A stretch of DNA of 32,000 nucleotides. Source: Candidatus Electronema aureum. Its GTDB lineage: Bacteria > Desulfobacterota > Desulfobulbia > Desulfobulbales > Desulfobulbaceae. Positions 1 to 32,000 of the stretch are shown here, in pieces (the stretch's first letter is position 1; every line of letters starts with the position of its first letter). The stretch covers positions 42,625 through 74,624 of the forward strand of contig NQJD01000009.1 of NCBI GenBank assembly GCA_004284765.1, read 5' to 3'. The notes beneath the pieces were generated by a model. That model did no database searches. It was not told where the DNA came from and saw nothing but the letters and a program-made list of their open reading frames with translations. Both the position numbers and the translations under genes were made by a program.

Positions 1-216
1 CGGCGCAGCTAAGGGGCCGCCTGCTTTATGCAGAGCTTCCGTCAAAGCGTGTTGCGCGGCCTGAAGAGCTTCCACCGCGCTGCGCAAAAGGGCGGTTGTT
101 TCTGGTGATTCGGCAGCCAACTTGTCTGCCCATTGCAGGAATTCTGTGCTATGACCTTGATTATGCTCAAGCCAATGCGGCAGTAGCACCCGTACTTTGT
201 CCAGATTATTCATCAT
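1..216 (-). CDS. hypothetical small helical protein, N-terminal part only (gene runs off left edge)
   Basis: Hand translation of the minus strand from ATGATG at 216/213 to nt 1 gives 72 codons with no stop (MMNNLDKVRVLLPHWLEHNQGHSTEFLQWADKLAAESPETTALL...). A GGAGCA SD-like motif (tgctcc 218-223 on + strand) precedes it. It starts 9 nt after the stop of the CooT-like gene. It is absent from the ORF track because it is truncated. No family recognised. Confidence 0.4.
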   Translation of the reverse strand, partial: MMNNLDKVRVLLPHWLEHNQGHSTEFLQWADKLAAESPETTALLRSAVEALQAAQHALTEALHKAGGPLAAP

Positions 217-224
217 TTGCTCCT

Positions 225-428
225 TCATGTTGTTTTTTCTTCGCTGATGAGCAGAATCGCACCGGTCAGCAGGCTGATGCTTCTGACCCGCACCCCCCGC
301 ACTGTCATCGGTTCCTCAAAAAAGGTGCTGAGAATCACACCATCCTCAGTCACTTCCACGCCAGTGACCGATTCCATCAAGGTTTCGCAGCGATCTCCTC
401 GCTCAAGCACTGCCTTTAGTTGGCACAT
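225..428 (-). CDS. cooT: CooT-family putative nickel-binding protein (67 aa)
   Basis: Internal ATG at 428 of track ORF 225..515, preceded by AAGGAGGG. The product MCQLKAVLERGDRCETLMESVTGVEVTEDGVILSTFFEEPMTVRGVRVRSISLLTGAILLISEE begins Met-Cys. It follows the pattern of R. rubrum CooT as I recall it (MC..kvvL...; ..F.ee; ..L.sG.I.LIEE). Confidence 0.6.
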   Translation of the reverse strand: MCQLKAVLERGDRCETLMESVTGVEVTEDGVILSTFFEEPMTVRGVRVRSISLLTGAILLISEEKTT

Positions 429-438
429 TTTTCCCTCC

Positions 439-1431
439 TTAAATAAGAAAACGGAACTCGCCCTTGCCGAGTAGATCGTGCAAATGCAGCAAACCTTGCA
501 CCTTGCCCGCCGCATCAGTCACTGCGAGTACAGTGATATCCTTTTCCTGCATCAGGCTGAGGGCATCAGCAGCCATGAGTTCTGGAGTGATCTTGACCGG
601 GCTGGTGGTCATAACCTCAGCGAGATTCATGCAATTCTTTCGCCCTGGTTCGGTCAGCAATTGGCTGCGGATCAGGCAGCGACGGAGATCACCGTCCGTG
701 ATGATGCCACGCAGCTCACGATCAGCAGCTACGACCAGCACTGCACCAAGGTTTTTGCAGTTCAACTCGGTAATTGCCGCGTCAAGATTAGCTTCTTCGC
801 TGACCATCGGCACCTGTTCACCAATGAGCATGACCTCGCGCACAGCCACCTTGAGGCGTTCGCCCAAACTGCCGCCGGGATGATTGCGCCGGAAATCCTC
901 CGCCTTGAAGCGGTGCCGCTGGAGCAGGGCCACAGCCAGGGCATCGCCGAGGGCCAAGGTAGCGGTCGTGGAGGTGGTCGGAGCCAAGCCCAGTGGACAG
1001 GCTTCCTTGGGGATTGCGATATTCAGTACCACCGCCGCCTGTTCTGCCAGCGAGGAGCGAGGATTGCCGGTCATGGCGATCACTGGCACGGTACGTTCTT
1101 TCAGACTGGCTAAGAGGCGGTTCAGCTCCGCTGTTTCGCCAGAATAAGAAATCGCCAACACCACGTCTGTTGGGCTGACCATCCCAAGATCGCCGTGCAT
1201 CGCCTCGACCGGATGGAGAAAAAACGATGGTGTACCAGTGGAATTAAAGGTAGCCGCCATCTTTTGGCCGACCAGCCCAGACTTGCCAATGCCAGTGATG
1301 ATCAGACGGTTCGGCGGGCAAGCCATGATCAGGTCAACCGCTTGGACAAATTCCTGCCCCAGCGCGTCCCGCACGGCATGAATGCCCTCAGCCTCAATGG
1401 TCAACACCTCGCGGGCTTGCTCAACGGTCAT
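439..1431 (-). CDS. kdsD: arabinose-5-phosphate isomerase (KpsF/GutQ/KdsD family; SIS domain plus tandem CBS domains)
   Basis: 330 aa. SIS motif region LIITGIGKSGLVGQKMAATFNSTGTPSFFLHPVEAMHGDLGM, and a C-terminal CBS pair (..GAVLVVAADRELRGIITDGDLRR.. and ..ITVLAVTDAAGKVQGLLHLHDLL). The ATGA overlaps the upstream gene stop. Confidence 0.9.
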   Translation of the reverse strand: MTVEQAREVLTIEAEGIHAVRDALGQEFVQAVDLIMACPPNRLIITGIGKSGLVGQKMAATFNSTGTPSFFLHPVEAMHGDLGMVSPTDVVLAISYSGETAELNRLLASLKERTVPVIAMTGNPRSSLAEQAAVVLNIAIPKEACPLGLAPTTSTTATLALGDALAVALLQRHRFKAEDFRRNHPGGSLGERLKVAVREVMLIGEQVPMVSEEANLDAAITELNCKNLGAVLVVAADRELRGIITDGDLRRCLIRSQLLTEPGRKNCMNLAEVMTTSPVKITPELMAADALSLMQEKDITVLAVTDAAGKVQGLLHLHDLLGKGEFRFLI

Positions 1432-2447
1432 ACCTTTTCTCCTGTCAAATCAACGACAATTCGCCCGCGTATCTGGCCTGCCAGCATTGCATCAACTGCT
1501 TCGCTGACCTGATCGAGATCAATGCGGACGCTCAGTTGCTTGAGCGTATCCGGCAAAGCGGTCCGCCACGGCCCGGCCAATTTTGCCCAAATTTCTTCCC
1601 GGCGAGAGAGCGGGCATTCAGCGGAATCAATCCCGACCAAGCTAACCCCACGCAGAATGAAGGGGTAAACGGTCAGAGGTAGCTCGCCAGAGGCCGCGTT
1701 ACCGCAGCAAGTGACGATGCCGCCGTATTGCGTGGTTTTGATTGCACCAGCCAAGATTTCGCCGCCCACCGTGTCAACCACACCTGCCCAGCGTTCGCGG
1801 AGCAAAGCCGCGCTGGCCCGGCCTATGGCCTGTTGGCGATTCAGCACCGCCGTGCAGCCGAGCTGACGGAGGAAGTCGTGCTCGCTTTCCTTGCCGGTGA
1901 CAGCGGTGACAGCAAAGCCGAGCTTGGCCAGCAGGGCACAGGCCAGCGAGCCGACCCCGCCGGTCGCGCCAGTAACCAGCACCGGCCCTTGCTCAGGCCG
2001 CAGGCCAAGGGCCAGCAGCTTGTCCACGCACTGGGCGGCGGTGAAGCCTGCGGTGCCGATCTGCATAGCTTCGTACAGCGAGAGCGGCTCCGGCTTGGGC
2101 AGCACCCATCCTGCCGGAACGCGGATGTATTCGCCAAAACCGCCGGGCGTGTTCATTCCAAGATCATAGCACATGCAGACGACTTCGTCGCCCTCGGTAA
2201 ACTGCGGCACGGTCGAGGCCGCCACTACGCCTACTGCGTCAATGCCCGGCGTGTGTGGATATTTCTTGGTTACACCTCGGTTGCCGCTGGCGGAAAGGGC
2301 ATCTTTGTAATTGAGCGAGGAAAAATGCACCCGAATCAGCACGTCGCCGGGTGGCAGATCGGCAATGCGGCGTTCTTCAACGGCCCGTTGAAAGCTGCCG
2401 CCCTCTTCCCGCACGACTAAGGCGCGGAAGGTTGTTGTTTTGTTCAT
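1428..2447 (-). CDS. yhdH: YhdH/AcuI-type NADPH:quinone / acrylyl-CoA reductase (MDR superfamily)
   Basis: 339 aa. N-terminus ..LIRVHFSSLNYKDALSASGNRGVTKKYPHTPGIDAVGVV.. and the Rossmann motif VLVTGATGGVGSLA are typical of the YhdH/QorB subgroup. Confidence 0.8.
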   Translation of the reverse strand: MNKTTTFRALVVREEGGSFQRAVEERRIADLPPGDVLIRVHFSSLNYKDALSASGNRGVTKKYPHTPGIDAVGVVAASTVPQFTEGDEVVCMCYDLGMNTPGGFGEYIRVPAGWVLPKPEPLSLYEAMQIGTAGFTAAQCVDKLLALGLRPEQGPVLVTGATGGVGSLACALLAKLGFAVTAVTGKESEHDFLRQLGCTAVLNRQQAIGRASAALLRERWAGVVDTVGGEILAGAIKTTQYGGIVTCCGNAASGELPLTVYPFILRGVSLVGIDSAECPLSRREEIWAKLAGPWRTALPDTLKQLSVRIDLDQVSEAVDAMLAGQIRGRIVVDLTGEKV

Positions 2448-2465
2448 GAAGTTAAATGATATTCA

Positions 2466-3767
2466 CTATGGCGTATTTGTGCATAACGGTATCTCCTTCA
2501 AAAGGAGATTGTGATTTTCTTCTACCTTGTAATCATAGTTAATTTTAAAAAAATCTATTTCTTTTTCTCTTTTTTCATACGAAGAAAGGATGTTGTAAAT
2601 ATTATTGGCGGTCGTGGAGTAGTTATGGCCGCTATATTCCATAGAGATTCTTTTGTAAATATTTTTTACCTTTTCAAATAGATGCCTTTTATCACTATCT
2701 TTCTCGTAACATTGAAGTAGATACATATTTAACCCAGCTATGCTGATCTGGGCTTCAGGGATAAAAGAACTTTTTGGAAACTTTTTTATAAAAGATTCGT
2801 AACGACCTATTTGTTCATCAACAGACTCTATGCTGCACTCATATTCGTATGGAATATGTAGATAAACATCAGCAAGAGCTTTCTGATCATCGCTTGCGTT
2901 TTTATTGTTAATAACTTTACGGTAAGGCTTTGCTACTTCTTCCATCTGTGCACACTCACCAGTACACTCTTGGTCAACTTTATCAACGGAAGTGGAATTG
3001 ATCGCTGATGTCGCTGACTGCGTCTTCTCGATTTTTTGTTTTTGATTTGCTGCGTCAGCAGTTACAACTTTGTTTTCTTTGGTTACAGAAATAGGATTAT
3101 TCTCCTTTTTAGGAATATAAGCATCCTGTTGAGTTGCAATTTGATTATCCTTCTTAACCTCAGCAGGATAGAACTTGTAATAGAAGAAAACAAAGGTTGC
3201 GACAATGACAAAAGATGTAATTACAATTTTATTTTTGCTGATAAAAATTTTATTGTCTTTATCGGTTTTATTTTCTATACGCTCAAAGTTTATATTTGCT
3301 TTAAAGTCAGATTCAGTTTTTTCTAAATTTTTTACTTTTTTAATTGAATCGCATTGAGTAATTCCTATCGCTTTGATTAAACGCTGATATCCATTCGCTT
3401 CATATAAATTCATCCAGTGCCAGCGACTAAGACGAGCTGGAACCTCGCAATCTTCAAGGCGGACAGGAATAATAAATATTTTTCCTTCCGGTTGTTCTTC
3501 AGCAGCATCAAGTGCAAAACAGATTTCTTTCTGAACGTATCCGCGTTTGTTGACTGAATTTCTGGAAAGACAAACAATCACTATAGCGGAAGAGCGAACA
3601 GCTTTACGAATTTCATACTGCCAGTCTTGCCCAGGCAAGAGGTCTTCTTCATCGAGCCAAGGATAATAACCATCCTTTTTTAACCGATGATATAGTTCCC
3701 TGACTTTTGCTTTGTCAGCCGAAGAATGGCAGAGAAATATGCGAGAAGAAGGTGATGTCATAGCCAA
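2466..3767 (-). CDS. TIR-domain protein with a single TM helix and a C-terminal TPR/BamD-YbgF-like domain
   Basis: 433 aa. Residues ~8-135 read as a TIR_2-type domain (IFLCHSSADKAKVRELYHRLKKDGYYPWLDEEDLLPGQDWQYEIRKAVRSSAIVIVCLSRNSVNKRGYVQKEICFAL...IIPVRLEDCEVP). The hydrophobic stretch IVITSFVIVATFVFFYYKFY is residues 181-200 (nt 3168-3227). The C-terminal ~230 aa include FIKKFPKSSFIPEAQISIAGLNMYL. The start is TTG at 3767, or ATG at 3761. Composition is strongly AT-rich. Confidence 0.75.
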   Translation of the reverse strand: MAMTSPSSRIFLCHSSADKAKVRELYHRLKKDGYYPWLDEEDLLPGQDWQYEIRKAVRSSAIVIVCLSRNSVNKRGYVQKEICFALDAAEEQPEGKIFIIPVRLEDCEVPARLSRWHWMNLYEANGYQRLIKAIGITQCDSIKKVKNLEKTESDFKANINFERIENKTDKDNKIFISKNKIVITSFVIVATFVFFYYKFYPAEVKKDNQIATQQDAYIPKKENNPISVTKENKVVTADAANQKQKIEKTQSATSAINSTSVDKVDQECTGECAQMEEVAKPYRKVINNKNASDDQKALADVYLHIPYEYECSIESVDEQIGRYESFIKKFPKSSFIPEAQISIAGLNMYLLQCYEKDSDKRHLFEKVKNIYKRISMEYSGHNYSTTANNIYNILSSYEKREKEIDFFKINYDYKVEENHNLLLKEIPLCTNTP

Positions 3768-3780
3768 TGCAATAAGTTAT

Positions 3781-4539
3781 TCAATTCAATGTAGTATTGA
3801 TATCCTCTGCCCTAATCGGACTCACATCCCCAGCCATCACCCGCTGTTCCCTACCGCAGCGGTCAATTATAACATATCGCCCGTCCTCGGCAAGTCCTGC
3901 GCCGACCGCTGGGATCACTTTGTCCTGACTGCAATATTCCAGCGGCCTGTTGAGCAAATAATCTCGCTGCCGCCATTCGGCCAGCAAGTCGGCCTTGTCC
4001 TCCTTGAGTCGCTCTGTCGCCGCAAGCAGATCCTCAACTAAACCCGGCAGCAGGGCGGCAGGATTGGCCGCTGCCGCGCCAGTCTCGGCCAAAGCGATGA
4101 TCCTGCCGCGCAGCTCCGGCGGAAAGCCCTGCGACAAGGCGGCAACGTTGATACCCACCCCGACCACCACAAATTCCGGCAGCCCAGCCCGCAGCGGCCC
4201 GCTTTCGGTGAGAATGCCGCCGAGCTTTTTGTCGGCAAAATACAGATCATTGGGCCATTTGAGCAGCGGCTGCACACTGACCGCAGCCATAAGGCCACGG
4301 CACAGCCCGACCCCGGCGGCCAAAGTCAACAGCGGGAAATCGACAAGCTCCAGCTCCGGGCGCAGAATCACGGAAAAATACAAACCGCCGGGCGGCGAGC
4401 AAAACTGCCGCCCGTTCTGCCCGCGTCCGCCGGTCTGTTGATCAGCGTGAACCACCGTACCCTGCGCCGCACCCTGCCGGGCTAAATCAAGGGCTATGCT
4501 GCTGGTCGAATCAACAACCGCAAAATGATGCAGTTGCAT
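3781..4539 (-). CDS. birA: biotin--[acetyl-CoA-carboxylase] ligase (class I, no N-terminal HTH)
   Basis: 252 aa. It carries the BirA signature QQTGGRGQNGRQFCSPPGGLYFS and KWPNDLYFADKKLGGIL. Its ATG shares one nt with the dnaN stop (TGATG). Confidence 0.9.
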   Translation of the reverse strand: MQLHHFAVVDSTSSIALDLARQGAAQGTVVHADQQTGGRGQNGRQFCSPPGGLYFSVILRPELELVDFPLLTLAAGVGLCRGLMAAVSVQPLLKWPNDLYFADKKLGGILTESGPLRAGLPEFVVVGVGINVAALSQGFPPELRGRIIALAETGAAAANPAALLPGLVEDLLAATERLKEDKADLLAEWRQRDYLLNRPLEYCSQDKVIPAVGAGLAEDGRYVIIDRCGREQRVMAGDVSPIRAEDINTTLN

Positions 4540-5687
4540 CAGGCGATGGACGGCGGGCTGCTCAATTTCATCGGCATGACGATGCCGAGAAAACCTTTGT
4601 CATCCGCCGAGCTGATCAGGCAAGGGCTTTCGTCTGAGCTGACTGCGGCAGAAATGGCATCGCCTTCCAGCACCGAAAGTGCCTCAATGAAATAGCGACA
4701 ATTGAAACCCATGCAGAGATCATGACCGCTGTAAGTGATTTCAATCTCATCTCTTGCTGAACCAAAATCCGCATTTTCTGAAGTCAGAATAAGCCTATTG
4801 CCTTGCGCTTCAAAGCGGATGGCATGAAAAATATCCTCGGTGAAAAGATTAATCCGCTTCAGCGATTCAAGAAACATGATCTTGTTAATGATCATGCTAT
4901 TGTCACTCGACAGCGAGCGGAGGATATTCTCAAAATCGGGAAAATCTCCTTCCATCAGACGGATGACCAAAACCGAGTTCTCGCTTTGCAGCACTAATTT
5001 CTTCTGATCAACTCCTATTCGGCAGTTATCTAATTCTTCGCAGAACTTGCGCATTTGCTGCACACCCCGGCGAGGAATCAGGACTGATTGACCAAAATCC
5101 AGTCCGGCCAAACCCGCTGCTTCTCGGTTCATAATGCTCAGGCGGTGGCCGTCGGACGTAACCATCCGCAGCACGGTCTTGCCTTCCTCCTCGCGCTTTT
5201 GCAGCAGGGCAGCAGTGAGGTTGTACATGTTCTCGCGGTCAGCAGCGATGGAGAACAAGGTTTTGTCGATCAGGTCGCAGAGCGCGTCGCTTTCCACATC
5301 GACCAAAGCCTGCTCGTCGTATTGGTCAAACTGGGGGAACTCCTCGCTCACCATGCCAGCTAACCGATAGGTGCTGCTGCCCGCACTGATGCGAATCCAA
5401 TTCTTCTCCTCTTCTTTGAAATTGATCGTCTCTGAGCCAGATTCGCGAACCAACTCAAAGAGCTTTTTTGAAGGAATGGTCAGGGTTCCGCCTTCAAAAA
5501 CCTCGGCAGGTACGATCTGACGCAGACTGACCTCCAAGTCGGTACCAGTGAAAATCACCTCGTTGTTCCGCACTTCCAGCAGCACGTTGGAGAGAATCGC
5601 CAGTGTGCCCTTCTTGTTCGTGATGTTTTGCTGGGCACTGATCGCGTCCAAGAGGTCTTTCTTGGCGATGTTAAAATGGAACGGCAT
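4539..5687 (-). CDS. dnaN: DNA polymerase III beta sliding clamp
   Basis: 382 aa. Typical DnaN N-terminus (F.I.K..LL.AI...QNI..KKGTLAILSNVLLEV) and C-terminus (..SSADDKGFLGIVMPMKL). AGGAG SD at 5696-5700. Confidence 0.95.
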   Translation of the reverse strand: MPFHFNIAKKDLLDAISAQQNITNKKGTLAILSNVLLEVRNNEVIFTGTDLEVSLRQIVPAEVFEGGTLTIPSKKLFELVRESGSETINFKEEEKNWIRISAGSSTYRLAGMVSEEFPQFDQYDEQALVDVESDALCDLIDKTLFSIAADRENMYNLTAALLQKREEEGKTVLRMVTSDGHRLSIMNREAAGLAGLDFGQSVLIPRRGVQQMRKFCEELDNCRIGVDQKKLVLQSENSVLVIRLMEGDFPDFENILRSLSSDNSMIINKIMFLESLKRINLFTEDIFHAIRFEAQGNRLILTSENADFGSARDEIEITYSGHDLCMGFNCRYFIEALSVLEGDAISAAVSSDESPCLISSADDKGFLGIVMPMKLSSPPSIA

Positions 5688-5697
5688 AATAAGTACT

Positions 5698-5890
5698 CCT
5701 TTTATATATAAAAGACTTGTTGATATTGGGGCTGTTGATTTGTTGATAACAGACGCAACAAGCTGGTATCAAACGAATTGCCCTGTTGATAACTTGGTAG
5801 TTCTTTGTTAATAAGATCAGCCTTGCCTTGGTTCCTAACAGGGTTGCTAACACGTTATCAACAAGTTGTTAACAAGTTATTAACAAGCAA
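5698..5890. promoter_or_regulatory. cluster of DnaA-box-like 9-mers plus AT-rich tract; candidate oriC or DnaA-controlled dnaN promoter
   Basis: TGTTGATAA (reverse complement TTATCAACA, 1 mismatch to TTATCCACA) occurs at 5741-5749 and 5784-5792, and TTATCAACA at 5855-5863. Weaker variants are at 5718-5726, 5733-5741 and 5877-5885. Three contiguous 11-mers follow: TTATCAACAAG, TTGTTAACAAG and TTATTAACAAG (5855-5887). The AT-rich tract ttttatatataaaag is at 5700-5714. Confidence 0.5.
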
Positions 5891-6029
5891 ACAGGCACGG
5901 GCCAGAGAAGAGGAAATATACCAAGTTGCCGCCTTGGTGACGATCTTTTATTTCAGCCAAGAGCCGCTGTCAGTTGCAATTTTGCCCAAATTGAGGTAAC
6001 TCTGCTTGAAATTCAACCGTCGGAACGCC

Positions 6030-7682
6030 ATGCTCCACCTGATCAGCATCAACTGCCGCTACTCCCACTCTTGCCTTGCTCAATTCTGCGTCCGCGCCGA
6101 ACTGGAACGCTACTTACCAGATGAGCAAGTTCTTCTCAGCCAATTCACCCTCAACGATCCGTATTACCCCACGCTGCTGCGGATTAGCGGCCAGCCAGCT
6201 AAGGCTTTGCTGTTCTCGGTCTATATCTGGAATCACGCTTACATCCGCCGCTTAGTTGTTGATATAGCCAAGCTACTGCCGGAGATGCCGATCATTCTTG
6301 GTGGCCCGCAGGCGCAGGCTTTAGCAGGGCTGCCGATGATACAATGCACCATTTTTACTGGAGAGATCGAAGGCGCAGGCGAAGAGTTTTTTCACGATCT
6401 TCAAGTCGGAACGTTGAAGCCTTTCTATCAGGCTGAACCCAGCCGCAGCTTTCCCTCTCCCTACCGGCAGAAGGATTTCCACACCCACCTAAAAAATCGG
6501 CAGATGTATTATGAGTCCTCGCGCGGCTGCCCTTTTACCTGTTCTTACTGCCTTTCTTCCATTTCCAAGGGCGTGCGTCATAAGCCGATAGAGCAGGTCA
6601 AAGAGGAGCTGGCGGGCCTGATTGCGGCTCATCCGATGATCATCAAGTTGGTTGACCGCACTTTTAACGACAGCCCGGAACGCGCCCTTGCCCTTTGGAA
6701 ATTTCTGCTCAAGGAAGCAGGCAACGTGCGCTTTCATTTTGAGATTGCACCTGATCGATTTACCGAGGAGCTGTTTGCGCTGCTGGCCCAAGTGCCTTGC
6801 GATCTCTTTCAGTTTGAGATTGGCATTCAAAGCTGTAACCAGCAAACCTTAGCGGCGGTTAAGCGGCGCATGAACGTGGAGCACGCTGAGGCGAATATCC
6901 GCCGCCTTGTCGCGTTCGACAGCATCCATATTCATGCTGATTTGATTCTCGGTCTACCCTTTGAGACAGCAGCGAGCTTTCTTGATTCCTTCAACCGGGT
7001 CTTCCGCTGCGCTCCCCATTACATTCAGCTCGGTCTGCTCAAAGTGCTGCCGGATACTGAGATGCAAGCGCGGGCCGCAGAATTTGGCTTGGTGTATTGC
7101 AGTGAGCCACCTTACGAGGTGCTGGCCACCCGTTGGTTAGAGCATGGGCAACTGAGTGAGCTGCACGAGTTCTGCGAATGTGTGGAGTCTTTCTACAACA
7201 GCCGCTTCTTCCGCTCCCTGTGGCCGTATCTCCTCCAGATCAACGAAGAGCCGAGCGGCTTTTTTCAGACGTTGCTTGGTTGCTGCCGTGCGCATAACTT
7301 CTTCCGCCTTGCCCACACCCAGGCCCTGATGAACAGCCTGTTAGTGGAGCTGGCCCAGCAGCGCGAAGACGGCCCGCTCTTGCTGGAGTTACTGCGCTAC
7401 GATTGGCTGCGCTGCGGTCAGCGTTTTTTGCCCGACAATTTGGCAAGCAGTTCGCAGTCGGAGCTACGCGACCGCCTCCGCCGTGAGCTGCCGCAAGAGA
7501 TAGAAGGGCTTTTCTCGACACGCTCACGGACAGAGTTTCTCAAGCATTCGGTTTTTTTGGAGCTATCCGAGCAAGCGATGGCACTACTGGTGTTAGGAAA
7601 GAGTCCGGCGGTGCTGGCGTTTCTGCCGGAGCAGAGCAGCGGAGTGATGAAGTTCAACCGGGCTGTGGTGGTGGAATGCTGA
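6030..7682 (+). CDS. B12-binding-domain radical SAM protein with DUF4080-type C-terminal region
   Basis: The N-terminus MLHLISINCRYSHSCLAQFC... is typical of the DUF4080 radical-SAM family. CxxxCxxC cluster motif SSRGCPFTCSYC. Long helical C-terminal extension. The track ORF begins at TTG 6006; ATG 6030 is preferred. Confidence 0.8.
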   Translation: MLHLISINCRYSHSCLAQFCVRAELERYLPDEQVLLSQFTLNDPYYPTLLRISGQPAKALLFSVYIWNHAYIRRLVVDIAKLLPEMPIILGGPQAQALAGLPMIQCTIFTGEIEGAGEEFFHDLQVGTLKPFYQAEPSRSFPSPYRQKDFHTHLKNRQMYYESSRGCPFTCSYCLSSISKGVRHKPIEQVKEELAGLIAAHPMIIKLVDRTFNDSPERALALWKFLLKEAGNVRFHFEIAPDRFTEELFALLAQVPCDLFQFEIGIQSCNQQTLAAVKRRMNVEHAEANIRRLVAFDSIHIHADLILGLPFETAASFLDSFNRVFRCAPHYIQLGLLKVLPDTEMQARAAEFGLVYCSEPPYEVLATRWLEHGQLSELHEFCECVESFYNSRFFRSLWPYLLQINEEPSGFFQTLLGCCRAHNFFRLAHTQALMNSLLVELAQQREDGPLLLELLRYDWLRCGQRFLPDNLASSSQSELRDRLRRELPQEIEGLFSTRSRTEFLKHSVFLELSEQAMALLVLGKSPAVLAFLPEQSSGVMKFNRAVVVEC

Positions 7683-7813
7683 AGAAATACGAATCTTGGG
7701 CAAGCACGGAGAGTCGCCTCTTGTCTTTTGCTCATTGTGGTGGTTAGCTACCATCACACGAGCCGGGGAGAGTAGTGGCGAAGCTGGGGAAAATAACAAA
7801 CAAGGAAAAACAA

Positions 7814-8503
7814 ATGGCACTGCAACTCAACTTCATCGAACGCATCACCCGCACACCAAAGGCCAACAGCTACCGTTTTAGCCGACCGATAGACTTTTCT
7901 TTTCAGGCCGGACAGTACATGTTGCTCTGGCCGGAAGCAAGCGGCAGTTTGGTACATCCGCTCTCCTTCAGCGATGGGCCGCAGGAGGATTTTCTTGAAT
8001 TCACCAAACGAATGACCGGCTCGGCCTACTGTCAGAGCCTTGAGAGCCTGCGCCCCGGTGATCAAATCACGGCCAAAGGCCCGCTGGGGAGCTTTTCAGC
8101 GGAGGGGATTGCTGGGCAGATTGTTTGCATCGCGGGCGGCATCGGCATCACGCCGATTCGCAGCATTTTAGCTGAATTGGCACATCAACACGACCGCCGC
8201 GCTATTACTCTGATTTACGGCAATGCAGACGAGGAAGATATTGCCTTTGAACAGGAACTCGCCGCACTGAATTTGTTGAATTTCCAAATAGTACATGTCC
8301 TGCAAAAGCCTATTAGCCGCTTACAAGCTCATGCCGGATTCATCAACGCAGAAATCATTCGGGCTGAGGTGCAACAGCTCGAATCCTCAACTTTCCTCAT
8401 CTCTGGCCCACCCGTGATGGTCAAGGCAGTGGAAAGCCAGCTCGCCACGCTCGGCATCAGTCAAGAGCAAATCAGAACAGATCGCTTTCTCGGCTATAGC
8501 TAA
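7814..8503 (+). CDS. FNR-like FAD/NAD(P)-binding oxidoreductase
   Basis: Flavin-binding beta-barrel motifs (SYRFSRPIDFSFQAGQYMLL, HPLSFS, GPLGSF) and an NAD(P)-binding motif (VCIAGGIGITPIRSIL). ATG 7814 is preceded by AAGGAAA; the alternative start is GTG 7775. Confidence 0.75.
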   Translation: MALQLNFIERITRTPKANSYRFSRPIDFSFQAGQYMLLWPEASGSLVHPLSFSDGPQEDFLEFTKRMTGSAYCQSLESLRPGDQITAKGPLGSFSAEGIAGQIVCIAGGIGITPIRSILAELAHQHDRRAITLIYGNADEEDIAFEQELAALNLLNFQIVHVLQKPISRLQAHAGFINAEIIRAEVQQLESSTFLISGPPVMVKAVESQLATLGISQEQIRTDRFLGYS

Positions 8504-8799
8504 GGTTCACGCGCGCGCTCTGGCAGCGGCTTATCTTCCCGTTGTTGGCAGGATTTCTCTGGCAGAGTGATGTTTAATTCCAAAATTTCGCAGTCCTGTT
8601 CTCGATCCAAGGTGATGGAAATATCATCTTGGTTAATATCGACATATTTCTTAATCACCGCCAACAGCTCATCTTGGAGCTGCGGCAGAAACGAAGGCCG
8701 GTCCCGCTGAATCTTGTCCCGGGTAATCAGAATGCTCAACCGTTCCTTGGCCACCTCCGCCGATTTGCGGTTGGCGTTGAAATAGTCAAATAAACCCAT
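8500..8799 (-). CDS. minE: cell division topological specificity factor MinE
   Basis: MGLFDYFNANRKSAEVAKERLSILITRD... and ..DISITLDREQDCEILELNITLPE match the MinE pattern. It directly abuts the minD stop. Confidence 0.9.
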   Translation of the reverse strand: MGLFDYFNANRKSAEVAKERLSILITRDKIQRDRPSFLPQLQDELLAVIKKYVDINQDDISITLDREQDCEILELNITLPEKSCQQREDKPLPERAREP

Positions 8800-9618
8800 T
8801 TAATTGCCCCCGAAGAATTTGCTGAAGATACTCTTCTTTTTCGGGTCGATGAAACGCATCTCAATGTCTTCACCGAGAAAGCGGGCCACGCAGTCCTGAT
8901 AGGCCATCCCTGCGTCGCTATTCCGGTTGGCAATCACTGGTACACCTTGGTTAGAGGCAGTCAGCACTGCTTCAGACTCCGGGATGACTCCCAGCAGCGG
9001 AATAGACAGAATTTCCTGAATATCTTTAACCGAGAGCATTTCTCCACGGCTGACCCGCTCCGGCGAATAACGGGTGAGCAGCAGATGCTCTTTGACCGGG
9101 GTGCGGTTTTCCACCACCCGTTTAGTTTTGCTCGCTAAGAGGCCGAGAATGCGGTCAGAATCGCGCACTGAGGAGATTTCTGGATTCGTGACCACGACAG
9201 CTTCATCGGCAAAATACATCGCCATAAACGCACCGTGTTCAATACCAGCTGGGGAATCACAGACGATGTAATCAAAGGTTTCCTTCAGCTCGTTGAGGAC
9301 AGTCTCTACGCCTTCCATCGTCAGCGATTCCTTGTCCTTGGTCTGTGAAGCAGGCAGAATGTAGAGATTTTCCGTGCGCTTGTCGCGGATCAGGGCTTGA
9401 TTCAGCCGAGCTTCTTTATTGATCACGTTGACAAAATCATAGACCACCCGCCGCTCACAACCCATGATCAAGTCTAAATTTCGTAGGCCGACATCGAAAT
9501 CAACTACAGCGGTCTTGTGGCCTTCTAAGGCCAGTCCCATAGCGAACGCCGCACTGGTGGTGGTTTTACCCACGCCGCCCTTGCCAGAAGTGATGACGAT
9601 TATTTTCGTATTGGTCAA
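8800..9618 (-). CDS. minD: septum site-determining ATPase MinD
   Basis: 272 aa. Deviant Walker A ITSGKGGVGKTTTSAA. C-terminal amphipathic tail KKKSIFSKFFGG. Confidence 0.95.
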   Translation of the reverse strand: MTNTKIIVITSGKGGVGKTTTSAAFAMGLALEGHKTAVVDFDVGLRNLDLIMGCERRVVYDFVNVINKEARLNQALIRDKRTENLYILPASQTKDKESLTMEGVETVLNELKETFDYIVCDSPAGIEHGAFMAMYFADEAVVVTNPEISSVRDSDRILGLLASKTKRVVENRTPVKEHLLLTRYSPERVSRGEMLSVKDIQEILSIPLLGVIPESEAVLTASNQGVPVIANRNSDAGMAYQDCVARFLGEDIEMRFIDPKKKSIFSKFFGGN

Positions 9619-9648
9619 GTTTTATCCTCCAGAAAACAGATTGATTCG

Positions 9649-10404
9649 CTATAAGGCGGTGATGTGCAGCCTGCCGCCGTGCAGGCGGATGTGTACGGCC
9701 TTGGAACGCAAATGGGCCGGAAAATCCTCGCTGACTAAATGAATGCCCGCGATGGAGACGAGTTCTGCCTCTAATCGCTGACAAAAGATGCGGGCCTTGG
9801 GACTACCATTGCAACCGGCAAAAGCACGACCCCGCAAGGTACCATAGACGTGAATGTTGCCCGGAGCGGTAATTTCCGCACCAGAACCCACTGAAGCCAT
9901 CACGGTCAAATCGCCTTGCTCGACCGTAACACTCTGGCCTGAGCGTACCGGTTCGGTGAGGATAAGCGAGGTGTCAGTTGCGGTGGTGGGCTTTTCCTGC
10001 GCTGCTGGCAGCGGGATCAGAACAGGCTCTTCCGCAAAAAATTCTTCCGTTTCCTCGTCTTGCGCTCGTCCACTTGCCCGCGTAGTCAGCACGGCTAATT
10101 CCATCGCCGCCGCTTGGTGTTTCTGCTGCTCAGTGCAGCCGGTGATCCCAACTGGAATGAAGCCCTGCGCCCGCACGATGCTGACCAACATAGCCAAGTC
10201 GATATGCTCTTCTTCGTCCAAATGTTGAAGATTGATCACCACCGGGGCGTTATGAAAGAAATCTGCTGCCTGCCGGACTTTTTCGGCCAGCTGCACTGCT
10301 GCTGCATCCAGATCATTTTTCCGCAGCGACAAGACCAGAATGGTGAAGGACGTTCCTTTGAGATCAAAGGCGGCCTTATTGTCATGTTTAGCAGAATTGG
10401 GCAT
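9649..10404 (-). CDS. minC: septum site-determining protein MinC
   Basis: 251 aa, upstream of minD-minE. The C-terminal beta-helix region (VRSGQSVTVEQGDLTVMASVGSGAEITAPGNIHVYGTLRGRAFAG) is typical of MinC. Confidence 0.85.
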   Translation of the reverse strand: MPNSAKHDNKAAFDLKGTSFTILVLSLRKNDLDAAAVQLAEKVRQAADFFHNAPVVINLQHLDEEEHIDLAMLVSIVRAQGFIPVGITGCTEQQKHQAAAMELAVLTTRASGRAQDEETEEFFAEEPVLIPLPAAQEKPTTATDTSLILTEPVRSGQSVTVEQGDLTVMASVGSGAEITAPGNIHVYGTLRGRAFAGCNGSPKARIFCQRLEAELVSIAGIHLVSEDFPAHLRSKAVHIRLHGGRLHITAL

Positions 10405-10510
10405 GTATGTTGGTTTTTAAATGCGCTCCGCAGCAGAGCCGAATTGCAAGCAATCATCAATGGTTCTTATCCACTATAACCGGTTTCAAAATTACGTCCA
10501 GCCGGAAAAT

Positions 10511-10548
10511 AAAAAAAGCCGCTCCGACTGCCCGGAACGGCTTTTTTT
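10511..10548 (-). terminator. rho-independent terminator, symmetric (A7-hairpin-T7), downstream of the hydrolase gene
   Basis: GCCGCTCCG (10518-10526) pairs with CGGAACGGC (10533-10541): 9 bp with 1 mismatch and a 6-nt loop. A7 lies on the left and T7 on the right, so a U-run follows the hairpin on either strand. It sits 19 nt after the minus-strand stop at 10567. Confidence 0.75.
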
Positions 10549-10566
10549 CCGCTGCCTGCAAGCAGG

Positions 10567-10959
10567 TTAGTTGCGGTAGAACAGATGATCGCCGTATTTG
10601 GCGACATAGGTTTTACTTCCAGCCCATTTTGGGCGGACATCGTGTCGGTGGTAAAAGGTCGCGCCTTTAGTAAAGTCTCTGCTGATCATGGCTTTCATGG
10701 CCGTCTGCATACAGTCCATAAAGACATCTGTTTCCGTGGGCATATAGGATTTCTGGAGAAACGTCCAGCTGAACTGGCGGGGAGCAGTGACCACCTGCTC
10801 AACCGTTTGATTGCCTTGGTTGGCCCGATTCAGAGTGACATGGGCGACAGCAAGCTGACCGATCTGGGGTTCGCTGCGCGCTTCATGATAAATGTTAAGC
10901 GTCAGCCAAAGCAGCCCTTCGAGAAAACTCATAACCTGCACCTCATCTGATGTGTTCAT
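10567..10959 (-). CDS. SleB/Hydrolase_2-family cell wall hydrolase, short form
   Basis: 130 aa. The motifs LNIYHEARSEPQIGQLAVAHVTLNRA, ..QFSW.. and ATFYH.. are characteristic of the cell-wall hydrolase (SleB-like) family. No obvious signal peptide. Confidence 0.7.
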   Translation of the reverse strand: MNTSDEVQVMSFLEGLLWLTLNIYHEARSEPQIGQLAVAHVTLNRANQGNQTVEQVVTAPRQFSWTFLQKSYMPTETDVFMDCMQTAMKAMISRDFTKGATFYHRHDVRPKWAGSKTYVAKYGDHLFYRN

Positions 10960-11212
10960 TATCCATCATCGTCGATCATTATCTGATCACCGTTTGATCA
11001 TCATTTGTCATGATCTGGCGCAGGAATATACTTGCTTTTGAGCAAAAAGCAACGATTATCTTGTTTTTTCGGGCAGCTTCCGTTGGAGTTACATGAGGAT
11101 GCGGGTTTCCCTTTAATGGAACTCCTTGTATGTCAATAAGTTATCTCTTTGCAGATAAAGAGCGTAGGGCAAACTCAGGAACTTGCCCTTGTGGTGAGAG
11201 GCGAGAAACTAT

Positions 11213-11506
11213 CTACAGTTTCTCAAGTTCTGGGGGAAGAGAGGCTTTTTTGGCGTGGTTGCATTCCTTGCAGCAGGGGACAAGGTTGCCTTTGACCGAG
11301 CGACCGCCTAAGGCCAGCGGCACTACATGGTCCATAGTTAGCTCGCTGGACGCAAATTTTTTCTGGCAATAATGACAGAGGCCGGGTGCTGTTTTTTGTT
11401 GCCACCATTGGCTTCGGCGCAAATCTCTGGCCTTGTTGCGCTCGGCACGGATAAAGGATTCGTCCACGCCAAAAATGAAGTTATCAACGTCATCATTCCT
11501 CCTCAT
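11213..11506 (-). CDS. small HNH endonuclease
   Basis: 97 aa. CHYCQKKF..LTMDHVVPLALGG..KGNLVPCCKECNHAKK gives two CxxC pairs plus the His-Asn-His catalytic pattern. Its start overlaps the last 14 nt of folC. Confidence 0.85.
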   Translation of the reverse strand: MRRNDDVDNFIFGVDESFIRAERNKARDLRRSQWWQQKTAPGLCHYCQKKFASSELTMDHVVPLALGGRSVKGNLVPCCKECNHAKKASLPPELEKL

Positions 11507-12827
11507 CGGTCAAGCCTCCAAGCAGCAGCCTGCGGGCCGTGCCGATTAAATAAAGTGAGCCGGAAATGCAAATGAGGTCATCTTGAGTAGCCATTTTTTT
11601 TGCCTGCTCGATAGCCGCCTGAACTGAAGCGGCGCAGGTGGCCTTTGCTTGGAGCGTTTCCGGCAGTACCGCTGCCAGCTGCTCCGGGTGAGCAGCCCGT
11701 TCTGATTCTGCTGCCTTGGTTAAAATGAGAACATCGGCGAGCGGTGCAACTTCGCGCAACGTGGTCTGGATATCTTTATCTGCCATCGCACCCCAGACAA
11801 GCAGCAAGCGTTGGCGAGGAAAATCATTGATCAAGGCTGCTTTGAGTGCAGCCGCGCCTGCCGGGTTATGCGCTCCGTCTAAAAGAAATTGCTGCCCCTG
11901 AGCAGTGCGAAAATACTCCAATCTGCCCGGCCAGCGGGTCTGCGCAAGGCCGCTACGGACATGCTCCTCACTTATTGTCCAGCCTTGCCGTTGGAGCAAT
12001 TGAACAGCGGCTAAGGCCAGCGAACAATTGCTGATCTGGTGTCCGCCTTTCAGCGGCATGGGCAAATTGTGCAGCTCTTGTCTGTCCAACCCGCGATATT
12101 GCCAAACATTGCCGCTGCCACTCCCGTCAAAGTCCCGGCCAAAAAGTAAAAGCGGGGCTTGCCGCTCGGCGCAGGTTTGGTGGATAACTTCACCGGAGTC
12201 ATCATCCGCAACTGCCGAAACCACCGGCACGCCCTGTTTGATGATTCCAGCTTTCTCTGTTGCAATTTTAGCAAGTGTATCACCAAGATACTGCTCGTGA
12301 TCCATGCTCACATTCGTGATGATGGAAACCAGCGGCGTAACTACATTAGTGGCATCTAATCTGCCGCCCATGCCGACTTCCAGCACGGCAAAATCCACCT
12401 CCTGCTCGGCAAACCAGAGCAGAGCCAACGCGGTAGTGCATTCAAAATAGGTGATCTGACGACCGTCCAGCATCGCTTCAATCTTGCTGATCAGGCGGGC
12501 GAAATCCTTTTTACTGATGTACGTGTCGTCGATCTTGAAACGTTCGCGCACCGAGCTGAGATGCGGCGAGGTGTAGAAGCCGGTTTTGTAGCCAGCAGCA
12601 GTGAGCAGCGAATGCAGAGTCGCGCCCACAGAGCCTTTGCCGTTGGTACCTGCAATGTGGATACATTTCAGGCGGGTTTGCGGGTTGCCCAACCGTGCCA
12701 GAAATTGATTCATGGAATCCAGCCCCAGCTTAATTTTGAAAAGCTGGAGTTGATCGAGAAACTGCCAAGCCTGCTGGTAGTCGTCAACGGCGTTCATGTC
12801 ATGTCCTTGGTATTCTCTCGGAAGCAC
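11493..12827 (-). CDS. folC: bifunctional folylpolyglutamate synthase / dihydrofolate synthase
   Basis: 444 aa. P-loop HIAGTNGKGSVGA and Mur-ligase-family middle and C-terminal motifs (..EVGMGGRLDATNV.., ..LLDGAHNPAG..). An alternative start is ATG 12797 (MNAVDDY). Confidence 0.9.
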   Translation of the reverse strand: MLPREYQGHDMNAVDDYQQAWQFLDQLQLFKIKLGLDSMNQFLARLGNPQTRLKCIHIAGTNGKGSVGATLHSLLTAAGYKTGFYTSPHLSSVRERFKIDDTYISKKDFARLISKIEAMLDGRQITYFECTTALALLWFAEQEVDFAVLEVGMGGRLDATNVVTPLVSIITNVSMDHEQYLGDTLAKIATEKAGIIKQGVPVVSAVADDDSGEVIHQTCAERQAPLLLFGRDFDGSGSGNVWQYRGLDRQELHNLPMPLKGGHQISNCSLALAAVQLLQRQGWTISEEHVRSGLAQTRWPGRLEYFRTAQGQQFLLDGAHNPAGAAALKAALINDFPRQRLLLVWGAMADKDIQTTLREVAPLADVLILTKAAESERAAHPEQLAAVLPETLQAKATCAASVQAAIEQAKKMATQDDLICISGSLYLIGTARRLLLGGLTDEEE

Positions 12828-12850
12828 TTGCTTTCTTCCGCCCCAAAGTA

Positions 12851-12877
12851 AAAAAGACCGGCATCTTGCCGGTCTTC
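12851..12877 (-). terminator. rho-independent terminator after the BI-1/YccA gene
   Basis: GACCGGCA (12856-12863) pairs with TGCCGGTC (12867-12874). On the minus strand the hairpin is followed by a T-run (A-run 12851-12855 on + strand). It sits ~28 nt after the stop at 12905. Confidence 0.7.
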
Positions 12878-12904
12878 TGAATTAATCAAGATGCCGCTGC
12901 TCTG

Positions 12905-13609
12905 TTAGTCGCGGAAACGGAGTAACATCAGAAATAGGTTGATAAAGTCAAGATACAGAGCCAGTGCGCCGATAATTGCACCTTTGCGAATAGCTCCTTC
13001 ACCTTGGCCCATGATGCCTTCATCGCCCATCATTTTGATCTTCTGCACGTCATAGGCAGTCAGGCCGACAAAGACAATCACGCCGATCAGAGAAATTGCC
13101 CAGTGCAAGACGGAACTGACCAAGAAGATGTTGACGATAGAAGCGATGAGGATGCCGATCAGACCCATAAACATGAATGAGCCGAGGCCAGAAAGATCGC
13201 GTTTGGTCACCAAGCCATAGACCGACATAGCCCCGAACATAGCCGAAGTGATCAGAAAGGTGCCGACTATGGATGTGCCTGTGTACTTCAGGAAAATCAC
13301 CGACAGGGTTAGGCCGTTCAGAAAGGCGTAGCCAAAAAATAATCCAGTGGCTGTGGCGGGTTGAATCTTATCAATCCGAGCGGAGAGATAAAAAACTAAG
13401 CCCAGCTCGGCGAGTATTAGCACTATGTACAAAGGGGTACTGACAATGCTCTGAGTCAGACCAAAGCTGGCAGCCATGTAGGCGACTAAGCCGGTCATTC
13501 CTAAACCAATCGCCATCCAGTTGAAGACCTTGGCTAAAAAGACCGTTGATGCTTCCTGCCGAGCCTTGGCTGTGGCGGTTACGATGCTGCTTGCGTATTT
13601 TGTTTCCAT
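12905..13609 (-). CDS. Bax inhibitor-1/YccA family inner membrane protein
   Basis: 234 aa with about 7 hydrophobic helices. The start (..FLAKVFNWMAIGLGMTGLVAY) and the end (..GALALYLDFINLFLMLLRF) are typical of the BI-1/YccA family. Confidence 0.85.
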   Translation of the reverse strand: METKYASSIVTATAKARQEASTVFLAKVFNWMAIGLGMTGLVAYMAASFGLTQSIVSTPLYIVLILAELGLVFYLSARIDKIQPATATGLFFGYAFLNGLTLSVIFLKYTGTSIVGTFLITSAMFGAMSVYGLVTKRDLSGLGSFMFMGLIGILIASIVNIFLVSSVLHWAISLIGVIVFVGLTAYDVQKIKMMGDEGIMGQGEGAIRKGAIIGALALYLDFINLFLMLLRFRD

Positions 13610-13724
13610 CTTGTACAGCCCTCCTTGTGAAAATGGGTTGCGGATGATGCGCTTCCGTGTTTTTATCTTCCTTTAATAGTAATCACTCTGTTGGGGCAGG
13701 GCAAGAAATTCAGGAGGGAAGATA

Positions 13725-14486
13725 GTGAAAATCGCAGTCAGCGGTAAAGGCGGAGTGGGTAAAACTACGATCATGGCCCTGCTGGCCGGTGAATTAAGGA
13801 AGCAGGGACGAGAAGTTTTGGTGATTGATGCCGATCCCAGTCCGCACATGGCTCAAACTTTAGGCATCGGCGATACCGATAACGTCAGGCCGATTGCCGA
13901 GATGGGTAAACTGCTGGCTGAACGGGCCGGGAAAAGCCAAGGTTCGCCTTTCTACAATCTTAACCCAGAAGTAAATGATCTGCTGCGAGATTTCATGATT
14001 GAGCAGGACGGTATCCGCTTGATGATCCTTGGCGCGGTACAGACAGCGGAAGGTGGCTGCGCTTGCCCGGAAAATCATGTCCTACGCAAGATGCTCAAAA
14101 AAATGCTGCTCACGGCAAAGGAAGTGGTTTTGGTCGATATGGAGGCTGGAATTGAGCATTTGGGCCGGGGTACAGTAGCCGGAGTTGATTGCTTGCTGAT
14201 CGTGGTTATTCCCTCAAAATCTGGTGTCCGCACCGCCTTGAAGATTAAAAAAATGGCTGATGACGTGCGCATTCCGCAGGTTTATTTTGTCGGCAATTTG
14301 ATTCAGTCCGCTGACGACAGAGCCTTTTTGAGCAAAGAGCTGGGCGAGGAGCCAATTGCTTTTTTCCCGAATTCCAGCGCAGTACGCCAAGCAGAGCGGG
14401 ACGAGCAGCCAGTAATTACGGTCAGCGAGGGACTGGAAGATGCGCCGCGTCTGCTGCTGACAAAATTGCACAGCACTTTTGTTTAA
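13725..14486 (+). CDS. cooC: CooC-family (MinD/ParA-type) P-loop ATPase, putative Ni-insertion accessory protein
   Basis: 253 aa from GTG with a GGAGGG SD. Deviant Walker A VSGKGGVGKTT. CxC metal motif in EGGCACPENHVLRKML, as in CooC. Its stop overlaps the waaF ATG (TAATG). Confidence 0.7.
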   Translation: MKIAVSGKGGVGKTTIMALLAGELRKQGREVLVIDADPSPHMAQTLGIGDTDNVRPIAEMGKLLAERAGKSQGSPFYNLNPEVNDLLRDFMIEQDGIRLMILGAVQTAEGGCACPENHVLRKMLKKMLLTAKEVVLVDMEAGIEHLGRGTVAGVDCLLIVVIPSKSGVRTALKIKKMADDVRIPQVYFVGNLIQSADDRAFLSKELGEEPIAFFPNSSAVRQAERDEQPVITVSEGLEDAPRLLLTKLHSTFV

Positions 14487-15526
14487 TGCCTACAATGTTC
14501 TCTCCTGCGCCCTACAATATTCTCATTCGTTCTACCAACTGGATCGGCGATGCGGTGATGACCACGCCTGCAATACGCACCATCCGCCGCAATTTTCCAA
14601 AGGCCCGCATCACGTTATTGGCTCTCCCTTGGGTGGCGGATGTCTTCACCGCCTGCCCGCATATCGACCGCATTTTCATCTATGATAAACAGGGGCGACA
14701 CCAAGGGCTGCGGGGTAAACTTCGGCTTGCTGCCGAGCTACGAGCGGAGCAATACGACCTTGCTATCCTCCTGCAAAACGCCTTTGAAGCGGCGTTGATC
14801 ACCTTTATAGCTCGCATTCCGACGCGGGCGGGCTACACCACCGACGGCAGAGGCTTGCTGCTGACGCACGGGGTACGGAAGCACCGGGAAATCGCCCAAA
14901 AACATCAGGTGCATTATTATCAAGAGATGCTGGAAGGCTTGAGTCTTCGGCGCGGCCCGGATGAGTTAGAACTCTTTCCTGACCCAACAGCAATACAGGC
15001 GGCAGATGAACTGCTGGCCCAGGCTTTGCAGGGAAAAACAGGGCCGATCATCGGGCTGAATCCTAGTGCGGCCTACGGCCCGGCCAAACGCTGGCCCAGC
15101 GCAAAATATGCCGCTCTTGCAAGAAGAATAGCGGCGGCCACCGGTGGGTTAATCGTAATCTTTGGCACCAAGGCTGATCAGGAGGCAGCGGCTGAGATTA
15201 CCGCCGCAGCTGGGGAGCAGGTTCTCAATTTAACCGGAAGAACCAATCTGTCCCAAGCTATTGCCTGCATCGCCCGCTGCCAAGTCTTTGTGACCAATGA
15301 TTCTGGGCTAATGCACGTCGCCGCCGCTCTGAACACTCCGTTAGTTGCTGTGTTTGGCTCAACTGATCATATCGCCACCGGCCCAGCGAGCGAGCGGGCA
15401 GCAGTCATCCGCCATTCTTTGCCATGCAGCCCTTGCCTGAAAACCCATTGCCCGCAAGGTCATCTGCGCTGCATGGAATTAGTCAGCGTAGATGAGGTGA
15501 AAAAGGCAGCGATGGCATTGCTATAA
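14486..15526 (+). CDS. waaF: lipopolysaccharide heptosyltransferase II (GT9)
   Basis: 346 aa. N-terminus ILIRSTNWIGDAVMTTPAIRTIRRNFP and C-terminal region ..VTNDSGLMHVAAAL.. with ..CSPC....C.. are typical of WaaF/RfaF. Confidence 0.85.
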   Translation: MPTMFSPAPYNILIRSTNWIGDAVMTTPAIRTIRRNFPKARITLLALPWVADVFTACPHIDRIFIYDKQGRHQGLRGKLRLAAELRAEQYDLAILLQNAFEAALITFIARIPTRAGYTTDGRGLLLTHGVRKHREIAQKHQVHYYQEMLEGLSLRRGPDELELFPDPTAIQAADELLAQALQGKTGPIIGLNPSAAYGPAKRWPSAKYAALARRIAAATGGLIVIFGTKADQEAAAEITAAAGEQVLNLTGRTNLSQAIACIARCQVFVTNDSGLMHVAAALNTPLVAVFGSTDHIATGPASERAAVIRHSLPCSPCLKTHCPQGHLRCMELVSVDEVKKAAMALL

Positions 15527-15540
15527 CCAGTCAATATTCC

Positions 15541-17253
15541 ATGTTCCTCCCCACCACCTCGCAAGAACTCCAGCAGCTTGGCTGGGACCGCCTTGATGTC
15601 ATCCTTGTCAGCGGCGATGCCTACATCGACTCCCCCTTTATCGGTATCGCAGTGATTGGCCGGGTGCTGGAGGCGGCAGGTTTCCGGGTCGGCATCATCG
15701 CCCAGCCTGACCTGCACAGCGATGACATCCGCCGTCTTGGTGAGCCGCGCCTGTTCTGGGGCATCAGCGGCGGCTGCGTGGATTCGATGGTTGCCAACCA
15801 CACCGCCTCCGGCAAGAGGCGCAAGCAGGACGACTACACGCCGGGTGGCCTGAATACCCGCCGTCCCGACCGCGCTGTGCTTGCCTACGCCAACCTGATC
15901 CGCGCCCATTTCAAGCAGACCTGCCCGCTGGTGCTCGGCGGCATTGAGGCCAGCCTGCGCCGCATTGCCCACTACGACTGCTGGGCGAACACGGTGCGCC
16001 GCTCCATTCTCTTTGATGCCAAGGCCGATTACCTGCTCTACGGCATGGCCGAACGAAGCGTGGTTGAGCTGGCAAGCTGCCTCCGCGATGGCCAAGACCC
16101 CCGCCGCATCCGGGGCTTGTGTTATATCAGCAAAGAGCGGCCTGCGGACTATCTGGAGCTGCCCGCGTACAGCGAGGTTGCGGGCGCGGAGCGGGCGCGG
16201 AGGATGGCTTTCACCCGTATGTTCCGTCTCTTCTACGAGAACAACGACGCGCTCACTGCGCAGGGACTGGCCCAGCTGCACAGCGATCGCTGGCTGATCC
16301 AGAACCCGCCGCAGCCGCCGCTGACGCAGGAGGAGCTAGACCGCGTTCATAGCCTGCCGTATCAGCTTGATCTGCATCCTTCGCACAAGCAGCAGGGCCA
16401 AGTCCGCGCCTTGGAGACCATCCGCTTTGCCCTCATCACGCACCGGGGCTGCTACGGTGAGTGCAACTTCTGCGCCATTGCCGTGCATCAGGGCCGCACC
16501 GTCACGTGCAGAAGCCGCCAGTCTATTCTTGCTGAAGCGCGGCGGCTGACCAAGCATCCGGCCTTCAAGGGGCGCATCCACGATGTCGGCGGTCCGACCG
16601 CCAACATGTACGGCATCGAGTGCCGCAAGAAGCTGACCAAGGGCTGCTGCCCTGACCGCCGCTGCCTTTTCCCCGACATCTGCAAGAACATGGTGGTTGA
16701 TCACGGCGAACAACTGCGCCTGCTGGAGGAGCTGCGCTCGCTGCCGGGCGTGAAGCAGGCCGTGGTCTCGTCCGGCATCCGCTATGACCTGATCCTCGCT
16801 GACCGCAAGAACGGCCTGAGCTACCTGCGCCAGGTGGTGCGGCATCATGTTTCCGGCCAGATGAAGGTGGCACCGGAGCACTGCCAGCCGCACGTACTCG
16901 CCTGCATGGGCAAGCCGGGCGCGGACAGCCTGCTCCGCTTCCGCGAGCTGTTCACCCGCCTGACCAAGGAGGAGGGCCTGCCGCAGTTCCTCACCTATTA
17001 CATCATCGCCGCGCACCCCGGCTGCGCTCAGGCCGACATGCTCGCCCTGAAAGACTTCGCCCGCAAAGAACTGAAGGTGCTGCCCAAGCAGGTGCAGATC
17101 TTCACCCCCACGCCGTCAACTTGGTCAACGGTGATGTACTGGACAGGCGAGAACCCCTTCACCGGCCAGCCTTGCTCTGTGGAGAAAGACGCGCGGCGGC
17201 GGGAGCGGCAGAAGGAAGTGCTGACGGGAGCAGGGCAGGAGGGCGGCCAGTGA
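15541..17253 (+). CDS. ygiQ: YgiQ-family radical SAM protein (UPF0313)
   Basis: 570 aa. The N-terminus MFLPTT..EL..LGWD.LDVILVSGDAYIDSPF.GIAVIGRVLEAAGFRVGIIAQPD is the YgiQ hallmark. Cluster motif HRGCYGECNFC. Confidence 0.9.
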   Translation: MFLPTTSQELQQLGWDRLDVILVSGDAYIDSPFIGIAVIGRVLEAAGFRVGIIAQPDLHSDDIRRLGEPRLFWGISGGCVDSMVANHTASGKRRKQDDYTPGGLNTRRPDRAVLAYANLIRAHFKQTCPLVLGGIEASLRRIAHYDCWANTVRRSILFDAKADYLLYGMAERSVVELASCLRDGQDPRRIRGLCYISKERPADYLELPAYSEVAGAERARRMAFTRMFRLFYENNDALTAQGLAQLHSDRWLIQNPPQPPLTQEELDRVHSLPYQLDLHPSHKQQGQVRALETIRFALITHRGCYGECNFCAIAVHQGRTVTCRSRQSILAEARRLTKHPAFKGRIHDVGGPTANMYGIECRKKLTKGCCPDRRCLFPDICKNMVVDHGEQLRLLEELRSLPGVKQAVVSSGIRYDLILADRKNGLSYLRQVVRHHVSGQMKVAPEHCQPHVLACMGKPGADSLLRFRELFTRLTKEEGLPQFLTYYIIAAHPGCAQADMLALKDFARKELKVLPKQVQIFTPTPSTWSTVMYWTGENPFTGQPCSVEKDARRRERQKEVLTGAGQEGGQ

Positions 17254-17304
17254 AGGCCGTCCATTGATTGACTTTGCAGGAGCATATAACAAGGAGGCAG
17301 GATC

Positions 17305-18663
17305 ATGGACAACCAGTTCAGCAGCAAGGGCGGCGAGCAGAACGTCGGCCAAGGCGACCACGCCATTGGCAAGCAGGTCAACAACTACGGCATTCCCCCA
17401 GAGGTCTTTGCTGAGTACGCTGGCAAGCTCGCCGTCACGGACTCCGCCCTTGCCAGCTTCTTCAAGATACTGGAGGAGCAGCAAGTGCCGCCGGGCGACT
17501 TGGATGCCAAGCTGCGCGAGATAGCGGCCAACTACAAAGAACTGCTTGCCCGCGTGGGCGGCAACCAAGCGGCCAAGCAAGCGATTGAGCGCGGCGACTA
17601 CGCCAAGGCCGAGAAGCTGCTGGACGACGTTGCCAACCAGCACAGCCTTGCTGCTGCCGGGGCTTATGCCGACAACGCCCGCCTCCAGCGCATCCAGTTG
17701 CGCTACGCCAAGGCTGCCGTGTACTGGCAGAAGGCCGCCGCCCTGCTGCCGGATGACAAGAAGAAGGAACGCGCGCTCTATCTGCACAAGGCAGCCTTCG
17801 ACCTTGACCGCATCGCCAAGTACAAGGAAGCCCTGCCCCTGTATGAGCAGAGCCTGAGCTTATGCAGAGAGACCGGCGACAAGGCAGGCGAAGGCACGAC
17901 GCTGAACAACATCAGCCAGATTTACGATGCGCGGGGCGACTACCCCACTGCCCTGAAGTATCTGGAGCAAAGCTTAGTCATCAGGCAGGAGATTGGCGAC
18001 AAGGAAGGGGAAGGCGTGACGCTGAACAACATCAGCCAGATTTACCATGACCGGGGCGACTACGCCACTGCCCTGAAGTATTTGGAGCAAAGCCTACACA
18101 TCAGCCAAGAGATCGGCGATAGGGCAGTGGAAGGCACGACGCTGAACAACTTCGGCCTAATTTACCAGACGCGGGGCGACTACGGCCCGGCCCTGAAGTA
18201 TCTGGAGCAGAGCTTAGTCATCCATCGTGAAGTCGGCAACCAGACAATGGAAGGTACAACGCTGAGTAACATCGGTGCCCTTCACCATGCCAAGGGCGAC
18301 TACCCCACTGCCCTGAGCTATCTGGAGCAAAGCTTTATCATCAGCCAAGAGATAGGTAACAAAGCAGGGGAAGGAACAACGCTGAACAACATCAGCCAGA
18401 TTTACGATGCGCGGGGCGACTACGCCACTGCCCTAAAGTATCTGGAGCAGAACCTTGTCCTCTTCCGGGAGATCGGTGCCAAGAGAGAGGAAGCAGGTAC
18501 GAGCTGGAATATTGGTCTGAACTACGCAGAGCACGGCGACCTGAGCAAGGCGGAGCAATACATCAGCCGCGCTGTGCAGCTTATGGAGGCCCTCGCTCAT
18601 CCTAAGCTAGAGGAATGCCGCAAGCGTTTGGAAGCCGTCCGCGCCAAGCTCAAAGCACGGTAG
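17305..18663 (+). CDS. tetratricopeptide-repeat protein (kinesin-light-chain-like TPR_12 array)
   Basis: 452 aa. Six consecutive 40-aa units of the form G(D/N)KAGEGTTLNNISQIYDARGDYPTALKYLEQSL.I.QEI, after a non-repeat N-terminal ~190 aa. Confidence 0.85.
   Translation: MDNQFSSKGGEQNVGQGDHAIGKQVNNYGIPPEVFAEYAGKLAVTDSALASFFKILEEQQVPPGDLDAKLREIAANYKELLARVGGNQAAKQAIERGDYAKAEKLLDDVANQHSLAAAGAYADNARLQRIQLRYAKAAVYWQKAAALLPDDKKKERALYLHKAAFDLDRIAKYKEALPLYEQSLSLCRETGDKAGEGTTLNNISQIYDARGDYPTALKYLEQSLVIRQEIGDKEGEGVTLNNISQIYHDRGDYATALKYLEQSLHISQEIGDRAVEGTTLNNFGLIYQTRGDYGPALKYLEQSLVIHREVGNQTMEGTTLSNIGALHHAKGDYPTALSYLEQSFIISQEIGNKAGEGTTLNNISQIYDARGDYATALKYLEQNLVLFREIGAKREEAGTSWNIGLNYAEHGDLSKAEQYISRAVQLMEALAHPKLEECRKRLEAVRAKLKAR
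17875..18594 (+). repeat. six in-frame 120-bp tandem coding repeats inside the TPR gene
   Basis: The sequence has 120-nt periodicity. Units 1 and 5 (offset 480 nt) share an uninterrupted identical 45-nt run (17899-17943 = 18379-18423). Confidence 0.9.
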
Positions 18664-18708
18664 GGGCGAAAAATCGTGCGTCCGCTGCGCCCCGCCGGAC
18701 GCGGCTGA

Positions 18709-18890
18709 GGGAGGCATACGTATGCCTCCCCTTGGTCCCAACAGGTTGGTGCCGAGCGTCCCAGCAGGTTGCCTTACTCTGTCCCAACAGTATGCCTCCC
18801 ACCGAGCCAACCTGTTGGCGCACTCCGTCCCAACCTGTTGCCTTGCTCCGCACCAACCTGTTGCTTCCAGCCGAGGCATACGTATGCCTC
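18709..18890. repeat. non-coding element: six tandem 23-bp units bracketed by two copies of a perfect palindrome
   Basis: A 22-bp perfect palindrome GGGAGGCATACGTATGCCTCCC lies at 18709-18730. An 18-bp perfect palindrome GAGGCATACGTATGCCTC lies at 18873-18890. Between them are 23-bp units starting at 18735, 18758, 18781, 18804, 18827 and 18850 (6 x 23 = 138 nt, ending exactly at 18872), with consensus GTCCCAAC(AG/CT)GTTGCCTT.CTCC. Confidence 0.85.
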
Positions 18891-19124
18891 TGAGCGCGTC
18901 AAGCAGGCTGGCGATAAAAATCCCTCATAGAGGAGAAAAAGAGGTAAGGAGACGAACTCCTCTTAGGGTACCTTTTGCAAAGGCATGAAAGCAGCAGGTC
19001 AGCCACCTTGTCCTGACCTCAGAAATCTCTTCCGTAAAACCGCCCTGTATGTTTTATTTCCGGGTCAGTGGTTCATTCATCTTTGACAGAAACATTCAGC
19101 AGAACATTCTATAACGAGGCAATC

Positions 19125-20222
19125 ATGGGTTTCCAGTGCGGTATTGTCGGCCTACCTAACGTAGGTAAATCAACTATTTTCAATGCGTTAACCGCAGCAG
19201 CAATTGCAGCGGAGAATTACCCTTTCTGCACCATCGAACCCAATGTAGGCGTAGTACCGGTACCAGATAAGCGCTTAGATATCCTTTCTGCGTTGGCTAA
19301 AACCCGCAAAACCGTGCCAACTCAGATGGAATTCGTGGACATCGCGGGCTTGGTCAAGGGTGCCTCGCAAGGTGAAGGGCTGGGTAATCAGTTTCTTGGT
19401 CATATCAGGCAGGTAGATGCGGTACTGCATGTTGTCCGCTGCTTTGAGGATGATAACATTGTCCATGTTGATGGTTCGGTTGATCCTATCCGAGATGCAG
19501 AAGTCATCTCAATGGAATTGGTGCTGGCTGATTTAGATACCGTGAGCAAGCGGCTGAAGAAAACCCAAAGCCAAGCCAAATCCGGGGACAGGAAACTTAT
19601 TGAGGAAGCAGCCTTTCTGGAGCAGCTGCACGGAGTCTTAGATAAGGGACTCCCCGCCCGTGCCATCAAGCCGGAGACTGAGCCGCAGCGCGAATTGCTC
19701 CGAGAACTCTGCTTGCTTACAACCAAGCCAGTGTTATATGTGGCGAATGTCAGCGAGCAAGACATCGCTGCGGGTAATGCTTATGTGCAACGTCTGCAAG
19801 CACTTGCCGCGCAAGAAGGTGCCTCGGTTGTTACTATCGCCGGAGCGATTGAGCAGGAATTGAGTATCCTTGATGCAACGGAACAGCAAGAGTTTTTGGC
19901 CGACATGGGCTTGGAAGAGCCGGGCCTGCATCGTTTAATCCGCGCTGGCTATGAGCTGCTCGGTCTGATGACCTATTTCACCGTGGGCGAAAAGGAAACG
20001 CGGGCGTGGACGATCACCAAAGGCACCACCGCTCCGGGCGCAGCAGGCAAGATTCACAGCGACTTTGAACGAGGCTTCATCCGGGCTGAGGTCATTGCGT
20101 ATGACGACTATGTAGCTTGCGGCTCTGAAGCAGCTGCCCGCGACAAAGGAGTGCTGCGCTCAGAAGGCAAGGAGTACGTCGTCAAAGACGGCGACTGCAT
20201 GTTGTTCCGCTTCAACGTCTGA
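19125..20222 (+). CDS. ychF: redox-regulated ribosome-binding ATPase YchF
   Basis: MGFQCGIVGLPNVGKSTIFNALT...NYPFCTIEPNVGVV..., and the C-terminal TGS region ..IHSDFERGFIRAEVI..Y.D. The internal ATG 19125 of track ORF 19068.. matches the canonical YchF N-terminus. Confidence 0.95.
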   Translation: MGFQCGIVGLPNVGKSTIFNALTAAAIAAENYPFCTIEPNVGVVPVPDKRLDILSALAKTRKTVPTQMEFVDIAGLVKGASQGEGLGNQFLGHIRQVDAVLHVVRCFEDDNIVHVDGSVDPIRDAEVISMELVLADLDTVSKRLKKTQSQAKSGDRKLIEEAAFLEQLHGVLDKGLPARAIKPETEPQRELLRELCLLTTKPVLYVANVSEQDIAAGNAYVQRLQALAAQEGASVVTIAGAIEQELSILDATEQQEFLADMGLEEPGLHRLIRAGYELLGLMTYFTVGEKETRAWTITKGTTAPGAAGKIHSDFERGFIRAEVIAYDDYVACGSEAAARDKGVLRSEGKEYVVKDGDCMLFRFNV

Positions 20223-20247
20223 GCTGGCTGGAAACGTCTGGAGTTCG

Positions 20248-20276
20248 TTGACAAGCCTGCTGGCACAGAGTAGGGT
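20248..20276 (+). promoter_or_regulatory. possible sigma70-type promoter for the secreted-protein / beta-barrel / pbpC genes
   Basis: Perfect TTGACA at 20248-20253, a 17-nt spacer, then TAGGGT (20271-20276; matches positions 1, 2 and 6 of TATAAT). It lies ~55 nt upstream of the ATG at 20331. Confidence 0.35.
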
Positions 20277-20330
20277 TTAGATGAAGTCGTTTATCACAGT
20301 ACAACACTACGTTGATCAAGGAGATTCGTC

Positions 20331-20753
20331 ATGCGCATTCGTTTCAATCACCTGCTCCAGCTTTGTATTCTGACCGTATTTTTCATCGCCGTAGCTCTTC
20401 CTGCCCATGCTAAGTACGAGCCGCTGCCTGGAGAAGGCAAGAAGATTGAGATCGGCACGGAGTATTCATTTGTTTATCAGTTTGACAAGAAGCCGCAGCT
20501 TGGTGTTTCGATTCTCAAGATTCAAGTTGTTGATAAAGACGGCAAGCAGGACACTTCGCTCAAGATCACCGGTGATTCTGGAATGCCGTCGATGAGTCAT
20601 CATGATACCGGCGAGAAAGAGTTTAAGCTGAATAAGAAGGGCACATATCTTTTACCGGTGGATGTGGTTATGCCGGGCGGCTGGGCGGTGAAGCTGGTCT
20701 TCCGCAAAGAGGACAAGGTAATCTATCAAGGTATCATTACGTTCGATATCTGA
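20331..20753 (+). CDS. secreted YtkA/FixH-like small protein
   Basis: 140 aa with an AAGGAG SD. Signal peptide ..LCILTVFFIAVALPAHA|KY. Ig-like pattern with a Met/His patch: ..GDSGMPSMSHHDTG...GTYLLPVDVVMPGGWAVKLVF. Confidence 0.55.
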   Translation: MRIRFNHLLQLCILTVFFIAVALPAHAKYEPLPGEGKKIEIGTEYSFVYQFDKKPQLGVSILKIQVVDKDGKQDTSLKITGDSGMPSMSHHDTGEKEFKLNKKGTYLLPVDVVMPGGWAVKLVFRKEDKVIYQGIITFDI

Positions 20754-20768
20754 TTAAGGAGCTATGCC

Positions 20769-21755
20769 ATGCGTGCCCTGACTGCTGCCTTCATGCTCTG
20801 CGGATGTGCTGTGCTTCCGTCCGCTGCCTCCGCTTCCAGTCGCTTGCTCTATGTTGAAGCCCAGGGCGTGGCCGGATATTCGGACAAAGAGGATGACATC
20901 ATCTTCCATTCTGAAAGCGCGGAAGACGTGATGCAGAAATCCTCGGTCGGCTTTGATTTCATTCAGCGGCTGTCTGGTGATAGCGGCGACTACGGCATGA
21001 TCGCCATTCAGGGCAGGCTGGCGTATGATCCCGATGCTGAAGACGAGATTGAGCCGCAGCTGTACAACGCCTATTACAAACACAAGGCGGGCTGGGCAGA
21101 CATCTGGGCTGGCCACAACCGGCCTGCGCTTGGTCTCTCCTCGGTACTCGATACCCATGCCCAGCTCCTGCCAACGCTAACAATGGATGGTTTCGGCTTT
21201 GACCGCGATTGGGGCATGGGCGCAAGCCGTGATCTGGCCTGGGGCAACCTCAGCGCGTCAGTCACCAGCGGCAGCGGGATGCCGCTCCGCTTTGAGGGCA
21301 ATTATCTCGCCTCAGCCCGTATCGCCAAAGGCTTTCTTAATCAGGATAACTACAGTCTCGGCTTCTCGCTCGCACACGGCGAAACTCTGCACACCATGGG
21401 CTATGAAGTCATGCACGATGAGCCGATGGAACTGTCCTTGGCTGGGTTGGATTTCTCGTATCTCTGGGATAATTACGAAGTCCGCTTCGAGGCGATGGGC
21501 GGCACCAGCATGGATGAGGATGCTTATGCCTTGTTTGCTCGCTTCGGTGTCAATCTTTTAGATGAAGGTCGCCTGAAGCTGGAACTTCAGCCGAAATACA
21601 CAAAGATCGGCGACACGGACGGTTTTGAGTTCGCTGCCGGGCCTGCTTACCAACTCACGGATGAAATCACCCTACGAGCCATGTATCATTACGATGAGCT
21701 TGAAGACGAGCAGCGGGCGGTCATTCAGGTTTATTACTATAGCAAGGTGCTGTGA
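20769..21755 (+). CDS. putative outer-membrane beta-barrel / porin-like protein
   Basis: 328 aa. AAGGAG SD 7 nt upstream. Signal peptide MRALTAAFMLCGCAVLPSAASA. Alternating amphipathic beta-strand patterning and an acidic composition. No family recognised. Confidence 0.5.
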   Translation: MRALTAAFMLCGCAVLPSAASASSRLLYVEAQGVAGYSDKEDDIIFHSESAEDVMQKSSVGFDFIQRLSGDSGDYGMIAIQGRLAYDPDAEDEIEPQLYNAYYKHKAGWADIWAGHNRPALGLSSVLDTHAQLLPTLTMDGFGFDRDWGMGASRDLAWGNLSASVTSGSGMPLRFEGNYLASARIAKGFLNQDNYSLGFSLAHGETLHTMGYEVMHDEPMELSLAGLDFSYLWDNYEVRFEAMGGTSMDEDAYALFARFGVNLLDEGRLKLELQPKYTKIGDTDGFEFAAGPAYQLTDEITLRAMYHYDELEDEQRAVIQVYYYSKVL

Positions 21756-21816
21756 TTCCTCAGTCTCTCGGAATAACAGTATGGTAAGGGCACGGCACGC
21801 GGTACCCCTATAAAGG

Positions 21817-23850
21817 ATGAAAACATACCGCCGCGTTCTTCTCGTCACCACCCTGCTGTGCGGTGGCCTTTTTCTGCTCTATCTTCTCCTACCTCCGTCA
21901 CTGCTGCACAGACTGCCGGTTCCCTGCTCGGCTCAAGCACTTGACCGGCAGGGAAAGCTGCTGCACCTTTTCACCACCAAGGACGGCGGCTACTGGCGAC
22001 TACCCGCTCATCTTGCCCGCATCGACCCAGACTTTATCCGTCTGCTGCTGGCCTGCGAGGACCAGCGGTTCTGGTCGCACCACGGTGTTGATCCCTTAGC
22101 TTTAGGCCGTGCCGTGACTCAGCTTATTGGGCATCGCCGGGCGGTGTCTGGTGCCTCGACTATCACGATGCAGACCGTGCGCCTGCTGCGCCCGCGCACT
22201 CGCACTATTCTCAGTAAACTGATCGAAATGGCCGAGGCTCTACGCCTTGAGCGGCATCTGAGCAAAGCGGAGATTCTTGAGACCTATCTGACCTTAGCAC
22301 CTTACGGCGGCAATATTGAGGGAATCGAGGCGGCCTGCCGCTTCTATCTTCAGAAGGATGCGGCCCGGCTCACACCTTCCGAGGCGGCCTTGTTGATCAG
22401 TCTGCCCCAGTCGCCGGAGCGACGGCGGCCTGATCGTCACCCAGAGCAGGCGGAGCAAGCGCGTAACCGGGTGCTTGCCCGACTGGTTGAAAACGGTCTG
22501 CTCACCACTGAACAAGTGGCCTTGGCGCGAACGCAACTCATTCCCAACAAACGGCAACCAGCTCCCTTTCTTGCGCCTCACCTCTGCCGTCAGCTTCATG
22601 CAGCCCAACCTCAGCAAGAGCTACTTACTGTCTCCCTTGATCGTCAGCTTCAAGAGAAAATCGAGGTGCTTGCGAGCCAAGCGCAACAGCGATTAGGCGA
22701 AGGTGATCAAAGAACCGTGGCACTGCTGGTAGTTGATAACCGCAGTCGGCAGGTCTTGGCCCATGTTGGCTCTGGCAATTACCGAATCAGCAGCCTTGAC
22801 CTAACCAAAGCACGACGTTCGCCTGGCTCGGCCCTCAAGCCGTTCATCTACGGGCTGGCTTTTGAACAAGGCATCCTCCACCCGGAAACCAAGATTCTTG
22901 ACCGCCCGACCCACTTTGGTAGCTACGGCCCAGATAACTTCGACCGAACGCACCACGGTTGGGTGTCAATACGTGAGGCCTTGCAGCGTTCCCTCAATCT
23001 GCCTGCGGTGCAGGTGCTGGAGCGCATTGGGCCGCAGTCTATGCTGACTCGGTTTGCTGGCCTTGGTGTTTTCATGAGCGGTAACGGTGAGCAGGGACTC
23101 TCTTTGGCCTTGGGCGGCACCGCCACGAATCTCCGCGATATGACTGCTCTCTATGCGGCATTGGCTGACAAGGGCCGCTTTCGCCCGATTTCCTTTAACC
23201 CAACTGCTCTCCACAGTCCAGAGAACAGACTGCTTTCCTCAGTGGCAGCTGGGCAGGTGGATGACATCCTGCGCACGCTCTCTACGGTAACAGGACTGAG
23301 TGCCGTAGGCCGTATCCGCTACAAAACCGGTACGTCCTATGGCTTCCGGGATGCTTGGGCTTTGGGTTATACTGAGCAGTACACGGTTGGCATCTGGGTG
23401 GGACGGCCTGACGGCGGCTACGGCAAGCGCACCACCGGCGCAGATTCAGCCGTGCCGCTGTTGCTTCAAGTCTTTGCTGCTCTACCCGCGCAGGCAGGAG
23501 AGCTTGCCGAAGGTACTGCTGTTAGATTCAGGCAGATGAGCCATAGCCAGCTGCCTCCGCATCTTCAGTATTTCACTCGCTCGGCAGAGCCAAGCCAGCA
23601 AGCGAAGCCCCGCATTTATTTCCCTGTGGACGGTAGCTCTCTTCAGTTAGGCCGTAATCCTGTCCTTGTCCTCAAGGCCCACGGCGGCACTCCACCTTTT
23701 CACTGGCTGCTCAATGGCCAACCTTTAGGCCGCGAGCAGCAGGATGTCATTGCTTCCTGCGCTCCGCCAGGGCCGGGGTTGGCACAGATTACACTGATTG
23801 ACAGCCGGGGCCAGCGAGATAGAATTTCAGTGTGGGTAGAGGACGAGTAG
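21817..23850 (+). CDS. pbpC: penicillin-binding protein 1C (bifunctional transglycosylase / transpeptidase)
   Basis: 677 aa. GT51 motifs EDQRFWSHHGVD and GASTITMQ. Transpeptidase SxxK in RSPGSALKPF, plus KTGTS. A C-terminal PBP1C-type beta domain. Confidence 0.9.
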   Translation: MKTYRRVLLVTTLLCGGLFLLYLLLPPSLLHRLPVPCSAQALDRQGKLLHLFTTKDGGYWRLPAHLARIDPDFIRLLLACEDQRFWSHHGVDPLALGRAVTQLIGHRRAVSGASTITMQTVRLLRPRTRTILSKLIEMAEALRLERHLSKAEILETYLTLAPYGGNIEGIEAACRFYLQKDAARLTPSEAALLISLPQSPERRRPDRHPEQAEQARNRVLARLVENGLLTTEQVALARTQLIPNKRQPAPFLAPHLCRQLHAAQPQQELLTVSLDRQLQEKIEVLASQAQQRLGEGDQRTVALLVVDNRSRQVLAHVGSGNYRISSLDLTKARRSPGSALKPFIYGLAFEQGILHPETKILDRPTHFGSYGPDNFDRTHHGWVSIREALQRSLNLPAVQVLERIGPQSMLTRFAGLGVFMSGNGEQGLSLALGGTATNLRDMTALYAALADKGRFRPISFNPTALHSPENRLLSSVAAGQVDDILRTLSTVTGLSAVGRIRYKTGTSYGFRDAWALGYTEQYTVGIWVGRPDGGYGKRTTGADSAVPLLLQVFAALPAQAGELAEGTAVRFRQMSHSQLPPHLQYFTRSAEPSQQAKPRIYFPVDGSSLQLGRNPVLVLKAHGGTPPFHWLLNGQPLGREQQDVIASCAPPGPGLAQITLIDSRGQRDRISVWVEDE

Positions 23851-23916
23851 GGTGCTGCGGCCCCTACACCTGCTTGCAAACATCGTGGATCCAGGATGCA
23901 AATCAAGCCTTGATGA

Positions 23917-24066
23917 TTTGTATCCGGCAAGATACACTTTGTTGATGGCGACGAAGCCGATTTTATTCACGCCTTGAACACGGTGGCCAGAGCAATGGGC
24001 ATGACGGAAATTGCCAAGAAAGCTGGGATCACCTGCGCAAAATCTCTCTTGAATTTTTCACTTTAA
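23917..24066 (+). pseudogene. remnant of a HigA-family 'addiction module antidote' HTH antitoxin
   Basis: A frame with no start codon reads FVSGKIHFVDGDEADFIHALNTVARAMGMTEIAKKAGITCAKSLLNFSL*. The core (..edGD...f..AL..vARa.GMt.iAk.aGi..) matches the centre of the ~100-aa antidote family. The N-terminus and the C-terminal RE.LYkaLs..GNP part are missing. Confidence 0.45.
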
Positions 24067-24082
24067 TCTAAAAGGAGCTATC

Positions 24083-26279
<2,197 letters not shown>

Positions 26280-26281
26280 GA

Positions 26282-26668
26282 TCAAAGCAGGGAAGTTAAC
26301 ACTTCGCAATGGCGGCAGATTTCCATTTTATCCTTGCCCTCTTGGCCAGAGGTGCATTCGCAGAGGGTGCCGTTGAGAAACCAGCAAAGGTGTCCGGCTT
26401 GAAACTCCCAAGCTGGACATTCCTTCTTGCAATTGCATTTCTTTAACGTCCAGCACTCCTTCCGTTTCGAGGTGTCATCACGGCGTTGATTAACCACTAA
26501 AAAGAGTAACTTGCGCTCGATATGCAAAGGCACGGCTCGCCAGCCTTGTTCGTAGCTTTGCACAGCCTTCAGAGACACGCCGAGCAGCTTGGAAAGGGAT
26601 TTCTGCGTTTTCTCGAGTTTCTTGCGATATAGGGTAAATTCTTCCGAGGTCATAATCTGCTGATTCAA
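26282..26668 (-). CDS. XRE-type HTH protein fused to a Cys-rich CW...CW ('two-CW'-like) domain
   Basis: 128 aa. The N-terminal half reads as an HTH (FTLYRKKLEKTQKSLSKLLGVSLKAVQSYEQGWRAVP). The C-terminal half, ECWTLKKCNCKKECPAWEFQAGHLCWFLNGTLCECTSG....ICRHC, contains 9 Cys and two CW dipeptides. Confidence 0.65.
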   Translation of the reverse strand: MNQQIMTSEEFTLYRKKLEKTQKSLSKLLGVSLKAVQSYEQGWRAVPLHIERKLLFLVVNQRRDDTSKRKECWTLKKCNCKKECPAWEFQAGHLCWFLNGTLCECTSGQEGKDKMEICRHCEVLTSLL

Positions 26669-26844
26669 GATGTGTTATTCTGCTGCTCCTCTCAAGGCCA
26701 GATTCAGTGAAAAAAAGAGCCTGCGGCGGCAGCCGGAAGACCAATAATACCACGCCGTGGGGATTTGTGCAAATTGAAAATGAACCTTTGGTAAAATCAG
26801 CTAAAGGCTACACCCCATCGCATCAAACAGAGCTTGAGCAGGCT

Positions 26845-27819
26845 TTAAAAAGAATAGCCCACGCTCAGGTAACCGGAAGTCTGCTTGCTTTCTGCTTCCA
26901 TATCGATTTTGCCTAATGCCTGATCGCCCAGCATTTGGTATTGCTCGCCTTCAACATCAATCCAAACATGATGGAGGCCAGCCTCCAGATACCACCACGG
27001 AGTAAGGTAATAAATACCTGAGAGATCAATCAGGCAAGCAAAACCGTCTAAATCGCCTTGAGTGGTTTTATTTCTCAGGAGCAGTAGGGTTTCGTCTTCT
27101 GCGCCGATCAGCGGGGCAACCGACAGATTACCGGTTAAACGCAGTTGGGGCGTAAGCTGATATTCCGAGCCAAGCAGGAGATACGGCATGGAATAGGTTA
27201 AATCATAAGTCACTGCGGTTCTATTGCCGCTGCTGTAGTTGTAGCCGGTCAACCCAGAAGGGGAATGCTGTACCGTTGATCCGCCCTTGTATGCAAACTT
27301 CTGATGTTGATAGCCCGCCCCAGCGTATGCGCTCCACAAACCCTGCTGCCAAAAAGTCCATTCTAAATCAATGTCTATGATCAGCGCATCGAGCGAGGAT
27401 ACATCACTGGCAGAATAGACATCCACTCGCTGCGGCATCGAGGAAGTGAGCCAGTCGCGGTCGATGATCGGTTCGTTCGGGTCGCTGAGATTGGTTTTCA
27501 CCGTGCCGTTGACGCGCCACGCTGGGTTAAACGTCCAGCCTGCATCTATCTTGGCTAACCAGATATCGAGCGGCCATTCAAGCGTACTGGCTGGAGAAAG
27601 TTCAGTAGTTCTGGTCCCGTTGGCAAGAACAGCATTGCCGCCGATGGAATACTTCGTGTCGCCGGTCATGGCTTCCAAGCCAAGAGCGAGGTCAAGTTGC
27701 TGGGGTAGGTACGATTGTGTGGCAGACGCAGCTTGGAGTTGCTGTGGCGCACAGAGCAGTCCTACTACTCCAAAACTGAGTCCAAAAATCACCGTGTTGC
27801 CGCTGTTTGATCGTTTCAT
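26845..27819 (-). CDS. omptin-family outer membrane protein (protease-like beta-barrel)
   Basis: 324 aa with a signal peptide ending ..LQA|ASA and a C-terminal ..YLSVGYSF. By eye it aligns to E. coli OmpT as I recall that sequence: IIDRDWLTSSMP vs MVDQDWMDSSNP, AGAGYQHQKFAYKGG vs LMAGYQESRYSFTARGG, and SMPYLLLGSEY vs KMPYIGLTGSY. Confidence 0.65.
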   Translation of the reverse strand: MKRSNSGNTVIFGLSFGVVGLLCAPQQLQAASATQSYLPQQLDLALGLEAMTGDTKYSIGGNAVLANGTRTTELSPASTLEWPLDIWLAKIDAGWTFNPAWRVNGTVKTNLSDPNEPIIDRDWLTSSMPQRVDVYSASDVSSLDALIIDIDLEWTFWQQGLWSAYAGAGYQHQKFAYKGGSTVQHSPSGLTGYNYSSGNRTAVTYDLTYSMPYLLLGSEYQLTPQLRLTGNLSVAPLIGAEDETLLLLRNKTTQGDLDGFACLIDLSGIYYLTPWWYLEAGLHHVWIDVEGEQYQMLGDQALGKIDMEAESKQTSGYLSVGYSF

Positions 27820-28113
27820 CTGCTCCTCCTTGCATCATTGAAGCAGCTGTCCGCATAGAGATGGAGCTGCTGGATTATCAAGCCGTTGAAGATATCTATC
27901 CGTTTTCCTTCAGACAGTAAGAATATCCCCTTGAGGCAATCGTACACCATAGATAGAAATAACTCAACCTTTCGCACGACGGGAACAGAACGACGGCGGA
28001 GTCTGTACGGTGAGGATGCTTTTGAATTGACATGCTTTCCGCAGAATGGTAATCCATGCCAGATGAATCTGGCGCAGACGGAGGAGCGGCGAAAAATTAC
28101 AGGGAGATTGACC

Positions 28114-28743
28114 ATGCGAGTTCTCAAACATCTTTTTGAACAGAACAAAAAATGGGCAGCAGAAATCAAGGAGCAACACCCTGATTTCTTCCTCAAACTT
28201 GCCAAACAACAGAGTCCTGAATATTTATGGATCGGCTGTTCAGATAGCCGAGTGCCAGCAAATCAAATCATAGGGTTGTTGCCGGGAGAAATCTTTGTTC
28301 ATCGCAACATCGCTAATTTAGTTGTGCATACCGATTTGAACTGCCTTTCCGTTATTCAATATGCGGTTGATGTGTTGAAAATAAAACATATCATTGTTTG
28401 TGGACATTACGGCTGTGGCGGGATTAAGGCGGCGTGGGAAAACAAAGAACACGGCCTGATTGACAACTGGTTGCTCAATATTAAGGATATTTATCGCTAT
28501 CACCAAGAAACAATAGATGCACTGAACAACGAAGCAGAAAAAATTAGCCTGCTTTGCGAGTTAAACGTAGCTGAACAAGTTGCCAATGTTTGTCACACCA
28601 CCATTGTGCAGAATGCTTGGAAAAATGGCCAAGAGTTAGCTGTGCATGGCTGGATTTACAGCATCGAAGACGGTATTCTTCGCGATTTGGATGTCTGCGT
28701 CACTAATGCGGATGAATTGCCGCACACGCACAAAATGCAATGA
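28114..28743 (+). CDS. can: beta-class carbonic anhydrase
   Basis: [11 protein letters not shown]...[19 protein letters not shown].....[11 protein letters not shown]...VCGHYGCGG carries the Cys/Asp-Arg/His/Cys zinc-site motifs. ATG 28114 with an AGGGAG SD gives ~209 aa, the usual size. The 5' part of track ORF 27886.. is treated as non-coding. Confidence 0.9.
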
Positions 28744-30236
28744 TTTCAGAACACGAAAATCTTCCTGTCCAAGCTGTTCTTGCCTTCTTTCCTGACGGTC
28801 TTTTAGACAAACTGGCCGCCGTTCGTCGCGAAGTAGGTGGCGAAATTTATCTTGTCGGCGGCGCGGTGCGCGATCTGCTCTTGGGCAAGTCGCCCGGCGA
28901 CCTTGATCTTTTAGTTGCCGGGCAGCCGAAACGCTGGTCCGAGCGACTGCGGCAGCTCACTGGCGGGGCCTGCGTCGAGCTGGGCCGCGAAGAGGAGACC
29001 TTCCGCATTGTCACGCCTCAGAATGTGGTGATTGATTTTTCCAGCTTCCGTTTAGGCGCGGTTTGCATCGAAGAAGACTTGAGCCGCCGCGATTTGACCG
29101 TCAACGCTCTGGCTGCGCCGCTGCATGATTTCCTGTATGACCAAAGCCTTGCCGCTCTGCCGGTGCTTGATCCAACTGGCGGTTTGAACGATCTGGAGCA
29201 AGGCCGCATTCGGGTGGTGGCGGAGCAGAGCCTCATTGATGATCCCTTGCGCTTGCTGCGGGTTTTCCGTTTTGCGGCCTCCCTTGGCTTTGCCATCGAG
29301 CCGGAGACATTGGAACACGTTCGTCAGCATTGCCCGTTGATCAACAAAGTGTCGAAAGAGCGCGTTGCCTATGAATTAGACGCAATCATGGCCACAAACA
29401 GGGCGCATTCCGCCTTTTTTGGTCTGCGCAACTGCGGTTTGCTTTGGGAAATTCTGCCGGAACTGCGGGCCGGAGTCGGTATGGCACAACCTGCCAGCCA
29501 TCATCTCGATGTCTTCGAGCATTGTTTAGAAACTCTGCGTCAGATGGAGTTGATATTAGCTGATTTGAATAGGCATTTTTCCGACCGCAGCCCTGTAATG
29601 GCAGCGTATTTGGCCGAAGTACCGAAACGGACAGTGCAGGTGAAATGGGCGGCTCTGCTTCATGATATCGGCAAGCCTGTTTGTTTTGGCATCAATGCGG
29701 AAAAAGACGGGCGAATCACGTTTCATAATCACGACTTGCGTGGAGCCAGTCTTTTCACTGGAATTTCTCGACAATTGCGCCGCTCAAAGGAAGACACCGA
29801 GGCAACGGCCCGGCTCATTGCGTGGCACATGCGGCCTTTTTTTCTTGCCAATGATCAGCGGCAAGATAAGCTGACTTTGAAAGCCTGTCTGCGTCTGATC
29901 AAGACAGTGGGTGAGCATCTGCCCGGCCTTTTTCTGCTGGCGATGGCTGATGCCTTGGCTGGCAAGGGTGAGGCCAGCCCGGAAGCGATTGAGCAGGAGG
30001 TTTCCGGTCTTTTTACCCTGTTATTTGACATTGAACGCAATCATGTCGCGCCAGTGCAGGCCGCGCCGCCGCTGATCACTGGAAACGATTTGATCACTGA
30101 GCTGAACCTTGTTCCCGGCCCGCTCTTCCGTATCATTTTGGACAAAATCGAAGAGGCGCAGATGGAACGCGCTGTCAGCAGCCGGGAAGAAGCATTGGCG
30201 TTGGCGAAGGCTGTTGCCGCGAAGCCTGCTTGCTGA
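28740..30236 (+). CDS. cca: CCA-adding tRNA nucleotidyltransferase / poly(A) polymerase family protein with HD domain
   Basis: 498 aa. Pol-beta NTase motif [24 protein letters not shown] and [12 protein letters not shown] domain ..HHLDVFEH.. and [12 protein letters not shown] overlap with can. Confidence 0.85.
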
Positions 30237-30349
30237 CTTTGGTGTGGAAAGATCATGCCGAACTCCGCTGGATTTGTTATGATGTCCCATTTCCTGAAAG
30301 CTGGGGGATGAGACAGGAGAGCAGAGAGATAATTTTGAAGGAGCGGAAA

Positions 30350-31207
30350 ATGGGAAGCGATGTAAAAAAAGAAATTAATTCCGCAGGGTATCCAAAATAC
30401 CACAGGCAACGTTTCATCATAACCTTGCTACAGTATTTGAACAGCAGTCTGAGTTGGGAAGAATTTCAAAAAATTCTCTTTTTATCTCAGCAGGAGACTG
30501 AAATTTTTTATTATGATTTTGTTTTATCCAGCAATGAATTTTATTCATTTCAGGCGGTCAGTGATATTGAGACATTGCATCGCTTAGGCTGGATAGACAT
30601 AAAAAACAACAAGATAGTATTGTTATATAAATTGCCATCTGAAAAAGGTCTGTCGCAGGCGGAGACGCAAAAACTTTTTCGTTTTACACGAGAAAAAGAA
30701 AAGAAATACTTTAAAGAGCAGCTTCTTTTTTCAAATCATGCAAAACCGTGCGAAGAAGATTTCCTTTGCGACGAATCTGTCCTATTTACAATAGGATATG
30801 AAGGGATTTCTTTTGAAGAATATATCAACCAGCTCTTGAGGAAAAATGTCCGCCTGCTTTGTGATGTCAGAATGAACCCAATCAGCAGAAAGTTTGGTTT
30901 CTCAAAAGGAATTTTGTCTGAAGTGTTGCCAAAATTTGGAATAAAGTATCTTCATATACCAGAATTAGGAATCATCTCCAGCAGCAGAAAAGAACTTCAT
31001 GCCGCATCTGATTATCAATACCTTTTTGAAAACTACAAAAAAGAATTAAAGAAGAAAAATAAATTTCTATCTATAGTTAGAGATGCTCTTGCAGAATACA
31101 AAAAAATAGCCCTGACATGTTTTGAACATCAGCCGTTATTTTGTCATCGTCACTGCATCAGTGATTATATCCAAAAAGAAAGAAATGTCACTGTGATCCA
31201 TTTATGA
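30350..31207 (+). CDS. DUF488-domain protein with an unrecognised ~145-aa N-terminal domain
   Basis: ATG 30350 with a GAAGGAG SD. The C-terminal half (from nt ~30778) reads LFTIGYEGISFEEYINQLLRKNVRLLCDVRMNPISRKFGFSKGILSEVLPKFGIKYLHIPELG...ALTCFEHQPLFCHRHCISDY, the DUF488 (YeaO-like) pattern. AT-rich. Confidence 0.7.
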   Translation: MGSDVKKEINSAGYPKYHRQRFIITLLQYLNSSLSWEEFQKILFLSQQETEIFYYDFVLSSNEFYSFQAVSDIETLHRLGWIDIKNNKIVLLYKLPSEKGLSQAETQKLFRFTREKEKKYFKEQLLFSNHAKPCEEDFLCDESVLFTIGYEGISFEEYINQLLRKNVRLLCDVRMNPISRKFGFSKGILSEVLPKFGIKYLHIPELGIISSSRKELHAASDYQYLFENYKKELKKKNKFLSIVRDALAEYKKIALTCFEHQPLFCHRHCISDYIQKERNVTVIHL

Positions 31208-31878
31208 AAAGAAAAGTTTTCATCACCGTCAAGACGTATCCAACGTTATCAAAAAAGTATGATGAGCTTGTCTGCACTGCGGGAATCTTGGATGACGGGA
31301 GCTGGGTGAGGATATATCCATTGCCATTCAGAAAACTTGATTACGAAAAAAGGTATAAAAAATATCAGTGGATAGAATTTGAACTTGAGAAAAATACCAG
31401 CGACATGCGGCCTGAAACGTACAGAGTCGTCAACTGCGCAACAATCAAGACAATTGATGATCCTATAGGAACAGAGAATTATTGGCGAAAACGAAAAGAA
31501 ATTATATTTCAGAGGAATAAAATATATAAAAATTTATCAGAGTTGATTGATTTGGCGCATGAGAATAAACTTTCTCTTGCGGTTTTCAAGCCAAAACACC
31601 TGATCTCTTTTCATGTTGAGGCAACTGAACGGGAATGGTCCTCGGATAAACTTGCTCTTTTACAGGGAAAGGTTCAGCAGCTTTCTTTTTTTCAGACGCA
31701 GGAAGAACTGCGGAAAGAATTTTCTGTTGTGGACAAGCTGCCATACAAGTTTTTTTATAAATTCAGCGATGAGGAAGGGAAAGAATCTCGACTGATGATC
31801 GAAGATTGGGAGATTGGCGCACTCTATTGGAATTGCCTCAAAAAAGAGAAAGGAAACGAGCAGGCCGCCCTTGGGTAA
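31204..31878 (+). CDS. hypothetical protein, translationally coupled to the DUF488 gene; probably 3'-truncated by an IS
   Basis: 224 aa. ATGA overlap with the upstream stop. MKRKVFITVKTYPTLSKKYDELVCTAGILDDGSWVRIYPLPFRKL... No family recognised. The stop TAA (31876-31878) lies inside the putative IS1 terminal repeat GGTAAT... Confidence 0.55.
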   Translation: MKRKVFITVKTYPTLSKKYDELVCTAGILDDGSWVRIYPLPFRKLDYEKRYKKYQWIEFELEKNTSDMRPETYRVVNCATIKTIDDPIGTENYWRKRKEIIFQRNKIYKNLSELIDLAHENKLSLAVFKPKHLISFHVEATEREWSSDKLALLQGKVQQLSFFQTQEELRKEFSVVDKLPYKFFYKFSDEEGKESRLMIEDWEIGALYWNCLKKEKGNEQAALG

Positions 31879-32000
31879 TAGAGATCTGTGAGTGATCAAT
31901 GAAATAAAATACAATCGTTGTAGTGATTAATAAATCTCCAAACAGATGCAGTTAAGTTTTCAATGCTTCTCGAAAACGACAATGTCTTCCTGACTAATGC
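31874..32000 (-). mobile_element. end of an IS1-family insertion sequence (transposase C-terminus, partial)
   Basis: Minus-strand translation of 32000..31896 gives ALVRKTLSFSRSIENLTASVWRFINHYNDCILFH*. This parallels the E. coli IS1 InsB C-terminus as I recall it (..[29 protein letters not shown]). The sequence from 31874 starts GGTAAT, like the IS1 right inverted repeat. The exact boundary is uncertain. Confidence 0.65.

Follow-up and report, generated by a model that had tools for sequence, protein, structure and literature searches.

The gene on the reverse strand at positions 2466–3761 of the window (the whole stretch of 32,000 nucleotides of Candidatus Electronema aureum DNA that was analyzed) encodes a 431-aa protein in which a TIR domain, a linker, a transmembrane (TM) helix, a second linker, and a helical module follow one another. 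The reading we prefer, to which we give an even chance, is that this protein is an envelope-coupled TIR NADase, anchored in the inner membrane by a single pass, that serves as a one-gene defense or suicide module and was acquired before E. aureum diverged from E. nielsenii.

The TIR domain covers residues 6–135 (3357–3746, reverse strand; residues are numbered from the ATG start) and is predicted to be cytoplasmic. The first-pass annotation had read the N-terminal part as a TIR_2-type domain, and the Pfam search confirmed this: TIR_2 (PF13676) scored 101.5 bits (E 5.9e-29; cutoff 28 bits) over model positions 1–121 of 122, and TIR (PF01582) matched with 39 bits against a cutoff of 21.3. In the AlphaFold2 (AF2) model, the region forms a flavodoxin-like β–α fold (pLDDT about 80–90) with strands at residues 7–11, 33–36, 60–65, and 95–99 and helices between them. 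Foldseek matched it at probability 1.0 to the TIRs of SPARTA TIR-APAZ, Hydra TRR-2 (TM-score 0.82, rmsd 1.8 Å), MyD88, and SARM1, and TIR-STING, TLR1, and TLR10 are also among the fold matches. The domain is 55–73% identical to >1,800 proteins of the bacterial TIR_2 clade. The best PADLOC matches are defense TIRs, namely Aga_TIR (SPARTA-type, E 1e-20), SAVED_TIR, and ThsB. The SAVED_TIR profile match is confined to the TIR part (residues 2–112), the ThsB profiles gave weak matches (E 1.6e-4 to 3.6e-3), as did ThcB4 of Thoeris type III, and no complete PADLOC system was matched by the gene. The Aga_TIR match reaches residue ~240, where an APAZ remnant was considered and rejected, as this extension covers the low-complexity linker and the TM segment, which are modeled as disordered. 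The PHROGs search matched the TIR region only, to families of unknown function, and gave no match for the C-terminal module.

Glu79 (codon GAA, 3525–3527, reverse strand; E81 when counted from the TTG) is the candidate catalytic residue on the basis of the alignment. In the segment YVQKEICFAL, this glutamate aligns with the QKE of PdTIR (3H16) and, in the SPARTA TIR-APAZ chains, with E77, which is the catalytic residue of that system and corresponds to E642 of SARM1. All 32 clade members compared have it, as do the three orthologs, and the glutamate expected at E81 is thus indeed in place. The catalytic glutamate is necessary but insufficient alone, and some TIRs serve only as scaffolds. An aromatic residue, Tyr75, lies four positions before Glu79; PdTIR and AbTir have Trp there.

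A Lys/Asn-rich linker of 21.5% GC (residues 136–178; 3228–3356, reverse strand), probably cytoplasmic, follows the TIR domain; it begins as an extension of helix 124–150 and continues at low pLDDT. The TM helix IVITSFVIVATFVFFYY (residues 179–195; 3177–3227, reverse strand), which coincides with an AF2 helix at residues 177–194, is the one hydrophobic segment of the protein (KD 1.97). Its summed Hessa dG values in the three orthologs are −0.97, −2.13, and −2.58 kcal/mol, and the next-best segment has at least +9.6. The single TM helix described initially is therefore retained, as one insertable segment by both KD and dG that is conserved in the orthologs. The TM and orientation calls were made with hydropathy scales; the charges on the N-side (+3) and the C-side (+1) of the helix give a modest bias, and the AF2 pLDDT of the helix is low. 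Because a signal peptide is absent and the TIR begins at residue 6, the N terminus should be inside. We infer a single-pass protein with the TIR in the cytoplasm and the C-terminal module outside. The residues between the helix and the module (196–254; 3000–3176, reverse strand) form a low-complexity, presumably periplasmic linker that is probably disordered (pLDDT 30–36) and matches no Pfam family, apart from a sub-threshold SpoIIIAH-like match. The C-terminal part, initially taken as one domain of ~230 aa, accordingly comprises a low-complexity linker of ~55 aa and a folded module of ~175 aa.

The module (residues 255–431; 2469–2999, reverse strand) is all-α and TPR-like by its AF2 model and profile similarity, and it is predicted to be periplasmic. 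The model has 8 helices, with a pLDDT of 93.2 and a pTM of 0.87, and the sequence bears the signature KPY..VIN / PYEYEC / F[IV]PEA / LQC / IPLC. Only 54 relatives were found among 1.84 billion protein representatives. There is no Pfam family for the module, and neither YfiO nor TPR_6 gave a hit in the window protein; YfiO matched below threshold in 8 of the 25 module members (best E 4.6e-4), at the FP.S.F[IV]PEA hairpin. The module profile matched solved BamD and CpoB chains marginally, at E about 1e-4 to 1e-3 (1.9e-4 to 8e-4), below family thresholds, and the top Foldseek matches were BamD, YbgF-TPR, and MamA, with E 0.16 or worse and TM-scores of 0.3–0.45. These weak profile and structural similarities agree with the BamD/YbgF-like TPR character noticed at first. 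The CTGEC motif pointed out at the same time is present, but it is conserved in two orthologs only and not in the third, and we rejected it as a function-defining motif. Cys55 and Cys97 co-vary across the module members (16 C/C, 0 C/x, 3 x/C, and 9 x/x; p 3e-5 in a test that ignores phylogeny), which suggests a disulfide bond.

In every relative, the module is located downstream of a TM segment or a signal-peptide-like N terminus. Its partners across a TM are cytoplasmic kinase, Zn-ribbon, and DnaJ domains, and the envelope-type domains that accompany it are SH3_3, BON, Peptidase_M23, Lcl_C, and FGE-sulfatase. The module is a rare, unannotated shuffling cassette. Several indirect lines (the TM or signal-peptide context, the co-varying cysteines, and the similarity to BamD and CpoB) indicate that it probably lies outside the cytoplasm, in agreement with the extracytoplasmic placement that had been made from the window letters. 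With a narrower module alignment, no relatives were found on viral contigs and only 4 metagenome loci contained them; a phage-encoded relative of the module was not found.

The open reading frame spans 2466–3767 on the reverse strand and encodes 433 aa when counted from the TTG at 3767. The ATG at 3761 is the likelier start and, with the stop codon at 2466–2468, yields a protein with 100% identity to the deposited TIR domain-containing protein of Ca. Electronema aureum. The gene sits 13 nt from the birA stop (3781) and 18 nt from the yhdH start (2447), and the tight spacing in the first-pass annotation holds, as do its hand counts of GC, which are exact (17/60 for 3181–3240 and 40/60 for 4081–4140). 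The GC and GC3 contents of the gene are 35.6% and 31%, compared with 60% and 66% for birA, 61% and 67% for yhdH, and 57.5% and 65% for kdsD, and its codon usage is strongly non-host. kdsD, an LPS-precursor enzyme gene, belongs to the surrounding housekeeping string, and the TIR gene sits beside the replication-origin gene string of this cable bacterium. No Shine–Dalgarno sequence precedes the TIR gene in E. aureum or E. nielsenii. A promoter-like site, TTGCCG-16-TATAAT with TG, lies inside the 3′ end of birA (3893–3866, reverse strand), ~100 nt upstream of the TIR start; it is a consensus match, which is no proof of function. The earlier statement that there is no room for an own promoter overlooked this site, and read-through from the operon need not be the sole route of expression, given this site and the upstream region and Shine–Dalgarno sequence that a copy in another Electronema genome possesses. 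The sole other AT-rich island of the window is the PADLOC candidate defense pair PDC-M19A/B. AT-rich islets of this genome carry defense-like cargo, and the present gene adds an accessory conflict-type gene to those of cable bacteria.

In E. nielsenii, whose locus was located through the dnaN anchor, the TIR gene occupies the identical birA–yhdH site. In UBA5173 (L004) this site is intact and the gene is absent; a third Electronema genome (L001) has a copy at an unrelated locus, and most Electronema species lack the gene at the birA–yhdH locus. In a blastn comparison with the empty UBA5173 site, homology ends at window position 3809 and restarts at 2434. From the blastn result, the junctions, and a composition trough, the segment without a counterpart was delimited to 2448–3808, and it consists of the insertion and a remodeled birA tail. 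Homology between L001 and the window is confined to the ORF plus ≤9 nt. In L001 the gene is solitary and has an upstream region, a Shine–Dalgarno sequence, and a promoter-like site to itself; its neighbors there are PPDK-like, 97-aa, and DUF533 genes, while the gap in E. nielsenii also contains a RelE/ParE-like toxin–antitoxin pair. No neighbor of the TIR gene is conserved across the three genomic contexts, which agrees with its initial description as a one-gene unit. Neither direct nor inverted repeats were found around the insertion, and the locus has no mobility gene such as an integrase or a transposase.

The deviant GC, the patchy presence, and the empty site identify the gene as accessory and horizontally acquired. 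Both its foreign composition (35.6% GC against about 60%) and its accessory status had been anticipated by the first-pass annotation; to the horizontal acquisition proposed there, it can now be added that the event is old, because the dS of the gene equals that of its flanks and the gene is also present in E. nielsenii. Its GC has not drifted toward that of the host. All three species have an uninterrupted reading frame, and the gene is kept under purifying selection, with dN/dS of 0.11–0.25 in both folded domains (0.11–0.16 in the TIR and 0.21–0.25 in the module). For the linker and TM part, the value between E. aureum and E. nielsenii is 1.3, which comes from very few changes (dS 0.04) and was left uninterpreted.

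Among the closest N-terminal-TIR relatives, 30 of 84 have one or more TM segments after the TIR, and relative P0022 has the identical TIR–linker–TM plan with a different outer domain. The TIR–TM layout is thus recurrent among bacteria and not a one-off; in the protein searches, its combination with this periplasmic module was found in Electronema only. The Toll-like layout suggested at first holds as to the single TM helix and a TIR presumed to be inside, but it is not unusual in the clade and the domain order is reversed. The bacterial TIR_2 clade with its variable fused domains was noted in comparative genomics of conflict systems of multicellular bacteria (PMC7159879, PMC10907252), and TIR proteins were reported to be enriched in multicellular bacteria (PMC7159879). 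The domains fused to TIR in that clade include FGE-sulfatase, CarboxypepD_reg, Clp_N, and kinase domains. A literature search for membrane-anchored bacterial TIRs, or for cable bacteria together with TIR, returned nothing relevant.

On the preferred reading, we propose the following mechanism. The gene would have entered the Electronema lineage by horizontal transfer and inserted between birA and yhdH before the split of E. aureum and E. nielsenii. The BamD/CpoB-like TPR module would face the periplasm on a long flexible tether, where it may bind an envelope-side ligand or report a perturbation of the envelope caused by phage attack or damage. This signal would cluster the protein within the membrane and bring the TIRs into head-to-tail assemblies. 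In other systems, such assemblies turn on the NAD+ hydrolase or cyclase activity of TIRs, and the activated TIR would here deplete NAD+ or make an ADPR-derived signal. The stronger claim that the protein is a functional analogue of a Toll-like receptor, whose periplasmic ectodomain senses phage or envelope damage and whose clustering through the TM activates the TIR NADase, seems unlikely to us. If it were true, a cell of the cable filament could be sacrificed before an invader gained access to the cytoplasm, and about one-third of the closest N-terminal-TIR relatives, those that also have TM segments, would constitute a large class of TIR immune receptors that signal from outside to inside and whose ectodomains are interchangeable. 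To our knowledge, all experimentally characterized bacterial TIR immune proteins sense cytoplasmic cues. A TIR wired to a periplasmic binding module, if real, would represent a different sensing logic, in which the cue is detected at the envelope and the response is carried out by NAD+ chemistry, as well as the nearest prokaryotic parallel to the animal receptor–TIR arrangement, and one tractable representative could open a sizeable unstudied class.

The PDC-M19A/B pair in the window and the toxin–antitoxin pair in the E. nielsenii gap count in favor of the defense reading. The position of the gene in a housekeeping string, and not in a recognizable defense island, speaks against it, as do the lack of a match to any complete PADLOC system and of a phage-encoded relative of the module in the searches made. 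The housekeeping setting, with kdsD, would suit signaling in envelope homeostasis or filament integrity, in which the TPR module docks to a complex of the envelope and the TIR serves as a regulated NAD+-linked switch or scaffold; the sacrifice of damaged cells in the multicellular cable filament would be an example. The closest solved relatives of the module, BamD and CpoB, are envelope-assembly proteins, the SH3_3, M23, and BON domains in its relatives are peptidoglycan- or envelope-associated, its wiring to kinases, Zn-ribbons, and DnaJ is typical of signaling, and the enrichment of TIRs in multicellular bacteria (PMC7159879) also fits. However, the gene is absent from most Electronema at the locus and moves between loci, a patchy pattern that fits poorly with a core filament function. 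The maintained foreign composition and the nearest profile matches, which are defense TIRs, also argue against such a role, and we regard it as a minority possibility. In a dispersed Thoeris-like system, the TIR would instead, once activated, make a cADPR-type nucleotide for an effector whose gene lies elsewhere in the genome. The weak ThsB-type and ThcB4 matches and the position of Tyr75, where AbTir and PdTIR have Trp, are compatible with this idea, and signal-producing TIRs have the same glutamate. Nevertheless, it appears improbable, since no ThsA, SLOG, SIR2, Macro, or caspase-like partner lies beside the gene in any of the three contexts, and the defense signal–effector pairs known to us are almost always co-located.

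Two further explanations would remove the receptor-like arrangement or the function altogether. If the hydrophobic segment were not a span, or if the C terminus were inside, the protein would be cytoplasmic or peripheral and the TLR-like interpretation wrong, as the modest charge bias and the low pLDDT of the helix might suggest. That is very doubtful, because all orthologs retain this strongly hydrophobic segment and have no other like it, the module comes after a TM or signal peptide in each of its otherwise unrelated architectures, its co-varying cysteines suggest a disulfide, and it resembles periplasmic BamD and CpoB. It is scarcely credible that the gene is a silent or decaying hitch-hiker, a foreign ORF kept only because it is wedged in an essential operon. 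The missing Shine–Dalgarno sequence in E. aureum and E. nielsenii and the non-host codon usage would be expected of such an ORF, but the intact frame in three species, the selection on both folded domains at a dS equal to that of the flanks, and the solitary L001 copy with its own Shine–Dalgarno sequence and promoter-like site argue against it.

The preferred reading can be compared with several known systems. BamD (YfiO) and CpoB (YbgF) share with the module weak profile similarity and a periplasmic location, which is predicted for the module. The module differs from them by the signature PYEYEC, LQC, IPLC and by its pair of co-varying cysteines. It also occurs as a shuffled cassette that follows TM anchors, whereas they are lipoproteins of the BAM or Tol-Pal machinery. 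SPARTA TIR-APAZ gives the best sequence and structure matches of the TIR (PDB phmmer about 1e-3; Foldseek rmsd about 2.9 Å at probability 1.0), with the glutamate aligned to E77, and the two likely share an activation logic in which a monomeric TIR is inactive and clustering activates it. However, the APAZ domain and the Argonaute partner are absent here, with no pAgo nearby, and the SPARTA sensor is cytoplasmic and of a nucleic-acid type, whereas a periplasmic TPR-like module across the membrane would take its place in the window protein. Thoeris ThsB, TIR-SAVED, and TIR-STING likewise combine a TIR that has the conserved glutamate with a fused or partnered sensor, but they are soluble proteins that respond to signals in the cytoplasm and are encoded in operons with further genes (ThsA, CD-NTase). 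Compared with these Thoeris and CBASS TIRs, the window gene has a TM helix and a predicted extracytoplasmic module and lacks a conserved neighbor: no ThsA effector adjoins it in the three contexts, and Pfam detected no SAVED, STING, or cNMP-binding domain or cyclase gene of the CBASS or Pycsar type in the protein or its neighbors. Animal Toll-like and IL-1 receptors resemble the protein in the predicted single pass, with a solenoid-type ectodomain outside and the TIR inside. The order is reversed here (N-terminal TIR, type II-like topology), and the ectodomain is all-α and TPR-like, not LRR or Ig; there is no evidence for common descent of the whole architecture with the animal receptors. The TIRs of animal receptors act as scaffolds, but bacterial TIRs that have this glutamate are usually enzymes.

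The AT-rich TIR gene lies at 2466..3767 on the minus strand, where the first-pass annotation had placed it, and encodes 433 aa from a TTG codon. An alternative ATG start at 3761, two codons past the TTG, gives a 431-aa product that matches, at 100% identity, a Candidatus Electronema aureum protein already deposited as "TIR domain-containing protein." Residues are numbered here from this ATG, so the glutamate previously called E81 becomes Glu79. The gaps of 13 nt from the birA stop to the gene and of 18 nt from its end to the yhdH start also hold, and the members of the same-strand string dnaN-birA-X-yhdH-kdsD, with the TIR gene as X, were confirmed by Pfam. Both earlier hand counts of GC were exact. 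The foreign composition is borne out over the whole gene, which has 35.6% GC (GC3 31%) versus 57–61% (GC3 65–67%) in birA, yhdH, and kdsD and coincides with a GC trough in the window's composition profile.

The TIR domain (residues 6–135) was verified with Pfam, TIR_2 matching over the full model (E 5.9e-29). In the full-length AlphaFold2 model, it adopts the expected strand–helix alternation (pLDDT about 80–90). Foldseek put it on solved TIRs at a probability of 1.0, including SPARTA TIR-APAZ (rmsd ~2.9 Å), Hydra TRR-2 (TM 0.82), MyD88, TIR-STING, and SARM1. In sequence alignments, Glu79, the residue singled out earlier, falls opposite the QKE of PdTIR and opposite the catalytic E77 in SPARTA TIR-APAZ chains, and it is invariant across 32 aligned clade members. 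By this alignment, Glu79 is a candidate catalytic residue. A Lys/Asn-rich, presumably cytoplasmic linker (residues 136–178) leads to the predicted transmembrane (TM) helix IVITSFVIVATFVFFYY (residues 179–195, KD 1.97). As the first-pass annotation had claimed, this helix is single: across the three orthologs, summing the Hessa scale gives it a dG of −1.0 to −2.6 kcal/mol, no other segment does better than +9.6, and the protein has no second insertable segment. The presumably periplasmic linker that follows (residues 196–254) is of low complexity and was modeled as disordered by AlphaFold2.

The C-terminal module (residues 255–431) had no family match in Pfam, NCBIfam, or PHROG. Modeling of this part, which had been proposed as a check, gave a confident fold of eight helices (pLDDT 93.2, pTM 0.87) from an alignment of module relatives. 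The module is not an orphan. When 1.84 billion representatives were searched exhaustively with its profile, 54 relatives emerged, including 20 at E < 1e-10. Their common signature comprises KPY..VIN, DRKAIA.IY, PYEYEC, VD.QI..Y..FI..FP.S.[FY][VI]PEAL, LQC, and IPLC; the CTGEC motif noted earlier is not conserved. A TM segment or signal-peptide-like N terminus precedes the module in every relative. Its partners across the TM segment are Ser/Thr kinase, zinc ribbons, or DnaJ, and those on the same side are FGE-sulfatase, Lcl_C, SH3_3, BON, or peptidase M23. The cysteines at module positions 55 and 97 (C309 and C351 of the protein) covary (16 C/C, 0 C/x, 3 x/C, and 9 x/x; Fisher p 3e-5 in a test that ignores phylogeny), as would be expected of a disulfide in an exported domain. 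The module profile matched solved BamD, CpoB (YbgF), and YfiO chains (E 1.9e-4 to 8e-4), Pfam YfiO gave subthreshold matches at the FP.S.F[IV]PEA hairpin in 8 of 25 members, and the top Foldseek matches, which were nonsignificant, were BamD, Tom20, MamA, and YbgF-TPR. The earlier wording "BamD/YbgF-like TPR hairpin" is therefore fair, and we interpret the module as a periplasmic TPR-type binding cassette that has diverged and lies outside the BamD/YbgF families proper. A metagenome contig (Ga0268283_1001544; L023 1410–4127 and 4177–7200) carries tandem paralogs with near-identical DnaJ-TM N-terminal halves and swapped extracytoplasmic C-terminal halves, one with this PYEYEC module plus further domains and the other with a different domain. 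This pair suggests cassette-style diversification of periplasmic domains.

The TIR domain begins at residue 6 without a signal peptide, and NAD+, the substrate of TIR, is cytoplasmic. Given also the charge flanking the helix (+3 on the N-side versus +1 on the C-side) and the exported-domain hallmarks of the module, an N-in, C-out topology is the most economical model, and an error in this call is very improbable.

The TIR domain is 55–73% identical to >1,800 proteins from many phyla with very diverse partner domains. Among the best 120 matches, 84 have an N-terminal TIR, followed in 30 of the 84 by one or more hydrophobic segments, and one relative (P0022) shares the TIR–linker–TM plan with a different outer domain. 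TIR–TM–ectodomain is therefore a recurrent design; the pairing of TIR with this module was seen solely in Electronema. A 540-aa metagenome relative (P0004) has two TIR copies around a hydrophobic segment and FGE-sulfatase (TIR 8–134, TM ~166, TIR 395–519), an arrangement in which it is difficult to place both TIRs in the cytoplasm. Within the library searched, no paper on membrane-anchored bacterial TIR proteins or on cable-bacteria TIR genes was found. According to comparative genomics, TIR is often the effector in the conflict systems of multicellular bacteria (PMC7159879, PMC10907252).

Only Electronema has full-length relatives; the protein of E. nielsenii F5 is 82% identical, and that of another Electronema sp. 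is 77% identical. A synteny comparison anchored on dnaN covered 20 related loci. E. nielsenii has the order dnaN-birA-TIR-yhdH-kdsD with an extra toxin–antitoxin pair that separates the TIR gene from yhdH and consists of a RelE/ParE-like 88-aa ORF and an antitoxin-like ORF of ~64 aa (L003 12306–12572 and 12577–12771; 42% GC), assigned by eye from motifs and without a PADLOC match. The pair is missing from E. aureum; hence, the birA–yhdH gap gained or lost cargo more than once. In UBA5173, whose dnaN is 90% identical, birA and yhdH are adjacent in dnaN-birA-yhdH-kdsD without an insert, and DNA homology to the window ends at 3809 and restarts at 2434. The third Electronema ortholog (L001) lies among unrelated PPDK-like and DUF533 genes; homology spans 3763..2466, essentially the ORF alone, at 34% GC inside flanks of 59–65%. 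The gene is therefore accessory and foreign in origin, as proposed earlier. Its acquisition is not recent: dS between E. aureum and E. nielsenii is 0.41, matching yhdH (0.45) and birA (0.46). No repeats or mobility genes were found in its flanks. Every other Electronema species (L005–L010) has differing genes right after dnaN-birA, e.g., GAPDH-like in L006 and ClpA/ClpS-like in L007 (by eye), so that synteny in the genus breaks at this origin-proximal point. The BirA C-terminal tail after ...AGDVSPI is wholly different in E. aureum (3781–3808), E. nielsenii (L003 10865–10895), and UBA5173 (L004 4690–4765), so insertion and later rearrangements rewrote the birA 3′ end. Among the three copies (window 2466–3761, L003 10906–12183, and L001 4660–5952; ~35% GC, GC3 ~30%), polarized AT-to-GC substitutions about equal GC-to-AT ones in all lineages at dS 0.4–0.55, with host GC3 ~65%. 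Low GC has thus been held steady without amelioration; one possible reason is selection for poor codons that would limit the amount of a dangerous protein.

No Shine-Dalgarno sequence precedes the gene in E. aureum or E. nielsenii, and neither junction has a terminator-like site, which together with the tight spacing fits co-transcription in the string. The proposed read-through is plausible, but not as the sole route: a promoter-like site rated good (TTGCCG-16-TATAAT with an upstream TG, 3893..3866) lies inside the birA 3′ end, and the L001 copy has its own 173-nt leader bearing an AGGGGG Shine-Dalgarno. A weaker promoter-like site (TGCACA-16-TATCAT, 2456–2483, minus strand) in the 3′ end of the gene, just before the yhdH start, could have restored independent yhdH-kdsD transcription after the insertion.

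The only other strongly AT-rich stretch of the window (about 30.2–31.95 kb, minimum GC 0.34) holds a complete two-gene PADLOC candidate defense system directly after a CCA-adding/poly(A) polymerase-type gene: the DUF488-containing PDC-M19A (30230–31207, plus strand, E 1.3e-72) and PDC-M19B (31204–31878, plus strand, E 4.1e-91). Upstream of dnaN, the AT-rich intergenic region 5688–6005 contains palindromic TTATCAACA/TGTTGATAA DnaA-box-like repeats (repeat search I5, I8) and is a possible oriC; dnaA is not adjacent, and the next ORF (6006–7682, plus strand) encodes a 558-aa protein.

Here, we propose a mechanism based on known bacterial TIR effectors. SPARTA, TIR-SAVED, TIR-STING, and ThsB are switched on by sensor-driven oligomerization, and assemblies of these types are the Foldseek neighbors of the TIR domain. 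The periplasmic module may bind a ligand or meet an envelope perturbation; the protein would then cluster, and clustering would turn on NAD+ cleavage. The PDC-M19A/B island and the E. nielsenii toxin–antitoxin pair lend some support to a defense reading. A nonimmune role in envelope or filament integrity is unlikely, and a dispersed signal generator with an unlinked effector is distinctly more so. That the gene is a silent hitch-hiker is barely credible, being contradicted by dN/dS values of 0.11–0.16 for the TIR domain and 0.21–0.25 for the module.

The structural interpretation of the first-pass annotation is largely supported, with the corrections described. If outside-in TIR signaling is true, the protein would be of greater interest for bacterial immunity. 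It belongs to the TIR superfamily; the defining features of Thoeris, SPARTA, and CBASS, and for TLR the order of an N-terminal LRR ectodomain, TM, and C-terminal TIR, were each tested and are not found in it, which places the protein outside these four families.

Follow-up and report, generated by a model that had tools for sequence, protein, structure and literature searches.

A PADLOC candidate PDC-M19 gene pair interrupted by an IS1-family element in Candidatus Electronema aureum

Do the two tightly coupled, low-GC genes that follow cca in Candidatus Electronema aureum form an accessory conflict system, as a sequence-only reading of this DNA had proposed, and if so, what could they do? The window analysed here is a stretch of 32,000 nucleotides, in which gene 1 (positions 30350–31207, plus strand) encodes 285 residues from an ATG and appears intact. 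Gene 2 (31204–31878, plus strand) encodes 224 residues, of which 1–222 are native, and its 3′ end is missing. Both gene calls are the same in the public annotation of the source chromosome. The genes share an ATGA at 31204–31207, a coupling noticed in the earlier reading and reproduced here from the sequence. The reading frame of gene 1 is already open from a TTG at 30230. The upstream cca gene encodes a CCA-adding enzyme in which a domain search identified a PolyA_pol head, RNA-binding and HD domains. The spacer that separates cca from gene 1 (30237–30349, plus strand) carries a GGAG ribosome-binding site at 30340–30343; a scan of this spacer for consensus promoters and terminators gave nothing above shuffled expectation. 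The GC drop starts in this spacer. G+C content is 34.5% in gene 1 and 39.6% in gene 2, as compared to 53.8% in positions 1–30236 and 55% in cca. The fall right after cca had also been pointed out before, and the value given for 31321–31380 (16/60) was recovered exactly.

Both proteins match components of the PADLOC candidate system PDC-M19. Gene 1 matches PDLC04505 (M19A) over its full length (E = 6.9e-73), as well as PDLC04504 (E = 2e-46), and gene 2 matches PDLC04508 (M19B) over profile positions 3–217 of 269 (E = 4.1e-91). The two genes are adjacent and on the same strand; M19A appears complete and M19B is cut short. Hence, a pairing that had been thought absent from the described defence systems is listed as a candidate. 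The PDC entries of PADLOC are candidates that have been neither published nor validated (PMC11811056, PMC12988326), and our literature search for PDC-M19 found no paper and no validation or mechanism. Both families of the pair are also present as PHROGs, gene 1 matching phrog_14939 with an E value of 9.2e-43. Overall, the region holds one copy of the PADLOC candidate PDC-M19, a two-gene cassette that is widespread and moves horizontally.

The copy in the window is interrupted. A 914-bp IS1-family element sits at codon 223 of gene 2 with an 8-bp target duplication (CGCCCTTG), the left copy of which is at 31866–31873 and the right copy directly after the element, outside the window. The left end of the element, inserted on the minus strand, spans 31874–32000 and its terminal repeat begins with GGTAAT; the remainder extends beyond the window end in the source chromosome. 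A six-frame translation places the 3′ end of insB at 32000–31896 of the minus strand. Imperfect terminal inverted repeats bound the full element, which holds an insB-like ORF and an insA-like one encoding a zinc finger and an HTH. We assign it to the IS1 family from traits typical of this family, namely two small overlapping ORFs, insA (zinc finger, HTH) and insB, GGTAAT-type repeats and a duplication of 8–9 bp. The gene 2 frame follows its relatives to residue 222 (..GNEQAA), and the last two codons and the stop (31876–31878) belong to the junction and the end of the element. The missing 73 codons were found 0.9 kb downstream on the source chromosome, beyond the window. As judged on the model of an intact relative with 95% identity, the part lost holds the last two strands of the second barrel. 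Removal of the element and of one duplication copy restores the frame ..EQAALAKVEEKYFAEF.., as in the relatives. A second copy of the element is absent from the window. The pair had been described as bordering an IS and as IS-flanked. The IS does adjoin it, but the first description understates the case and the second fails, as a single copy lies inside gene 2. Because this copy interrupts the gene, the PDC-M19 system here is very probably dead, and gene 1 would be an orphan, tolerated without its partner in a non-functional copy. The window copy thus has little biological weight in itself, since the IS broke gene 2; its value is to show that gene 1 is harmless alone, which constrains toxin-antitoxin readings.

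The association of the two genes was examined in other genomes. Among 80 genomes spread over many phyla, 78 have, immediately upstream of their gene 2 homologue and on the same strand, a homologue of gene 1 with both the N-terminal and the DUF488 domain. The remaining two loci end at contig ends, so that the linkage holds at all 78 testable loci and is essentially obligate. At most loci, the genes overlap by 1–4 nt, and the two genes travel as a translationally coupled unit. Homologues with at least 51% identity are found in Thermodesulfobacteriota, Nitrospirota, Planctomycetota, Proteobacteria, Bacteroidota, Cyanobacteria, Deinococcota and Spirochaetes. The GC content of the pair is below that of its flanks in 13 of the 13 genomes checked.

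No other class of neighbour is nearly as frequent as restriction-modification genes. They lie beside or around the pair at 27 of 79 loci, and within two genes of it at 25, as raw counts that include several loci of common ancestry. Three co-directional layouts were seen: the pair between Mod and Res of type III systems, as for the intact pair of Nitrosomonas sp. Nm33; HsdM-HsdS-pair-HsdR in type I; and type IIG/ISP. Hence, about a third of the genomes have the unit inside an ATP-dependent restriction operon, with the methylase or specificity genes on one side and the nuclease-translocase gene on the other. By comparison of these arrangements, it appears to have entered three types of restriction-modification operon on independent occasions, with the reservation that the 14 type III loci share homologous Mod and Res and therefore may count as one evolutionary event. 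On the other hand, about two thirds of the loci have no restriction-modification gene within 10 kb and have housekeeping neighbours, so that coupling to restriction is not obligatory. Other neighbours include AbiEi, AbiLi and further PDC matches, as well as polA, aminoacyl-tRNA synthetases, prfB and yebC. Adjacency to cca had been read as a sign of a conflict system. It has no diagnostic value: beside the relatives lie genes as different as those for restriction-modification, aminoacyl-tRNA synthetases, polA and yebC. In related cable bacteria, an intact pair is also found downstream of cca, between cca/rlmE and yebC-ruvC; it is therefore lineage-conserved and not a strain-specific island. Its similar chromosomal position in several of these species looks like vertical inheritance.

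The pair is rare on viral contigs, with 11 loci in 2.9 million, 10 of which have a gene-1-like ORF immediately upstream of the gene 2 homologue and on its strand. In temperate Gordonia phages, homologues are located in the immunity region, beside the repressor. There, the gene 2 homologue has 28% identity and is still adjoined by a DUF488 gene, which is the convergent gene annotated as ‘HipA toxin’. A further candidate for a gene 1 homologue, the ‘immunity repressor’ that precedes the M19B-like gene, was excluded by BLASTP and hhalign.

Gene 1 has 943 homologues, mostly of about 298 residues, and its AlphaFold model has a pLDDT of 87.9. An N-terminal domain fused to a DUF488 domain had been recognized from the sequence, and this architecture holds: about 140 residues precede the Pfam DUF488 match at residues 155–274, and this N-terminal region has no Pfam or NCBIfam family match. 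In the model, the N-terminal domain (30398–30739, plus strand; residues 17–130) forms a helix-helix-hairpin-helix-hairpin followed by a long helix, and it is probably a winged-helix-like module with a helical linker. Its conserved residues are P15, R19, Q20, F44, S66, Q68, A69, D72 and W81. Weak hints to SarA (E = 0.06) and to the MarR-type MftR point in the same direction. However, the winged-helix call is on weak footing because Pfam scans of 22 N-domain sequences gave scattered chance matches only. Of the earlier description as winged-helix or antitoxin-like, the first part is weakly backed by these hints, whereas no search backed the second. Sequence searches with both proteins against PDB chains gave nothing usable, nor did a search with a profile of the gene 1 N-domain.

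The DUF488 domain (30779–31204, plus strand; residues 144–285) has an alternating beta/alpha fold. The Pfam match to PF04343 (residues 155–274; E = 2.4e-24; 86.7 bits versus a cut-off of 22.2) spans model positions 2–121 of 121. PF22751 (DUF488-N3a, the ‘active’ subclade) scores 29.2 bits versus a cut-off of 27, with only model positions 56–117 aligned, and is the precomputed label on most gene 1 homologues. DUF488 is a large family, and we know of no member with an established enzymatic activity or substrate. Burroughs and Aravind reportedly defined the RapZ-C/DUF488/DUF4326 clade in 2023 and predicted DNA-end processing in conflict systems. Residues Cys265-His266-Arg267 (codons at 31142–31150, plus strand) are invariant in 121 aligned sequences and, in the model, lie between strand 252–257 and helix 267–277. 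By analogy with the Cys/Arg loops of phosphatases, they are presumed to be the DUF488 active site. Foldseek showed a weak likeness of the domain to PTP-fold phosphatases, tetrapyrrole-methylase N-domains and a macro domain, the macro-domain antitoxin DarG being among the weak neighbours. The best neighbours are the PTP-fold phosphatases (probability 0.8–0.9, E > 0.1), and all structural matches are non-significant (E > 0.05). The sister family DUF4326 weakly matches the same gene 1 residues. A published study places it in the rhodanese-phosphatase superfamily and suggests that it processes ribose terminal phosphates and, in viruses, ADP-ribose derivatives (PMC9503650).

Gene 2 had been said to match nothing that could be named. 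This stands for Pfam and NCBIfam, in which it has no family match, but not for PADLOC, where it is identified as PDC-M19B. Intact relatives have 276–297 residues, typically about 276 in the alignment. The fold was judged on the model of the intact 95%-identical relative, which resembles a multiple-OB protein, like those that bind single-stranded DNA and DNA ends. Foldseek matches of this model in the PDB are Teb1 (E = 4e-4), CTC1, TEBP-alpha, RPA and POT1; in BFVD, they are LEF-3 (E = 5e-5) and phage SSBs. The model contains five-stranded OB barrels and all those matches are multi-OB binders, with TM-scores that are low (0.24–0.30) because the domain arrangement differs. The Pfam family DuOB (PF22557, dual OB-containing) was tried as an assignment and rejected: gene 2 does not match it, and 0 of 150 family representatives match the model. 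Only the Gordonia phage homologue scores with PF22557 (E = 0.002; 18.6 bits versus a cut-off of 27). The conservation of gene 2, with 64% identity across phyla, is unusually high for a defence gene, and a repair function would fit it too.

The PADLOC matches, the linkage, the mobility, the embedding in restriction-modification operons, the OB fold and the Cys-His-Arg motif all speak for the following reading. On balance, we favour the view that PDC-M19 is a mobile accessory module, probably directed against phages, whose proteins would bind nucleic acid and process its ends, and that the copy here is inactivated. We infer the defence role and the mechanism as follows. The OB-fold subunit would recognise single-stranded or broken nucleic acid arising from phage infection or from restriction cleavage, and would hand it to the DUF488 enzyme. 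The latter may change the chemistry of the terminal phosphate or sugar, so that the invader could not be repaired, ligated or replicated. A role of the N-terminal domain could be to hold the enzyme on DNA or on its partner; it could also repress the operon. The earlier proposal of an accessory conflict system is partly supported. The PADLOC matches, the linkage, the restriction-modification neighbours, the low GC and the Gordonia phages speak for a horizontally moving accessory cassette of defence-like character; the arguments from the cca context and the IS-flanking and the antitoxin label are not borne out.

A narrower version of this view makes the pair a new kind of restriction accessory. 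The dual-OB protein would capture the ends made by type III, I or IIG enzymes, and a Cys-dependent DUF488 enzyme would block them by dephosphorylation, phosphotransfer or capping, leaving the breaks irreparable. In this detailed form, we consider the scheme tentative and rather unlikely. If true, a biochemical function would for the first time be assigned to the large DUF488 family. For PDC-M19, one of many untested catalogued candidates, the obligate linkage, the entry into restriction operons and the multi-OB partner already provide a testable model of end processing in cooperation with restriction.

The tight coupling of the genes (ATGA here, 1–4 nt overlaps at most loci) also suits a toxin-antitoxin or abortive-infection module that would act independently of restriction. 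In such a two-gene unit, a latent nucleic-acid toxin would be curbed by its partner, the possible DNA-binding N-domain of the upstream gene would autoregulate the operon, and restriction operons would just be a favoured landing site, as for PrrC in EcoprrI. The many stand-alone loci, the position next to the repressor in immunity regions of temperate phages and the AbiEi and AbiLi neighbours are consistent with this. However, searches of Pfam, NCBIfam, PADLOC and PHROGs matched neither protein to a known family of toxins or antitoxins, both are large (285 and about 276 residues) and highly conserved, and the OB-fold architecture has no evident catalytic site. Moreover, gene 1 is intact though gene 2 is destroyed; therefore, gene 1 is not a toxin needing gene 2, an argument that is uninformative if gene 2 is the toxin. 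Such a module appears doubtful to us.

The layout of an OB-fold binder with a phosphatase-like enzyme is also that of end-processing repair systems. PDC-M19 might serve DNA/RNA repair, as a housekeeping or accessory module in which an enzyme that heals ends works with its own single-strand binder, with no specificity for phages. The high conservation across phyla would fit, as would the position between cca/rlmE and yebC-ruvC in cable bacteria and the polA, aminoacyl-tRNA synthetase and prfB neighbours elsewhere. Against it stand the patchy distribution, the GC content below that of the flanks, the repeated insertion inside restriction-modification operons of three types and the presence in phages and on viral contigs. 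In addition, the loss to an IS is tolerated in the Candidatus Electronema aureum genome, and PADLOC lists the pair among candidates derived from defence islands. We consider a repair module rather improbable.

Counter-defence cargo of phages or mobile elements, in which DUF488 would shield the carrier by removing a host-imposed nucleic-acid or nucleotide modification or signal (e.g., ADP-ribose-derived), could draw on the PHROG and viral-contig occurrences of both families, on the ADP-ribose processing proposed for the related DUF4326 in viruses (PMC9503650) and on the weak structural likeness to DarG, but it is quite unlikely given the mere 11 viral loci, the mostly chromosomal copies inside host restriction-modification operons, and the Gordonia phage copies in a lysogeny-expressed immunity region, the usual site of prophage defence and not of lytic counter-defence.

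Returning to the favoured anti-phage module, how does the pair compare with known systems? As in the PADLOC PDC-M19 model, both proteins match the component models, and the genes stand side by side in the same order and direction; the window M19B differs by the loss of about its last 55–70 residues through the IS insertion. Teb1, CTC1, TEBP-alpha, POT1, RPA70 and baculovirus LEF-3 are the best matches of the gene 2 relative (Foldseek probability 0.98–1.0, 6–12% identity), with which the model has the fold type in common and not the domain arrangement. YeaO-type DUF488 proteins are stand-alone and single-domain. As in the DUF488 family (PF04343, e.g., E. coli YeaO; PF22751), the C-terminal 140 residues of gene 1 match the full model and keep the invariant Cys-His-Arg; unlike in that family, there is an extra N-domain of about 140 residues outside the Pfam models and an obligate OB-fold partner. 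Type II toxin-antitoxin pairs likewise form an overlapping two-gene operon whose upstream gene may hold a DNA-binding domain. In contrast, the present proteins match none of their families, are three times the usual size, and gene 1 is tolerated without gene 2. PrrC is an anticodon nuclease embedded in the type Ic EcoprrI locus. By analogy, our pair would occupy a similar place, inside the operon, co-directional, and between the modification/specificity and the restriction genes. However, it has no sequence or fold kinship with PrrC or RloC, consists of two genes, and occurs with restriction systems of types III, I and IIG or alone.

Gene 1 (30350–31207) codes for 285 aa counted from its ATG, with a GGAG seven bases 5' of the start, and overlaps gene 2 (31204–31878, 224 aa) through an ATGA at 31204–31207. 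This feature is real and was correctly spotted by the sequence-only reading: both genes are also annotated publicly on the source chromosome, and the drop in composition is reproduced, with 16 G+C in the 60-base line cited. G+C content is 34.5% in gene 1 and 39.6% in gene 2, as compared to 55% in cca, the CCA-adding enzyme gene that precedes them, and 53.8% in the remainder of the window. The DUF488 domain, also recognized as fused in gene 1, covers residues 155–274 (Pfam, E 2.4e-24). Pfam and NCBIfam gave no match for the first ~140 residues of gene 1 or, as that reading had it, for gene 2.

Gene 2 has 6406 detectable homologues, nearly all of ~276 aa. The window protein, whose closest relatives are found in cable bacteria (Desulfobulbaceae), tracks them up to residue 222 and then stops. 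The sequence past the window end was read in chromosome OW818638.1 (assembly GCA_942492785.1), which encodes the exact gene 2 protein. There, a 914-bp element extends from window position 31874 to ~32787. Its GGTAAT termini, insA-like zinc-finger/HTH ORF and insB-like ORF assign it to the IS1 family; together with the 8-bp duplication CGCCCTTG present on both sides, it occupies window 31866–32000 and continues into 8663–9592 of the source chromosome locus. The truncated ORF takes its stop codon from the IS end, and the last 73 codons of gene 2 lie directly beyond the element, 89% identical to the C-terminus of an intact relative. Since the two halves are otherwise undamaged, the insertion looks recent. 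In the model of an intact relative that is 95% identical, the lost part takes in the final two strands of the second barrel, making it very unlikely that the truncated product folds. Hence, the pair is not "IS-flanked", as had been proposed: a single IS interrupts gene 2, only one of its ends is present in the window, and no second copy was found there.

Other features were observed near the pair. A stretch of 91 nt at the 3' end of cca (window 30115–30205) recurs with 86% identity at 10732–10822 of the source chromosome locus; this second copy is located ~3.9 kb downstream, outside the window, past the pair and the IS. The displaced copy is still readable as protein (19 letters) and may mark where an inserted or recombined stretch ends on its far side. 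Between the two copies, no integrase was found; the ORF fragments there are short and GC-rich, and one resembles by eye a fibronectin-type-III repeat. A beta-carbonic anhydrase gene (window 27886–28743) has a G+C content of 43.7%, below its surroundings; its true start is probably internal, because the mechanically called ORF, at 285 aa from TTG, far exceeds the 209 aa of the annotated product. The minus strand encodes an omptin-family outer-membrane protease homologue (window 26845–27819; Pfam E 6.7e-12) whose N-terminus looks like a signal peptide.

To follow gene 1 and gene 2 across genomes, 80 loci of gene 2 relatives (51–79% identity, one genome per species) were fetched from Thermodesulfobacteriota, Nitrospirota, Planctomycetota, Alpha- and Gammaproteobacteria, Bacteroidota, Cyanobacteria, Deinococcota, Spirochaetes and others, and searched with profiles made from each half of gene 1. 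In 78 loci, the gene immediately 5' of the gene 2 relative, on the same strand, is an ORF that combines the N-terminal domain with DUF488; the other two loci start at a contig edge. The co-occurrence that the sequence-only reading had put up for checking is thereby observed, and viral contigs have the same arrangement at 10 of 11 loci. Within the closer part of the gene 2 family covered here (the whole totals ~2500 clusters at 50% identity), linkage is obligate among close relatives, and the two families are mobile. The only clear exception is a gene 2 homologue on a viral contig (L092, 5902–6792; 38% identity), with no DUF488 gene within 6 kb. Among family representatives P0241–P0389, one also has a Vsr mismatch-endonuclease domain (E 5.9e-16) and another has DUF488 within the same polypeptide; each combination could be a true fusion or the product of merging two gene calls.

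Temperate Gordonia phages also encode a full-length gene 2 homologue (28% identical, hhalign E 2.8e-47). It adjoins a DUF488 gene, but one that is convergent, devoid of the N-domain and annotated "HipA toxin". In Nymphadora, this is gene 42 (4822–5415 of the fetched phage locus, minus strand), convergent with gene 43, the PDC-M19B homologue positioned after the immunity repressor. Gene 42, which has its counterpart in six related records, matches the DUF488 profile (E 2e-26), and its "HipA" label looks wrong.

Contrary to the earlier claim that the pairing is in no system list, both proteins strongly match PADLOC-DB models: gene 1 matches PDC-M19A (E 6.9e-73), N-terminal domain included, and gene 2 matches PDC-M19B (E 4.1e-91). 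PDC entries are candidate systems, neither published nor validated (PMC11811056; PMC12988326). Both families are also present in PHROGs, without known function, and a full-text literature search for "PDC-M19" found no paper, so that the function of the pairing was rightly described as not known. The window pair is a new, very probably dead member of a candidate family that has been catalogued but remains uncharacterised, and interest attaches to that family rather than to this copy.

Recurrent flanking genes were found by clustering neighbours, then named by Pfam. Three types of flank emerged: in the first, a type III Mod methylase precedes the pair and a type III Res helicase-nuclease follows it; in the second, HsdM and HsdS precede it and HsdR follows; the third consists of type IIG/ISP enzymes. 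Co-directional Mod-pair-Res is the layout of the clade nearest the window copy after cable bacteria, and HsdM-HsdS-pair-HsdR in Bacteroidota. The pair is frequently embedded in restriction-modification operons, with components in 27 of 79 loci, 25 of them within two genes (raw counts from an iterative search seeded with flanking genes, with no genome-wide background). Neighbour counts agree with this seeded search: the top Pfam families among all immediate neighbours are ResIII, N6_N4_Mtase, N6_Mtase, HSDR_N and Eco57I, and the top PADLOC ones MTase_III, REase_III, REase_I and REase_MTase_IIG, with AbiEi, AbiLi and other PDC as single hits. The remaining loci adjoin ordinary genes (such as aminoacyl-tRNA synthetases, polA, prfB and yebC). 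The type III loci have homologous Mod and Res genes in common and may therefore descend from one event; the association with three different restriction-modification types argues for repeated recruitment of the pair.

Neither the window nor its 8-kb flanks contain a restriction-modification gene. An intact pair also lies shortly 3' of cca in Candidatus Electrothrix laxa (cca, an rlmE-like gene, a 201-aa PD-(D/E)xK protein, the pair, then yebC), so its position within cable bacteria is roughly conserved. The 201-aa protein (8544–9149 in both the E. laxa and E. marina loci; PADLOC PD_DExK (Cas-associated), E 4.9e-53) ends one base ahead of the gene 1 homologue. The window lacks it; in the Electrothrix lineage it may form a third component.

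The intact relative P0001 served to model gene 2 (pLDDT 81); the model has two regions of beta-barrel that carry helical inserts. In the PDB it is best matched by Teb1 (E 4e-4), CTC1, TEBP-alpha, RPA, POT1, RecO and ribosomal protein S12, and among viral models by LEF-3 of baculovirus (E 5e-5) and single-strand-binding proteins of phages. With low TM-scores (0.24–0.30), the model supports a multiple-OB fold as a fold class only. As for gene 1, Burroughs and Aravind (2023) reportedly united RapZ-C, DUF488 and DUF4326, and predicted DNA-end processing in conflict systems. We infer that the OB protein would bind single-stranded or broken nucleic acid, that the DUF488 enzyme would work on its ends, and that the purpose would be anti-phage, possibly by reinforcing restriction. 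Alternatively, the pair may be a repair module, or it may be counter-defence cargo. It may also be an autonomous toxin-antitoxin or abortive-infection module, but gene 1 survives intact without gene 2 and hence is not a toxin depending on it.

Returning to the DUF488 enzyme proposed to act on nucleic acid ends, the gene 1 model (pLDDT 88) starts with a helix/hairpin domain, runs on through a long helix and ends in a domain of alternating beta/alpha elements. Structural neighbours of this last domain include PTP-fold phosphatases, tetrapyrrole-methylase N-domains and a macro domain, none of them significant. DUF4326, which weakly matches the same residues as DUF488, has been assigned to the rhodanese-phosphatase superfamily, with a proposed role in processing terminal phosphates on ribose (PMC9503650). 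Cys265-His266-Arg267, invariant in 121 sequences, is flanked by a strand and a helix, a placement like that of the Cys/Arg loops of phosphatases.
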